Shown here piece by piece: positions 1 through 64,000 of a DNA stretch of 64,000 nt. The notes beneath the pieces were generated by a model that did no database searches, was not told where the DNA came from, and saw only the letters and a list, made by a program, of their open reading frames with translations. Within the stretch, counting starts at the first letter, position 1, and each line of letters starts with the position of its first letter. This DNA comes from Vicinamibacteria bacterium (lineage in GTDB: Bacteria; Acidobacteriota; Vicinamibacteria; Marinacidobacterales; Marinacidobacteraceae): positions 352,001 to 416,000 of the forward strand of contig OY821641.1 of NCBI GenBank assembly GCA_963555995.3. Reading direction: 5' to 3'. The position numbers and the translations under genes were made by a program.

Positions 1-111
1 GACGGTCTGGTAGTAGGCCTTGCCCTCCTCGACCCCCGTGATCAGGAGGCCGGCCAGCGCCACCAGGAACAGTCCCCCACCCACGAAGAACTTGGCCTTG
101 CGCACCGCCAT
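1..111 (-). CDS. ccmE: Cytochrome c maturation protein CcmE, N-terminal part (runs off the window)
   Basis: Manual translation from ATG at 111: MAVRKAKFFVGGGLFLVALAGLLITGVEEGKAYYQTV. Basic N-terminus, one TM helix, then YYxT as in CcmE; TAGGAT box just upstream. Confidence 0.6.
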   Translation of the reverse strand, partial: MAVRKAKFFVGGGLFLVALAGLLITGVEEGKAYYQTV

Positions 112-173
112 AACGGGACAATCCTACCACCGGCAGGGGCAGGGCGGCCGGACGGGCCGGATCGCGGAGGGCC

Positions 174-220
174 GGGAGCGCCGGTCTTCAGACCGGCACG
201 CGGGCCGCAGGCCCGCAGGC
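174..220. repeat. REP-like palindrome
   Basis: GGGAGCGCCGGTC-TTCA-GACCGGCAC; about 50 bp is near-identical to the reverse complement of 22640-22692. Confidence 0.85.
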
Positions 221-287
221 GGCTCAGCGCCCCTCCCCTATGATCGCGAGCGTCCACTCGCAACCCACTCGCCAACTGGAGGATGTC

Positions 288-1499
288 ATGAAGGTCACGC
301 GCCGCGAGTTCATCGGCAACGTTTCCGCCGCCGCCGTCGTCGCCCAGCCGGGCACGGCGGGTCCGGCCGCGACCGCCGACGATCCCCTCGGCGTCCGCGG
401 CGACTTCCCGGTGGTCGAGGAGGGCGTTTATCTCAACTGCGCCTACATCGCCCCGTCGCCGCTCCCGGTCGTCGAAGCCGTCCGGGAGTTCCTCGACGCG
501 AAGATCCGCAGTCCCCGGAGCCTGGGAGCGATGGTGGACGAGTCCCACGCCGCGCGGCGGAAGTTCGCCCGGCTCATCGGCGCCGGTGAGCATGAGGTCG
601 CGTTGCTCTACTCCACCAGCGAGGGCGAGAACATCGTGGCCGGGTCGCTCGACCTCCGCCCCGGCGACAACGTCGTGATTGACGATCTTCACTTCCAAAC
701 CACCTACGTCCTCTACCAGCATCTGGCCGAGACCAGCGGGATCGAGGTCCGCGTGGTGCCGTCGAGCGGCGGCGCCGCGCCGGTGGACGCGTTCGCCGAG
801 TTCATGGACGATCGCACCCGGCTCGTCTCCGTGGCGTGGGTCTCCAACCAGAACGGGTACCAGCAGGACCTCGCGGCCCTCGCCAGGCTGGCCCACGACC
901 GGGGCGCCTACCTCTACGCCGACGCGGTCCAGGGGATCGGCATGCTCGACCTGGACGTGAAAGAGACCGGCATCGACTTGTTCACCACCGGGACCTACAA
1001 GTGGCTGCTGGCCGGGCACGGCGTGGCGCCGTTCTATGTCCGGGAAGAACTTCTGGATGTTGTGGCGCCGGACCGCTACGGCCATCTCCACGTGGCCGAG
1101 GACCTGGGCGAATACCAATACCGGCTCTACGAGGACGCCCGGAAGTACGAGTACGCAACCCTGGCCTTCGAAGCGGTCTACATGTTGAGCGCGGCGCTCG
1201 ACTATCTGCTCCGCATCGGGGTGAAGAACATCGAGCGGCACACGGTGGGTCTGGCGCACCGCCTTCACGAGGGGCTCACCGCCCAGGGTCAGGACGTCTG
1301 GACGCCGCCCGGCAACCGGTCCGCGATCGTCGCCTTCGAGCACCAACGGGACAACGCGATGGTCCGTCGCTCGCTCATGGAGGCGCGCATCAACGTGAGT
1401 CTCCGCGAGGGCGGGGCCCACGTCCGTGCGTCGCCGGCGCTCTTCAACAACGCCGCCGAGATAGACGCGCTACTGGATGTGACGGGGGGCTGGGCGTAG
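288..1499 (+). CDS. Aminotransferase class V / cysteine desulfurase-like PLP enzyme with Tat-like leader
   Basis: YLNCA, YADAVQGIG and TGTYKWLL (PLP lysine) motifs; N-terminal TRREFI twin-arginine motif; GGAGGA RBS before ATG 288. Confidence 0.85.
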   Translation: MKVTRREFIGNVSAAAVVAQPGTAGPAATADDPLGVRGDFPVVEEGVYLNCAYIAPSPLPVVEAVREFLDAKIRSPRSLGAMVDESHAARRKFARLIGAGEHEVALLYSTSEGENIVAGSLDLRPGDNVVIDDLHFQTTYVLYQHLAETSGIEVRVVPSSGGAAPVDAFAEFMDDRTRLVSVAWVSNQNGYQQDLAALARLAHDRGAYLYADAVQGIGMLDLDVKETGIDLFTTGTYKWLLAGHGVAPFYVREELLDVVAPDRYGHLHVAEDLGEYQYRLYEDARKYEYATLAFEAVYMLSAALDYLLRIGVKNIERHTVGLAHRLHEGLTAQGQDVWTPPGNRSAIVAFEHQRDNAMVRRSLMEARINVSLREGGAHVRASPALFNNAAEIDALLDVTGGWA

Positions 1500-1512
1500 C
1501 GGGGCCGCGACC

Positions 1513-1589
1513 GGGACCGCCGGTCTTCAGACCGGCACGCGCAGCGCTCCGCGCCGCGCACGTCGCGACCCCACCCAGCCTTCACGGCC
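1513..1589. repeat. REP palindrome plus 60-bp direct repeat, copy 1
   Basis: 1530-1589 matches 2222-2281 with 2 mismatches. Confidence 0.85.
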
Positions 1590-1611
1590 AGACCGCCTCG
1601 GAGCACCGGCC

Positions 1612-1741
1612 TCCGGCCGCCGCTTCGCTTCGACTTTTCCACATTCGGGTCTCGGGTGGGAAAAATTCGGCCGAATTCTCGTCTATGTCCAGTAGGGAAG
1701 CGGCGCCCTTCGTTTCGCCGCCATCCGCTGGAGGAATCACC
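1612..1741 (+). promoter_or_regulatory. Conserved upstream cassette shared with 50098-50200 (minus strand)
   Basis: GCCGCTTCGCTTCGACTTTTCCACATTC..CGGGTGGGAAAAATTCGGC..CGTCT..GTCCA..TGGAGGA is present in both places. Confidence 0.7.
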
Positions 1742-2182
1742 GTGGACCGACCAGAAAACAACCCGATAGCCGTGGCTACCCACGAGGTGGCGGCGCCGCC
1801 CTATACTCATCGAAGTGACGGGACGCAGGAAACGATGAACGAGGCGCGGGCGGGAACGGTCGTGACGGATCGGCGACTCTCGCTCGAAAGAGCCCTCGTG
1901 CCAGCGCTCCTGGGCGGGATCTTCGTGATCGCCGGATGGTTCGCCGTCCACGTCTCTGCCCAGACACGCGAGTTGCGGGCGGAAATGGGAGACGTCCGAA
2001 GCGAACTGGGAGAGGTCAAGGGCCGCCTCGACGGGGTGGACCGACGCCTCGACGGGATGGACCGACGCCTCGATGGGATGGACCGACGGATCGAAAGCCT
2101 GCGGGGCGACCTGAACGAGCGGTTGGGGCGCATTGAGGCCCTGCTGATGGAACAGCGCCCTCCGCCGACCTCCGGTCCGTAG
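1742..2182 (+). CDS. Small single-TM coiled-coil protein with 7-aa (21-bp) repeats
   Basis: GGAGGA RBS then GTG 1742 (alternative ATG 1835); hydrophobic LVPALLGGIFVIAGWFAV followed by RLDGVDR/RLDGMDR heptads. Confidence 0.7.
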   Translation: MDRPENNPIAVATHEVAAPPYTHRSDGTQETMNEARAGTVVTDRRLSLERALVPALLGGIFVIAGWFAVHVSAQTRELRAEMGDVRSELGEVKGRLDGVDRRLDGMDRRLDGMDRRIESLRGDLNERLGRIEALLMEQRPPPTSGP

Positions 2183-2204
2183 GCCCGCCGAGTCACAGAA
2201 CGGC

Positions 2205-2281
2205 TTGGAACACGAGTCTCCGACCGGCACGCGCGGCGCTCCGCGCCGCGCACGTCGTGACCCCACCCAGCCTTCACGGCC
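2205..2281. repeat. Degenerate REP plus 60-bp direct repeat, copy 2
   Basis: Matches 1530-1589. Confidence 0.8.
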
Positions 2282-2385
2282 CGGCCGACTCGAACCGGCC
2301 GGACCTCTACCCGCTGCCGCCGGGCCTGTTGTCCGACGAAGAGGTGGCAGCCTTGATGGATGACGCCAAAGGAAACCGGTGAGGA

Positions 2386-2407
2386 TGTAGCTACCTGGGG
2401 CTACAAT
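2386..2407 (+). promoter_or_regulatory. TA operator overlapping a -10 box
   Basis: Inverted repeat TGTAGC-N8-GCTACA overlapping TACAAT, which ends 6 nt before ATG 2414. Confidence 0.55.
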
Positions 2408-2413
2408 CGCCGT

Positions 2414-2707
2414 ATGAAAACCGTCGGTATCCGGGTGCTCAAGAACCGGTTGAGCGAGTACGTGCGCATCGTCCAGAACGGGGAACGGGTGACCGTGACG
2501 AGCCGCGGTGCACCGGTGGTGGACCTCGTTCCGCACGCACCGGACGGGCTTGACCCCGACGACGAACTCCTGCGGCGAGCCCGTGCCGGCAAGGTACGGC
2601 TCGGCCTGCCGAACGTGAAAGCGGTGTACACGCGCCCGCCCGCAAAACGCCGGTTGCCGGATGATGTCGTCGAGGCGCTGCTTGACGAAGTACGGGGCAA
2701 CCGGTGA
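2414..2707 (+). CDS. Phd/YefM family antitoxin
   Basis: MKTVGIRVLKNRLSEYVRIVQNGERVTVTSRGAPV is a typical Phd N-terminus; overlaps the toxin start. Confidence 0.9.
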   Translation: MKTVGIRVLKNRLSEYVRIVQNGERVTVTSRGAPVVDLVPHAPDGLDPDDELLRRARAGKVRLGLPNVKAVYTRPPAKRRLPDDVVEALLDEVRGNR

Positions 2708-3135
2708 CTCTCTATGCGGAAACGAGCGCGGTCCTCGCGTGGCTCTTCGGAGAAATCCGCGGTCCGGTCGCGCTCGCCGCTCTGAGGAAGAGCGACCGTG
2801 TTTTCGCTTCCGAGCTGACGTTCATCGAAAGCCATCGCGCGATCCACGCTGCCGTCGCGACCGGGAGGCTCGGTCGCGCTCACGGAGACGAGGCCCGGGA
2901 GCAGCTCGAGTCCGAGACGGTTTCCTGGATCGTCCATGACTTCGACGCCGAGATCACTCGCCGAGCGCGACGCGGTTTTCCGCGGGAACCGTTGCGCGCC
3001 CTCGATGCGCTGCACCTGGCCACCGCCATGGAAATCCGGGCGTTTCGCCCGGAGTTGAACCTGTTGTCCTTCGACCGCCGGGTGCGGGAGAACGCCGCCG
3101 CGATGGGGTTCGAGCTGGTGCCGGACGGGATCTGA
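2704..3135 (+). CDS. VapC/PIN domain toxin
   Basis: LYAETSAVLAWL, LRALDALHLATA and SFDRR PIN motifs; GTGA overlap with the antitoxin. Confidence 0.9.
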   Translation: MTLYAETSAVLAWLFGEIRGPVALAALRKSDRVFASELTFIESHRAIHAAVATGRLGRAHGDEAREQLESETVSWIVHDFDAEITRRARRGFPREPLRALDALHLATAMEIRAFRPELNLLSFDRRVRENAAAMGFELVPDGI

Positions 3136-3218
3136 TCGACTGGACCACAGAGTTCGGCATCGCGGGCGGCCTGCCGGGACTCGTGCCGATTCCGTGTTCC
3201 AGTGCGATTTGCGTGTCC

Positions 3219-3272
3219 GGACAAGATGGTGGACACTCCACCGGACAATCTGCGGGACAATACTCAGGACAA
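3219..3272 (+). repeat. Five GGACA(A/C) boxes at exact 12-bp spacing
   Basis: Boxes start at 3219, 3231, 3243, 3255 and 3267, upstream of the Fic gene. Confidence 0.7.
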
Positions 3273-3306
3273 ACTACGGCCCAACGTTGGCCCGGAGGGC
3301 AGCGCC

Positions 3307-4521
3307 ATGACGACTTCGGGAGAGCGCGAGTACCAGAGGACCCACCCCTGGATCCGCTTCCAGCTCGACCTCCGGAAGGCCGATCCCGGACTCTGGGTCC
3401 TGCTCGGCCAGATCGTCGCCTTTGGCGAGTTCGTGTCCCGGGCGCTGCTGCCTCCGAAGGTGGCTGCGAACCTGGCGCGCCTCTACCTCGCCAAGGGCGT
3501 TCAGGCGACGGTCGCGATCGAGGGCAACACGCTCAGCGAGGAGGAGGTCCTCGCGCAGATTGATGACAGGCTCGAGCTTCCCGCTTCCAGGGAATACCTG
3601 GGCCGGGAAGTCGGGAATGTGGTGGATGCGGCCAACGACATCGTCACGCGCATCCACGGCGGGAACGCCCCGCGGCTCACCGCGGCGTTCGTGGCCGACT
3701 GCAACGGCCGCATCCTCACCGGGCTTGCCGAAGTGCTCGGGGACGAGGTGGAGCCCGGGCGCATCCGCAAGCACTCCGTCGGCGTAGGCCGCTACCGGGG
3801 GGCGCCCGCCGAGGACTGCGAGTACCTGCTGGACCAACTGGGCGAGTGGTTGGAGGCGATTCCTCAGCTCACGGTCCTCGCCACCGAATCGGACAACCGC
3901 GTCGCAACCGGGGTCCTGCGCGCCGTGCTGGCCCATCTCTACCTTGCCTGGATCCACCCTTTCGGGGATGGCAACGGGAGAACCGCCCGGCTCGTCGAGC
4001 TGTCCCTGCTGGCGCGCGTCCTGCCGTTCCCGTCGACGCAGCTTCTGAGTAACCACTACCACGACACCCGCGCTGCCTACTACCGCGAACTCGACCGCGC
4101 CGGCCAGGCGAACCAGCGGCGCGGCGATGCGATCGGCTTCCTGCGCTACGCCCTCCAGGGACTCTCCGACGGACTCCGGGAGCAGTGCCGGGAGGTGACC
4201 CGCATTCATCACCGGATCGCTTGGCGTGACTTCGTGTATCGCCGGTTCGACGAGGAAGAGACGTCCTCGGCGGTGCTTCGCCGCCGGCAGCTTCTCCTCG
4301 AGTTGCCGCCCCCCTCGACCCCGGTGTCCAGGGAGCGGATCCCGATCCACAGTCTGAAGCTCGCTCATTCCTATTCCGGCCTGAATCCCAAGACGCTGGA
4401 TCGGGATCTGAACTGGTTGATCGAGAAGGGGCTCGTGGTCCGCTCCCCGGACGGCTATGCCGCCAACCGCGGTCTCATGCAGGCGTTCGTGATGCCGGGT
4501 GCACCGGAGGGCGGTACGTAA
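3307..4521 (+). CDS. Fic family protein with C-terminal wHTH-like region
   Basis: HPFGDGNGRTAR Fic motif; TVAIEGN inhibitory-helix-like motif; KTLDRDLNWLIEKGLV HTH-like end. Confidence 0.92.
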   Translation: MTTSGEREYQRTHPWIRFQLDLRKADPGLWVLLGQIVAFGEFVSRALLPPKVAANLARLYLAKGVQATVAIEGNTLSEEEVLAQIDDRLELPASREYLGREVGNVVDAANDIVTRIHGGNAPRLTAAFVADCNGRILTGLAEVLGDEVEPGRIRKHSVGVGRYRGAPAEDCEYLLDQLGEWLEAIPQLTVLATESDNRVATGVLRAVLAHLYLAWIHPFGDGNGRTARLVELSLLARVLPFPSTQLLSNHYHDTRAAYYRELDRAGQANQRRGDAIGFLRYALQGLSDGLREQCREVTRIHHRIAWRDFVYRRFDEEETSSAVLRRRQLLLELPPPSTPVSRERIPIHSLKLAHSYSGLNPKTLDRDLNWLIEKGLVVRSPDGYAANRGLMQAFVMPGAPEGGT

Positions 4522-4587
4522 CCGGCATTCCCCGGGACCTTCTTCCACCAGCCCGCTACCGGACCAGGAACGCCCCGCGCTCTCACA

Positions 4588-4786
4588 GGTTCCGCCGCCG
4601 CCGTATCTCGTCCTGACCAGGACCTCCGCAGGTAGGACGACAGCACCGGATCAACCAGCGTCCAGCGCCCGTCGTCGTTCCGGTCCAACATATGTTGGAA
4701 CAAGGATCATTGGTCCAACAGATATGGAAGCCACGTCTTCCTCGGGGCGGTGCGCCCGGGGCACGGGGGCGCCATGCCTGCCGGTT
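4588..4786 (-). pseudogene. Internally deleted copy of the ATPase locus at 15922-17064 (3' end joined to the promoter region)
   Basis: 4588-4684 resembles 15898-15988 ([19 protein letters not shown]); 4684-4786 resembles about 17079-17181. Confidence 0.8.
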
Positions 4787-4935
4787 GCCCGTCCTCGATC
4801 CGCGGGAAGTCGCCGGGCAGCACGTCCTCGAGCCGGTTGGTCCGCTGCCAGACCGGGAACGCCCCGTGCGCCCTCAGGTCCCGCCGCCGCGACCGCGATC
4901 GCGCATGGGTGACAATTGCCCGCGGAACCGAGGCA

Positions 4936-6567
4936 ATGTCACCCGCACGACCGAAGAAGGCGAAGCGCGCGGCCAGGACTGCCGGCGGGAGCGCCACCAC
5001 CGGCTACGAGGCCGAACTCTGGGCGATGGCCGACGCGCTGCGCGGCAGCATGGACGCGGCCGAATACAAGCACGTCGTCCTCGGGCTCATCTTCCTGAAG
5101 TACATCTCGGACGCCTTCGAGGAGACGTACGCCCGCCTGGAGGCCGAGAGGGACGAGGGCGCGGACCCGGAAGACCCGGACGAGTACCGCGCTGACAACG
5201 TCTTCTGGGTGCCCCCGGAGGCCCGCTGGAACCGCCTCCAGGCGCAGGCGAAGCAGGCCACGGTCGGCCGGCTCGTGGACGACGCGATGGCGGGTATCGA
5301 GCGCGACAACCCGGCCCTCAGGGAGGTGCTGCCCAAGGAGTACGCGCGCCCGGCGCTCGACAAGCAGCGGCTCGGCCAGCTCATGGATCTGGTCAGCAAC
5401 ATCCGGGTCGGAGACAGGGAAGCCCGCTCCCGGGATGTCCTCGGCCGGGTGTACGAGTACTTCCTCTCCGAGTTCGCGAACGCCGAGGGCAAGAAGGGCG
5501 GCGAGTTCTACACGCCGCGCTGCGTCGTCCGGCTGCTCGTCGAGATGATCGAGCCGTACCAGGGCCGGGTGTACGACCCGTGCTGCGGCTCCTCCGGGAT
5601 GTTCGTCCAGTCCGTCGAGTTCATCGAGGCGCACGCGAGCGGCAACGGGAACGCCCGGACCACGCCCTCGGGGGCCAAGGCGGACATCTCGATCTACGGT
5701 CAGGAGTCCAACTACACGACCTGGCGGCTCGCCCGGATGAACCTGGCCATCCGCGGCATTGGTGGCCAGATCGCCCAGGGCGACACCTTCCACAACGACC
5801 GGCATCCCGACCTGCGAGCCGACTTCATCCTGGCGAACCCGCCGTTCAACGTGTCCGACTGGGGAGGCGACCGCCTCACCGAGGACCCGCGGTGGGAATA
5901 CGGCGTGCCGCCGAAGGGCAACGCGAACTTCGCGTGGGTGCAGCACATCGTCCACCACCTGGCGCCGACAGGTGTCGCCGGGTTCGTCCTCGCCAACGGG
6001 TCCATGTCCTCGCAGCAGTCCGGGGAAGGGGAGATCCGCAAGAACCTGATCGAAGCGGGTCTCGTGGACTGCATGGTCGCCCTGCCGGGGCAGCTCTTCT
6101 ACTCGACCCAGATCCCGGCGTGCCTCTGGTTCCTGTCCCGGCGGCGGTTCGGCGGCGGCCTGCGCGACCGGCGCGGCGAGGTGTTGTTCGTGGACGCCCG
6201 GCGGCTCGGCCGCATGGTGACCCGCCGCCACCGCGAACTGACGGACGCGGAGATCACCCGGATCGCGGACACCTACCACGCCTGGCGCGGCGAGGAAGGA
6301 ACGGGCGACTACGAGGACGTCCCGGGCTTCTGCCGGAGCGCCCCGCTCGACGAGGTGCGGAAGCACGGGTACGTGCTGACGCCTGGACGGTACGTGGGCG
6401 CGGAGCCGGAAGAGGACGACGGGGAACCGTTCGAGGCGAAGATGAAGCGGCTCGCCGCGGAGTGGCGGGAACAGCAGGCCGAGGCGGCGCGGCTCGACGC
6501 GGAGATCGCGGCCAATCTCGCAGCGCTGGGTTTCGGGGACGGTGGTGGCGGCAATTCAGCGACTTGA
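4936..6567 (+). CDS. hsdM: Type I R-M methyltransferase subunit
   Basis: [27 protein letters not shown] (motif I) and ANPPFN (motif IV, m6A). Confidence 0.97.
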
Positions 6568-6828
6568 GATCACAATCCGTGATGTCAAGTCGGGACGGGC
6601 GCCCGTCTCTCCCGCTCCCATTGCTGAACCGGGTGTCTTGATGTTCTCCGGAGTGCTGCGCAGTCCGCGCGCTGTTACGGTTCAGAAGATGCGGAAGGCG
6701 ACCCGATTCCACCTCGACAGCTCTGCGGGATTCGGGGAGCTGGTTTCGGGAACGGTCGTCCAGTGTGGGGCTGGTGGTGGCCGCCCCGGCATACAGACGC
6801 GCCCGATCCCACCGGGGAGTCGCCCGCG

Positions 6829-8127
6829 ATGACGTTCGACGCGGCAGACGTTCGGGAACGAATCCGCCTCGGCGAGGACGCGCGCTGGGAGCTCAAGGAG
6901 GTGGTGTTTCGAGGGAACCGCCTCGTCGGTCCCCGGCCTGACGCGCTTGCGGATGAGTTGGCCGCCTTCGCCAACGGTCGTGGCGGCATTTTGCTCCTCG
7001 GCGTGACCGAGGGTGGCGAGGTCCAGGGAGTCACCCGTACCCAACTCGATGAGCTTGACCGTAACGTCGTGGACCTCTGCCACAACCGGATCACGCCCCC
7101 TATCGAGGTCGATATCCGCCGTTTCCTCATCGAACCCGGGAAACCGGTCCTCTCCGTCGAGGTCGAACCGGGCTACGCCCAGCACGACAGCCCCGGCGGC
7201 GCGTACCAGCGCTTCGGCGGCAGCAAACGGCGGATGTCGCCGGATGAACGGCGTCGGCTCGCCGAGATCCGAAATCAGGCCCCCTTTCGGTGGTTCGACA
7301 AGCAACCGGTGCCAGGCACCGGACTCGGCAGTCTCGACGACGCGCTTTGGGAACCGATGCTGGACGCTCAGGGACGGCTCGATCCCAGAAGAGGCCTTGC
7401 GAGACTGGCTCTCCTGGCGTCCGAAGCCGAGGCGGCGGCTGAAGCGACCGTCGCCGGCGTTTTGCTGTGCAGCCGCGCGCCGGAGCGATGGCTGCCAAAC
7501 GCCTGCATCACGGCGACTCACTATCGGGGCAAGGACCGCAGTTCCCCGCAGTTGGACGCGCGGGTCATCACGGGGCCGCTCCACCGGCAGGTCGCCGACG
7601 CCATGACCTTCGTCGAGCGGAACATGCAGGTCGATGCCCACAAGACGTCAGCCCGGATGGATCAGCCCGAATACAGCCTCGAAGCGGTGTTCGAGGCGCT
7701 GGTGAACGCCGTGGCGCACCGCGACTACACGATCCGGGAAAGCCCAATCCGGCTTTCGATGTTCTCGGATCGGTTGGAGATTGCTACTCCGGGTCGGCTG
7801 CCGGGCAGTCTGACCGCCGATACGATGGGCAGCCGTCAGGCAACACGGAATGAAGCCATCGTTTCCATATTGACCGACATCGCGCTGGATGGAGTTTCCC
7901 GCTCGGGCAGCCCAGGTTTCTTGATGACGCGGCGCGGCGTCGGTATTGCCACTATCGCCCATAGAACCCGACGGCTCACGGGCCGGTCGCCCGTATATGA
8001 CGTGTCGGACGATGCCGTTACCCTCACGATTCCGGCGTCTCACCGCACAATGCCGAAGCTCTTCGCGAGAGCTTCCCGGCAAGGACGGGCCGCCGGCGGA
8101 ACCGCCGATGCGAGGTTGGCAGGATGA
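6829..8127 (+). CDS. AlbA_2 (Schlafen-like) domain plus HATPase_c_4 (RecG C-terminal-like) protein
   Basis: WELKE..DELAAFANGRGGILLLGV (AlbA_2); EALVNAVAHRDY..FSDRLEIATPG (HATPase_c_4). Confidence 0.85.
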   Translation: MTFDAADVRERIRLGEDARWELKEVVFRGNRLVGPRPDALADELAAFANGRGGILLLGVTEGGEVQGVTRTQLDELDRNVVDLCHNRITPPIEVDIRRFLIEPGKPVLSVEVEPGYAQHDSPGGAYQRFGGSKRRMSPDERRRLAEIRNQAPFRWFDKQPVPGTGLGSLDDALWEPMLDAQGRLDPRRGLARLALLASEAEAAAEATVAGVLLCSRAPERWLPNACITATHYRGKDRSSPQLDARVITGPLHRQVADAMTFVERNMQVDAHKTSARMDQPEYSLEAVFEALVNAVAHRDYTIRESPIRLSMFSDRLEIATPGRLPGSLTADTMGSRQATRNEAIVSILTDIALDGVSRSGSPGFLMTRRGVGIATIAHRTRRLTGRSPVYDVSDDAVTLTIPASHRTMPKLFARASRQGRAAGGTADARLAG

Positions 8128-8609
8128 TCGCCGAAAAGGAACCGAGAATTGACTACTCCAGGTTCCAACTCTCCCTCAGACGGCTGGTGGAACAACATGA
8201 CAACCTCTTGGCCGCCGACGATGCGCTTTCGCGGCTGGACCGCGAGGCGCGTACCGAATCGGTGATTCGGCGTTTCAAGATGTGCTACGACTGCCTGTGG
8301 AAGGTCTTGAAGCGCTACCTCATCCAGAATCTCGGACTGGCTGATCCGCCAAATAGTCCTGTCCCGCTCTTCCGTCTGGCCGCGGAGAACGGTGTGTTCG
8401 ATTCACCCGTTGAGCAGTGGATGCGGTACGTGGCCGCGCGAGTTGACACTGCCCACCACCACGACGGGGAGAAGGCGAAGCGCTGCCTCGATACCGTGCC
8501 CGAGTTTCTGGACGACGCCATCCATCTCTATGGGACGATAACGGGTGAACCATGGGGCAGCAATCCTGCCGCGCCGTTTGCCGCCGGTAGTGCACCATGC
8601 TGGACCTGA
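8124..8609 (+). CDS. HEPN / nucleotidyltransferase substrate-binding protein (HI0074-like), copy 1
   Basis: ESVIRRFKMCYDCLWKVLKRYL..SPVPLFR..RVDTAH (Rx4H). Confidence 0.8.
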   Translation: MIAEKEPRIDYSRFQLSLRRLVEQHDNLLAADDALSRLDREARTESVIRRFKMCYDCLWKVLKRYLIQNLGLADPPNSPVPLFRLAAENGVFDSPVEQWMRYVAARVDTAHHHDGEKAKRCLDTVPEFLDDAIHLYGTITGEPWGSNPAAPFAAGSAPCWT

Positions 8610-9019
8610 CTCCGCTCGACAACGCCATAGCCCAACTCGAAGAGGCGCTCGATTTCCACGGGTCTGACCTTGCTGCCGAGCAGCCGCGACTCCGGCTCCA
8701 GTTGCGCGCGGCCGCGATTCAGGCGTTCGAATTCACGTACGAGCTCTCCTTCAAGATGCTTGGCCGGTATCTGGAGCAAGTTATGCCGAATCCAGCGGCA
8801 GTGGACAAGATGCCGTTCAAGGACCTGATCCGGGAAGCGCTGGGTCGCGGGCTGCTCGCCGCGGACGTAGATGCGTGGGAGCGGTTCCGGAAGTTTCGGG
8901 GAACGACCAGCCACACCTACGACGCCGGAAAGGCACAGGCCATCTTCGAAGGCATTCCGGAGTTTCTGGACGAAGTCCGGTATCTCCGGAAGCGGCTCCG
9001 CACCAACGTGGAAGGGTGA
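8597..9019 (+). CDS. HEPN / nucleotidyltransferase substrate-binding protein (HI0074-like), copy 2
   Basis: AAAIQAFEFTYELSFKML..FKDLIREA..RGTTSHTY (Rx4HxY). Confidence 0.9.
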   Translation: MLDLTPLDNAIAQLEEALDFHGSDLAAEQPRLRLQLRAAAIQAFEFTYELSFKMLGRYLEQVMPNPAAVDKMPFKDLIREALGRGLLAADVDAWERFRKFRGTTSHTYDAGKAQAIFEGIPEFLDEVRYLRKRLRTNVEG

Positions 9020-10653
9020 TGGCGCCCGCGATTGATCTTCGTCCGGATCACCGGAAGATCGTCGAGGACATCCTGCGCGACCACCTCCCGGATGGCGCCA
9101 AGGTCTGGGTCTTCGGAAGTCGCGCCGAGTGGACCACCAAGGATTCTTCCGACCTGGACCTCGCGCTCGAAGGTGACGGGCCGCTCGATCGCCGGATCGT
9201 GATGGCGCTCGAACTGGCTTTCGAGGAGTCGTTCCTCCCGTTCCGGGTGGACGTGGTGGATCTGGAGCGGGTGCAGGAGCGGTTTAGAGAGATCGTGCTC
9301 CGAAGCCGCGTTGGCCTGTCTTTGCCGAGGGATGGTGAGGCAACGTATACGAATCGAGGCGAGATGGGGTTCTCAGATGCCTTCCTAGTGAATCCAAGAG
9401 TCAAGCTGGAACGAGATGTGGAGTATCCGTTCGTCGAAATGAGTGATCTGATGCCGGGTCTGCGTGCGGCTGTGTCAACGCGGCGTCGTCGGTTTCGCGG
9501 TGGCGGTTCTCGCTTCAGAGCCGGTGACACTTTGATGGCGCGAATAACGCCATGTCTCGAAAACGGCAAGATTGCCCGTTACGTGGCAACACGGAAAGAC
9601 GACGTAGGACATGGTTCGACCGAATTCATTGTCATTCGAGGCCGCCCCGATGTAACGGATACCGAGTTTGCCTTCTATGTGACGCGTTCAGATTCAGTCC
9701 GGGAATACGCGATCTCTCAGATGAGTGGCACATCGGGCCGGCAGCGCGTCCCAGTGGACGCGTTGAACACTCTGATGGTTTCTGTACCAAGCCTTCCTGA
9801 GCAGCGCGCAATCGCGAGCGTTCTCGGGACGCTCGATGACCGCATCGAGCTGAACCGGCGGATGAACGAGATATTGGACGCGATGGCGCGGGCGCTCTTC
9901 AAGTCCTGGTTCGTGGACTTCGATCCTGTACGGTCAAAAATGGAAGGCCGCGACGCGGGTCTGCCGTCCGAGATCGCCGACTTGTTCCCGGACCGGCTGG
10001 TGGAGTCGGAGTTGGGCGAGATTCCCGAGGGATGGGCCGTCATGCCGCTTGCAGAGGTCATGGAAATCAACCCCGTCCGCACACTCAGTAGGGGTCACAT
10101 CGCGCCCTACCTCGATATGGCAAACATGCCGAGAACGGGTCATGTTCCTCTCAGTATCCGAATGCGGAACTTCGGCTCGGGGACCCGATTTGTGAACGGC
10201 GACACGCTCATGGCGCGGATTACGCCATGCCTTGAGCATGGGAAGACAGCCTATGTGGATTTCCTCCAACACGGTGAAGTCGGATGGGGTTCGACTGAGT
10301 TCATTGTGCTGCGACCGAGGCTGCCAATCCCCGGCGAATATGCCTACTGTCTTGCGAGAAGTTCTCGTCTTCGCGAACACGCGATCGCGAGCATGACGGG
10401 GAGCAGTGGGCGACAGCGAGTTCCGCCGGCCGCGCTTTCCCAGTTCCTGGTGTGTGTGGCAACTCCGGGGATCTATCGCGCGTTTGGCGATTCGGTGAGC
10501 GCGTTGTTCGCCCGTGTGCGAGAAGGGCAGCGTCGTTCGCGTGCCGCGACTTCCCTCCGCGACATGCTCCTGCCCAAGCTCGTGTCCGGCGAAGTCCGCG
10601 TGCCCTCTACTCTGGTCGGGCGCTACAACGACCCCGCAGCGCCTGCGACCTGA
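9019..10653 (+). CDS. hsdS: Fusion of a minimal nucleotidyltransferase (MNT) and the type I R-M specificity subunit
   Basis: N-terminal VWVFGSRAEWTTKDSSDLD (GSx10DxD) and LPFRVDVVD; then two TRDs with the conserved helix PSLPEQRAIASVLGTLDDRIELNRRMNE and LRDMLLPKLVSGE; TGATG coupling to HEPN copy 2. Confidence 0.92.
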   Translation: MAPAIDLRPDHRKIVEDILRDHLPDGAKVWVFGSRAEWTTKDSSDLDLALEGDGPLDRRIVMALELAFEESFLPFRVDVVDLERVQERFREIVLRSRVGLSLPRDGEATYTNRGEMGFSDAFLVNPRVKLERDVEYPFVEMSDLMPGLRAAVSTRRRRFRGGGSRFRAGDTLMARITPCLENGKIARYVATRKDDVGHGSTEFIVIRGRPDVTDTEFAFYVTRSDSVREYAISQMSGTSGRQRVPVDALNTLMVSVPSLPEQRAIASVLGTLDDRIELNRRMNEILDAMARALFKSWFVDFDPVRSKMEGRDAGLPSEIADLFPDRLVESELGEIPEGWAVMPLAEVMEINPVRTLSRGHIAPYLDMANMPRTGHVPLSIRMRNFGSGTRFVNGDTLMARITPCLEHGKTAYVDFLQHGEVGWGSTEFIVLRPRLPIPGEYAYCLARSSRLREHAIASMTGSSGRQRVPPAALSQFLVCVATPGIYRAFGDSVSALFARVREGQRRSRAATSLRDMLLPKLVSGEVRVPSTLVGRYNDPAAPAT

Positions 10654-10857
10654 TGTTCGTCGGGCGTGATCCAGGGCGGGAAGCAACACGTGCAGAATTT
10701 GCACAAGTTCGATTTCGGCACGGGAGGCCCGGATCTCTCCGGGTGCATCCTGGGGGCTGGTTGTCCGACGGGACCTCCGAAGACGGATTGAGACATCTGT
10801 GCGGCTTGTCCCAGAGCACGGCCCAAAAGGTGGGGGCAACTAGTAAGGATTCCTTAA

Positions 10858-12372
10858 CAGCCTGTGGTGAAACTCCGCTGGGCGGGATTGAGTGCGCTGG
10901 CGGGGCTTCGTAGAATTTTCGCATGGCTATGGGACGTCGCGGGACGCGGCGGCAAGGGTTGTGGATTGCGACCGGGGCGCTGCCTCGGAGCAAGGGGGAT
11001 CCGTTTTACGAGCGTCTGAATAAGGTTCTCGGGGGGGATCGCTTTGACGAGTATGTGGAGGAGCGGTGTGAGCGTCACTACGCGCCGGACGGTCGTCCTG
11101 GGCTTGCGCCTGGGCGGTATTTCCGCTGCCTTCTGATCGGGTATTTCGAGGGTCTGGACTCGGAGCGATTGATCGCGTGGCGGGTGAACGACTCCCGCAG
11201 CCTGTTGCGGTTCCTGGGTTACGGGCCGGCGGACAGCGGGCCGGATCATTCGACGATTTCGCGGACGCGCCGTCGGGTGAGTGAGGAGACGCACGCGGAG
11301 GTGTTCGGCTGGGTTGTGGAGCGGGTGAAGCGAGCGGGGCTTCTGCGGGGGGATGCGCTGGGGGTGGATACGACGACGCTGATGGCGAACGCCTCGATGC
11401 GGAAGATCGTGCGACGGGACAGCGGGGAGGGCTACCGGGAGTATGTGAGGAGGTTGATGGAGGAGTCGGGGATCGAGGCTCCGACGTTGGAGGAGTTGGC
11501 GCGCTACGACCGGACGCGGAAGAAGCGGTTGTCGAACGGCGACTGGGCGCATCCGGTGGACCCCGAGGCCCGCATCAGTCGGCTGAAGGATGGCCGGACG
11601 CGGATGGGGTACAAGGCGGAGCACGCCGTGGACCTGGCGAGTGGCGCGATCGCGGCGGTGACGGTCCAACCCGGGGACCGCGGGGACACCAAGACCCTGC
11701 CGCAGACCCTGGACGAAGCGGAGAAGCATGTGGGGGCCGGGGCGGCGGAGGCTGAAACGCCGGGGAAGCCAACGGCTTGCCGGAAGGAGGGGAAGCCCCG
11801 GTCCTTGGTGTGTGACAAGGGGTATCACAGCGATGCGGTGATCGAGCAGACGCGGGAGCGTGGTTACCGTTCGTACATCGCGGAGCCGAAGCGCGGGCGT
11901 CGTCGCTGGCGGGGTCGAGAGTCCCTGCGTCGCGCGACATACGGCAACCGTCGGCGGGTTCGTGGAAATCGCGGCACCCGGCTGCGAAGACGGCGCCACG
12001 AACTGACGGAGCGTTCCTTCGCGCACTGCTACGAGACCGGCGGGATGCGCCGGGTGTGGTTGCGGGGCAGTGGGAACATTCGAAAACGTCTGCTGATCCA
12101 CACCGCTGGCTTCAATCTGTCGCTGCTCATGCGGCGCCTGACCGGGATCGGGAAACCAAAGGGCCTCCAGAACCGGAACATGGAGGCCATGCAGCGCCAC
12201 TTGTCGCCCGGACGGGCCTCCCTGTGGCGCATCGTGCACCTCTGGCGCCGTTGTCCGACCGCGATCCTCGTTCTCTTGACCGAACCCCCGTCCTGGCCGT
12301 GTCTCCACGAGCAGAAGCTCGACGCTCATTCCCGACGGAATCCGCCGTGAACGCCACTTTCACCACAGGCTG
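10858..12372 (+). mobile_element. IS1182-family insertion sequence
   Basis: Terminal inverted repeats CAGCCTGTGGTGAAA / TTTCACCACAGGCTG; TTAA duplicated at 10854-10857 and 12373-12376. Confidence 0.9.
10923..12350 (+). CDS. DDE transposase (IS1182/IS5-like, DUF772-type N-terminus)
   Basis: LLIGYFEGLDSER..PDHSTISRTR, VDTT, CDKGY and ERSFAH motifs. Confidence 0.92.
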   Translation: MAMGRRGTRRQGLWIATGALPRSKGDPFYERLNKVLGGDRFDEYVEERCERHYAPDGRPGLAPGRYFRCLLIGYFEGLDSERLIAWRVNDSRSLLRFLGYGPADSGPDHSTISRTRRRVSEETHAEVFGWVVERVKRAGLLRGDALGVDTTTLMANASMRKIVRRDSGEGYREYVRRLMEESGIEAPTLEELARYDRTRKKRLSNGDWAHPVDPEARISRLKDGRTRMGYKAEHAVDLASGAIAAVTVQPGDRGDTKTLPQTLDEAEKHVGAGAAEAETPGKPTACRKEGKPRSLVCDKGYHSDAVIEQTRERGYRSYIAEPKRGRRRWRGRESLRRATYGNRRRVRGNRGTRLRRRRHELTERSFAHCYETGGMRRVWLRGSGNIRKRLLIHTAGFNLSLLMRRLTGIGKPKGLQNRNMEAMQRHLSPGRASLWRIVHLWRRCPTAILVLLTEPPSWPCLHEQKLDAHSRRNPP

Positions 12373-12416
12373 TTAATGGTTCGATCCGAAGGGCGCCGGA
12401 CGGTTCGCCCTTGACG

Positions 12417-15539
<3,123 letters not shown>

Positions 15540-15592
15540 GCGGTTACCAGGCGCAGCTCCCGGGTTCCCCGGTTGCTCTGTAGGAGGTCTTC

Positions 15593-15925
15593 ATGACTCA
15601 TAAACCCGATGCCCTTGAACGAGATTTCGACGCCGCGATGATGCAGATCTACTACCGTGCGAAGGACGAGGTGGGATACAACGCGAACCGGTTTCTGCAA
15701 ATGCTGCACGACTACGGCGGCGTTGAAACCGCCAGGCGCCTGCTACCGGCCATGTCCGACGGATTCACTGCACTCTACGAACACTGTCGTCTCGACCTGA
15801 CCGTCGAGTACCTCGTGCTGCAACCCCGATGGCATCAACTCTTCACGGATGAAGAGCGAGACACGGCGCGTCGCCGTCTCAAGTGCTGCGGGATGGAGGT
15901 TCCGGCCGTATCTCGTTCGGACTAA
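15593..15925 (+). CDS. Small hypothetical protein
   Basis: AGGAGG RBS; globular-looking FDAAMMQIYYRAK..GYNANRFLQML..GGVETARRLL..RLDLTVE sequence. Confidence 0.7.
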   Translation: MTHKPDALERDFDAAMMQIYYRAKDEVGYNANRFLQMLHDYGGVETARRLLPAMSDGFTALYEHCRLDLTVEYLVLQPRWHQLFTDEERDTARRRLKCCGMEVPAVSRSD

Positions 15926-17064
15926 GACCTCCGGAGGTAGGACGCCATCACCGGATCAACCAGCGTCCAGCGGCCGTCGTCATTCCGGTGGATCAGGTCG
16001 TCCTGTTCGAGTACCGCACGGGCGTGATTCCCGGTGGATGCGGGCAGCCTGAGAGTGGACAGGAACCGGTGGGAGCCCGGGTGTTCCACTCCGTCCTCGG
16101 ACTGGGCGATGGCCTTGAGCATGGCGCGTTGGCTGGCCGGACGACGGAGCAGGCGGCCGGCGGCGACGCGTCCATCTTCGTCCACGATTCGGGACCAATG
16201 CGCTTCCACGGATTCGATGCCGGGCGAGCGCTGACCGCCCCAGAGCCGGGCGCAGAGCGCATTCACATAGTAGGGATGCCGTGCCGTGAGCCTGAGGACT
16301 CGAGCGATCACGTCGTCGGCCACCGGCTGGCCCCAGCGTGTCCGGCTCGCTTCCTGGATGAAGGCCCGGTAGTCAGCCTCCCCGATGCGGTCGAGGGTGA
16401 TCTTGCGGCACAGGCGGTACAACGGCCGCTCCTCATCCTCGAACATCCCGGCCAGCAGGCGCCGCTGGCTCCCGGAGAAGAGATAGGTGACATTCCCTGA
16501 CCGTTCGACCGCGTGCCGGATGGCGCCTTCGAGGCTGCGCTGCGCGGTCTTGGGGGAAAGCTGCGACAACTGCTGAAACTCGTCGAGCACCAGGACCACC
16601 CGGCGCCCGACCATCCCGGCGGCCCGGTCGAGGCCGAGCAGCATTTCGGTGATTCCCCGTGTCGGAGGACCCGGCGGCGTGAGGCGGATCTTCAGACCCA
16701 TCGCACCGACGGAGAATTCCGGAGAGAGCGCGCGGAACGCGTCGGTGAGCGTTTGACTCGCTTTTCTGCCCTTTGGTGCGATCCGGGCGCTCACGCCTTC
16801 AACTGCCGTTCGCAACCGTCCTTCGAGGTCTTGGCCGTCGTGGGCGACCAGCAGGTCAACGGCGGTGGCGGCGATCTCCGTTCCAGCGAGGTCCTGCAGC
16901 ACCTGTTCGATGAGGCTGGTCTTGCCCGTCCGGCGGTGGCCCCAGAGCCAGGTGTGCGTCCCGGAAGCGATGTTGTGGCTGAGTTCGGCGCGCTCCTCCG
17001 TGCGGTTGCAGTGGGCGGCTCCCGTCGCGATTCCGAGCGGGAAGAGGTCCGTTCCGGCTGCCAT
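15922..17064 (-). CDS. AAA/archaeal-type ATPase with C-terminal wHTH
   Basis: CNRTEE, GHRRTGKTSL (Walker A), LVLDEFQ (Walker B), GSQRRLL and HPYYVN. Confidence 0.88.
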   Translation of the reverse strand: MAAGTDLFPLGIATGAAHCNRTEERAELSHNIASGTHTWLWGHRRTGKTSLIEQVLQDLAGTEIAATAVDLLVAHDGQDLEGRLRTAVEGVSARIAPKGRKASQTLTDAFRALSPEFSVGAMGLKIRLTPPGPPTRGITEMLLGLDRAAGMVGRRVVLVLDEFQQLSQLSPKTAQRSLEGAIRHAVERSGNVTYLFSGSQRRLLAGMFEDEERPLYRLCRKITLDRIGEADYRAFIQEASRTRWGQPVADDVIARVLRLTARHPYYVNALCARLWGGQRSPGIESVEAHWSRIVDEDGRVAAGRLLRRPASQRAMLKAIAQSEDGVEHPGSHRFLSTLRLPASTGNHARAVLEQDDLIHRNDDGRWTLVDPVMASYLRRS

Positions 17065-17077
17065 GTGAGGGATTTTA

Positions 17078-17095
17078 TTCCAATACATATTGGAA
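17078..17095. promoter_or_regulatory. Palindromic operator upstream of the ATPase
   Basis: TTCCAATA-CA-TATTGGAA; the paralogous site 4684-4699 is the perfect palindrome TCCAACATATGTTGGA. Confidence 0.6.
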
Positions 17096-17206
17096 CAAGG
17101 ATCATTGGTTCAACGGATATGGAAGCCGTCCTTCTCGCGACGGTGCGTTGCAGGGCACGGGTTCGCCATCCGTGCCGGTTTGGTGGGGCGCCTCGCGCCT
17201 TCGGCG

Positions 17207-17232
17207 GTGCCGGTCTGGAGACCGGCGGTCCC
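17207..17232. repeat. REP-like palindrome
   Basis: GTGCCGGTC-TGGA-GACCGGCGGTCCC. Confidence 0.75.
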
Positions 17233-17253
17233 TTCCGATCCGGAACGTCATGC

Positions 17254-18411
17254 TCAGATGACGTTCCGCTCCGGAGCGCCCTTCCCGCCGGTGAACCGCG
17301 CCACGGAGAACGCCTCGATCTCCACCGTCCTGGACTCCCCGTCGGCGATCACCTCGGAGATCGCCCGGCCGACCGCCGGGGCGTGCTGCATTCCGTGGCC
17401 CGAGAACCCGTTCGCCAGCACGAATCGGGGCAGTTCCGGGACCGGACCCAGGATCGCGTTGTGATCCGGGGAAACCTCGTAGAGGCCCGCGTTCAGCGTC
17501 TTCATCACCGTGTCCTCAACTCGCGGTAGCCGTCGGGTCGCGTCCTCCCACACCCCGGCCAGATAGTCGAGATCCGCGGTCTGCGAGAACCCCGGCGGCT
17601 CGTCGGGGTCCGAGTTCCCGATCAGCATCCCGCCGCTGTGGAGGTGCATGTATACCCCCGTACCCCAATCAATGGTCAGCGGCATCCGCTTCGGCCCCCA
17701 CGCCAGCGGCTCCGTCGTGAAGAACTGCCTCCGCACGGGCGAGACCGGCACGTCCACCCCGAGCAGCGCGCCCACCTGAGCGGCCCACGGCCCCGCCGCG
17801 TTCACGAGCCACGCGCACTCCCACCGCTCGCCGCCCGCCACGAACGAGAACCCGCCCCCGTCCGCTACCGCCGCCTCCGTCACCTCGCACCCGCGCCGCA
17901 ACTCCACACCCCCCCGCCGCGCGAGCGCCGCGTACCCCGCCACCAGCGCCGCCGGGGTCGCCACCCCGTCCTCCGCGCAGAACGTCGCCCCCACCAGGTC
18001 CCGGATCTCGATCCCCGGCAGGATGCGCCGCGCCTCCTCCGGCGTGATGACCTCCACCGGCGCGCCCAGCGCCCGCTGCACCTTCGCCGTCTCGGTGAAC
18101 CGCGCCAGGTCCGCTTCGGAGTCCAGCAGGAACAGGTACCCGTCCTGGGTGAAGTCGGCGTCCACCCCGGTCCGCTCCTTGAAGTTCCGGATCTCCTCGA
18201 TGGAATACCGCGAGAGCGCCACGTTCGCAGCGGTCGTGAACTGCAACCGCACCCCGCCGGCGGCCTTGGCGGTCGAACCCGTCCCCAGGGCGTCCTCGCG
18301 CTCGAAGACCACCACCCGGCCTACCTTCCGCTCCGCGAGATGGGCGGCGATGGAGGCGCCGATCACCCCGCCGCCGACGATGGCGACCTCGGCGAAGCGT
18401 TCCCCCGGCAT
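17254..18411 (-). CDS. FAD-dependent oxidoreductase (sarcosine oxidase beta / DAO family)
   Basis: IVGGGVIG, GSTAKAAGG, VNAAGPWA and GFSGHGMQHAPAVG. Confidence 0.92.
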   Translation of the reverse strand: MPGERFAEVAIVGGGVIGASIAAHLAERKVGRVVVFEREDALGTGSTAKAAGGVRLQFTTAANVALSRYSIEEIRNFKERTGVDADFTQDGYLFLLDSEADLARFTETAKVQRALGAPVEVITPEEARRILPGIEIRDLVGATFCAEDGVATPAALVAGYAALARRGGVELRRGCEVTEAAVADGGGFSFVAGGERWECAWLVNAAGPWAAQVGALLGVDVPVSPVRRQFFTTEPLAWGPKRMPLTIDWGTGVYMHLHSGGMLIGNSDPDEPPGFSQTADLDYLAGVWEDATRRLPRVEDTVMKTLNAGLYEVSPDHNAILGPVPELPRFVLANGFSGHGMQHAPAVGRAISEVIADGESRTVEIEAFSVARFTGGKGAPERNVI

Positions 18412-18495
18412 CACGCCCCGCACCCCGAACGGTCTCGGACCGTTCTCTTTTCCGGCATCGGTTTCGGGGCTCGCACCCGATAAAATTACGCCCCC

Positions 18496-19800
<1,305 letters not shown>

Positions 19801-19830
19801 CGGGCTTCGGCCCGGGGACAGACCGTCAAG

Positions 19831-20031
19831 ATGAAGGAAATAGTGGCGGTCATTCTGAATGGGATGTCCCGGATTCCGTTGTCGCCGACGATCTTTGCGG
19901 ATGAGGTCAGGAGGTCCGATCGAGACGCCTTCCGAAAGGACCTGGAGAAGCTCGGTCGCGATTTCCGGGTAGCTATGGGGCACGAAGAGGACCGACAGCC
20001 AAAGGGTCGCGTCGTCCGGAACCCTCAGTAA
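19831..20031 (+). CDS. Small hypothetical protein
   Basis: 66-aa ORF of lower GC with an amphipathic SDRDAFRKDLEKLGRDFRVAM segment. Confidence 0.45.
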   Translation: MKEIVAVILNGMSRIPLSPTIFADEVRRSDRDAFRKDLEKLGRDFRVAMGHEEDRQPKGRVVRNPQ

Positions 20032-20055
20032 GCCACCGAACCCGACCACAGCCGA

Positions 20056-20081
20056 TACGGAGAGCGGCCGGTGCCGGCGGG
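20056..20081 (+). repeat. Degenerate copy of the gltA 3' end
   Basis: 23/26 identity to 19771-19796 by manual alignment. Confidence 0.65.
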
Positions 20082-20147
20082 CGGAAGGCCGGCGGTGGAG
20101 CCACACGGGCGAGCAGCGTTGCGCCCTCCGCTCGCCTCCGGCGCGCT

Positions 20148-20174
20148 GTGCCGACCGGAGGTCGGCGCTCCAAG
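20148..20174. repeat. REP-like palindrome (covariant stem)
   Basis: GTGCCGACC-GGA-GGTCGGCGCTCCAAG. Confidence 0.7.
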
Positions 20175-20289
20175 CCGGCGCGCCGTGAAGGAGAACGGCC
20201 CGCTGGAGACGGGGACGTGACTTGCGCGAATCTGTTCGTACCCCACAATCGTTGGCGGTCGGCCCGAACACAACGATAACATTGTGTTA

Positions 20290-20733
20290 GTGATTACCAA
20301 CGAGAGGCAGTACAGGATTACGCGCAAGAGGGCGGTTGGCTTCGCCCGCGTGATCGAGCAGTTCGACACGGGGTCGGACGAGTGCACGGACTTGCATCCG
20401 CGGCTGCTGCGGGCCGAACTGGAAGGCATGAAGAGTCAATTGGCGGAGTTGCGCCAGGAACTTGAGGAGTACGAACAGTTGAAGTCGGCGGATCTGTCGG
20501 TGATTTCGGTGGCGTCGTTCGATGAACTTGCGGGCGGCCTGATCAAGGCCAGGATTGCGGCGGGTCTGAGCCAACGCGGGCTTGCAGAACGGCTGAATCT
20601 CAAGGAGCAGCAGATTCAGCGGTACGAAGCCGAGGGCTATGCGTCCGCCAGCTTTCGGCGACTGTGTGAGATCGCGCAGGCCTTGGGGATTCGGGTCGAA
20701 AACGAGATGCTCCTTCGCGTTGCGCCGGTGTGA
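20290..20733 (+). CDS. XRE/Cro-CI HTH protein (antitoxin-like)
   Basis: MITNERQYRIT N-terminus; LIKARIAAGLSQRGLAERLNLKEQQIQRYE HTH; TAACAT 7 nt before GTG. Confidence 0.88.
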   Translation: MITNERQYRITRKRAVGFARVIEQFDTGSDECTDLHPRLLRAELEGMKSQLAELRQELEEYEQLKSADLSVISVASFDELAGGLIKARIAAGLSQRGLAERLNLKEQQIQRYEAEGYASASFRRLCEIAQALGIRVENEMLLRVAPV

Positions 20734-20765
20734 AGGCCCTTACCGGGAGGACTGGCCGGCGCTTC

Positions 20766-20823
20766 CGCGCGCCCGAAGCCGTTGTATCTGGCCTACTGGG
20801 AGCGGCCGGTTCCGGCGGGGTGA
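20766..20823 (+). repeat. Degenerate copy of the gltA 3' end including the stop codon
   Basis: 48/58 identity to 19743-19800; encodes ARPKPLYLAYWERPVPAG* versus ARPKQLYLGYDERPVPAG*. Confidence 0.85.
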
Positions 20824-20883
20824 GGCGACCCGCCGCGCGGCGTGGGTTTGACGACGAGGCCACAAAGGGGCTGAATTCGCCGC

Positions 20884-21171
20884 GTGAAGACGGTGGGAGG
20901 ACGAACCCTCAGGAAACGGCTCAGCGAATACCTGCGTGCGGCCCAGGATGGCGAGTCCCTCGCGGTGACCCGGCGCGGTGTCGTCGTGGCCCGGTTGGGT
21001 CCTCCCGAAGCCGGTGGCGAGCGTCGGGAGGAAGCACTGCGACCTCAGGCCCGGGCGGGAGACGCCCGCTTGGGGAAGCCCAACCGGCCGGATCTGTATT
21101 CCCCGCCGCCGGGACTCGTGTCGAGCGAGGAGGTTCGGGCAGCGCTCGATTGGGTCCGAGGCGAAGGTTGA
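20884..21171 (+). CDS. Orphan Phd/YefM antitoxin (toxin reduced to a few codons)
   Basis: MKTVGGRTLRKRLSEYLRAAQDGE..TRRG, paralogous to 2414-2707; followed by TTG ATC CTC TGA and then a REP. Confidence 0.78.
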   Translation: MKTVGGRTLRKRLSEYLRAAQDGESLAVTRRGVVVARLGPPEAGGERREEALRPQARAGDARLGKPNRPDLYSPPPGLVSSEEVRAALDWVRGEG

Positions 21172-21192
21172 TCCTCTGAGGAGAGCGCTTCG

Positions 21193-21237
21193 CGGCCCTG
21201 CGGGCCGCGTGCCGGTCTGAAGACCGGCGCTCCCAGC
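21193..21237. repeat. REP-like palindrome
   Basis: GCGTGCCGGTC-TGAA-GACCGGCGCTCCC. Confidence 0.85.
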
Positions 21238-21371
21238 CTACGTGCTACCGGTCGGGGCCGGCGTCCCTTCGGCCTTCACGAATCTCCCGAGCCCGGCAGC
21301 ACCCCGCGGTGGAAGTCCTGGCACTCCCAGACCGCTACGACGGTCGCTCCAACTCGCGAACGCGCGCCGCC

Positions 21372-22148
21372 TTAGGTGGTCACGCCGTCCAGATCCACGA
21401 TGACGGGTGCGGCTTCGGTTCGGTGGTCTGTGTCCACCCACGCGTCGCGCAAGCAGTCCGCCAGAATCTGGCTGCCGAGAACCAGGTGAAGCCTCGAAGT
21501 GCCTTCCTCGGAGAACTGGAACCCGAAGTTGAAGCCGGCTTTGCCGTCGGGATGGGCTTGGCGGTAGAGGTCCACGAATCCGAGTTCGCAGAGCCGGGCC
21601 AATTCCTGCTGTTCCCGTTGGCTGTACGCGCTTCCCGGCTTGGGACGACGACCGTCCGGCAACACGTTGAAATCTCCACACAACAGGCTCGGCCGCTGGG
21701 CGTAGCCTTCCTTGCGAACGTGGGTCCGCAGGCACTCCAGCCAAGCCACCCGGGTGTTGATGGCCTTCTCGTTGGCGTCCTTGCGGGGGTTTCCGTACTT
21801 GGCCGGGTTTCCGTACGGGGCGTAGATGGACGAGAACCGTATCTGCCCGATGTCCACCGTGAGCAAGCGGGCCCCGTTTGCTTCCGGACAGGGCAGGCCG
21901 CGGAAGCGGACCACGGGCTTGGGTAACTCCCGCCGGCTTAGCACGGCAACGCCGTAGTCCGTCGGACAGGTCCGACCGAATGCAGCGCTGTGGTAGCCGG
22001 CTTCCTCCAGTGCCTTGGTCGGGAACGCGGTTTCGGGCACGGAGATCTTCTGGAGGGCCACGATGTCGGGCTTCCTGGCCGCGAGCCAGTCCAGGATCCT
22101 GGGAAGGCGCTTTCGGATGCTTCGGACGGATGACGTTGCGATTCGCAT
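21372..22148 (-). CDS. Exodeoxyribonuclease III / EEP family protein, divergent and possibly inactive
   Basis: MRIATSSVRSIRKRL, PDIVALQK, YGVAVLSR, SIYAPYG and LCGDFNV; canonical N/E/D/H positions are substituted (LQK for LQE, RLHL for RIDH, TEAAPV for SDHAPV). Confidence 0.8.
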   Translation of the reverse strand: MRIATSSVRSIRKRLPRILDWLAARKPDIVALQKISVPETAFPTKALEEAGYHSAAFGRTCPTDYGVAVLSRRELPKPVVRFRGLPCPEANGARLLTVDIGQIRFSSIYAPYGNPAKYGNPRKDANEKAINTRVAWLECLRTHVRKEGYAQRPSLLCGDFNVLPDGRRPKPGSAYSQREQQELARLCELGFVDLYRQAHPDGKAGFNFGFQFSEEGTSRLHLVLGSQILADCLRDAWVDTDHRTEAAPVIVDLDGVTT

Positions 22149-22220
22149 GGTTTCTTTTCGTCGGGACGCGAACCGTACTTGTGCAGGACGCCAAATGCTG
22201 TCAGGGTTTCAGCCGGACCC

Positions 22221-22692
22221 TGTCGGAGGTTGGCGTTCCAAGCCGTACCTCCCACCTGCGCTCTTGAACTCCACGTTGAGGTGGGAGCCGCCTTGTTCTG
22301 GTGGAGTTGCGACGTGCGCGGCGCGGAGCGCCGCGCGTGCCGGTCTGGAGACCGGCGTTCCAAGCCGTATGTGTCACCTGCGCTCTTGAGCTCCACGTTG
22401 AGGTAGGAGCTGGCTTGTTCGGGTGGGGTTGTGACGTGCGCGGTGCGGAGCGCCGCGCGTGCCGGTCTGGAGACCGGCGTTCCAAGCCGTACGGGCCACC
22501 GGCGCTCTTGGGTTCCGCGTCGGGGTGGGAGCTGGCTTGTTCGGGTGGGGTTGTGCCGTGCGCGGCGCGGAGCGCCGCGCGTGCCGGTCGGAGACCGGCG
22601 GTCCAAGCCGTTTCCGTGGTCTGGCTGGGTGGAGCGGGCGTCGCTGCGGGCCTGCGGCCCGCGTGCCGGTCTGAAGACCGGCGCTCCCGGCC
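22221..22692. repeat. Tandem array of about 122-bp REP-containing units (BIME-like)
   Basis: CCAAGCCGT anchors at 22238, 22360, 22482 and 22603; each unit ends in the GCCGGTC..GACCGGC palindrome. Confidence 0.9.
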
Positions 22693-22693
22693 C

Positions 22694-23821
22694 TTAGGCG
22701 GCGACGGCGGTTTCGGTGTGGATGGTGGCGAGCAGGTCGCTGATGATGGTGAGGCTTTCGGTGACGACGGCGGGTTCGGCGCCGAAGCCGATGCGGAGGA
22801 AGCCGTCGAGCTCGAAGTGCTGGGCGGGGACCACCAGGAGGCTGCGCTCGATGCGGAGGCGTTCGATGAGGTCCTCGGAGCGGATGGGGTGGTGGTAGCG
22901 GACGGCGGCGATGGCGCCCGCGACCGGTGGGGTCCAGCTCAGGCGGACGGGGTGGTTCTCATGGGAGGCCACCCAGTCGGTCACCATCGGGAGCTGGCGG
23001 CGGATGATGCTGCGGGTGCGCTCCAGGATCTGCGGACGCTTGTCGAGGGCGATCTGGGCGAGGCGGTCGGACATCGCGCTGAGCGCGAGGCTGCTGTAGT
23101 CGCGGTGGCCCCAGAGTTCGGTGGCCTTCTCCTCGGTGGTCACCGTCCAGCCGACCCGGAGGCCGGGGAGGCCGAACGCCTTGGAGAGGCCGGCGTTCAG
23201 GAGGATGCGGTCCGTGCGGCCCCAGAAGGTCGGGCACTCCTCGCCGCTGAGTTCCGCGCCGCGATAGACCTCGTCGGCGAGGAGCCAGGCCCCCGACCGC
23301 TCGGCGGCGGCCACGATCCGGTCCATCTCGGGCTCGGTCAGCACGGCGCCGCTCGGGTTGTTGGGATTGCAGACGAGGATCATCTTGGTCCGGTCGCTGA
23401 CCGCGGCGTCGAGCGCGTCCAGATCGGGCCGCCAGCCGTTCTCCTCGACCAGGTGGAACGGGATGACCCGGGCGCCGAGCGAGCGGCAGGCCCCGATGAT
23501 CTGCATGTAGTTCGGGATCATCGCCACCACCTCGTCGCCGGGCGACAGGGTGGTCAGGGCGGAGAGGAAGTTGGCTTCGGCGGTGCCGGTGGTCACGAGG
23601 ATCTGGTCCACGTTCGATCCGGGGTAGAGCGCCGCGATCCGCTCGCGGAGCGGGATCGTGCCGTTGCTCTGGGTGTAGCCGAGCAGGGTGTCCCCGAGGT
23701 CGGCGCCGTCCGTCAGCTCGGCGAACGTCAGCGGGTGGACCCCGCTCTCCGAGATGTTCAGCCGGACGGTGTTCTCCCACCGGCAGAGGCATCGTTCCAT
23801 CACGAACGGTTCGAACTTCAT
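22694..23821 (-). CDS. Aminotransferase class I/II (PLP-dependent)
   Basis: CNPNNPSG, LADEVYRG and GLSKAFGLPGLRVGW. Confidence 0.93.
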   Translation of the reverse strand: MKFEPFVMERCLCRWENTVRLNISESGVHPLTFAELTDGADLGDTLLGYTQSNGTIPLRERIAALYPGSNVDQILVTTGTAEANFLSALTTLSPGDEVVAMIPNYMQIIGACRSLGARVIPFHLVEENGWRPDLDALDAAVSDRTKMILVCNPNNPSGAVLTEPEMDRIVAAAERSGAWLLADEVYRGAELSGEECPTFWGRTDRILLNAGLSKAFGLPGLRVGWTVTTEEKATELWGHRDYSSLALSAMSDRLAQIALDKRPQILERTRSIIRRQLPMVTDWVASHENHPVRLSWTPPVAGAIAAVRYHHPIRSEDLIERLRIERSLLVVPAQHFELDGFLRIGFGAEPAVVTESLTIISDLLATIHTETAVAA

Positions 23822-23928
23822 GGCGTGCGGGCTCCTCTGGTTGTTTTTGCGGTGGGGGCTGTTTCGGAAGGGAATCTTACGGTCCGGAGCTTGGGCGTAG
23901 CATTGTGCGAACCCCGCCCGCTCTCTCG

Positions 23929-25110
23929 ATGCTCACCAGCCTGACGCTCCAACGCTTCCGAAGTTTTCGTGGCGCCCGATTGGATCTGGCCAATCCGACT
24001 TTCCTCGTAGGGCGTAACGGCTCCGGCAAGAGCAACCTCGCGGATGCGTTCGCCTTTCTGACCGAGGCGATGACTTCTCCGCTGGGCGCGATCCTGGATC
24101 GGCGCGGGGGGATGTCGGCGGTTGCGAACCGGCGTTCCGCGAGAGGCCGTCCCGCCAATCTGGGACTGCGGATCGCACTCGAAACGGACGAGATGAAGGC
24201 CACCTACGCTTTCGAGATTAGCGCCGCCCGCGATCACGGTGTGGCCGTCACGGGCGAACAGTGTCACGTGCAACCCGTGGAAGGTCCCGCGAGCTGGTTC
24301 GAACGGCGCGACGGAGACATCAACAGCAACGCTTCCGGGCTTCGACCGGCGGCGCAACCGGATGCGCTTGCCCTGCCCCTGGTGGGAGGCGACGCCCGCT
24401 TCGGGAAGGTTCGGGACTACCTGGCCGCCATCCGGATCTGCCGGATCGAGCCGTCGCGGCTGAGGGAATTGCAGGATCCGGACGGCGGAACCCGCCTGCG
24501 TCCCGCCGGTCAGAACTCCGCCAGCGTCCTGCGCGCGATCCAGCGCGAATCGGCGATGGATTGGGAAATGCTGCGAGAATTGCTTCAGAGCATCGCTCCG
24601 GGCGCCATCACGGTGCAGCCGAAGCGGCTGGGCGACAAGCTCACAATCGAGTTCGCCCAGGACTGGGGACAGGCGCACCCCGTCCGTTTCCCGGCGACCG
24701 GTATGTCCGATGGAACCCTTCGAGCGGTAGGCCTGCTGGCCGCCGTCTTTCAGCGGCCCCGGCCATCCATGCTCGTCGTCGAGGAACCGGAGGCCACGAT
24801 CCATCCCGGCGCCTTGGGAGCGGTTCTCGACCTCCTGCGGCTCGCGAGTCGGCGTATGCAGGTCGTCGTGACGACCCATAGTCCGGAGTTGCTGGACGCC
24901 AAGTGGATTCGCGACTGCCACCTCCGTATCGTCTCGTGGCAGCACGGACACAGCCAGGTCGCACAGGTCTCCGAATCGGTGAGGGAGACGTTCGCCGACC
25001 ACCTCATGGGCGCCGGCGAGATGCTGCGGATGAACGCGCTGACCCCCGAACCGGTTCTGGACGACGGTTTCCTGGGCCAGAGGCTTTTTGAAGAGCTTCA
25101 AAAACTCTAG
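23929..25110 (+). CDS. ABC-type AAA ATPase (AAA_21/SMC-like)
   Basis: LVGRNGSGKSN, MSDGT signature, VVEEPE and VVTTHSPELLD. Confidence 0.9.
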   Translation: MLTSLTLQRFRSFRGARLDLANPTFLVGRNGSGKSNLADAFAFLTEAMTSPLGAILDRRGGMSAVANRRSARGRPANLGLRIALETDEMKATYAFEISAARDHGVAVTGEQCHVQPVEGPASWFERRDGDINSNASGLRPAAQPDALALPLVGGDARFGKVRDYLAAIRICRIEPSRLRELQDPDGGTRLRPAGQNSASVLRAIQRESAMDWEMLRELLQSIAPGAITVQPKRLGDKLTIEFAQDWGQAHPVRFPATGMSDGTLRAVGLLAAVFQRPRPSMLVVEEPEATIHPGALGAVLDLLRLASRRMQVVVTTHSPELLDAKWIRDCHLRIVSWQHGHSQVAQVSESVRETFADHLMGAGEMLRMNALTPEPVLDDGFLGQRLFEELQKL

Positions 25111-25113
25111 GGA

Positions 25114-25755
25114 TTGAAGATCCAGCCAGTCGTCGAAGGCCACGGCGATGCCGCAGCTCTACCGATTCTCCTCCGCCGTTGGGTGGATGCCGCCCGTTGC
25201 TGGGAGGTAGGTGTTGGCGCGCCGCTCAGGCTGCCCCGCACCCGGCTGATCCGACGGGACGGCCTCGAGAGAGCGGTTCGCACCGCGCTGCGGCAACCGG
25301 GATGCGGTTCCATCCTGATCCTGCTTGACGGTGACGACGACTGTCCTGCGGATCTGGGGCCCCGAATGCGGGAATGGGCGAGTGGGGAAGCGGGGGGCCT
25401 TCCCTGCGAGGTCGTTGTGGCGCACCGCGAATACGAGGCGTGGTTCCTTGCGAGCCTCGTTTCCTTGCGCGGGGCGTGCGGAATTGGCCATGGCGCGCCG
25501 CCCTTTCCGGACCCGGAGCGGCCCCGCGACGCGAAGAGGCGGCTGACGGAGCGGATGGTCTCGGGCCGCAGCTACTTGGAAACGACCGATCAGCCGGCCC
25601 TCAGCGTCCGGTTCTCGCTGGCCGCGGCGTACCAGCGCAGCCGCTCCTTTCGGAAAATGGCGCATTCGTTCGGCGCGCTGGTGCGGGGCATGGGAAGAGA
25701 CCTCGAACCGTGGCCGCCATCGTCCTGGGCAGCGCCGCCCGAGCCACCCGCCTAA
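25114..25755 (+). CDS. DUF4276-like TOPRIM-fold protein
   Basis: [25 protein letters not shown] and SRSFRKM. Confidence 0.8.
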
Positions 25756-25765
25756 CATTCCACCC

Positions 25766-26899
25766 ATGACGGAGCGGAATCCCACCCGGCGGGTGGCCAT
25801 CGGGAACGTCGCGGTGGGCGACGGGAACCCGATCGTGGTGCAGAGCATGTGCGCCACCCACACCCAGGACGTGGAGGCGACCGCCGCGCAGGCCGAGGCG
25901 CTCCGGGAAGCCGGGGCGGGGATCGTGCGGATCGCGGTGGACAGCCGGAAGGACGTCGAGGCGCTGGCCGAGATCCGGCAGCGGACCGCCGCGAACCTCG
26001 CGGTGGATCTCCAGGAGAGCTACCGGCTCGCCGAGACCGTCGCCCCGCACGTGGACAAGATCCGCTACAACCCGGGCCACCTCTGGCACCACGAGACCTC
26101 GCGGCCGGTGGCCGACAAGGTGAAGTACCTCGCCGGGGTCGCCGGGGAGCACGACTGCGCCATCCGCATCGGGGTGAACTGCGGCTCCATGGACCCCGCG
26201 CACCAGGACCGTTTCCACGACGACCCGGTGGGGGCGATGGTGCAGTCCGCCGCCGAGCACTGCGAGATGCTCGACCGGCTGGGGTTCACCCGCTACGTGG
26301 TGTCCCTCAAGGACTCGGACCCCGCGAACGTGATCGAGGGGAACCGCCGCTTCGCCGGCGAACGGCCCGACGTGCCGCTCCACCTCGGGGTCACCGAGGC
26401 CGGGATGCCGCCCGAGGGGGTCATCAAGACCCGAATCGCCTTCGAGCAGCTCGTCAGCCGGGGCATCGGGGACACCGTGCGGGTCTCGCTCACCCTGCCG
26501 AACCCGCGGAAGCCCGAGGAGGTGACGGCGGGCCACCAGATCCTCACCGACATCGCGAACGGCCGGTTCCGCTCGGTCCCCGAGTTCCCGAAGGACAAGC
26601 TGAACATCATCTCCTGCCCCTCCTGCTCGCGGGTCGAGAACGAGAAGTTCATCGAGCTCGCCGAGGACGTCCGGGAGATGACCCGCTACGCCGAGCGCCA
26701 CGCGATCACCATCGCGGTCATGGGCTGCCGGGTGAACGGCCCGGGCGAGACCGACGACGCCGACCTCGGGCTCTGGTGCGGCCCGGCGTTCGTGAACCTG
26801 AAGAAGGGGCCGGAGTCGCTCGGGGCCTATCCCTACGACCGGATCCTCGACCGGCTCAAGGTCGAGGTGGACCGCCTGATCGCCGACCGCGCGAACTGA
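25766..26899 (+). CDS. ispG: (E)-4-hydroxy-3-methylbut-2-enyl-diphosphate synthase
   Basis: [46 protein letters not shown] and [10 protein letters not shown]. Confidence 0.96.
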
Positions 26900-26948
26900 C
26901 CGGGGCGCGTCCGGAACCGGGCGCCGGGGCTGCCGGAAGCCGCCCGGA

Positions 26949-29291
26949 CTACCGGGAGTCGCCGGGGCGCGGCATGCGGTAGCCGACGCCGCGTTCGGTC
27001 AGGATCCAGACCGGCTTCCGCGCGTCGTCGCCGAGCTTGCCGCGGAGCCGCTTGGCGAAGGCCCGCACGATCTTCGGCGTGGTGTGGCCGCGGCCGGCCC
27101 AGACCTGGCGCAGCAGGGAGTCGTAGGTGGACACCCGTCCCGCGTTGACCGAGAGCACCCGGAGCAGGTTGTACTCGGTGGCCGTCAGCTCCACCGGGCG
27201 CCCGGCCACCGTCACCCGGCGGGCGTCGTAGTCAATGGAGAGGTCTCCCAGCACGAACGGCTCCGGCGGATTCCGGCGCCGGAGCGCCGCTCCGACCCGC
27301 GCCACGAGTTCCGTGTCCGAGAAGGGTTTGACGATGTAGTCCTCGGCGCCGGCATCGAGCGCGTGGGCGACCGTCTCGCCCCGCCCGTAGCCCGAAATGA
27401 ACACCACCGGAAGGTCCGACAGTTCCGGCACGCTCTCCATCATCTTGATCCCATCGGTTCCGGGCAGCACCAGGTCGAGCACGACCAGCGCCGGCTTCTC
27501 CGTCCGGATCAGGCGCTGCACTTCGCGGTGGTCGCCGGTCATCACCGGGAAGTACTCCGCGTTCGTGAGAGCCTCGCGCACCTGGCGCAGCGTCTCGGGA
27601 TCGTCGTCCACCACCAGGATGCGGGTCCGTTCGCGTCCGTCCCGCGTGACGGACGCCGGCCTCCGCCCCACGCCGGACACGCGCACCACCCCCTCCGCGG
27701 CCGGGATCGTGAAGGTGAACCGCGCTCCCCGGCCCGGTCCGCCGCTCTCGGCCCGGATGCGTCCACCGTGCGCTTCGACGAGACCCTGGCAGATGGAGAG
27801 GCCGAGGCCGCCCCGGACCCCGCGTTCCCGGTCGCCGGAGTACTTGCGGAACAGGTGCGGCAGGCGGTCGGGGGGGATGCCCCGGCCTTCGTCGGAGACC
27901 GAGATCGCGAGGTGCGCGCCGTCGCGCGCCGCGGTCACCCGGATGGGAGAGGACTCGGGGGAATGCCGGGCGGCGTTGGACAGCAGGTTGATCAGCACCT
28001 GGGGGATGCGCTGGCGGTCGGCCATTGCCGGGGGCAGGTCCGGCGGCAGCTCGATCAGGAGGGCGTTCCGGCCACCGGCGGAAAGGAAGGTGGTTCTCGC
28101 CCGGTCCACCAGATCCGCCACCTCCGTCGGCTCGGGCGCGATCGACAGGGTGCCGGTCTCGATCCGTCCCGTATCGAGCAGGTCGCTGATGAGGCCGCTC
28201 ATGCGGTCCACCTGCTCGTCAATGATGCGGAAGAACTGCCGGGTCTCGGCGGGATCGAGGTTTCCGGGACCACCGAGCACCGTGGTGGCGGCGCCCTTGA
28301 TCGAGGTCAACGGCGTGCGCAGCTCGTGGCTCACCAGGCCGAGGAACTCGGTCCGCGTGCGTTCCAGTTCCTGGAGCGGCGCCAGGTCCTGCAGCGTGAC
28401 CACCACCGTGGCCACCGCGCCGTCCTTACCGCGGACCGGCGTGACGTTCAGCAGCGTCGTCACGCGGCGCCCGTCGGGAACCGACAGCACGATCTCTTCG
28501 GCGCGCACCGGTTCGGCGCTCTGCAGCGCCCGGGCGAGGGGCAACTGGTCGAGGGCGTACTCGCGCCCGTCGGCGCGGCGGCAGGTCAGGGTCTCCAGCA
28601 GGTCCTCGTAGGAGCGCCCGGAGTTCCGCAGACTCTCCATGATCCGCTTCGCCTCGAGGTTGAACGAGAGCGCCCGGCCGCTCTGCGCGTCGAACGTCAC
28701 GACCCCCACCGGCGAGGTCTCCACCAGCGCCTCGAGGTCGGCGCGCGCCCGCTGCTCGTCGCGGTAGGCGCGGGCGTGGGCGATCGCGGCCGCCGCCTGG
28801 GCGGCGAACAGCACCAGGATCTCTTCGTCTTCGGCGGTGAACGTGGCGCCGCCCTCCTTCCCGGAAAGGAAGAAGCTGCCGACATGGACGTCGCGATGGC
28901 GCATCGGCGTCCCCTGGAAGGTCCCGGCCGGCAGCCGGTCCGGGGAGAAGCCGAGGCCGCGGACGAAGGCATGCGTGTCCGTGATCCGGAGCGGCGCGGG
29001 AAGGTCGCGCAGGTGTTCGAAGAGGCGCGGACCGTCCGGCCACTCCACGAGCCGCCGCCTGTCCTCGTCGGAGAGGCCGGAGGTGACGAATTCCTGGGCC
29101 CTGCCCGTCTCGTCCACCGTGGCGATGACGCTGCACCGGGCCCCCGTCAGCTCCCGCGCGCCTTCCACCACCGCGCGCAGCACCGTTTCGAGGTCGAGGC
29201 TCCGGCCGATGCGCAGCATCGCCGCCGCCAGGTTGGAGACGGCGTCGGCGCCCGCGGTGTTCCCCTTCGCCGGATCGGCGGGAAGGCTCAT
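26949..29291 (-). CDS. Soluble hybrid sensor: GAF-PAS-HisKA-HATPase-REC-OmpR-type wHTH
   Basis: VSHELRTPLTSI, NLLSNA, DEGRGI, GLGLSIC, VVDDD, LDLVLPG, YIVKPF and LTATEYNLL..ERGVGY. Confidence 0.92.
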   Translation of the reverse strand: MSLPADPAKGNTAGADAVSNLAAAMLRIGRSLDLETVLRAVVEGARELTGARCSVIATVDETGRAQEFVTSGLSDEDRRRLVEWPDGPRLFEHLRDLPAPLRITDTHAFVRGLGFSPDRLPAGTFQGTPMRHRDVHVGSFFLSGKEGGATFTAEDEEILVLFAAQAAAAIAHARAYRDEQRARADLEALVETSPVGVVTFDAQSGRALSFNLEAKRIMESLRNSGRSYEDLLETLTCRRADGREYALDQLPLARALQSAEPVRAEEIVLSVPDGRRVTTLLNVTPVRGKDGAVATVVVTLQDLAPLQELERTRTEFLGLVSHELRTPLTSIKGAATTVLGGPGNLDPAETRQFFRIIDEQVDRMSGLISDLLDTGRIETGTLSIAPEPTEVADLVDRARTTFLSAGGRNALLIELPPDLPPAMADRQRIPQVLINLLSNAARHSPESSPIRVTAARDGAHLAISVSDEGRGIPPDRLPHLFRKYSGDRERGVRGGLGLSICQGLVEAHGGRIRAESGGPGRGARFTFTIPAAEGVVRVSGVGRRPASVTRDGRERTRILVVDDDPETLRQVREALTNAEYFPVMTGDHREVQRLIRTEKPALVVLDLVLPGTDGIKMMESVPELSDLPVVFISGYGRGETVAHALDAGAEDYIVKPFSDTELVARVGAALRRRNPPEPFVLGDLSIDYDARRVTVAGRPVELTATEYNLLRVLSVNAGRVSTYDSLLRQVWAGRGHTTPKIVRAFAKRLRGKLGDDARKPVWILTERGVGYRMPRPGDSR

Positions 29292-29497
29292 CCGGTCCCC
29301 TCGCCGCCCGTGATGCGGCGCCGCCCGGTCAGGGTGGCGGCGGGTCGGTCGGACACGATCCAGAAGGTCGCAGGGTGGGCAGAAAGTTCGCTTTCGCCCG
29401 TGATTTTACATCATCGGTTCGCGCTGCATTCACTTTTTGTCCCGGCCGCGGCGGACTCGCCACCTCCCATCCGCGTACCGGCCGGTCCGCCCGCCCG

Positions 29498-30409
29498 CTA
29501 CCCGTCGCGCCGGGCGACGAGATCCTGCTGGCGGGCGCTGTAGGCGAGCTGGCGGTCCTTCAGTTGCTGCCGCCGGGTCCTCGTCCACCAGTCCAGTTCG
29601 TCCTCGCCGATCTCGGGCGCCGCGATGAGTTCCTTCTCCACGAGCCCGAGCACGTGCATCAGGAAATATGCCTCGTCGCGCGGATACCCATCGGCCGTCG
29701 GCGTCACGCGCCAGTCGGAGCGTCCCGAGGCCAGCTCCGAGAACCCGGAGCCCGGCATGCGCACCTCTCCGAGGAGGCGTTCGCCGGCAAAGGGGTCCCC
29801 GCCGCGGGCACCCGTCATGGACGCGTGGTAGCACTGGAGGAGCCGGCGGTCGAGCGCGTGCGGCGGGCTGAAGCGGGTCGTCCCGCCGAAGGTGAGGGTG
29901 GCGTAGAAGATGCCGCCCGGGGCGACTAGCCGGCGCCCGAGCGCGAACGCGGTGCCCGGCGGGACCAGGTCCCAGAACGACTGCGCGATCAGCAGATCGA
30001 AGGAGGCCTCGTCCCGCTCCCCGAATCCATCGGGCGCGGCGGCCTCGCGCAGGCGCACCTCGAGGACCCGGTCGCGGCCCTCGCAACAGAGGCACTCCGC
30101 ATCGCGGGCGACGTCGTGCAGTCCCTCGTCCGCCGCCCAGGCGCGGACTTCGTCCCGATAGGCGTCGAGCAGGTCACCGGCCCGGTCGGTGGCGGTGAAC
30201 TCCACGCGCCGGAACGGCGCGAGGAGCCCCATCCAGGACCGGAACGCGCCTCCCGCGCCGCCCCCGATCTCAACGACCCGGACGGTCCGGTCCTCCGGCC
30301 ACTCCCTGAGAGCCCGGACGAACGCCTCCCGCACCCGCGGATTCACGGCCCGCGCATCCACGGAGCCCTTGGCCCGCAGATAGCGGAGCACGCCGCCCGA
30401 GGCGGGCAC
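29498..30409 (-). CDS. Class I SAM-dependent methyltransferase-like protein
   Basis: VVEIGGGAG motif I, FDLLIAQSFWDL and PGGIFY. Confidence 0.75.
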   Translation of the reverse strand: MPASGGVLRYLRAKGSVDARAVNPRVREAFVRALREWPEDRTVRVVEIGGGAGGAFRSWMGLLAPFRRVEFTATDRAGDLLDAYRDEVRAWAADEGLHDVARDAECLCCEGRDRVLEVRLREAAAPDGFGERDEASFDLLIAQSFWDLVPPGTAFALGRRLVAPGGIFYATLTFGGTTRFSPPHALDRRLLQCYHASMTGARGGDPFAGERLLGEVRMPGSGFSELASGRSDWRVTPTADGYPRDEAYFLMHVLGLVEKELIAAPEIGEDELDWWTRTRRQQLKDRQLAYSARQQDLVARRDG

Positions 30410-30414
30410 GCTGC

Positions 30415-30501
30415 CTATTTCTTGCGCCGCTTCGGCCGACGCTTTCCGGTCGTGCCCTGGAAGATCTTGCCGCGTTTGGTTCGACGGTCGCCTTTACCCA
30501 T
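30415..30501 (-). CDS. thx: 30S ribosomal protein THX (bTHX)
   Basis: Manual translation MGKGDRRTKRGKIFQGTTGKRRPKRRKK* matches the recalled Thermus THX pattern MGKGDRRTRRGKIWRGT. Confidence 0.9.
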   Translation of the reverse strand: MGKGDRRTKRGKIFQGTTGKRRPKRRKK

Positions 30502-30661
30502 GGCACGGGATTGTAACGAGGTGGCACGGAGTCCGGGGACGTTTCGCCTCCCCTTCGGACCCTCACCGGGAGGAAACCCCGGGCGCGTGTCCTCCTGCGC
30601 ACCCCGCCGGCAATGAGAACCGCGGAAACGGCCGCGAACTCCCTTTTCTTACAATCGCGCC

Positions 30662-31417
30662 ATGCGGATTGACCTCAACTGCGACATGGGCGAGAGCTTC
30701 GGCAACTATGACCTCGGGTGCGACGAGGAGATCCTCGAGATCGTCACCTCGGCGAACGTGGCGTGCGGTTTCCACGCCGGCGACCCGGTGATCATGGACC
30801 GCACCGTGGGGATGGCCATCGCGCAGGGCGTCGCCGTGGGCGCGCATCCCGGCCACCACGACCTGCGGGGCTTCGGCCGCCGGCCCATCCAGGCGCCGCC
30901 GGACGAGGTCGAGGCCGACGTCCTCTACCAGGTGGGGGCGCTCGCCGCCTTCGTCCGCTCCCGGAACGGCCGGATGGTGCACGTGAAGCCGCACGGCGCG
31001 CTCTACAACCAGGCGGTCGGCGATCCGAAGCTCTCCGCGGCGCTCGCGCGGGCGGTGGCCCGGGCGGACCGGGACCTCGTCTTCGTGGGCCTCGCCACCG
31101 CCACCACGATGCGCGCGGCCGCCGAGGCCGAGGGGCTCCGCTTCGCGGGCGAGGCATTCGCCGACCGGGTCTACAACCCGGACGGCACGCTCCAGTCGCG
31201 GCGGATCCCGGGTTCCGTCATCCACGACCCTGAGAAGGCGGCGGCGCAGGCGGTCGCGATCGCGCAGGGAACGGTGATCGCCCACGACGGCACCGAAGTC
31301 CCGGTGGCGGCCGAGACCCTCTGCCTCCACGGGGACAACCCGGCGGCGCTCGAGAACGCCCGCACCGTCCGGCGCCGGCTCGAAGCGGCCGGGGTGGCCG
31401 TCCGCGCCCTCGGTTAG
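30662..31417 (+). CDS. pxpA: 5-oxoprolinase subunit A (LamB/YcsF)
   Basis: IDLNCDMGESFG, ANVACGFHAGDP, HVKPHGALYN and CLHGD. Confidence 0.95.
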   Translation: MRIDLNCDMGESFGNYDLGCDEEILEIVTSANVACGFHAGDPVIMDRTVGMAIAQGVAVGAHPGHHDLRGFGRRPIQAPPDEVEADVLYQVGALAAFVRSRNGRMVHVKPHGALYNQAVGDPKLSAALARAVARADRDLVFVGLATATTMRAAAEAEGLRFAGEAFADRVYNPDGTLQSRRIPGSVIHDPEKAAAQAVAIAQGTVIAHDGTEVPVAAETLCLHGDNPAALENARTVRRRLEAAGVAVRALG

Positions 31418-31442
31418 CGGGGACCCCTCGGAGTCGGATTCG

Positions 31443-33092
31443 GTGTCCGGCAGCGGGGAGCCCCTCATCCGGAACGCCGGCGAAGCCGCCTTCTCCGTCG
31501 AGTTCGGGAACGAGATCTCCCGGGAGTTGAACGCCAAGGCCACCGCCCTCGCCGCGCTTCTCGAGCGCGAGCCCTTCGACGGCTACCGGGAGGCGATCCC
31601 CACCTTCCGCTCGGTGCTGGTCTTCCACGGCCCGGAGGCGGACCGGCAGGCCATCCGGTCCCATGCCCTCGACCTCGCCCGCCGCGCCGGCCGGGAGCCC
31701 GAGCCCGCGCCGCGCCACCTCGAGTTCCCCTGCGTCTATGACGGGGAAGACCTCCCGGAGGTGGCGGCCGAGGTCGGCGTCTCCGTCGAGGAGCTGGTCC
31801 GCATCCACTCGGAACGCGAGTACCGCGTCTTCATCATCGGGTTCACGCCGGGGTTCCCCTACCTGGGGATGGCGGACCCCCGCCTCGACATCCCGCGGCG
31901 CTCGGTCCCCCGGGTGCGCGTCCCGGCGGGGGCGGTGGCCATGGCCCGCGCCCAGACCGGCATCTATCCGTGGGTCACGCCGGGCGGCTGGCACCTCCTC
32001 GGGCGGATGGATCCGGCGCTCCTCTTCGACCCCGGCAAGAGCCCGCCGAGCGGCTGCCTGCCGGGCGACCAGGTGCGGTTCCTGCCGGTGGACGAGTTGC
32101 CCGAGCGTCCCGCCGGGGAGGCCGCCGCCCCGCCGCCCCCCGAGGGGCCGCCGGCCGTCGAGGTGGAGCGCGGCGGCCTGCTCACCACCGTCCAGGACCT
32201 CGGCCGCCCCGGCTACCAGCGCTACGGGGTCCCCTGGTCGGGGGCCGCCGACCCGGCGTCGCTCCGCTTCGCCAACCGGGCGGTCGGGAATCCGGACGGC
32301 GCCGCGGGGCTCGAATGCACCCTGATGGGCCCGGTGCTCCGCTTCCGCCGTCCCGTGCTGACCGCGCTCGGGGGCGCCGACCACCGGGGGGTCCTCCACC
32401 TCCCGGGCGGCGGCCGCTGGCCGGTCCCGGTGGGGACCTCCTTCCTCGCGCCGGCGGGCAGCGTCCTCCGCTTCTCCGGTCCCCCGGCGGGGATGCGGAC
32501 CTACCTGGCGTTCGCCGGCGGGGTGGAGGTTCCCGACGTGCTGGGGTCCCGGGCCACCTACCTCACCGCCGCCTTCGGGGGGTTCGAGGGCCGCGCGCTC
32601 CGCTCCGGCGACCGCCTCCACGTCGGCCCCGCCCCCGAGGGCGCCCGCGAGAACCGGTTCGAGCCCGACGCGCGCCGCCCGCCGGCGGCCGGGCCGCTCC
32701 GGCTCCGCATCAGCCTCGGTCCGCAGGAGTTCGCTTTCACCGAGGCGTGCGTGGAGCGCCTCTCCGAGCTGCGCTTCACGGTCTCGAACGACTCGAACCG
32801 GATGGGCGTCCGGCTCGACGGTCCCATCCTCGAACACCGCGAGGGGATGAAGGAGATCGTCTCGGACGCGAACCCGCACGGCACGATCCAGGTGCCCCCC
32901 GGCGGCCACCCCATCGTCATGGGCGCCGACCAGGGCATCACCGGCGGCTATCCCAAGATCGGAACCGTGGTGGCTCCGGATCTCGCCCGGCTCGCCCAGG
33001 CGCTCCCGGGGGCCGAGGTGGGGCTCGACGTCGTGTCGCTGGAGGAGGCGCGGGAGATCACCCTCGCCGACCTGGCGCGGCGGCGCGTCTGA
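31443..33092 (+). CDS. pxpBC: Fused 5-oxoprolinase subunits B and C
   Basis: GFTPGFPYLG and TPGGWHLLGR (PxpB); LLTTVQDLGRPG, GSRAT, SNRMGVRL and TGGYPKIG (PxpC). Confidence 0.92.
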   Translation: MSGSGEPLIRNAGEAAFSVEFGNEISRELNAKATALAALLEREPFDGYREAIPTFRSVLVFHGPEADRQAIRSHALDLARRAGREPEPAPRHLEFPCVYDGEDLPEVAAEVGVSVEELVRIHSEREYRVFIIGFTPGFPYLGMADPRLDIPRRSVPRVRVPAGAVAMARAQTGIYPWVTPGGWHLLGRMDPALLFDPGKSPPSGCLPGDQVRFLPVDELPERPAGEAAAPPPPEGPPAVEVERGGLLTTVQDLGRPGYQRYGVPWSGAADPASLRFANRAVGNPDGAAGLECTLMGPVLRFRRPVLTALGGADHRGVLHLPGGGRWPVPVGTSFLAPAGSVLRFSGPPAGMRTYLAFAGGVEVPDVLGSRATYLTAAFGGFEGRALRSGDRLHVGPAPEGARENRFEPDARRPPAAGPLRLRISLGPQEFAFTEACVERLSELRFTVSNDSNRMGVRLDGPILEHREGMKEIVSDANPHGTIQVPPGGHPIVMGADQGITGGYPKIGTVVAPDLARLAQALPGAEVGLDVVSLEEAREITLADLARRRV

Positions 33093-33114
33093 GTTCCCCT
33101 CAGGACCCGTTCAG

Positions 33115-33151
33115 CCTTGAAAATTGGACGCGCGACGTCCAATTTTCAAGG
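33115..33151. terminator. Perfect 16-bp hairpin between convergent genes
   Basis: CCTTGAAAATTGGACG-CGCGA-CGTCCAATTTTCAAGG. Confidence 0.5.
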
Positions 33152-33165
33152 TAGTTCAGCCTCCT

Positions 33166-33618
33166 TCAGGCGTTCCGTGGCGGTCCGATCTCCGCCGAGA
33201 CGCCGAAGAGTTCCCCGATCCTTTCCCTGAGCAGATCGCGGGTCTCCCGGAACCGGCCGAGCATCTCCTCCTCGCCCCAGGCTTCCGCCGGGTCGTCGAG
33301 CGGCCAGTGGAGGCGGCGGACCCGGCCGGGCGCCACCGGGCAGACCTCCTCGGCGCAGAGGGTGACCACCAAGTCGGCGCGCTCGAGGTGGATCTCGTCC
33401 ATGCCCTTCGAGCGCGCCCGGCTGATGTCGATGCCGATTTCGTCCAGCACCCGTACCGCCATCGGGTGGACCCGCCACGGGTTCGATCCGGCGCTCAGCA
33501 CGATGGTCCCGGCGGGCGCGATCCGGCGGGCGAGCGCCTCGGCGAGCTGGCTGCGGGCCGAGTTGGCGACGCAGAGGAACACGACGGTCCGGGGGACGCT
33601 CGGGTCGCGGTTGGCCAC
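33166..33618 (-). CDS. arsC: Arsenate reductase / LMW-PTP family
   Basis: FLCVANSARSQLAE, SAGSNP, VVTLCAEEVCP and HWPLDDP. Confidence 0.85.
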   Translation of the reverse strand: MANRDPSVPRTVVFLCVANSARSQLAEALARRIAPAGTIVLSAGSNPWRVHPMAVRVLDEIGIDISRARSKGMDEIHLERADLVVTLCAEEVCPVAPGRVRRLHWPLDDPAEAWGEEEMLGRFRETRDLLRERIGELFGVSAEIGPPRNA

Positions 33619-33703
33619 GGTCGGCGCGGATTCTACGGCGCTATCCTTCGCGCCTTCCCGGGACCGCTCGCGCCCGCAGTTGGCCCGGTTCGCTTCCCCG
33701 CCG

Positions 33704-34435
33704 ATGTTTCGTCGCGTTTCGTTGTTTCCCGCGTCCGCGCTTCTCCTGGCGTTGGCCGCCGGGCTCGCGGGCTGCGGCGAACCCGACGTCCGGGAGCGGC
33801 TCTCCGGAGCGCCGGAGACGGTCCCGCCGCCCGCCGCTCCGGCGGCGGACGACCCCCGTCCCGCGCTGGTCGCGTTCGGGGACAGCCTCACCGCCGGCTA
33901 CGGGATTGACCTCGACGAGGCCTGGCCGGCGCGGTTGCAGGAACGCCTCGACGCCGCGGGGTTCGCGTACCGCGTCGTGAACGCCGGGGTGTCCGGGGAG
34001 ACCACCTCGGGCGGGCTGCGGCGCCTCCCCTTCGTCCTCGACCGGAACCCGGACGCCGCACTGGTGGTCATCGCGCTCGGCGGGAACGACGGGCTCCGCG
34101 GCGTCCCCGTGGACGTGATGATGGACAACCTCGAGGCCATGATCCGGGAGGCCGAAGGACGCGGCCTGAAGGTGCTGCTGGCCGGGGTCCCCGCGCCCCC
34201 CGAGCTCGGCCGGGACTACGAGGACGGCTTCGCCGAGACGTTCCGGGACGTGGCCGGAGCCACCGGCGTGCCGCTGCTGCCGAGCCTGCTCGAGGGGGTG
34301 GCGGGCGTCGCCGAGCTGAACCAGCGCGACGGGATCCACCCCACCGCCGAGGGGGCGCTCCGGCTGGCCGATAACGCCTTCGCCGCCCTGAAGCCGCTCC
34401 TTGCGGAACCTCCCGCGGCGACCGCCGTTCCCTGA
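33704..34435 (+). CDS. tesA: GDSL arylesterase / acyl-CoA thioesterase I, lipoprotein-like
   Basis: FGDSLTAG, NAGVSGET, GGNDG and DGIHP; LAGC lipobox. Confidence 0.88.
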   Translation: MFRRVSLFPASALLLALAAGLAGCGEPDVRERLSGAPETVPPPAAPAADDPRPALVAFGDSLTAGYGIDLDEAWPARLQERLDAAGFAYRVVNAGVSGETTSGGLRRLPFVLDRNPDAALVVIALGGNDGLRGVPVDVMMDNLEAMIREAEGRGLKVLLAGVPAPPELGRDYEDGFAETFRDVAGATGVPLLPSLLEGVAGVAELNQRDGIHPTAEGALRLADNAFAALKPLLAEPPAATAVP

Positions 34436-34443
34436 GAGAAGCG

Positions 34444-35151
34444 ATGATCCTGGCGACCGGCCTCGAGAAGACGGTCCGGAGCGGCGACCGCGACCTCACC
34501 ATCCTCAGCGGACTCGAACTGTCGGTCCCCGCGGGCGAGATCGTCTGCGTCCGGGGTCCCTCCGGCTGTGGAAAGTCCACCCTGCTCGGACTGCTCGCCG
34601 GGCTCGACCACCCGACCGCGGGCGCGGTGGAAGTGGCGGGCACCGACCTCACCGGCCTCGACGAGGAGAGCCTCGCGCGGTTCCGGTCGAAGAACATCGG
34701 CTTCGTCTTCCAGTCCTTCCACCTGCTGCCCAACCTGACGGCGCTCGAGAACGTGGCGGTGCCCCTCGAGATCGCGGGGGCCGGCGACGCGGTGGAGCGG
34801 GCGCGGGAACTCCTCGACTCCTTCGGGATCGGCGAACGGGCGCACCACCTGCCGTCCCAGATGTCCGGCGGCGAGCAGCAGCGGGTGGCCATCGCCCGGG
34901 CGGTCTCCAACGAGCCGCGGGTGGTGTTCGCCGACGAGCCCACCGGCAACCTCGACGAGGAGACCGGGGCCCGGATCGCGGAACTGCTGGTCGGGGTGCG
35001 CGACCGCACCGGGGCCACCGTGCTGGTCGCGACCCATGACACGGAACTCGCGGAGCGCGCCGACCGCCGGCTGCTGCTCCGCGGCGGCCGGCTCCACGAC
35101 GACACGCCCGCCGTGGAACCCGCCCCCGAGCCGGCGCTCGCCGGCGTCTGA
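34444..35151 (+). CDS. ABC transporter ATP-binding protein (YbbA/LolD-like)
   Basis: GPSGCGKST, MSGGEQQR and FADEPTGNLD. Confidence 0.93.
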   Translation: MILATGLEKTVRSGDRDLTILSGLELSVPAGEIVCVRGPSGCGKSTLLGLLAGLDHPTAGAVEVAGTDLTGLDEESLARFRSKNIGFVFQSFHLLPNLTALENVAVPLEIAGAGDAVERARELLDSFGIGERAHHLPSQMSGGEQQRVAIARAVSNEPRVVFADEPTGNLDEETGARIAELLVGVRDRTGATVLVATHDTELAERADRRLLLRGGRLHDDTPAVEPAPEPALAGV

Positions 35152-35162
35152 CCGAACACACC

Positions 35163-37694
35163 ATGCGGTTCGCGGTCCGGATGGCCTTCCGGGAACTCCG
35201 GTCCTCCGCCCGCCGGCTGGCGCTCTGCTTCGTCGCGGTCGGCATCGGCGTGGCCGCGATCGTGGTGCTCCGGTCGGCGGCGGACAGCCTGCAGGCGGCG
35301 CTGACCGGCGAGTCGCGCTTCCTGATGGCCGCCGACGTGACGGTCTCCACCGGCGAGGGCTTCACCGACGAGACCGAGGTCCTCTTCGACGACGTGGCGT
35401 CCGGCCACCCGCTCACCGGCGTGTCGCGTTCGGTGCAGATCGCGACGCTCGCGCGCTCGGCCGACGACCCGCTCCGGGGCGCGATGGTCGAACTCAAGGG
35501 GGTGGACGGCGCCTTCCCGCTCTACGGCGCGATGGAGGTGGCCGGCGCGCGCTTCGGCCCGGAGCTGCTCGGCGGGCGGGGGGCGCTGGTGCGGCCGGAG
35601 GTTCGGGTCCGGCTGGGCCTCGAAGTCGGGGACCCGATCGTGCTCGGCGGCGAACCCTTCGAGGTGCGCGGGGATCTCCTCAAGGAGCCGGGGGCGGGGA
35701 TTGACTTCTTCCGGCGCGGGCCGCGGGTGCTGGTGGCTCTCTCCGACCTGGAGGCGACCGGGCTGCTCGACGTCCCGGAGCGCGCCCGCTGGGAGGTCCT
35801 GTTCGCGGTGGCGAACGAGGAGGCGGTGGGCGGGCTCGCGGCCGGTCTCCGGGCGGCGCTCGAGGACCAGCCCGTCCGGGTGCGGACGTTCCGGCAGACG
35901 GGGGACCGCCTCGCCCGGCGCATCCGGCGCGGCGAGGACTACCTGAGCCTCGCGGGCTTCGTGATCCTGCTGCTCGGCGGCATCGGGGTCTTCAGCGTGG
36001 CGCGGGCCTTCACCCGCCAGAGCCTGCCCTCCGCGGCCATCGAGCGCTGTCTCGGGGTGCCCTCGCGCACCATCCTCCTGATCGCGCTCCTGCAGATGGC
36101 GGTACTCGCGGGACTCGCGAGCGCCTTCGGCATCGCCGCCGGAGCGGCGGCGCTCCAGTTGTTCATCCCCGAGGTGGAGGTGGGGGGCCTGCAGGTCGCG
36201 GCGCGGCTCACCCCGGCGGCGGCGCTCCAGGGCGCGCTCACCGGCGGCCTCGTCTCGCTGCTCTCCGCGGTCTTCCCGCTGCTGCCGCTCCGCCGGGTCC
36301 GTCCGCTGGGGCTGCTGCGGAGCGGGGACATGCTGGACGAGCGGGGATCCCCGGCCGCCCGGCGGCTCGAGGGCGCGGTGGCGGCGGGGGCGGTGCTCGT
36401 GTTCTTCGGGTTCGCGGGCTGGCAGTCGGGATCGCTGCGGATCACCCTCGCGGTGACCGGCGGGTTCGTGCTGGTTGCGGTGCTGCTCTGGATCCTGGGC
36501 GGCCTGATCCTCCGCGGCCTGACGCCGCTCGCCGCCGCCCGCACCTTCGCGGTGCGCCACGCGGTGCGCACCGTGCTCCGCGGCGCGCGCCAGATCCGGG
36601 TGGTGCTGGTCGCGCTCGGGGTGGGGGTGTTCCTGGTGCTCGCCACCGTGGGCATCGAGCGGAACGTCCAGCGCGAGTTCAGCTTCCAGGAGGGCAGCGA
36701 CGATCCCGATCTCTTCTTCCTGGACATCCAGGCCGACCAGGCGGACGGGGTCCGCGCGAACGCGGCGGCGCGGGGGTTCCCCGACATCAACCTGATTCCG
36801 GTGCTCCAGACCCGGATCCACGGGATCTTCGGCCGCGAGGTGCACCTCGAGGACCGGGCCGCGGTGCGGCGCGCCGGGGGGCTGTCGCGGGAATACACGG
36901 TCAGCTCGCGCGACTGGCTCGAAGACAACGAGATCGTCACCGAGGGCGCGTTCTGGGGCGAGCGGCCCGCCGAGGGCGCCGAGGTGTCCATCGAGAACTG
37001 GGTGCAGGAGGACCGCGGCGTCCAGCTCGGGGACACGATGCGCTTCGAGATCATGGGCGAGACGCTCGACGCGCGGGTCACCTCGATCCGCGACGTGGAG
37101 TGGCGGAACGCCCGGAACGGCGGGTTCACCTTCCTCTTCCACCCGGACAGCGTGGCGCACTTCCCCATGTCCTACGCCGGCTTCGTCCGGGGGCCGGACG
37201 ACGTGGTGGAGCGGGCCCGCTTTCAGGGGGCGGTGGTGGGCGAGTTCCCGAACGTCTCGGTGGTGGACCTCCGCGACGTGCTGGACACCATGCAGCAGGT
37301 GGCGGACAGCGTCGCGCTCGCGATCCGCATCGTGGGCCTGATCGCGCTGGTCGGCGGCCTGCTGATCCTGATCGGCACCGTCGCGGTCCACATCGGGGCC
37401 CGCCGCCGCGAGACGGCGGTGCTCCGGGTGTTCGGCGCGGGCCGCAACCGGGTGGTGGCGATCACCCTGCTCGAACACAGCGTCATCGGCGCGGTGGCGG
37501 GCGCCGCCGCGGCGGTGGGGGCCTCGGCCACCGCGTTCTTCGTGGTGCGGGAGATCATGCAGCTCCCCTTCGAGGCCGACCCCTCGCTCATCCTGTTCGC
37601 GATCGGGCTCCCGGCGCTGGGCGCGGCGGGCGTGGGGGCGCTCGCGGCCGTGGACATCCTCCGGCGCAAGCCGCTCGGCGTCCTCGCTGACTAG
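35163..37694 (+). CDS. ABC transporter permease (YbbP/FtsX-like, duplicated)
   Basis: RELRSS N-terminus, ELKGVDGAFPLYG, DLFFLDIQ and multiple TM segments; tesA-ybbA-ybbP synteny. Confidence 0.9.
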   Translation: MRFAVRMAFRELRSSARRLALCFVAVGIGVAAIVVLRSAADSLQAALTGESRFLMAADVTVSTGEGFTDETEVLFDDVASGHPLTGVSRSVQIATLARSADDPLRGAMVELKGVDGAFPLYGAMEVAGARFGPELLGGRGALVRPEVRVRLGLEVGDPIVLGGEPFEVRGDLLKEPGAGIDFFRRGPRVLVALSDLEATGLLDVPERARWEVLFAVANEEAVGGLAAGLRAALEDQPVRVRTFRQTGDRLARRIRRGEDYLSLAGFVILLLGGIGVFSVARAFTRQSLPSAAIERCLGVPSRTILLIALLQMAVLAGLASAFGIAAGAAALQLFIPEVEVGGLQVAARLTPAAALQGALTGGLVSLLSAVFPLLPLRRVRPLGLLRSGDMLDERGSPAARRLEGAVAAGAVLVFFGFAGWQSGSLRITLAVTGGFVLVAVLLWILGGLILRGLTPLAAARTFAVRHAVRTVLRGARQIRVVLVALGVGVFLVLATVGIERNVQREFSFQEGSDDPDLFFLDIQADQADGVRANAAARGFPDINLIPVLQTRIHGIFGREVHLEDRAAVRRAGGLSREYTVSSRDWLEDNEIVTEGAFWGERPAEGAEVSIENWVQEDRGVQLGDTMRFEIMGETLDARVTSIRDVEWRNARNGGFTFLFHPDSVAHFPMSYAGFVRGPDDVVERARFQGAVVGEFPNVSVVDLRDVLDTMQQVADSVALAIRIVGLIALVGGLLILIGTVAVHIGARRRETAVLRVFGAGRNRVVAITLLEHSVIGAVAGAAAAVGASATAFFVVREIMQLPFEADPSLILFAIGLPALGAAGVGALAAVDILRRKPLGVLAD

Positions 37695-37715
37695 GAGCGC
37701 CGGAAACAGGAAAGC

Positions 37716-38348
37716 ATGAACTTCGATCCTTCCACCCACCTCTCTGCTCTCGAACGCGCCGTTTCCTCCGGCGAACGCGAGGGAGAGCCGGCCCGCGCCG
37801 TCACGCTGTCCCGCTGCTTCGGGGCGACGGCCCCGGACCTCTGGGACGCGGTGACGAACCCCGAGCGGCTGCCGCGCTGGTTTGCCCCGGTGAGCGGCGA
37901 CCTCGAAGCGGGTGGCCGCTACCAGATCGAGGGGAACGCCGGCGGCGTCATCACGGAGTGCGAACGGCCGTCCCACCTCGCCCTGACCTGGGAGTTCGGG
38001 GAAGACGTGAGCTGGGTCGAGGTCTCGGTCGCGGACGAGGGGGCGGGCCGCGCGCGGCTCACACTCACGCACACCATGCGACCTTCCGACCATTGGGACA
38101 CGTACGGGCCCGGGGCGACCGGTGTGGGCTGGGAACTGGGTTTTCTGGGGTTGGCGCTCCACCTCGCCGACCCCGCGGCGCCGAAGCTGGACGAGGCCGC
38201 GTTCGCCGCATCGGGCGACGGCAGGGCGTTCATCGCCGGGAGCGGCAAGGGTTGGGAACGGGCGGCGGTCACCGCCGGCGCCGACCCCGGCGCCGCGCGG
38301 ATGGCGGCAAAGCGCACGACCGCGGCCTATACGGGCGAGTCCGCCTAG
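37716..38348 (+). CDS. SRPBCC/AHSA1 domain protein
   Basis: LWDAVTNPERLPRWFAPVSGDL..GGRYQIEGNAGG and GPGATGVGWE. Confidence 0.88.
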   Translation: MNFDPSTHLSALERAVSSGEREGEPARAVTLSRCFGATAPDLWDAVTNPERLPRWFAPVSGDLEAGGRYQIEGNAGGVITECERPSHLALTWEFGEDVSWVEVSVADEGAGRARLTLTHTMRPSDHWDTYGPGATGVGWELGFLGLALHLADPAAPKLDEAAFAASGDGRAFIAGSGKGWERAAVTAGADPGAARMAAKRTTAAYTGESA

Positions 38349-38370
38349 CAGGCGGCCTCGTCGCGCAGCA

Positions 38371-38751
38371 TCAGACCCGGAAGCCGAGCTCGGCCGCGAC
38401 CGCCCGCTGCCGCTCGTTCAGCGTGACGAACGCCGTCTCGCGCGGGTCCGGTGCCGCAAAGAGAGCGTTGGCCAGATGCCACATATCGGCACCGCGTAGA
38501 TATCCGGCCTCCAGAACCGCCTCGATCTCTTCCGCGAGTGGCCGGAAGGGATACACCCAGCGAATCCGGGCAACGTAACGCGGAGCGAACGGAATGCCCT
38601 CCCGCGCAAGCACCGACCGCAACTCGGCTTCCAGAAGGTTCGACGAGCAGAGGGCGCCGTACCGCAGCAGACGCTCTCCGAGCGCCGCACTCCCCTCTTC
38701 CCGGAACGCGATCGCCACGATGGCCGAGGAATCCACGTAGGCAAGGCTCAC
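38371..38751 (-). CDS. VapC/PIN domain toxin
   Basis: YVDSSAIV, NLLEAE, LRGADMWHLA and FVTLNERQ. Confidence 0.88.
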   Translation of the reverse strand: MSLAYVDSSAIVAIAFREEGSAALGERLLRYGALCSSNLLEAELRSVLAREGIPFAPRYVARIRWVYPFRPLAEEIEAVLEAGYLRGADMWHLANALFAAPDPRETAFVTLNERQRAVAAELGFRV

Positions 38752-38754
38752 CGG

Positions 38755-39030
38755 CTAATCCCGCTCGTCAAGGAATCGTTGTAGCGCCCCCGGCCGGTGA
38801 GCGATCGGTTCGAGGGGAGCATTGGGGTCCGCCGCGGGCGAAATGAGACCACGGCGCTCCATTTCCTCGAGGTGCTCTTCGAGCGTCTTCTTTTTCTTCT
38901 TCTCGATCGGCCGGATCTCGGCCACCGGTTTCCCGTGGTAGGAGATGTGCACGGTGCGTCCCTCGCGGACCAGTCGGATGACTTCGGAAAAGCGGGCTTT
39001 CGCCTCGTAGGTGGTGTAGGTCAAGGTCAT
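38755..39030 (-). CDS. Phd/YefM antitoxin
   Basis: YTTYEAKARFSEVIRLVREG..HGKPVAEIRP. Confidence 0.9.
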   Translation of the reverse strand: MTLTYTTYEAKARFSEVIRLVREGRTVHISYHGKPVAEIRPIEKKKKKTLEEHLEEMERRGLISPAADPNAPLEPIAHRPGALQRFLDERD

Positions 39031-39041
39031 GGTCAATGTTG

Positions 39042-39060
39042 GACTAGTCAGACCAGTCTA
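39042..39060. promoter_or_regulatory. TA operator
   Basis: Tandem palindromes GACTAGTC and GACCAGTC overlapping a minus-strand TAGACT -10 box. Confidence 0.55.
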
Positions 39061-39129
39061 ACACCGGTGGTGAAACCCACGGGAGCGCCGAGACGCGCCA
39101 GTTGCCGTGAAGAGCGGTCCCGCCGGTCC

Positions 39130-39348
39130 GCGTCGGAGCGCCAGCCTCCGGCTGGCATCGCGCGGGAGCGCGAAACCGTCATGTGGGAGCGCCGGTCTTC
39201 AGACCGGCACGCGCTGCGCAAGCGCGCAGCGCACGGCACCACGCTGGCTGGGGGGATGGCGCTCCGTTCTCGGTTCATCACCGCAGACAGCGACACGACA
39301 TCCGCGGGCCTTCGGCACGCTGTGCCGCTCTGAAGAGCGGCGGTCCCA
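39130..39348. repeat. REP plus REPIN-like inverted doublet (39184-39348)
   Basis: Inverted REP ends; interior homologous to 48448-48607; 39130-39183 homologous to 61372-61425. Confidence 0.85.
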
Positions 39349-39351
39349 GCC

Positions 39352-39855
39352 TCAGGTCTCCGCGCCCGATGCCAGGCTCTCCAGCCACGCCTCGGGGATG
39401 CGGACCGCGACCACCTCTCCCTCCGCCGTGACGACTCCGTCCGCCTCCACCCGCACCGCGACCCGCACCTTGCGGTCGCCGATCTCCGTCGCCCGGGCGC
39501 GGAGCACGAGTTCGACGCCGAGGGGCGTGGGCTTGCGGTAGTTCACCTGCAGCGACCCCGTCACGAAGCGGAGGGGCGGGTCGCTGTCCATGGGGCGCCC
39601 CGCCGCCCGGTACGCCTCCCAAGCCGCGGTGCCGGTGCCGTGGCAGTCCACCAGCGACGCGATCAGGCCGCCGTACACCGCTCCGGGGACTGCGGTGTGG
39701 AAGGGCTCCGGGGTGAAGCGGCAGACCGCCTCGTCGCCCTCGGCGAAGCTCCGGATTCGGTAGCCGTCCGGGTTGCGGGCGCCGCACCCGTAGCAGTGCT
39801 TCGTGGTGTCCGGGTAGTAGTCCTGAAACGCCTTCCGCTCGTCCGCCGGGCTCAT
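39352..39855 (-). CDS. PaaI/hotdog-fold thioesterase
   Basis: CYGCGARNPDG, YGGLIASLVDCHG and VTGSLQVNYRKPTP. Confidence 0.88.
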   Translation of the reverse strand: MSPADERKAFQDYYPDTTKHCYGCGARNPDGYRIRSFAEGDEAVCRFTPEPFHTAVPGAVYGGLIASLVDCHGTGTAAWEAYRAAGRPMDSDPPLRFVTGSLQVNYRKPTPLGVELVLRARATEIGDRKVRVAVRVEADGVVTAEGEVVAVRIPEAWLESLASGAET

Positions 39856-40217
39856 GCCGCGCGCACCAGCGCGACGAAGAGACAGCCCCAGGCGGCGATG
39901 AGGCACAGCCCGCCCAGCGGGGTCACCGGACCGAGCCACGACGGCCCGCCGAGCGCCAGCCAGTAGAGGCTCCCGGAGAACAGCACGATCCCGGCGGTCA
40001 TCAGCGCCCCGGCCAGCGAGGCGGGGGCGCCGAGGTCCCGCGCCACCAGCGCCCCGACCGCCAGCAGGCCCAGCCCGTGGATCAGGTGGTAGCGGACCGC
40101 GGTCTCGAACGTCTGGAGCGACTTCGCGTCCAACCGGGGCGCCAGCCCGTGCGCGCCGAAGGCGCCGGCGACCACCCCGAGCGCCATCGCGGCGGCGCCG
40201 ACCGCAAGCCACGGCAT
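39852..40217 (-). CDS. DUF423 (YgdD/YwdK-like) membrane protein
   Basis: GAFGAHGL, FETAVRYHLIH, LFSGSLY and TPLGG. Confidence 0.9.
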   Translation of the reverse strand: MPWLAVGAAAMALGVVAGAFGAHGLAPRLDAKSLQTFETAVRYHLIHGLGLLAVGALVARDLGAPASLAGALMTAGIVLFSGSLYWLALGGPSWLGPVTPLGGLCLIAAWGCLFVALVRAA

Positions 40218-40229
40218 CGGAAGCCCCGG

Positions 40230-41270
40230 TCAGCGCGCCGTCTGCCCCATCCGCAGCGCCTTCTGCGGGGTCATCGGCTCGTCCGGATAGAGCGAGGCCA
40301 CCTGGTCCGCGTAGCCGTTGAAGAGCGGGGTCGGGAAGTTGCTCCGGTCGTCCAGCCAGTAGGACTCCGCCTGGCTCCAGCGCGGGTGCGGGATGTTCGG
40401 GTTGATGTTCGACAGGAACCCGTACTCGTGCTGCTGCATCTCCCAGAAGAAGGGCGGCTGCCGCCGGGTCAACTCGATCTTCACCACCGCCTTCGGCCCC
40501 TTGTAGCCGTACTTCCAGGGGATCGCCAGCCGGATCGGCGCGCCGTGCTGGCGGACCAGCGGGTCGCCGTAGATGCCGGTGGCCACGAACGCCAGCGGGT
40601 GCATCGCCTCGTCCATCCGGAGCGCCTCGTGGTACGGCCAGGGGTACCAGTTGCTGGACGCGAGGCCCGGCATCTCCTCGGGCCGGTTCAGCGAGGTGAA
40701 CGCCACGAACCGGGCGTTGGCGTTCGGCTCCACCGCGTCCAGCAGCGCCGACAGCGGGAACCCGGTCCAGGGCACGTTCATCGCCCAGCGCTCCACGCAG
40801 CGGAAGTGGTAGATCCGCTCCTCGTGCTCGAACTTGAGCAGGTCGTCGAGATCGAAGGTGCGCGGCTTGTCGCACTCGCCGGTCACCTCGACGGCCCAGG
40901 GAATGGGCTGGTAGTCGCCCGCGAGCTTCCAGACCGCGCCGCCGCGACCCGCGAGGAACTCGTAGAAGTTGTTGTGCGAACCCGCCACCTCGCGCGCCGT
41001 CAGCTCCTGGCGCTCGATCATCTCGGGGATCCGGTAGGCCTCGTTCTTCTTCGCGGGGAACACGTCGGGCCGGGAATACGGAATCTCCAGCATCTCCGCG
41101 CCCTCGGCGTTCGTGCCGCAGGCGAGGGCGTAGGGACCCACGAGCGCGGCGCTCCCGAGCGTCTTCAGGATGGCCCGGCGGTTGAAGAAGACCGCGGGGT
41201 CGGTGACGGCGCCCCCGACGGGGCTCTTCTCGTAGCGAATCCGTTTCGAGGTCTTGACGAGGTGGCTCAT
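40230..41270 (-). CDS. msrP: Protein-methionine-sulfoxide reductase catalytic subunit
   Basis: NRRAIL Tat-like motif, HNNFYEF, RCVERW, EALRMDEAMHPL, PWKYGYKGPK and HPRWSQA. Confidence 0.93.
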   Translation of the reverse strand: MSHLVKTSKRIRYEKSPVGGAVTDPAVFFNRRAILKTLGSAALVGPYALACGTNAEGAEMLEIPYSRPDVFPAKKNEAYRIPEMIERQELTAREVAGSHNNFYEFLAGRGGAVWKLAGDYQPIPWAVEVTGECDKPRTFDLDDLLKFEHEERIYHFRCVERWAMNVPWTGFPLSALLDAVEPNANARFVAFTSLNRPEEMPGLASSNWYPWPYHEALRMDEAMHPLAFVATGIYGDPLVRQHGAPIRLAIPWKYGYKGPKAVVKIELTRRQPPFFWEMQQHEYGFLSNINPNIPHPRWSQAESYWLDDRSNFPTPLFNGYADQVASLYPDEPMTPQKALRMGQTAR

Positions 41271-41419
41271 TGGTACGCTCCCCCGGCTCCCGGCCGACGG
41301 CCCGGAAGCCGGCTCCCCAATGGTAGCCGGACGCCGGACGCCGGCGGGGGTCGCCGGGACCACGGAGCGTCCCGCTCGCGGGCCGATCCGCTCTCCCGAC
41401 TCTCCCACCGGCAAACACC

Positions 41420-43051
41420 ATGACCTGGAGCCTCTGGACCGCACGCGGCGGCGCACTTGCGGTGCGCCCGCTGGCGTCCCTTCCCGGCGACGAAGCGCCT
41501 CGCTGGACCGACCGGACGCCTCCGGGCGGGCTCGGGACGACCGGCTCGCGGGGCGCGGAAGACCGGCTCGGCTGGGTGGACCTGCCGCTCACCGCCGACG
41601 GGGACATCCCGAAGGCCGTCCGCCTCCGCGAGGAGCTGCTCGCCGAGGGGTTCGAGCGCCTCGTGGTGGTGGCGATGGGCGGGTCCGCCCTCTGCCCCCG
41701 GGCGCTCGTCCGGGGACTTTCCCGGGGACGCGGACTCGCCGTGGAGTTCCTGGACAGCCTCGCACCGGAAGCGGTGCGGGAGACCCTCCGGCCCGGCCGC
41801 CTGCCGCGGACGGTGTTCCTGGTCGCCTCGAAGTCCGGAACGACGGTGGAGACCCGCGCCCTCGAGGCCGTGATCCTCGGGGCGCTCGGGGACGCGGGCG
41901 CCGACCCCGGCAGGCAGCTCCTCGCGGTCACCGATCCCGGCACGCCGCTCCACCGGTGGGCGGACCGGGCCGGCTATCGGGTCTGCTTCGCCGGGAGGCC
42001 GGACGTGGGGGGACGGTTCTCGGCGCTCAGCGCCTTCGGGCTGCTGCCGGCGGCCCTCGCCGGCTGCGCGCTGGAACCCGAACTGGCCGCCGTCCGCCGG
42101 TTGCGCGAGGGGCTGGACCGGGACGGCGGCGCGGGGGATCCGGCCTTCGCGCTGGGCGCGCTGCTGGCCCGGCTGCGGGCGGCGGGCCGCTGGCGGGCGG
42201 ACCTCTCCGCGGCTGCCGACCGCGCCGCGATGCTCCCCTGGCTGGAACAGCTCTTCTCGGAGAGCACCGGGAAGGCCGGAACCGGGATCCTGCCGGTGGT
42301 CCTGCCGCCGCCGCCCCGCCCGGCGAGTTCGGGCGGCGCGACGCTGTGCATCCACCTCGGCGCCGCCGCCGGCGAAGACCGGGAGCGGCTGGAGGCCGCC
42401 GCCCGCGCCGGGGTCCCGGTCCTCCACTGCCCGGCGGGGTCCGGGCTGCTGCCGGACATGTACCGCTGGCAGGTCGCGGTCTCGGTGGCCGCCTTCCGCA
42501 TGGGGGTGGACCCCTACGACCAGCCCGACGTCGAGGGCACCAAGGCAGCGGCGCGCCGGCTCGCCGAGGATCCGGGGGCCGTTCCCCGGCCCACCGCCGG
42601 GTCCGCCATCGCCCTCCGGGATTTCCTCACGTCCGCCGCGCCGGACGGGCTCGCGGTGAACGCCTTCGGCCCCCGGAACCCGGCGGTCGAGGCCGTGCTC
42701 CACGACTTCCAGCGACAGGTCGCCGCGCGCTTCGGCGCCGCTCCCGCGGTGGGGTTCGGGTCGGCGCTCCTCCACTCGCTGGGCCAGATCGAGAAGGGCG
42801 GCCCGCCGGACGTCGCCGTCCTGATGCTCACCTGGGACTCCGGGGCGGACATCGCCATCCCGTCGAGCCCCGAACTGCCGTCCGCGCTCGCCGGACTCGG
42901 GACCGGCGCCTTCGCCCGGCTCCAGGCCGCCGCCGACTACGAGGAACTGAAGCGCCGCGGCCGCCGCGTGCTCTGGCTGGACGCCGCGCTCCCCGGCGAA
43001 GCGGGCCTCGCCGCCCTCACGGCCCGGCTCGCGGACGCACAATCCCCCTGA
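41420..43051 (+). CDS. Glucose-6-phosphate isomerase-like SIS protein (Tal-Pgi C-terminal type)
   Basis: RLGWVD, MGGSAL, ASKSGTTVET, VTDPG, VGGRFSALS, EQLFSESTGK, PYDQPDVE and LHSLGQ. Confidence 0.8.
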   Translation: MTWSLWTARGGALAVRPLASLPGDEAPRWTDRTPPGGLGTTGSRGAEDRLGWVDLPLTADGDIPKAVRLREELLAEGFERLVVVAMGGSALCPRALVRGLSRGRGLAVEFLDSLAPEAVRETLRPGRLPRTVFLVASKSGTTVETRALEAVILGALGDAGADPGRQLLAVTDPGTPLHRWADRAGYRVCFAGRPDVGGRFSALSAFGLLPAALAGCALEPELAAVRRLREGLDRDGGAGDPAFALGALLARLRAAGRWRADLSAAADRAAMLPWLEQLFSESTGKAGTGILPVVLPPPPRPASSGGATLCIHLGAAAGEDRERLEAAARAGVPVLHCPAGSGLLPDMYRWQVAVSVAAFRMGVDPYDQPDVEGTKAAARRLAEDPGAVPRPTAGSAIALRDFLTSAAPDGLAVNAFGPRNPAVEAVLHDFQRQVAARFGAAPAVGFGSALLHSLGQIEKGGPPDVAVLMLTWDSGADIAIPSSPELPSALAGLGTGAFARLQAAADYEELKRRGRRVLWLDAALPGEAGLAALTARLADAQSP

Positions 43052-45876
43052 TGCCGTCCGACTACCCGGCGATCCGCCGGGAACACGAACGCCGCTACGG
43101 CACCGGGGTGGGGGAATACGGCGACACGCTGCTGCCGCACCGCTACGGCGACCGCACCCACTTCATCTACGAGCTGCTGCAGAACGCCGAGGACGCACTC
43201 GCGCGGCGGGAGGGCTGGACGGGCCCGCGCTCGGTCCGGTTCGAGGTGGGCCCGGCCGCGCTGCGGGTGCGCCACTTCGGCCTGCCCTTCGACGAGGCCG
43301 ACGTGCGGAGCATCTGCGGCATCGGGGAGAGCACCAAGGACCCGGAGCTGACCGAGATCGGCCGCTTCGGGATCGGCTTCAAGTCGGTGTACGCCTTCAC
43401 CGACCGGCCCGAGGTGCATTCCGGGCCGGAGGACTTCGCCATCGAGCACTACGTCCTGCCCGCGGCGGCGCCGGCCATCCCGCGCGACGCCGCAGAGACC
43501 GTGTTCGTGCTGCCGCTGCGGACGCCCGCCGACGCCGCCGAGATCCGGGAGGCGGTGCGGCGCCTCGCTCCCCGCGCCCTCCTCTTCCTCCGCGAGATCG
43601 AGGAGATCGAGTGGCGGGTCGAGGACGGCGCCTCGGGCCTCTACCTCCGGGAGACGGAGGACGCGGGCGGCGGCGCGCGGCGGGTCACCCTCGTCGGGGA
43701 GGCCGACGGCCAGCGCGAGACGCGGCAGACCTGGCTGGTGTTCGCCCGCGCGCTGCCGGTCCCGCCCGGCGGCGCGCCGCGGCATGTCGAGGCCGCCTTC
43801 CGCCTGGGCGAGGAGGGCCGCCCGGAGCGGGTCCCCGAGCGCGACGCGCCCCTCTACGCCTTCTTCCCCACCACGCTCCCGACCGGCCTCCGCTTCCGGG
43901 TGCAGGGGCCGTTCCGCACTACGCTGGCGCGCGACAACGTGCCCGCCGGGGACCCCTGGAACGAGCGCCTGATCCGGGAGACCGCCGGGGTCCTCGAGGA
44001 AGCGCTCCGCTGGCTGCGCGATCACAAGCTGCTGGACGCGGAGGCGCTCCGCTGCCTGCCGCTCGACCGGGACCGGTTCCCGGACGGGTCGCTCTTCGCG
44101 CCGCTCCGCGAGGCGGCCTCCCGCGCGCTCCGCGCGGAGCCCCTGCTGCCCCGCCTGGGCGGCGGGTTCGTCGCCGGGGAGGCCGCTCGCCTCGCGAGCC
44201 CCCGCTGGCTGCGCGAGCTGCTGGACCACGGCCAGTTGGAGGCGCTCTTCCCGGAGGCGGGAGGCGCGGGGTGGCTGACGGCGGACGTGCCGCTGGCGCG
44301 CACCGACGAACTGAGCCGGACGCTCCAGGACGAGGTCGGGGTGCGGCTGCTGCGGCTGGACACCGTCCTGCGCCGGCTCGACACGGCGTTCCTGGAGGCG
44401 CAGACCGACGCGTGGGTGCGGCGGCTCTACGAGGCGTTCGCCGAACACCGGCTGGTCGGGCGGCGGGTCGCCGGGATCCCCCTGGTCCGGCTGCGGGACG
44501 GCGCCCACGTGCCGCCGCTGGTGGTGGGGCGTCCCGCCGCCTTCCTGCCGGGACCGCCCGGCGGGGCGCCCCCCGACGTGCCCGTGGTGCGCGAGGCCGT
44601 CCTCGAGTCGGCAGCGGCCCGGAAGTACCTGCGCGAACTCGGCCTCGAGGAACTGGACCCGCTGGAGCTGGCGATCCGCCGGGTGCTGCCCCGCTACCGG
44701 TCGGGGGCCGCCGCGCCCGCGGACGCCGACTACGCCCGGGACCTCCGGGACCTGGTCCGCGCCCACCGGGCCGGGTCGCCCGCGGGCCGGCGGCGGCTGG
44801 AGGGCGAACTGCGGCGGTTGCCCTTCGTCCGCACGGTGCACGCCGAGAGCGGGGATCGAGCGCTCTCCCGGCCGGGGGACGCCCTGCTGGCGACGGCGGC
44901 GCAGCGCGCGCTCTTCGCCGGGCTGCGCGCGGTCCGTTTCGTGGACGACGACTGCGAGGCGCTCCGGGGGGAAGGGGCGCAGAACCTGCTCCGCGCCTGC
45001 GGCGTCCGCGCGCCGCTGGAGCCGTTCCCGGAGAAACCGGAGCTCACCCCGGCGGACCGGGAGGAGGTCCGCGGCCGGGCGGCGGGCGCGGACCCGGAGG
45101 GAGGGATCGCCTGCATCGAGGACTGGAACCTCCAGGGGCTCGACGCGCTGCTCGCCGGGGTGGCCGGGATGTCCCCGGCGGAGCGCGAGCGGCGGCGGGA
45201 CCTGCTGCGGAGCGAGCTCGAACGGCTCCGCGACGTCCACGATCTCGCCGTCCGCACCGGCAAGTACGAGTGCGACGGGCGGGACGGGAACCAGGTCGCG
45301 GTGCAGACCCCCGCCGCCTGGATGCGCCGCCTCACCGGCAGCGACTGGGCGCCGGAGGCGCGTCCGCTGGTCCAGATCGGCCCGCCGGACCCGGCCCGGA
45401 AGCCCGCGCCGGCCGCCGGGCGCGGCAGCCGCGCTGCCTCGCGGGGGCGTCGCGACGGACCGCCGGTCGCCGTTCGTCCCGGCGACGAGGCGCGGGACGC
45501 TCCCGACCCGGCCGAGCGGGGGCGGCGCCTGGAGGTGGAGGCGAAGGCCGTCGCCCTCATCCTGGAGCGCGAGTCCTGGCGCCGTGCGGAGGAGGACAAC
45601 CCGGGCTTCGACCTCTTCCGCGAGGACCCGGACGGAAGGAAGACCCTCTTCTGCGAGGTGAAGGGCCTGAGCGGCAGCCTCGACGACCACCCCGCGCGGC
45701 TCACCCCGGAGGAACTCCGCCGCGCCCTCGAACACGGCGAGAACTACTGGCTGTACATCGTCGAACACCTGGCCGGCGACGCGCCGCGGGTCGTCCGCAT
45801 CCAGGACCCGGCGCGCGCCGCCGCCCGCTTCGCCTTCGGCCCCGAGTGGCGGGCGCTGAGCCGGCCGCCTCCCTGA
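43051..45876 (+). CDS. Sacsin/NO VEIN-like GHKL ATPase with C-terminal DUF3883-like nuclease domain
   Basis: YELLQNAEDA, ICGIGESTK and IGRFGIGFKSVY; C-terminal NPGFDL..CEVKG..LTPEE..YWLYIV. Confidence 0.85.
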   Translation: MPSDYPAIRREHERRYGTGVGEYGDTLLPHRYGDRTHFIYELLQNAEDALARREGWTGPRSVRFEVGPAALRVRHFGLPFDEADVRSICGIGESTKDPELTEIGRFGIGFKSVYAFTDRPEVHSGPEDFAIEHYVLPAAAPAIPRDAAETVFVLPLRTPADAAEIREAVRRLAPRALLFLREIEEIEWRVEDGASGLYLRETEDAGGGARRVTLVGEADGQRETRQTWLVFARALPVPPGGAPRHVEAAFRLGEEGRPERVPERDAPLYAFFPTTLPTGLRFRVQGPFRTTLARDNVPAGDPWNERLIRETAGVLEEALRWLRDHKLLDAEALRCLPLDRDRFPDGSLFAPLREAASRALRAEPLLPRLGGGFVAGEAARLASPRWLRELLDHGQLEALFPEAGGAGWLTADVPLARTDELSRTLQDEVGVRLLRLDTVLRRLDTAFLEAQTDAWVRRLYEAFAEHRLVGRRVAGIPLVRLRDGAHVPPLVVGRPAAFLPGPPGGAPPDVPVVREAVLESAAARKYLRELGLEELDPLELAIRRVLPRYRSGAAAPADADYARDLRDLVRAHRAGSPAGRRRLEGELRRLPFVRTVHAESGDRALSRPGDALLATAAQRALFAGLRAVRFVDDDCEALRGEGAQNLLRACGVRAPLEPFPEKPELTPADREEVRGRAAGADPEGGIACIEDWNLQGLDALLAGVAGMSPAERERRRDLLRSELERLRDVHDLAVRTGKYECDGRDGNQVAVQTPAAWMRRLTGSDWAPEARPLVQIGPPDPARKPAPAAGRGSRAASRGRRDGPPVAVRPGDEARDAPDPAERGRRLEVEAKAVALILERESWRRAEEDNPGFDLFREDPDGRKTLFCEVKGLSGSLDDHPARLTPEELRRALEHGENYWLYIVEHLAGDAPRVVRIQDPARAAARFAFGPEWRALSRPPP

Positions 45877-45878
45877 GG

Positions 45879-47282
45879 ATGTCCGATCTGTGTTCCGCCG
45901 CGGCGGGTGAGCTGGTCCGGCTCATCGCCAGCCGCGAGGCATCCGTGGTCGAGGTGATGAAGGCGCACCTGGCGCGGATCGAGGAGGGGAACCCGCGCCT
46001 GAACGCCATCGTCACACTCCTGCCGGAGGAGACGCTGCTCGCGGCGGCGGCGAGGGCCGACGCGGCGGTGGCCGCGGGCGACCCGCTGGGGCCGCTCCAC
46101 GGGCTCCCGGTCGCCCACAAGGACCTGACGCTCACCCGGGGCATCCGGACGACCTTCGGGTCGCCGCTCTTCGCGGACTTCGTCCCCGAGGAGGACGCGC
46201 TGCTCGTGGAGCGGCTGCGGGCGGCGGGGGCCATCACCATCGGCAAGACGAACACCCCCGAGTTCGGCGCGGGTTCCCAGACGTTCAACGCGGTCTTCGG
46301 CCCCACCCGCAACCCGCACGACGAGACGAAGACCTGCGGCGGGAGCAGCGGGGGCGCGGCGGTGGCGCTCGCCTCGGGGATGGTGCCGATCGCGGACGGC
46401 AGCGACTACGGCGGCTCGCTGCGGAACCCGGCCAGCTTCTGCGGGGTGGTCGGGTTCCGGCCCTCGCCCGGGCGGGTGCCCGTCTGGCCCGACGAGACCC
46501 CCTGGTTCCCGGTCCCGGTGCAGGGGCCGATGGCCCGGAGCGTCAGCGATGCGGCGCTGATGCTGAGCGCCATCGCGGGGCCGGACCCGCGCGCGCCGCT
46601 CTCGCTGGCGGACCCGGGAGAGGTCTTCCGGCGGCCGCTCGACCGGGACTTCGGGAGCGTCCGGGTGGCGTGGAGCGCCGACTTCGGCGGCGTGCCGTTC
46701 GATCCGCGGGTCCCGGCGGCGCTCGCCCCGGCGCGCGGCGCGCTGGAGCGGATCGGGTGCGCGGTCGAGGACGCCGAGCCGGACATGAGCGGAGCGGACA
46801 TCGCGTTCGACCGCTGGCGGGCGTGGTACTTCGAACTCAACTGGGGTCCGCTCCTCGACCGCCACCGGGAGTCCATGAAGGAAACGGTCATCTGGAACAT
46901 CGAGCGGGGCAGGGAGCTCGGTGCCTCGGACCTCGCCGAGGCCACCCGCCGCTGGACGGCGCTCCTGCGGCGGGCGGGCAAGTTCTTCGAGCGCTACGAG
47001 TTCCTGGCGCTGCCGGTCTCCCAGGTGCCGCCGTTCGATATCGGCATCGAGTATCCGACGGAGATCGCCGGGGTCCCGATGCGGACGTACACGGACTGGA
47101 TGGCGTCCTGCGCCTGGGTGTCGCTGCTCGGCTGTCCGGCCGTCTCGGTGCCGGCCGGGACCACGCCCGAGGGCCTCCCCGTGGGCCTCCAGATCGTCGG
47201 CCGGCCCCGCGACGATTTCGGGGTCCTCCAGCTCGCCCACGCGCTGGAGCGGGCGTTGCCGGGTTCTGGCAAGATGGCGTGA
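45879..47282 (+). CDS. Amidase signature family protein
   Basis: HKDL, GKTNTPEFG, GGSSGG and GSDYGGSLRNPA. Confidence 0.95.
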   Translation: MSDLCSAAAGELVRLIASREASVVEVMKAHLARIEEGNPRLNAIVTLLPEETLLAAAARADAAVAAGDPLGPLHGLPVAHKDLTLTRGIRTTFGSPLFADFVPEEDALLVERLRAAGAITIGKTNTPEFGAGSQTFNAVFGPTRNPHDETKTCGGSSGGAAVALASGMVPIADGSDYGGSLRNPASFCGVVGFRPSPGRVPVWPDETPWFPVPVQGPMARSVSDAALMLSAIAGPDPRAPLSLADPGEVFRRPLDRDFGSVRVAWSADFGGVPFDPRVPAALAPARGALERIGCAVEDAEPDMSGADIAFDRWRAWYFELNWGPLLDRHRESMKETVIWNIERGRELGASDLAEATRRWTALLRRAGKFFERYEFLALPVSQVPPFDIGIEYPTEIAGVPMRTYTDWMASCAWVSLLGCPAVSVPAGTTPEGLPVGLQIVGRPRDDFGVLQLAHALERALPGSGKMA

Positions 47283-47296
47283 CGGAGGAACGACAC

Positions 47297-48376
47297 ATGA
47301 CGGTTCGGAATCCGGAGCGGCTCGCTCCCCTCGCGCTCTTCGCCCTCCTGGCCGCCTGCGGCGCCCCGCCGCCCGCGGCAGACCCGCCGCCTCCGGGCGC
47401 CGCCGCCCACGAGGGCTCGGCCTTCGAGATCACCGAGGTGCGTCCCGGCATCTGGCACGCCGTCGGCGCCGGCGCCATGAACGTCGGCGCCAACGCGGCG
47501 ATCGTGGACCTCGGCGAGTCGCTGCTGCTGGTGGACTCGCACATCACCCCGGCGGCGGCGTGGGTGCTGCTCCAGGAGCTTTCGCCGCTGACCCCCAAGC
47601 CGGTCCGCTACGTGGTGAACACCCACTTCCACTTCGACCACATCCACGGGAACCAGGTCTTCGGCGACGAGGTGGAGATCCTCGGGCACGAGGCCACCTA
47701 CGACGTGGTCGCCGCCGGCGGCTCGAACTCCGGGACCGCCTGGGACGCGTTCGTGGGCACGCTCCCGGAGCAGATCGCGACGCTCGAGAGCCGGCTGGAG
47801 GCGGCAGCGGAGGCCGACCGCGCCGAGATCGCGGACGCCCTGGCGCGGACCCGGGCCTACCAGGAAGCGACCGCGAGCATCACCCCGGTACCGCCGACCA
47901 TCACCCTGGAGCGCCGGATGACCCTCCACCGGGGCGGCCACGAGATCCAGTTGCTGTTCCTGGGGCTCGGCCACACCGCCGGGGACGTGGTGACGTTTCT
48001 GCCCGAACAGAAGGTCCTCATCACCGGCGACCTGGTCCCCTTCGGCCTGCCCTTCATGGGCGACGGATACCCGGAATGGGGCGAGACCATCCGTCAGTTC
48101 GCCGAGCTCGACTTCGACCTGGTGCTCCCCGGCCACGGCCCGCCCTTCGAGGACAAGGCGAAGCTCGGGTACCTCGCCGCCTACCTCGACGACTTCTGGA
48201 CCCAGGCCGAGGCCGCCCACGCCGACGGCGTCTCCGCCGAGGAAGCCGCCGCGAACCTGGACCTCACCGCCCACGCCGAGCACTTCCCCTCGGTCACCGC
48301 ACCGGGAGCCCCCCAGATCGCCGTCGAGCGCGCCTACCGCCTCTTCAACGCCCGCGCCCTCACCCCCCAGCAGTAA
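47297..48376 (+). CDS. MBL-fold metallo-hydrolase lipoprotein
   Basis: LAAC lipobox; NTHFHFDHIHGN, GHTAGD, TGDL and PGHG. Confidence 0.9.
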   Translation: MTVRNPERLAPLALFALLAACGAPPPAADPPPPGAAAHEGSAFEITEVRPGIWHAVGAGAMNVGANAAIVDLGESLLLVDSHITPAAAWVLLQELSPLTPKPVRYVVNTHFHFDHIHGNQVFGDEVEILGHEATYDVVAAGGSNSGTAWDAFVGTLPEQIATLESRLEAAAEADRAEIADALARTRAYQEATASITPVPPTITLERRMTLHRGGHEIQLLFLGLGHTAGDVVTFLPEQKVLITGDLVPFGLPFMGDGYPEWGETIRQFAELDFDLVLPGHGPPFEDKAKLGYLAAYLDDFWTQAEAAHADGVSAEEAAANLDLTAHAEHFPSVTAPGAPQIAVERAYRLFNARALTPQQ

Positions 48377-48393
48377 CGACGCGCGGGACGGCC

Positions 48394-48610
48394 GGGAGCG
48401 CCGGCTTCAGCCGGCACAGCCCTCATCCGCCACGATGGCGCAAGGGCTTGGAGCGCCGGCTTCAGCCGGCACCCGCGGCGCGAAGCGCAGCGGACGGCAC
48501 GACGCTGGCGCGCCCGACGGCGTTCGGCTCTCCGTCCTTCACCGCGCACCGCGGCACGACATCCGCGAGCCTTCGGCTCGCTGTGCCGGCTGAAGCCGGC
48601 GCTCCAAGCC
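48394..48610. repeat. REP plus REPIN-like inverted doublet (48448-48607)
   Basis: TTGGAGCGCCGGC-TTCA-GCCGGCAC ... GTGCCGGC-TGAA-GCCGGCGCTCCAA. Confidence 0.88.
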
Positions 48611-48627
48611 GTTTCCGCCGTTCCCGG

Positions 48628-49320
48628 CTACGGTGCGCGGAACCCGGCCTCCCGGTGCGAGCCGTCGCAGAACGGCTTGTTCTTCGAGTGCCCGCACCGG
48701 CAGAGCTTCCCCCGGTCCAGCGTGACCCGCGCACCCCCGCGCCCCGAGATGGCGAGCGGACCGCGAAAAGCCAGCGGGCCGTTCGGATAGGGCGTGAAAC
48801 GAACCGGAGCCGCCTCCTCGGCGACCGCCGGCGCCGGTTCGGAGCGGGGCGCGACCGCGGCCTCGCAGCGGAATCCGACGCGGGCATGCGACTCGTCGCA
48901 GAGCGGCTTGTTCTCCGAAGCTCCGCACCGGCAGAACGCGACCCGCGTGTCCTTCACGACCTCCGCGCCCGGCGCCGCCTCGATCTCGAGGTCGCCGCGG
49001 ACGTAGTACGGACCATCCGGGGTGATGGAGGCCGAGTTCTTCTTCTGCGGTTCCTCGGGCAGGATGGTTGCAGCCGCCGCGGCGCCCTTCTCGATCTTCC
49101 GGTCGCTGGGCGGCGCCATGCGGAGCGCCCCGGTGGGACAGCCCAGCACGACCCGCTCGACACGTTTCGGATCGGCTTCGTCCGGGAGGATCCAGGGACG
49201 GCGCGAGACATCGAACACCTGCGGCAGCCCCCGCACGCAGACCTCGGAATGGATGCAGCGGTGGGCGTCGAACGTGACCGAAGCCCGATCGCCCCGGTAG
49301 TGGCGCACCTGACTCTTCAT
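48628..49320 (-). CDS. CDGSH iron-sulfur domain protein with N-terminal ferredoxin-like (Fer4_19) domain
   Basis: CIHSEVC..CPTGAL; CRCGASENKPLCDESH and CRCGHSKNKPFCDGSH. Confidence 0.92.
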   Translation of the reverse strand: MKSQVRHYRGDRASVTFDAHRCIHSEVCVRGLPQVFDVSRRPWILPDEADPKRVERVVLGCPTGALRMAPPSDRKIEKGAAAAATILPEEPQKKNSASITPDGPYYVRGDLEIEAAPGAEVVKDTRVAFCRCGASENKPLCDESHARVGFRCEAAVAPRSEPAPAVAEEAAPVRFTPYPNGPLAFRGPLAISGRGGARVTLDRGKLCRCGHSKNKPFCDGSHREAGFRAP

Positions 49321-49334
49321 GGGCCTCCCGGCTC

Positions 49335-49859
49335 TTAGCCGCCGAGGAGCGCCGCGGCCGCCCGCTCCAGGAGCGGCTGCAGCAGCGCCCCGATGACCAG
49401 CAGGCTGATTCCGGCGGCGACGGCGGCCAGCACCCGGCGGCGGGTCCAGGCGGCGGCCTCGCTCCGTTCCTGGATCCGGCTGACGATCGCGATGATCTGC
49501 CGATTCGACTCTTCGAGCGCGGCGAACCGGGCGTTCATCTCGGCGCGGAGTTGACGTTGCGATGCTTCGAGCCTGTCAAACCCTTGGTGCATCTCCTCAC
49601 GAAGGCGATCGAGTTCGGTCTTCTCGGCCAGTCTCCCCCGCTGCGCGGCTGCCTCCTTCAGGCCGTCCCACAACTCCTGCCGGAGCTGCTTGATGTCCCT
49701 CCGGTTCTCGCGGACGTCCTCGTGGAGGCCGTCGAGCCGTCCGTGGAGCAGGTTCAGCCCCTCGGTGAGCCGGCGGTCGAGCGCCAGGGTCGCCCCGTCC
49801 GCCGCCGTCCCGTTCACGGACCGGTCCCTGAACAGCCTGTGCCGAAAGTCACGCGGCAT
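49335..49859 (-). CDS. Coiled-coil protein with C-terminal TM helix (start uncertain)
   Basis: RLDGLHEDVRENRRDIKQLRQEL..LREEMHQGFDRLE heptads; VLAAVAAGISLLVIGALL. Confidence 0.65.
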   Translation of the reverse strand: MPRDFRHRLFRDRSVNGTAADGATLALDRRLTEGLNLLHGRLDGLHEDVRENRRDIKQLRQELWDGLKEAAAQRGRLAEKTELDRLREEMHQGFDRLEASQRQLRAEMNARFAALEESNRQIIAIVSRIQERSEAAAWTRRRVLAAVAAGISLLVIGALLQPLLERAAAALLGG

Positions 49860-49993
49860 TCGAACGCCGATGCATCCCGGCTGAACCGGGCCGCTGGGCG
49901 GCCCTCATCGTTGCGCTTCAGTCGGAATACACCCGGTATTCCTCCCTCGCGCGCCTTGTCAGCCGGGCGCCTCGCCGCTCTCGGTGCTCGCGT

Positions 49994-50013
49994 CACTTTC
50001 ACCACAGGCTGTT
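49994..50013 (+). mobile_element. Solo IS1182-like terminal inverted repeat
   Basis: CACTTTCACCACAGGCTGTT is identical to 12355-12374. Confidence 0.75.
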
Positions 50014-50097
50014 TCCATCGCGAACCGCAGTGTAGGGCGCTTTGGGAGCCGCGGCAACGGTCGCGGAGATCGCGGGTTTCTTGTTGGGCTGGTTCAC

Positions 50098-50200
50098 GTA
50101 GCAGTCCTCCATGGACTACAGACGTAAATCGCGCCGAATTTTTCCCACCCGGGCCCGGAATGTGGAAAAGTCGAAGCGAAGCGGCACTTCCGGAGGTGCT
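50098..50200 (-). promoter_or_regulatory. Conserved upstream cassette, copy 2
   Basis: Reverse complement matches 1612-1691 and the TGGAGGA RBS before GTG 50097. Confidence 0.7.
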
Positions 50201-50877
50201 TATGTCGCCGCCGCCGCCTTCCGCGCCGCCCGCAGGGCGTGGATGTGCTCGTACATGTACCAGACGCCGATGCTCCGGAACGGCCGCCAGCCGTCGCTGA
50301 TCCGCGCGTACTCCGCGGGCGGCGCATCCTCCGGCAGCGCGTAGAGGTCCCGCATCGCGAAGAGCACTGCGGCATCCCCCGGCGCGAACACGTCCGGCCG
50401 GTTCTGCGTGAAGATGAGGTGCATGTCGGCGGTCCAGTTGCCGATGCCCTTGACGGCGGTGAGTGCGCCGCGCACCGCGTCGTCCTCCATGGTTTCGAGC
50501 GCCCGGAGATCCAGCTCCCCGCTCTCGACGCGCGAGGCCAGGTCGCGCAGGTAGGCGATCTTCTGTCGCGAGAGCCCGACCCGCCGGAGCGTCGCTTCCC
50601 GCCGCTTCAGGATGTCCCGCGGCCCCGGGGGCCGCCCCCGGGTCAGCGCCCAGAGCCGCTTGTGGATCGACCGGGCCGCCGCCGCCGAGATCTGCTGGGC
50701 CACGATGGCGCCCACCAGCGTCCCGAACACGTTGGGGCGGGGGACGAGGGTGCAGGGGCCGATCCGGCCGATCAGGGCGCGGAGGACCGGGTCATGACCC
50801 GACAGGTGGCGGGTCGCCCCGGACCAGTCGGGCTTCCCTTCGCGGCCGGAGGCCCACGGTCCGTCCTCGGTCGTCAT
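50200..50877 (-). CDS. DNA-3-methyladenine glycosylase (AlkA/HhH-GPD)
   Basis: IVAQQISAAAA, GLSRQKIAY, VKGIGNWTAD and WRPFRS. Confidence 0.9.
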   Translation of the reverse strand: MTTEDGPWASGREGKPDWSGATRHLSGHDPVLRALIGRIGPCTLVPRPNVFGTLVGAIVAQQISAAAARSIHKRLWALTRGRPPGPRDILKRREATLRRVGLSRQKIAYLRDLASRVESGELDLRALETMEDDAVRGALTAVKGIGNWTADMHLIFTQNRPDVFAPGDAAVLFAMRDLYALPEDAPPAEYARISDGWRPFRSIGVWYMYEHIHALRAARKAAAAT

Positions 50878-50920
50878 GGGCGGCGGAGTCTAGTAGCCGG
50901 GCGGTGCGATACTGCGGAAC

Positions 50921-52024
50921 ATGCGCCGCCGCGGGACCGCGATCCTCTTCACCGTCGTCGCGGCGGGCTGGGTGGCCACCCCGGCGAACGGCTACCGGTT
51001 CTTCGCGCGCCACGGCGGGCTGTACCGGATCGCTTCCGTCGCGGGGGCGGTCCGCTGGGACGCCTCGGCGTTTCCGCTGCGGTTCCGGCTCCTCGAGAAC
51101 GACAACCTGCCGGACGTCCCCGGATTCGACGCCGCGCTCTGGCGCGAGAGCGCGGAACGCGGAATCCGGGCCTGGACGGAGATCGGGACGGCGGACCTGA
51201 CGCTCGTGCTGGAGGAGGAGACGGTCGCCGCCGATGCCGGCCGGATGGGCGACGGGATCAACACCATCGGTTTCTCATCACTCGACATCGTCGCGGGGGG
51301 GCCGTTCGCCACCGCCGACGTGCAGTACACACGCGGCCGGGTGACCGGGTGCGACATCCACCTGAGTCCGGCCTACCTCGAGGGCCGGTCCCTCGACGCG
51401 CCGACCGCGTTCGAGGAGCTCCCGGACTACCTCGCGCGGACGGTGATGCACGAGGTCGGGCACTGCCTCGGTCTCGCCCACAGCGCCATGAACCCGACCT
51501 GGCTTGCCCGGCCCGGCGCGGTGGAACGGCCGCCGGGGCATTTCCCGGACGGCGTCGCCAGCCTCCAGCCCCACCCCCGGATGTCCTACGGCACGATCCG
51601 GACCGTCGCGCTGGAGCCGGACGACGCGGTAGGGGCGTCGCTGCTCTACCCGGCGCCGGGGTTCGTCGAGTCCCGTGGCGCGCTCACCGGCCGGGTGCTG
51701 CTCGCGAACGGCCGGCCGGCGCCCTTCGTCTACGTCCAGAGCGTCGCCTACACGGCGGAAGGCGCGGTCTTCGGAGCGGGGGCGTTCACCGACTCCTGGG
51801 GCCAGTTCCTCCTCGAGGGTCTCGAACCCGGCTTCCGCCACTTCTGGGTCCGGCCGCTGCACCAGATCCTCGCCCACTCGTTCATCGCCGACGCGGCCGC
51901 CGCCGGCTCGCTCGAACTCCAGCACGAGCAGCGCTGGTTCGAGATCCGCCGCGGCGAGATCACCCGGGCCCCGGACATCACGGTCCATCCCGCCCGCGAC
52001 CGCCGCCGGGAGGCGGGTCCGTGA
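50921..52024 (+). CDS. Secreted matrixin/metzincin-like metalloprotease
   Basis: Signal peptide; HEVGHCLGLAH zinc motif, Met-turn RMSY and a C-terminal beta-sandwich. Confidence 0.85.
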   Translation: MRRRGTAILFTVVAAGWVATPANGYRFFARHGGLYRIASVAGAVRWDASAFPLRFRLLENDNLPDVPGFDAALWRESAERGIRAWTEIGTADLTLVLEEETVAADAGRMGDGINTIGFSSLDIVAGGPFATADVQYTRGRVTGCDIHLSPAYLEGRSLDAPTAFEELPDYLARTVMHEVGHCLGLAHSAMNPTWLARPGAVERPPGHFPDGVASLQPHPRMSYGTIRTVALEPDDAVGASLLYPAPGFVESRGALTGRVLLANGRPAPFVYVQSVAYTAEGAVFGAGAFTDSWGQFLLEGLEPGFRHFWVRPLHQILAHSFIADAAAAGSLELQHEQRWFEIRRGEITRAPDITVHPARDRRREAGP

Positions 52025-52929
52025 AGCGGCTCGGGGCCGGGCTCCTCCTCGCTCTTCTGGCCCTCGCCGCTTGCGGGGAGGATGCGCCGGTCACGACGAC
52101 GCCGGACCCGCCGCGTCCGCGGCCGACGCCCGATCCGCCCCCGCCCCGACCGGGACCCGATCCGGACGCGATCCCGGTCGGGTTCGGAGGCGTGCTCCCC
52201 GCTCCGGGAGCGGCCCTGACCCTCCACCCGGGAACGGAGTTCGTGATCCCGGTGATGGTGGACGGCGACCTCGGCGAGGCCGTGCGCAACCCCGCCTGGA
52301 CCGGAGTCCCGGTCCGGGTGGTGACCGACGCGCCGCCGGATGTCCTGACGGTCCCCGGCGAACTGACGGTCGAGGGCCGGCGGGACCCCGACCTGCTGGC
52401 GATCCGGGCGCTCGCGGCGGCCGACTCCCGCCGTACCTACGAGGTCCGCCTCGAACCCCCGCCGGGGGGATTCCCGGAGCTGTCCGGCCTCTCGTTCCGG
52501 CTCGATTCCGAACCGGTCCTGGTCCGCGTCGCGGATCCCGGACCGGCGGACGCGCCGGACTGCCGCGGTCTCGCGCTCGCCGCCGGGACGGTCCGTTCCG
52601 GCGACGGGGGCCAGCTCGGGAGGAACTGGTTCGGGGACCTCGGCGGCGCCTACCGGTCCGCGGCGGTGACGCTGCGTTCGCCCGGCGCCCGCGCCGAACT
52701 CCGCCTGCTCGGGGACTACCAGCAACTGCCCTACGGCGACGTCGGGGACGCCTACAACCTGGTCCCCGTCCTGTTCGCCCACGGCCTCGGTCTCGAGGAA
52801 ACCCCGGCCGGTTTCGAGCAGACCCTCGCCCTCGCCTGGTTCGACGAACTCCGGCTGCGAGCGGTGCTCCCCGGCTGCGCCCCGATCGAGCTCCACTGCA
52901 CCGACCGCAGCCGGTGTCAGCCGCGCTGA
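52021..52929 (+). CDS. Hypothetical lipoprotein with Pro-rich linker
   Basis: GTG 52021, MKRLGAGLLLALLALAAC lipobox; coupled to the protease gene. Confidence 0.75.
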   Translation: MKRLGAGLLLALLALAACGEDAPVTTTPDPPRPRPTPDPPPPRPGPDPDAIPVGFGGVLPAPGAALTLHPGTEFVIPVMVDGDLGEAVRNPAWTGVPVRVVTDAPPDVLTVPGELTVEGRRDPDLLAIRALAAADSRRTYEVRLEPPPGGFPELSGLSFRLDSEPVLVRVADPGPADAPDCRGLALAAGTVRSGDGGQLGRNWFGDLGGAYRSAAVTLRSPGARAELRLLGDYQQLPYGDVGDAYNLVPVLFAHGLGLEETPAGFEQTLALAWFDELRLRAVLPGCAPIELHCTDRSRCQPR

Positions 52930-55067
52930 GGGTGTGGCGCTCCGTCCACCTGCTCCCTGATTGCTTCGCCGACATCCTTTGCCACGTCCAGAACCTCGGC
53001 CGGTACGCGCACCGTCTCTCCCGTCTGGAGCCGCAGCGCGGCAACGAGCGGACTCAATGCTTCCGCTTTCGCCCGGTCGCTCGCCAGCACCTCCACCAGT
53101 TCCTGCGGCGATGCTCCCGCCGCCACCAGATCCGGCACGAGGTTCTGGATGTCGCCCAGCATCATGTCGTTCGCCGGGAGAAACACCTCGTAGGCCGACC
53201 TGAACTCGGCTACCGCCGCGTCCGTCCGCCCGTGTTCCGCGAGAGCCTGCGCACGAAACGAATGCGCGAGCCATTGCAGACCGGGCCGCAGCGCCTCGGG
53301 GACTCGATCCACACGAGCCGCCATCTCGTCGCACCGGGCCAGCGCGGCGGCGAGCGGTCCCATCGTGATCTCCAGGGTTACGTGACACATCAGCGCGACG
53401 ACCAAGTACGCCTGCACCTCTGGAGTCTCGTTCGCGCCGAAACGCTTCATCGCGAGTTCGCACGTTTTCCGCGATGCCCCGAAGTCATTTCTCTCGGCCT
53501 CGGCAAAGGCCCGGTCGCTCAAGTGCCTCGTGATGGCGACGGCAAGATCGCTCACTGTCCGTGCGGGAAGGCGCGACGTTGCCTCTTCGTAGGTGGCGAT
53601 TGCGGATTCGGCGTCGTCGAGTCGGAGTTGCATCCGTCCCGTTTCGACCATCAGGACGGCATGAAGGCGCGTCCGCTCCGAAGGTTCCACCTCAGGCAGG
53701 CTATCCACGGCATCGGACAGCATCTTCAGCGCCACCGTGAGCCGGCCACGGGTTTCCTGTTCCAGCGCCCGGAAGACCAGCGGGTGTTCCGTCCGCGCGG
53801 CCAGAAGCCCCTCTCGGACTTCTGGTGTGGTTCGCGCTTCGTCCAGAAGTCGGAGAAACCAGCCGAGCCGTCCGGTACTCGAGTAGAAGAGACCCATGAA
53901 CCGGATCAGATGGCGTATGACGCCGGCCTCGTTTTGCTCGCGCCGCAGCTTGTAGTAGATGCAGAAGAGACGCTCCGCGATGGCGTGGAGTTGCTTCTTG
54001 CGTTCCGGCCGCGCAATGACCGCGCCGCGTTTCCTGAGGCGACCGAGCATGACGGACACGGTCCGGATGTCCAGCCTTGCGCGGGCAGCGATCTCTCCCG
54101 CCTCGGAGGGTTGCCACAGGTCGGCCATCGCGAGGAACACCCGTCGCTCCAGCGCGGGTAGCGCCTCGATCTGAGTCCGAAAGTACTCGCTGTGGTCATC
54201 AATCAGGGCGGCTAGTCGTTCCATCAGCCCGCGTAAGGACAAGCGCTCCGCAGACTGCCCCAGGATCACCAGGAGCCGCGGGCTGCCCCCGGTGAGGATT
54301 TCGAGGGGCCGGATGTCCCGTCCTTCCAGGGACTCCCCGGACACACGCTCCCAGAGCCGCCGACAGTCCTCCGTGTGCAGCGAATCCAGGCTGACGGTGT
54401 GGAAGAGTTCGAAGAACGGCGCCCGTGCGTCGTCGATCGCCGCAAAGCGGGCGGTTGCGGTGGCGAGCAGGATGATGCGCGGCTCCGACTGAAGCGAGGC
54501 CCGTAGCTTCCACCCGAAGTCCTCTTTCCGGCGTCCGAAGAGCACGTGCAGGTTCTCGACCATCAGGACGAGCCTCCGGTCCATGCGTTCGGAAGCTGCC
54601 AGTACGGCGGCGCGGGCACTTTCTTCCAGTGGGGCGTCCTGCCAGCGCCGGATCACATCTGCCCGGGTCGCCCGTAGTTCGGCGGCGATTTCGGGCTGGC
54701 TCGCTTCGACTTCTCTGGCGACGTGAAACAGTGTCTCCAGCCAGAACGACGCGGCATCGAAGACCTCGGCGCTCTCGTCCGTAAACCGGACCGGCAGGAG
54801 CCTGGGAGCAAACTCGGGATTGGTCCGGATTTCCGCCGCCACGCGGGCGAGCAAGGTGGATTTCCCCTGGCCGCGAGGCCCGAGGATCAGCGCGTGCTGG
54901 CACGACGGTGAGTCCAGGTTCCCGCGCAGAATGTCGAGCACGATCTCCAGCTCAGGCTGCCGGACGGCGAACTGCCCGATGACCTGCTCGTCCGATTGGA
55001 GGAGCCCCGGATGGTGTTTGCGGAACACCTCACGGCTTTCCCGCGCGGGCTCGGGTACCGCGGTCAT
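52917..55067 (-). CDS. STAND-like ATPase + wHTH + TPR-like repeats
   Basis: GPRGQGKSTLL, degenerate Walker B LMVEN, TGGSPRL, AGEIAARARLD..LGRLRKRG and helical repeats. Confidence 0.8.
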   Translation of the reverse strand: MTAVPEPARESREVFRKHHPGLLQSDEQVIGQFAVRQPELEIVLDILRGNLDSPSCQHALILGPRGQGKSTLLARVAAEIRTNPEFAPRLLPVRFTDESAEVFDAASFWLETLFHVAREVEASQPEIAAELRATRADVIRRWQDAPLEESARAAVLAASERMDRRLVLMVENLHVLFGRRKEDFGWKLRASLQSEPRIILLATATARFAAIDDARAPFFELFHTVSLDSLHTEDCRRLWERVSGESLEGRDIRPLEILTGGSPRLLVILGQSAERLSLRGLMERLAALIDDHSEYFRTQIEALPALERRVFLAMADLWQPSEAGEIAARARLDIRTVSVMLGRLRKRGAVIARPERKKQLHAIAERLFCIYYKLRREQNEAGVIRHLIRFMGLFYSSTGRLGWFLRLLDEARTTPEVREGLLAARTEHPLVFRALEQETRGRLTVALKMLSDAVDSLPEVEPSERTRLHAVLMVETGRMQLRLDDAESAIATYEEATSRLPARTVSDLAVAITRHLSDRAFAEAERNDFGASRKTCELAMKRFGANETPEVQAYLVVALMCHVTLEITMGPLAAALARCDEMAARVDRVPEALRPGLQWLAHSFRAQALAEHGRTDAAVAEFRSAYEVFLPANDMMLGDIQNLVPDLVAAGASPQELVEVLASDRAKAEALSPLVAALRLQTGETVRVPAEVLDVAKDVGEAIREQVDGAPHPQRG

Positions 55068-55949
55068 TCAGCCGACACTCCCGGACGTTTGCCCAGCATC
55101 CGGCGTTCAAGAGGCTCGTGGCTATCCCGGAACCGGGACGCCCACCAGTCTCTCAGGAGCCGCGAGCCGAACGTGTGTCCGCCCGCAGCCTGCTCCAGGT
55201 AGCCGTCGTGCATCAGCACATCCAGCGTGTCTGCGACCCGCTCGGGCAAGCCGGTCGAAGCACCGCACGCTCGTTTCCCGGTTCCAGGCGCCGAGACGAA
55301 CGGGGTAGAGATGGTTGATCCGATCCGGGATGCCGAGCCGGCGCGCCAGCGGTTCGAGTCCGATACTTCCGGAGACGATGAGACTGAGCGATCCGCCCTC
55401 GATCTCCTGGAGCGCGCCACGCAGCCAACTGAGAAAGACATCCACTCGGTCCCGACCGTCGGAATTCCGAAGCGTTCTCTTCAGGAAGATGGGCAGTTCA
55501 TCCAAAACGAGAAGGACCGGCTGTTCGTACTCGGCACAGTTTCGCAGGAGCTCGCGGCCGTGGCGCTTCCAGGTTCCCGCATTCAGCTCGGCGCGGATCC
55601 CGACCTTGAAATCACCGACGCCAACCTCGTTCAGGTTTTCGCCCACCCAACGTCCGAAGCGCTCGCCGAGCCGATCGCGCAGGGATCGCACCGAGTGCGC
55701 GGCGCGGGCGATGTCCGCGATCACGTCTTCCGCGTCGTCAGCCCCCTCCACGTCTGCGAAGAGGAACACCCATCCATCGGCTTCCAGGCGACGCCCAAGT
55801 TCTCGGGTGAGGCTGGTCTTCCCCATCCGCCGCTGGCCCGTGAGCAGCACGTGGTTGTGTTCGCGCGCCAGATTGTCGAGCAGTCGCAGCTCGGATTCGC
55901 GGTCGAAGAAGTCTTCGCCACTGACCCAGCGGCCCGTGGACACTCGCAT
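55064..55949 (-). pseudogene. AAA ATPase + wHTH, frameshifted (probably an internal deletion near 55245)
   Basis: FFDRESE, GQRRMGKTSL and LVLDELP in one frame; the C-terminal LDVLMHDGYL..FGSRLLRDWW is in another frame that overlaps the downstream start. Confidence 0.75.
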
Positions 55950-55993
55950 CTGTCGGTTCCTCCTTTCTCGGCAATGCGCTTGGACGATAGAGC

Positions 55994-56024
55994 ACAACTC
56001 AAATGTTGTCAACTCACTTGTTGT
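55994..56024. promoter_or_regulatory. Tandem palindromic operators
   Basis: ACAAC-N6-GTTGT followed 15 bp later by TCAAC-N6-GTTGT, upstream of the AGGAGG RBS of the ATPase. Confidence 0.55.
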
Positions 56025-56134
56025 TCTGAATCGGCTGCCCTGGATTCAACTTGCGGCCGGCGCCCAGACCCTTGAACAAGGCGCATTCGCTGCCGGATGC
56101 GGTAGCAGCCCGCAACCCGGGTGTCTCCCGGCCG

Positions 56135-56563
56135 AGCTACCGTCACTAACGCTGCCTCCGGGCGGGAGCTACCGTCACTAACGCTGCCTCCGGGCGGGAG
56201 CTACCGTCACTAACGCTGCCTCCGGGCGGGAGCTACCGTCACTAACGCTGCCTCCGGGCGGGAGCTACCGTCACTAACGCCGTCTCCGGACGGCAGCTAC
56301 CGTCACTAACGCCGTCTCCGGGCAGGAGCTACCGTCATTAGCGGTGTCTCCGGGCGGCAGCTACCGTCATTAGCGGTGTCTCCGGACGGCAGCTACCGTC
56401 ATTAGTGGCGTCTCCGGGCGGCAGCTACCGTCATTAGCGGTGTCTCCGGGCGCGGAGCTACCGTCATTAGCGCGATCTCCGGGCAGGAGCTACCGTCACT
56501 AACGGCGTCTCTGGGCGGGGAGCTACCGTCACTAGCGCGGCCTGCGAGCCGGAGCTCCCGTCA
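56135..56563. repeat. Tandem array of 13 (+1 degenerate) 32-33-bp units
   Basis: Core AGCTACCGTCA(C/T)TA at 56135, 56167, 56199, 56231, 56263, 56295, 56327, 56359, 56391, 56423, 56456, 56488 and 56521; degenerate copy at 56553. Confidence 0.95.
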
Positions 56564-56703
56564 ATCCCCCCGACTCCCGCGCCCGGTCGCCCCCCGCCGC
56601 TCTGGTAGATTCGCCGCCGTCCGCCGCGCCACCTCCCGACCCGGGGCCGCAGCACCGAAACCGGCGGCTCCCGCACCTTCTTGACCCCCGCGCCCCGTCC
56701 CGC

Positions 56704-59700
56704 ATGAACCCGCCCGGGAGCGTCGCGGGCGGTCTCTTCGCCGGCGAGTTCCTCGCCGAGTCCGTCCGCGAACTGCCCCAGTGGAAGGAGGCGCGGGCGG
56801 ACCTCGCCGCCGGGGTCGCCGCCCGCCTCCGGGACATCCGATCCGCGTTCCCCGCGCGCGAGGACTCGAACGAGGCGATCACCGAGGACGAGTTCATCTG
56901 GAAGGTGCTCGGCGCGCTCGGGTGGACCGCGGCCCTCCGCCAGCAGAACCTGAGCCTGCGCGGGCACTACGACATCCCGGACGGCCTCCTCTTCACCAGC
57001 GAAGCCGACAAGAATCAGGCGCTCGGTGTCCACGACGAGCCGCACCGCTACGCCGCCGGCGTCTGCCTCGTCGAGTCGAAGCGCTGGGGCCTCGACCTCG
57101 ACCGCGCCTCGGGCGCGCACCGGATCGCCCCCGCCACCCAGATGCTCCGCTATCTCGCGGAGGCGCGCGTGGTCACCGGTGGCCGGCTCCGCTGGGGGAT
57201 CCTGACGAACGGCGCCCGCTGGCGGCTCTACCGCACGGACGCCCGTTCGGTCGCCGACGAGTTCTTCGAGGTGGACCTCGAAGCGGCGCTCACCGGCGCG
57301 CCGACGCTCTTCGCGCCGACCCCGGAAGAGGCCGCCGACGCGCTCACGCTGTTCGTGCTGTTCTTCCGGCGGGACGCCTTCCACCGGCGCGATGCCGACT
57401 GGAAGAACGTCCTCGACCGCGCCGTCGAGGGCGGCCGCTTCCTCGAGGAGCGGGTCGCCGCCGACCTGTCGGAGGTGGTCTTCCGCGAGGTGTTCCCGTC
57501 GCTCGTCCGCGCCATCGCCGCCGAGGCCGGGGACGCTCCGCTCGGCGAGGTGCGCGACGCGGCGCTGGTCCTGCTCTACCGGCTGCTGTTCATCCTCTAC
57601 GCCGAGGACCGCGGCCTGCTCCCGGTGGACGACGCGAAGTACCGGGCGGTCGGCCTCCGCCACCGGGTGCGGAGCGACATCGCGGCGCGGCTCGACCGGG
57701 GGGAGGCGTTCTCGGCGAAGGCGACGGGCTACTGGCACGCGGTGGCGGACCTCTGCCGCGTCATTGACGAGGGCGACCCGGCGTTCGGGCTGCCGCCCTA
57801 CAACGGCGGCCTCTTCGATCCGGGACGCGCGCCGCTGCTGGACCGCATCGCGCTCGGGAACGCGGCGCTCGCCCCGGTGGTGGACGCGATGGCGTGCCGC
57901 CGGACGGCGGAGGGCCGGCGCTACATCAGCTACCGCGACCTCTCCGTCCAGCAGCTCGGCTCGATCTACGAGCGGCTTCTGGAGCACGAGGTGGCGCGCG
58001 ACGGGGCGGGCGTGGTCGTCCGGCCCAACGCGCTGGCCCGGAAGGACTCCGGCAGCTACTACACCCCGGAGAGCCTCGTCCGGCTCATCATCCGGGAGAC
58101 CCTCGGGCCGAAAGTGGAGGACGCGCTCGCCGGGTTCCGGCGGGCCGCCCGCGACGGCGCGGAGAGGGACGCGGCGGCGCTCGCCGAAGCCGACGCCGCC
58201 TCCCGGCTGCTCGACCTGCGGGTCTGCGATCCGGCGATGGGTTCCGGCCACTTCCTCGTGAGCCTCGTGGACTACCTGACGGACCGGGTGATCGAGGCGC
58301 TGGCGGAAGCGCACCAGGTCGCACCCGGCTACGAGTCGCCGGTCGCGGCCCGCATCGAGGCGATCCGCGAGACGATCCGCCGGAACGCCGCCGCCGGCGG
58401 CTGGACCGTCGCCCCGTCGCAGCTCGACGACCGCCACCTGATCCGCCGGATGGTGCTGAAGCGCTGCGTGTACGGCGTGGACAAGAACCCGATGGCGGTC
58501 GAGCTCGCCAAGGTGTCGCTCTGGCTCCATTCGTTCACGGTGGGCGCCCCGCTCGGCTTCCTCGACCACCACCTCCGCGGCGGCGACAGCCTCTTCGGCG
58601 CCTGGGTGCGGCCGGCGACGGCGCGGGCGCTGCGGGAGGGTGGCCCGCTCTTCGTGAGCGGGCCGCTGCGGGCGGCGACCGAGGCCGCCCGGCCGATGGA
58701 GGCCATCGAGGCGCTGACCGACGCCGAGATCGCGGAGGCGGCCGAGTCGGAGCGCCTGTTCCGGGGGGTGCAGGAGCGCATCCGGCCGTTCGAAGCGTTC
58801 CTGTCGGTGCTCCACGCGCTCGACTGGCGCGACGACCGCTCCACCGAGGCGCGGGCGGCGGTGCGCGCCTGGCTCGCCGGGAAGTTCGGGGACCCGGTGG
58901 CGATCGCCGCCGGCGAGGCGGAGGTCCCGGGGGACGGGAAGTTCGGCGAACTGCTCGCCGAGGCGCGGGAGCGGATCGCGGAGGATGGTTTCCTCCACTG
59001 GGAGCTGGCGTTCCCCGGCGTGTGGCCCGACTGGGAGGCGGAGGGCGAGCGGCAGGGCGGTTTCGACGCCGTGATCGGGAACCCGCCGTGGGACCGGATG
59101 AAGCTCCAGCAGGTCGAGTGGTTCGCGTTCCGCCGTCCGGAGATCGCGGGGGCGCAGCGCGCGTCGGACCGGAAGGCGCTGATCGCCGCGCTGGAGCGGG
59201 ACGGCGCCCCGCTGGCGGACGACTTCCGCCGGGCCGACGCGCGGGCGAAGCGCGCCGCCGAGGTGGCGCGGAAGGGCGGCGACTACCCGCTGCTGTCGGG
59301 CGGGGACGTGAACATCTACTCGCTCTTCGTAGAGCGGGGGATGTCGCTCGTGAAGCCGGACGGGGCGGTCGGGCTGCTCGTCCCGTCCGGGATCGCGTCC
59401 GACAAGACGGCGGCGCGGTTCTTCCGTTCAGTAGCGACGGAGGGGCGGCTCCGCGCGCTCTACGACTTCGAGAACAAGAAGGTCTTCTTTCCCGCCGTCC
59501 ACGCCTCGTTCAAGTTCTGCGTGTTTGTGGCGGGGAGGTCAGGCGCGGACAGCCCGGCCCGCTGCGCGTTCTATCTGCACGGCCTGTCCGAACTGGAGGA
59601 CCCGGAGCGGCGGCTCGAGCTCACTCCGGAGGACTTCCGGCGGGTGAACCCGAACACCGGGACCGCCCCGATTTTCCGAAGCCGCCGCGATCAGGAGATC

Positions 59701-60726
59701 ACCACCGCGATCTACCGGCGGCTGCCGGTGCTGGTGGACCGGTCCTCGGGAGAACCGGTGAGCGCCTGGCCGGTGCGCTACTCGACGATGTTTCACATGA
59801 CGAACGACTCCCACCGGTTCCGTACCCGCACGGAGCTGGAGGAGAAGGAGGGGGCTTGGCACGTCGGGGGCAACCTCTACGACAGCCCGTCGGGCCGTTT
59901 CGTCCCCCTCTACGAGGGCAAGATGGTCCAGGCCTTCGACCACCGCGCCGCCAGCGTGGTGGTGAACCCCGACAACGTGTATCGGCCCGGCCAGCCCGTC
60001 CCCGCTACCGGCGCGCAACACGGAGATGCCAACTGGGTGCCCGACCCCCAGTTCTGGGTCGCGGAGTCGGATGTCGAGGAGGCGCGGGACTACGCGCTCG
60101 CCTTCAAGGATGTGACCGCCACCACGAACGTCCGCACCATGATCGCGGCGCTGATCCCCCGCTCCGGCGTCGGCAACACCCTCCCGCTCATCCTGCCCGG
60201 CGCCGACGAGTCGCCGCCCGCCGCGTTCTGGGCGCTCGCCGCCGCCAACCTGAACGCCCTCGTGTTCGACTTCATCGCCCGCCAGAAGGTCCAGTCCCAA
60301 CACCTCAACTGGTTCATCGTCGAACAACTCCCCGTCGTCCCCCCCGACCTCGCCGACGCCACCTCATTCGGCCCCAAGACCGCCACCCAGATCATCACCG
60401 AGACCGTCCTCGAACTCACCTACACCGCCCACGACATGGCCCCGTTCGCCAAGGCCCTCGGCCACGTGGACGAAGCCGGGAACCCCCTCCCACCCTTCCC
60501 CTGGAACGAAGCCCGCCGCCTCCGCCTCCGCGCCAAGCTCGACGCCCTCTTCTTCCACCTCTACGGCATCACCGACCGCGACGCCATCCGCCACATCTAC
60601 TCCACCTTCCCCATCGTCGCCCGCCACGAAAAGGCGGCCTACGGCACCTACCGCTCCCGCGACCTCACCCTCGCCTACCTCAACGCCCTCACCGCCAACC
60701 ACCCCGACGCCAACCCCACCCCCTGA
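56704..60726 (+). CDS. Type IIG/IIL fused restriction-modification enzyme (Eco57I-like)
   Basis: IPDG..LVESK nuclease, WGILTNG, GSYYTP, CDPAMGSGHF, GVDKNP, IGNPPW and a C-terminal TRD. Confidence 0.92.
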   Translation: MNPPGSVAGGLFAGEFLAESVRELPQWKEARADLAAGVAARLRDIRSAFPAREDSNEAITEDEFIWKVLGALGWTAALRQQNLSLRGHYDIPDGLLFTSEADKNQALGVHDEPHRYAAGVCLVESKRWGLDLDRASGAHRIAPATQMLRYLAEARVVTGGRLRWGILTNGARWRLYRTDARSVADEFFEVDLEAALTGAPTLFAPTPEEAADALTLFVLFFRRDAFHRRDADWKNVLDRAVEGGRFLEERVAADLSEVVFREVFPSLVRAIAAEAGDAPLGEVRDAALVLLYRLLFILYAEDRGLLPVDDAKYRAVGLRHRVRSDIAARLDRGEAFSAKATGYWHAVADLCRVIDEGDPAFGLPPYNGGLFDPGRAPLLDRIALGNAALAPVVDAMACRRTAEGRRYISYRDLSVQQLGSIYERLLEHEVARDGAGVVVRPNALARKDSGSYYTPESLVRLIIRETLGPKVEDALAGFRRAARDGAERDAAALAEADAASRLLDLRVCDPAMGSGHFLVSLVDYLTDRVIEALAEAHQVAPGYESPVAARIEAIRETIRRNAAAGGWTVAPSQLDDRHLIRRMVLKRCVYGVDKNPMAVELAKVSLWLHSFTVGAPLGFLDHHLRGGDSLFGAWVRPATARALREGGPLFVSGPLRAATEAARPMEAIEALTDAEIAEAAESERLFRGVQERIRPFEAFLSVLHALDWRDDRSTEARAAVRAWLAGKFGDPVAIAAGEAEVPGDGKFGELLAEARERIAEDGFLHWELAFPGVWPDWEAEGERQGGFDAVIGNPPWDRMKLQQVEWFAFRRPEIAGAQRASDRKALIAALERDGAPLADDFRRADARAKRAAEVARKGGDYPLLSGGDVNIYSLFVERGMSLVKPDGAVGLLVPSGIASDKTAARFFRSVATEGRLRALYDFENKKVFFPAVHASFKFCVFVAGRSGADSPARCAFYLHGLSELEDPERRLELTPEDFRRVNPNTGTAPIFRSRRDQEITTAIYRRLPVLVDRSSGEPVSAWPVRYSTMFHMTNDSHRFRTRTELEEKEGAWHVGGNLYDSPSGRFVPLYEGKMVQAFDHRAASVVVNPDNVYRPGQPVPATGAQHGDANWVPDPQFWVAESDVEEARDYALAFKDVTATTNVRTMIAALIPRSGVGNTLPLILPGADESPPAAFWALAAANLNALVFDFIARQKVQSQHLNWFIVEQLPVVPPDLADATSFGPKTATQIITETVLELTYTAHDMAPFAKALGHVDEAGNPLPPFPWNEARRLRLRAKLDALFFHLYGITDRDAIRHIYSTFPIVARHEKAAYGTYRSRDLTLAYLNALTANHPDANPTP

Positions 60727-60757
60727 CCAAGGCCCCAACCCAAGTCGCGCCGCCGGC

Positions 60758-60872
60758 TTGGAACGCCGGTCTCCAGACCGGCACCCGCTGCGCGCAGCGC
60801 AGCGGACAGCACAACGCGCCCCCAACCGGGATGGCGCTGCGCCTTGGGAGCGCCGGTCTTCAGACCGGCACC
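60758..60872. repeat. Two direct REP copies with partial REPIN interior
   Basis: TTGGAACGCCGGTC-TCCA-GACCGGCAC and TGGGAGCGCCGGTC-TTCA-GACCGGCAC. Confidence 0.85.
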
Positions 60873-60905
60873 GCAGACCTCTGACCCGACACCCTCAACA
60901 TTTCG

Positions 60906-61079
60906 TCAGTTATCAAAAAAATCACAAACATCCTGCCATTTTCGGGCCACATCGCGGGCGATTTCGACGGTCTCCGAAACGGTGCGCCCCTGCGCCAGCA
61001 GGCCCTGGATGTCCTCGGACGTTGCGAGATACGCCCCTTCCGGCAGCTTGGCGATGTGCAATCGGACGATTCGTTCCAT
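60906..61079 (-). pseudogene. HicB/DUF1902-like antitoxin, C-terminally truncated, no HicA partner
   Basis: MERIVRLHIAKLPEGAYLATSEDIQGLLAQGRTVSETVEIARDVARK followed by an unrelated AT-rich tail. Confidence 0.7.
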
Positions 61080-61214
61080 GGCGGCCACCGTTCTTCGGTG
61101 AGCGGGTGCTGGCGAGCATAGCGAAGCGCTCCGCTCCCGACGCTCACCCGGTCCGCGGCAAACCCGCTGAACCCCTCCCTCCCAACTCCCCCGACAAGAC
61201 CGTCTCCAACCCCC

Positions 61215-61268
61215 AAAGTGTCCAGTTTTCAGATCCCATTTCTGTCCACTTTTCGAATCCCATTGACA
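61215..61268. mobile_element. IS21-family terminal repeat remnant
   Basis: Ends in ...CATTGACA (TGTCA on the minus strand) with two internal repeats, TGTCCAGTTTTCAGATCCCATT and TGTCCACTTTTCGAATCCCATT. Confidence 0.65.
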
Positions 61269-61430
61269 GGTCCGTCTCGCCGCCCGCCTTCGGCGGGCTG
61301 TGCCGGCTGAAGCCGGCGCTCCAAGCCGCTTCGCCGTTTTCGCGACCGGTGGGGTGTGCAGGAGCACCGATCATGGGCGTTTCGCGCTCCCGCGCGATGC
61401 CGGTCGGAGACCGGCGCTCCGAACCGGCGG
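61269..61430. repeat. Half REPIN plus REP
   Basis: 61269-61328 is near-identical to 63919-63978; 61372-61425 resembles the reverse complement of 39130-39183. Confidence 0.85.
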
Positions 61431-61598
61431 CGCCATCCGGGCTGGTGGCGCAGCGCCTCGGCTACCTGCTGCATCGAGTCGGCGCGTCGGACCGGGAGCC
61501 ACCGCTTGACGGCCACATCGGCAGCCGGGAACTGTGGCCCCGGTCGGGGACCGTAGAATTCCCCGCGAACCGGAACAGGATTCGTAGGCGGTCCAGAG

Positions 61599-62786
61599 TT
61601 GAAGAACATCACCAGTATTCGCCTGAACGGGTTCCTTTCGTTCGCGCCGGAAACGACCGCCCTGGGCCTGGAGCGCCTCAACGTGTTGATCGGCCCCAAC
61701 GCGTCGGGGAAGTCCAATCTCATCGAGGCTTTCGAACTGCTCCGTTCGACGCCGACCGATTTCGCCGCCGCGATCCGGGACGGAGGAGGCCCCCGCGAAT
61801 GGATCTGGAAGGGGCGTCCGCGCGCGGGGTCCGCCACCATCGAAGTCGAGTTCTCCGACCGGAATCCGGCGGGGCGGCCGCTCCGCTACCGGCTGGAGTT
61901 CTCGACGGTCCAAAACCGCGTCGAGGTACTGGACGAGGCGATCGAGAACTGCACTCCCGACCCTGGGAAGACCGACGTCTTCTTCTACTACCGCTTCCAG
62001 CGTGGCGATCCGGTGATTAACGTCCGGGAGTCCGGCGGGAACGCGGCAGGAGCGACGCGCCGCCTGAAACGCGAGGATTTCCGGCCGAACCAGTCCGTGC
62101 TCGCCCAGCGAAGGGACCCGGACCTCTATCCCGAGGTCACCTGGGTCGGCGAGGAGTTCCGGCGCATCCAGATGTTCCGGGAATGGACGTTCGGACGATT
62201 TGTCAACTTGAGGACTCCGCAACCGGCCGATCTGCCGGGGGGCCTCCTGCTGCCCGACGCGAGCAATCTCGCCCTGGTGCTGAACGAGATCGAGCACCGC
62301 GACGGCAGTCGTTTCAACGAGTTGCTCCGCCGCTTCTTTCCCCGCTTTCAGCGGATGACCACGCGCGTCGAAGGCGGCACGGTCCAGTTCTATCTGCACG
62401 AGTCCGACTTCGACGCGCCCATCCCGGCCACGCGCCTTTCCGACGGGACGATCCGGTTCATCGCGATCCTCGCCACCCTGCTCGCCTCGTCCCCGCCCCC
62501 CTTCGTCTGCATCGAGGAGCCCGAACTCGGCCTCCACCCCGACGCCGTCGCCCAGGTCGGCGATCTGCTGATCGCGGCGTCCGAGCGGATGCAGCTTCTG
62601 GTGACGACCCATTCCGAGTCCCTGGTCTCCGCGCTCACCGGCTGTCCCGATGCGGTGATCGCGTGCGAACGGCCTGCCGGCGCCACAAAGCTGCGCCGCC
62701 TGGACCCCGAAGCGCTCCAGCACTGGTTTGACGACTACCGCCTCGGTGACCTGTGGGGCATGGGAGAGCTCGGGGCGTATCCGTGA
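61599..62786 (+). CDS. ABC-type AAA ATPase (AAA_21/SMC-like)
   Basis: LIGPNASGKSN, LSDGT, CIEEPELGLHP and VTTHS. Confidence 0.92.
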   Translation: MKNITSIRLNGFLSFAPETTALGLERLNVLIGPNASGKSNLIEAFELLRSTPTDFAAAIRDGGGPREWIWKGRPRAGSATIEVEFSDRNPAGRPLRYRLEFSTVQNRVEVLDEAIENCTPDPGKTDVFFYYRFQRGDPVINVRESGGNAAGATRRLKREDFRPNQSVLAQRRDPDLYPEVTWVGEEFRRIQMFREWTFGRFVNLRTPQPADLPGGLLLPDASNLALVLNEIEHRDGSRFNELLRRFFPRFQRMTTRVEGGTVQFYLHESDFDAPIPATRLSDGTIRFIAILATLLASSPPPFVCIEEPELGLHPDAVAQVGDLLIAASERMQLLVTTHSESLVSALTGCPDAVIACERPAGATKLRRLDPEALQHWFDDYRLGDLWGMGELGAYP

Positions 62787-63406
62787 GCGGAATCGCGGTC
62801 TATCTCGAAGGCGGAGGGGACGGTCGGGCGACGAAGGAGGCGCTTCGCCGGGGGATGGACTCCTTCCTGGGCGTGCTGCGCACCGAGGCGCGGGCGCAGG
62901 GATGGAACTGGAAGGTGGTGGCGTGCGGCGGACGGGAGCAGGCGTTCACCGCGTGGGCATGGCGCGGACCCGACGCCGGGTACCCGATTCGCCTGCTCCT
63001 TGTGGATGCCGAGGAGCCCGTCTCGGGGGGATTCGCCGATCACCTGGCCAACCGGCGGGAGGACCAATGGCCGGTTTCTGCCGCCGACGAAGACCGGGTG
63101 CACCTCATGGTGCAGGTCATGGAAACGTGGATCGTGGCGGATGCCTCGGCCCTGTCCTCCTACTACGGAAAGGGCTTCCGCCGGGAAGCGCTGCCCACCG
63201 ACGGGCAGCTTGAAGGCGTCCGGAAATACGACATCGCGGCGGCGCTCCGAAACGCGACCCAGGCGACGGGGCCGGGGCGCTATCACAAGACCCGGCACGC
63301 TCCGGACCTGCTCGCCGGGATCAATCCGGACGAGGTGCGCCGGCGCTGCCCCGCCTGCGACCGATTGTTCCAAACGATCCGTGCGCTCCTGCGCCGCCGG
63401 GGATGA
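62783..63406 (+). CDS. DUF4276-like TOPRIM-fold protein
   Basis: YLEGGGD, VVACGGR, LLVDAE, MVQVMETWIVAD and YHKTRH. Confidence 0.85.
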   Translation: MSGIAVYLEGGGDGRATKEALRRGMDSFLGVLRTEARAQGWNWKVVACGGREQAFTAWAWRGPDAGYPIRLLLVDAEEPVSGGFADHLANRREDQWPVSAADEDRVHLMVQVMETWIVADASALSSYYGKGFRREALPTDGQLEGVRKYDIAAALRNATQATGPGRYHKTRHAPDLLAGINPDEVRRRCPACDRLFQTIRALLRRRG

Positions 63407-63471
63407 CCCCGGCGTAGAGTTGCCAGCACCGGCTGGACGCGGATGGGGCGTCCACGCGCGAGGAGCCACGC

Positions 63472-63735
63472 ATGAACACCGAGGAATCCATGGCGCTGGT
63501 GCTGGCGGCGGAGGAATTCCTGGAGGTGCATCGCGACGAACTGGTCCGGCGGTACGGGGACAAGATGCTGGTGATCCGGGACGCAAAGGTCCACGGCGCC
63601 TACGCCACGTTTGACGAGGCGGTCCGGGCCGGATACACGAAGTTCGATGCGGAACCGTTTCTGGTCAGGGCCGCCATCGCGGATCGGCCGTCCGTCGCGC
63701 CGCCCGCCCACCTGGAAGCGTTGGGGCTCCTGTGA
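63472..63735 (+). CDS. Small DUF5678-like protein
   Basis: GAGGAG RBS; ELVRRYGDKMLVIRDAKVHGAYATFDEAVRAGY..PFLVR. Confidence 0.65.
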   Translation: MNTEESMALVLAAEEFLEVHRDELVRRYGDKMLVIRDAKVHGAYATFDEAVRAGYTKFDAEPFLVRAAIADRPSVAPPAHLEALGLL

Positions 63736-63810
63736 GCGGCCGGACGATCCGGTTCGAGTCGAGAGAGGACCTGCAGCAGCGGGGGCCGGAAACAGCCGTG
63801 ATGGCGCTAT

Positions 63811-63978
63811 CGGCTTGGAGCGCCGGCTTCAGCCGGCACAGTGGCCAGCGGGGCCGCGGGCGGTTCGTTGCTGCCTCGGGTGGATTGGCGCGCGCACCCG
63901 CGCCATCCCGGCGAACGAGGTCCGTGTCGCCGCCCGCCTTCGGCGGGCTGTGCCGGCTGAAGCCGGCGTTCCAAGCCG
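63811..63978. repeat. REPIN-like element with 31-bp inverted REP ends
   Basis: CGGCTTGGAGCGCCGGCTTCAGCCGGCACAG ... CTGTGCCGGCTGAAGCCGGCGTTCCAAGCCG (1 mismatch). Confidence 0.88.
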
Positions 63979-64000
63979 TTTCGGCATTCTCATGACGGGC

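Follow-up and report, generated by a model that had tools for sequence, protein, structure and literature searches.

In the window, the 64,000-nucleotide stretch of DNA that we analysed, a type I R-M operon encodes an HsdS that begins with an MNT antitoxin domain and, directly upstream of it, a HEPN toxin candidate. We consider the best reading, at a probability of about 0.55, to be that the R-M operon is safeguarded by a type VII toxin-antitoxin pair whose MNT is fused to HsdS. With this fusion the restriction operon is likely difficult to lose, and a suicide back-up against phage may come with it. HEPN-MNT pairs are very common; here they are built into type I R-M operons, and our literature search found no description of an MNT-HsdS fusion with a HEPN. 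The fusion is present in 27 of 59 members of one hsdS family within the window's class and across 8 phyla, where it is annotated merely as 'subunit S'. The locus family offers a direct test, in the cultured Z. mobilis ATCC 10988, of whether type VII toxin-antitoxin pairs safeguard or back up restriction, and anyone deleting such an hsdS for better transformation would be expected to kill the cells if HEPN is left in place.

The MNT-HsdS fusion and its operon

The components of the type I R-M system were complete (Table 1). hsdM retained its DPCCGSSG and NPPF motifs, hsdS its two TRDs, and hsdR its PD...ELK, Walker A and DEAH motifs. The IS element between hsdS and hsdR occurs in three copies in the genome, at least 99.8% alike and with TTAA at each end, and the hsdS-hsdR joint was free of it in the contigs of samples X1-X3. 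The Schlafen/AlbA gene is a guest in the hsdM-HEPN slot, where loci L050 and L077 carry similar genes. Promoter and terminator scans gave nothing above chance level.

Table 1. Features of the R-M operon, in window positions
Feature	Position	Strand	Remarks
hsdM, type I methyltransferase	4936-6567	+	PF02384 355 bits, PF12161; start codon inferred, ORF from 4750
Schlafen/AlbA_2 + HATPase_c_4 (RecG-C-like) gene	6829-8127	+	PF04326, PF13749; start inferred
HEPN1, HI0074-family	8124-8609	+	PF08780 60 bits
HEPN2, HI0074-family toxin candidate	8597-9019	+	PF08780 102 bits; TIGR01987 76.6 bits, over cut-off
Fusion P0001, MNT + two-TRD HsdS, 544 aa	9019-10653	+	one frame
MNT antitoxin domain of fusion	9019-9315	+	PF18765, PF01909
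MNT-TRD1 linker, about residues 99-115	9316-9360	+	variable; low pLDDT
HsdS part: TRD1, conserved spacer, TRD2, C-terminal helix	9361-10653	+	PADLOC Specificity_I, fold match
IS element, IS1182/IS5-like, between hsdS and hsdR	10858-12372	+	transposase 10923-12350
hsdR, type I restriction subunit, HindI-like family	12411-15539	+	TIGR00348 570 bits, PF11867

The fusion protein P0001 carries GSRAEWTTKDSSDLD at residues 33-47, which corresponds to GSx10DxD (G33-S34...D45-x-D47). The HMM search proposed in the earlier note matched P0001 to Polbeta (PF18765), NTP_transf_2 (PF01909) and Methylase_S (PF01420), and PADLOC Specificity_I models matched two stretches of it with up to 366 bits. The MNT passed the PF01909 cut-off, but the NCBIfam MntA equivalog scored below its own (38 versus 60 bits, whole fusion). 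The AlphaFold2 model of P0001 (mean pLDDT 89) showed fold matches to HsdS in 7VS4 (7VS4_C) and 1YF2 (1YF2_A) and, separately, to the MNT protein HI0073 in 1NO5, a structure that the MNT domain matched with an E value of 4e-14. Residues D78 and D81 were invariant among 47 relatives, and the dN/dS of the domain was 0.13-0.24. In relatives the TRDs were variable while the MNT and the spacer were conserved. Across 107 fusions, conservation fell from 0.63-0.82 to 0.29 in the linker, whose residues 99-111 had a pLDDT below 50 in the AlphaFold2 model.

Three samples of one study, among which may be the source sample, each gave a single contig; these covered positions 7702-9921, 7702-10830 and 7702-9914, and they differed from the window by 0, 0 and 2 substitutions with zero gaps. 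Because these contigs are gap-free, no stop or frameshift separates the MNT from TRD1, and together with the homologues they ruled out an assembly artefact as the source of the fusion. The claim that a complete MNT lies in frame with both TRDs of HsdS was thus borne out by Pfam, PADLOC, the structural model and the contigs. The proposed TGATG coupling was also found, the stop codon of HEPN2 (TGA, 9017-9019) overlapping the ATG of the fusion.

HEPN1 and HEPN2 are both single-domain proteins of 140-161 aa that have no ABC-ATPase, and neither was matched by PADLOC models. The expected Rx4HxY motif of HEPN2 (RGTTSHTY) was located at residues 101-108 (R101-x4-H106-x-Y108), in a protein over the PF08780 cut-off that matched the HI0074 structure 1JOG with an E value of 7e-22. 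HEPN2 had 1 deviation among 41 conserved columns. Its predicted metal site, Q42/E45, aligned with the catalytic Q44/E47 of a solved PF08780 homologue, and Y108 was invariant in 47 fused-pair HEPNs. The acceptor Tyr and a QxxE/KxxE site were retained in 95 of 104 such HEPNs. The dN/dS of HEPN2 against four relatives was 0.21-0.28, slightly above that of pairs among the relatives (0.02-0.20). These sequence features support HEPN2 and the MNT as a putative Class I HepT/MntA pair with all the hallmarks in sequence.

HEPN1 passed the PF08780 cut-off and, as the earlier note had read it, has H in place of the Tyr (RVDTAHHH, residues 106-113). Its QxxE site was also lost (RRFK at 49-52), the changes being Q49R, E52K, D112H and Y113H, and its tail runs about 21 codons beyond the usual family stop. 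It deviated at 8 of 66 columns that are at least 90% conserved in 119 homologues, whereas those homologues deviated at 0-6. HEPN1 and the Schlafen/AlbA gene lie in a block of about 2 kb (6550-8594, + strand) that is missing from the closest relatives; DNA identity to L023-L026 ends at 6531-6549 and restarts at 8595, and DNA alignments of the junction did not locate the crossover. RX4HXY, metal site and cognate MNT, all Class I HepT/MntA features, are absent from HEPN1; its relatives, at 53-59% identity, are accompanied by an MNT type of their own. No other locus seen had two full-length HEPNs ahead of a single MNT. The earlier note had left a choice between a relic and an unmodifiable partner. 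The loss of both predicted metal ligands and of the Tyr, the read-through tail and the private insertion led us to reject an active unmodifiable partner, and HEPN1 is likely an inactive, orphaned relic. We also rejected HEPN1 as the operon's earlier resident toxin; its absence from the closest relatives makes joint arrival with the Schlafen/AlbA gene more likely.

Distribution, exchange and decay of the pair

Dozens of bacterial and archaeal genomes share MNT::hsdS with a HEPN gene directly upstream, and one cultured carrier is Zymomonas mobilis ATCC 10988 (plasmid pZMOB01). Among the listed homologues of residues 1-130, PF18765 and PF01420 occurred together in 118 of 120 (299-952 aa searched), and GSx10DxD was retained in 121 of 121. 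Gene context was surveyed in the best 80 of 156 genome matches, ranked by MNT similarity. In these best 80, the order hsdM-HEPN-MNT::hsdS-hsdR was found in 8 phyla, including Nitrososphaerota, and 76 of 83 MNT ORFs were fused to HsdS. A HEPN adjoined in 72 of the 75 cases with enough upstream DNA (full-length with Rx4HxY in 65 of 75); hsdM lay upstream in 72/73 and hsdR downstream in 57/67. The relatives compared are not independent of one another and are mostly MAGs.

As a control, we sampled hsdS genes picked regardless of MNT, dropping 9 places that were too short and merging 2 duplicate rows. In this survey of adjacency, which the earlier note had called for, a HEPN lay upstream of 32 of 34 fused hsdS genes and of 3 of 65 unfused ones, and two of the three HEPNs beside unfused genes had no MNT and were truncated or degenerate. 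Unfused genes made up 32/59 of the hsdS family in the window's class and 33/40 in the other class. The ratio of fused to unfused layouts was about 34:2 in the hsdS-selected sample and 16:2 in the HEPN-selected sample. These results support a tight and wide link between the HEPN/MNT pair and type I R-M.

Pairs of the HI0074 family were otherwise mostly solitary: of 114 HEPN rows drawn from 110 Gammaproteobacteria loci, about 97 were ordinary pairs for which no neighbouring R-M gene was called. No MNT was called for 9 of the 114 rows, some of them with intact motifs; the statement that an intact HEPN never lacks an MNT is therefore limited to the R-M slot examined. Locus L123 has a second pair whose MNT is fused to HsdR, L260 has a stacked unfused insertion, and on Acetobacter plasmids an unfused pair occupies the same slot. 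Two further candidates for embedded unfused pairs, L104 and L110, were rejected as truncations at contig ends. In viral contigs, 12 pattern matches yielded zero confirmed cases.

Tandem MNT-MNT proteins (n = 100) had a broken outer motif in 0 and a broken inner motif in 28; after clustering, the inner motif was broken in 18 of 47 clusters and the outer in 0. In each of the nine tandem loci for which there was DNA, 8 of them distinct, the type of the adjoining HEPN matched the outer MNT (58-87% versus 31-42%). These comparisons suggest that MNT catalysis is kept for the neighbouring toxin. Next to HsdM C-halves that share 78-80% identity with that of the window lay HEPNs ranging from 28% to 65% identity to HEPN2, and fused pairs did not form one clade (AU p 0.0003 for HEPN and 0.015 for MNT, from HEPN-selected rows plus 30 random unfused rows; the rows of an earlier AU test, p 9e-43, had been chosen after tree inspection). 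On this evidence HEPN-MNT is a swappable cassette, with unrelated pairs occupying the same slot.

Loss of the toxin with retention of the antitoxin was common (L030, L039, L040, L080, L099, L330, L337, L374). hsdM, HEPN and MNT::hsdS were all intact in 52 of 73 loci, with dN/dS values near that of hsdM, and the pair is under purifying selection. In 5 of 73 loci hsdM was broken or missing beside an intact HEPN and MNT::hsdS, and in 2-3 of 73 hsdS was truncated beside an intact HEPN; some of these cases may reflect silencing, errors of assembly or a second HsdM acting in trans. Locus L013 has no hsdS and keeps the HEPN and a free MNT. Decay in these genomes follows a toxin-antitoxin asymmetry, as would fit a toxic HEPN.

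Explanations for the fusion

In the favoured safeguard reading, the MNT would use ATP to AMPylate Tyr108 of HEPN2, and HEPN2 would be a Mg-dependent RNase built on Gln42/Glu45, as solved homologues (HepT/MntA and a PF08780-family pair) suggest; toxicity, AMPylation and host benefit are expected from these homologues. A single start codon would govern both antitoxin and HsdS, and fusion to HsdS probably stabilises the small MNT. An MNT has been described as more stable in its fused than in its split form (PMC13000451). The genomes suggest that the MNT acts without HsdM and without the TRDs, and for that reason the toxin would be released by a falling supply of antitoxin or ATP, a DNA mimic not being sensed directly. 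Supply would drop when the 5' half of the operon is lost or silenced, and possibly during phage host shut-off. New pairs would come in at the N-terminus, and displaced MNTs and orphan HEPNs, HEPN1 being one, would then decay. As an addiction module the pair would protect the operon only loosely, because some loci have lost hsdS or hsdM yet kept the pair; addiction to hsdS itself, as the earlier note had it, is weak in view of L013. The safeguard does not by itself explain why the fused layout dominates over the unfused one.

That dominance, a strong preference for fusion over an adjacent separate MNT, and the many unrelated HEPN-MNT lineages that are fused speak for a guard of the R-M complex, an explanation that we find doubtful. 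The MNT would be active only within M2S/R2M2S, with HsdS as a conditional stability or localisation tag; HsdS is unstable when HsdM is absent. As a trigger, which we regard as equally tentative, anti-restriction proteins would bind or disrupt the complex, leaving new HEPN un-AMPylated and causing abortive infection. The HsdR fusion of L123 and a chain named 'Cmr1-MntA' (PDB 9Z7Q/9Z7V/9Z7X) indicate that MNTs join subunits of other defence complexes, and the accessible portions of the reports on PrrC (PMC3710099) and Ronin (10.1101/2023.04.06.535777) supply precedents in which, as here, the toxin gene is linked to hsdM and hsdS. However, the earlier note's proposal that neutralisation depends on an intact complex fits poorly with a linker that is variable and predicted to be disordered, with no conserved interface, with the unfused pairs persisting on Acetobacter plasmids, and with the loci that keep an intact HEPN beside a broken or missing hsdM or a truncated hsdS. 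Homologues neutralise covalently, so inhibitor binding would not release toxin that already carries the modification, and cassette swapping on a pre-fused scaffold can also spread the fusion. Unproven as it is, the guard model is also contradicted in part, and sensing of Ocr/ArdA by the locus is rather improbable. Should the model hold, which is possible but not probable, there would be a widespread undescribed guard class in which fusion to HsdS, occasionally HsdR, ties an enzymatic antitoxin into the restriction complex; anti-restriction attack or HsdM loss would stop AMPylation and free the RNase, toxin-antitoxin specificities would be swapped at the HsdS N-terminus much as the TRDs are behind it, and CRISPR Cmr1-MntA may follow the same logic.

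It is unlikely that the pair is a selfish hitch-hiker on a mobile R-M operon, entering at a recombination hot spot and bringing the host no gain, and similarly unlikely that fusion is just the easiest seat at the start of hsdS that spares its translation. The solitary Gammaproteobacteria pairs, the Schlafen/AlbA guest in the same slot, the frequent loss of the toxin and the unfused share of this hsdS family in both classes agree with this explanation, but the 52 fully intact loci with dN/dS near that of hsdM do not, and fusion prevails even though unfused insertions are viable (stacked in L260, and in Acetobacter). We consider it very improbable that the MNT has taken on the modification of the R-M complex, of DNA or of another protein, the HEPN being its substrate-binding partner and HEPN1 a catalytically dead second subunit. 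HI0073/HI0074 were first read as an enzyme with such a partner, their PDB titles do describe a two-protein nucleotidyltransferase, and several MNT::hsdS genes with no intact HEPN retain the motif; but inner MNTs on HsdS decay after their cognate HEPN is displaced, the acceptor Tyr and metal site are retained in most fused-pair HEPNs, and HEPN1 sits on a private insertion in a layout seen only in the window. A published hsdSp deletion in Z. mobilis ZM4 (PMC8432527) was considered as a ready-made addiction test and rejected: no HEPN or MNT gene is annotated at the pZM32 operon, which is therefore a different system.

Comparison with known systems

PrrC/EcoprrI, a type IC R-M-embedded anticodon nuclease, likewise places a HEPN RNase within an hsd operon. 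In PrrC the HEPN is joined to an ABC-ATPase and the Hsd complex itself holds the protein in check, whereas the window's toxin candidate is a stand-alone 140-aa HEPN with a dedicated enzymatic antitoxin. Ronin (HsdMS + RonA; Silas et al., 10.1101/2023.04.06.535777) resembles the window in pairing hsdM and hsdS with a small toxin. In the available part of that report, HsdMS restrains the toxin, a 61-aa membrane protein, triggering by ArdA/Ocr is shown, and hsdR is absent; in the window's family hsdR is usual in the best 80 of 156 matches. Payne et al. 2024 (10.1101/2024.01.29.577857) and Anantharaman et al. 2013 (PMC3710099) describe, in the portions accessible to us, guests in hsd slots, often HEPN RNases, and propose back-up defence. 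The accessible main text of the former mentions neither MNT, nucleotidyltransferase nor hsdS; that of the latter names HEPNs fused to nucleases and helicases but does not mention HsdS. The 'Cmr1-MntA' chain also places an MntA-like domain on a defence-complex subunit (match at residues 351-425 of 438, E 5e-4). Known here from its PDB name, with no paper found in our literature search, it is a C-terminal fusion to a CRISPR type III subunit, whereas in the window the MNT is N-terminal on HsdS.

Class I HepT/MntA type VII systems (Yao et al. 2020, PMC7641770) are defined, in the part of that paper available to us, by a PF01934/PF08780 toxin with RX4HXY and a neighbouring PF01909 MNT with GSX10DXD, and HEPN2 and the MNT show both. 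The nearest known systems are in the PF08780 branch, namely HI0074/HI0073 (1JOG, 1NO5) and a Legionella pneumophila pair (Jin et al. 2024, PMC11586414; 8XDJ, 8XEH). These pairs and the window have in common Rx4HxY, a QxFE metal site and coupled adjacent genes, together with a short MNT that has GSx10DxD and no long C-terminal helix. The accessible parts of the HepT/MntA literature examined contain no MNT-HsdS fusion. The window differs from HepT/MntA in that the antitoxin sits on HsdS, the pair lies within a type I R-M operon and the toxin gene comes first.

Anatomy of the operon and its neighbourhood

The earlier note had reported an MNT domain with GSx10DxD at the head of HsdS, HEPN genes with Rx4HxY or a variant of it, and a TGATG overlap, and all of these were found in the window sequence. 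The continuity of MNT with TRD1 also held, as contigs from three samples of one study crossed the junction without a gap. In the predicted structure of MNT::HsdS (P0001), fold matching recognised two independent parts, an HI0073-like MNT and an ordinary two-TRD HsdS; the stretch that connects them, residues 99-111, has pLDDT <50. TRD1 and TRD2 (9361-10460) are clear paralogues sharing DTLMARITPCLE, GSTEFIV and GxSGRQRVP, which suggests that the two half-sites are similar.

Features of the operon in the window
Feature	Position	Strand	Remark
hsdM	ends 6567	+	
Schlafen/AlbA_2-HATPase_c_4 gene	6829-8127	+	
HEPN1	8124-8609	+	
HEPN2	8597-9019	+	
MNT::hsdS	9019-10653	+	
IS	10858-12372	+	between hsdS and hsdR
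hsdR	12411-15539	+	

The IS is a recent insertion with three near-identical copies and TTAA flanks, and a sigma-70-like site at 10888-10916 is at chance level. The IS-free hsdS-hsdR joint was also present in contigs from samples X1-X3, so IS-bearing and IS-free alleles may coexist. Diverged direct repeats flank the R-M region (4587-4786 versus 15897-15989, 86%, and 17079-17180, 82%); the first copy resembles the termini of the ATPase locus 15922-17088 with internal sequence deleted. Just upstream of hsdM (2360-4521) lie a type II TA pair of the Phd/YefM-PIN kind and a gene for a Fic protein (147 bits to PADLOC SoFic). Short repeats of 50-260 bp occur in both orientations at 1511-2292 and 21191-22694, and include a ~122-bp tandem unit at 22232-22611. 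The Schlafen/AlbA_2 protein has ~432 aa, similar ORFs at two other loci (L050, L077) being longer at ~580 codons; the C-terminal wHTH described in PMC12839542 may be missing from it. Elsewhere in the source genome there are three or more other type I R-M loci (C1, ~1.14-1.15, 3.30 and 3.57-3.58 Mb) with distant hsdM/hsdR (25-34% identity), and tblastn found no second MNT or HEPN copy in this genome.

HEPN1, which the earlier note had considered a possible relic, is likely dead, judging from its residues. Of 66 highly conserved columns it deviates at 8, compared with 0-6 in 119 homologues. Q49R, E52K, D112H and Y113H are among the changes, the K of E52K being shared by 8 homologues, and the protein is overlong by ~21 codons. 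According to PMC11586414, Q44 and E47 of the nearest solved and assayed homologue bind Mg and are required for RNase activity, and R98A and H103A have little effect; Q42/E45 of HEPN2 align with Q44/E47. The block carrying HEPN1 (~6550-8594) is absent from the closest relatives. HEPN1 relatives are accompanied by an MNT type of their own, in many cases as an HsdS fusion, and orphan HEPN1-type copies elsewhere (L306, L309, L312) decay similarly.

Distribution of the fusion and its link to HEPN

Residues 1-130 of MNT::HsdS, searched against proteins of 299-952 aa, matched 480 of 826 candidates. PF18765 and PF01420 were both present in 118 of the 120 matches listed, and GSx10DxD was kept in all listed homologues. 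The PADLOC HsdS model PDLC03138 extends over the MNT residues, so that these proteins go unnoticed within R-M collections. Nuclease-like domains (PF04480 or PF01541) are inserted in the HsdS part of P0012, P0124, P0125, P0127 and P0227.

Among the best 80 of 156 genome matches to MNT, 76 of 83 MNT ORFs were HsdS-fused. An adjacent HEPN was found for 72 of the 75 with upstream room, full-length with Rx4HxY for 65; hsdM lay upstream in 72/73 and hsdR downstream in 57/67. The 70 loci having both fusion and HEPN represent eight phyla according to record titles, three loci being archaeal. The 49 metagenome loci yielded 13 fused ORFs, with HEPN adjoining all 12 that had room, and none of 29 unfused complete MNTs near hsdM. 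Plasmid pZMOB01 of Z. mobilis ATCC 10988 carries the complete operon with the fusion, its genes being ZMOB_RS09235, RS09975, RS10260 and RS09100, and Acetobacter plasmids have the identical gene order with MNT as a separate gene.

As a control selected on hsdS, the hsdS spacer alone was used as query, yielding 61 places among 301 genomes from the window's class and 47 among 400 from a class titled Gammaproteobacteria; nine places with too little upstream DNA were dropped, and the fused set includes the window and the centre genome. HEPN lay upstream of 32/34 fused hsdS versus 3/65 unfused. Of these last three, MNT is a separate gene at one and is lacking from two, where HEPN is truncated or degenerate. 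HEPN-selected samples (TIGR01987) were also collected. In the Gammaproteobacteria-titled class (best 110 of 140 places by score, 114 rows), ~97 rows were plain pairs, 6 were HsdS-fused, 2 lay unfused within the slot and 9 lacked an MNT call; in a class titled Dehalococcoidia, 10 of 28 places were fused, all 28 being covered. These counts indicate that HI0074-family pairs are mostly ordinary TA systems, but that almost every pair located between hsdM and hsdS is fused.

A full-text literature search turned up no account of a fusion between MNT and HsdS in the passages covered, from sources including PMC7641770, PMC13000451, PMC3710099, PMC3632139, PMC2701414, PMC12839542, PMC12707154, PMC8432527, PMC2794190, PMC11586414, 10.1101/2024.01.29.577857 and 10.1101/2023.04.06.535777. 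The layout could be listed in Figure 5 or the additional file of PMC3710099, or among the embedded genes tabulated by Payne et al. The architecture is real and widespread, apparently undescribed, and built from two known kinds of system.

Swapping and selection of the HEPN-MNT pair

HEPNs only 28-65% identical to HEPN2 accompany HsdM C-halves 78-80% identical to that of the window. A tree of 189 pairs requires 21 changes of the fused state, 13 of them forced by starred branches, and for HEPN-selected rows monophyly of fused pairs was rejected (p 0.0003 and 0.015). Such a pattern may stem from exchange of pairs on an already fused scaffold just as well as from new fusion events. At L260 (2426-5265) two pairs are stacked as hsdM-HEPN-MNT-HEPN-MNT::hsdS, a stacked intermediate.

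A longer-protein search, biased to tandems, together with the residues 1-130 matches, gave 100 two-MNT proteins, 84 with HsdS. The outer, N-terminal MNT motif was intact in all 100, whereas the inner one was broken in 28 (by cluster, 18/47 versus 0), and adjacent HEPNs paired with the outer MNT in 9/9 tandem loci having DNA (8 distinct). Against four close relatives, dN/dS was 0.21-0.28 for HEPN2, 0.13-0.24 for MNT and 0.10-0.15 for hsdM. We read these results as MNT catalysis probably being retained to serve the HEPN next to it. By these comparative data, the HEPN-MNT pair behaves as a swappable cassette under selection.

Mechanism and competing readings

With anatomy, linkage, selection and swapping established, homology to Class I HepT/MntA, which takes in PF08780 according to PMC7641770, suggests that the fused MNT would AMPylate Tyr108 of HEPN2. 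Weighing the evidence for and against R-M guarding, including a tally of 73 scorable genome loci (52 intact throughout, toxin broken or missing in 11), we favour an operon safeguard, in which the toxin would be freed when antitoxin supply or ATP is lost (probability about 0.55). On the same evidence, a pair that merely hitch-hikes neutrally is improbable, and a role outside TA very improbable.

A true R-M guard, with MNT active only in the intact complex and the toxin released by Ocr/ArdA-type inhibitors, we consider doubtful. The linker is variable and predicted to be disordered, and unfused forms are viable. At five of the 73 loci hsdM is broken or missing but toxin and fusion remain, three hold the toxin with hsdS scored broken (L064 among these is probably a pattern miss), and two are free pairs with intact toxin. 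In favour of guarding are a strong preference for fusion and one case, L123 (7552-11201), in which the MNT of a second HEPN-MNT pair of the same operon is in one frame with HsdR. Guarding also has precedents in PrrC and Ronin, and a 'Cmr1-MntA' chain, for which the literature search found no paper, is present in PDB 9Z7Q, 9Z7V and 9Z7X. This solved fusion suggests a parallel tethering of an MntA antitoxin to a CRISPR effector complex.
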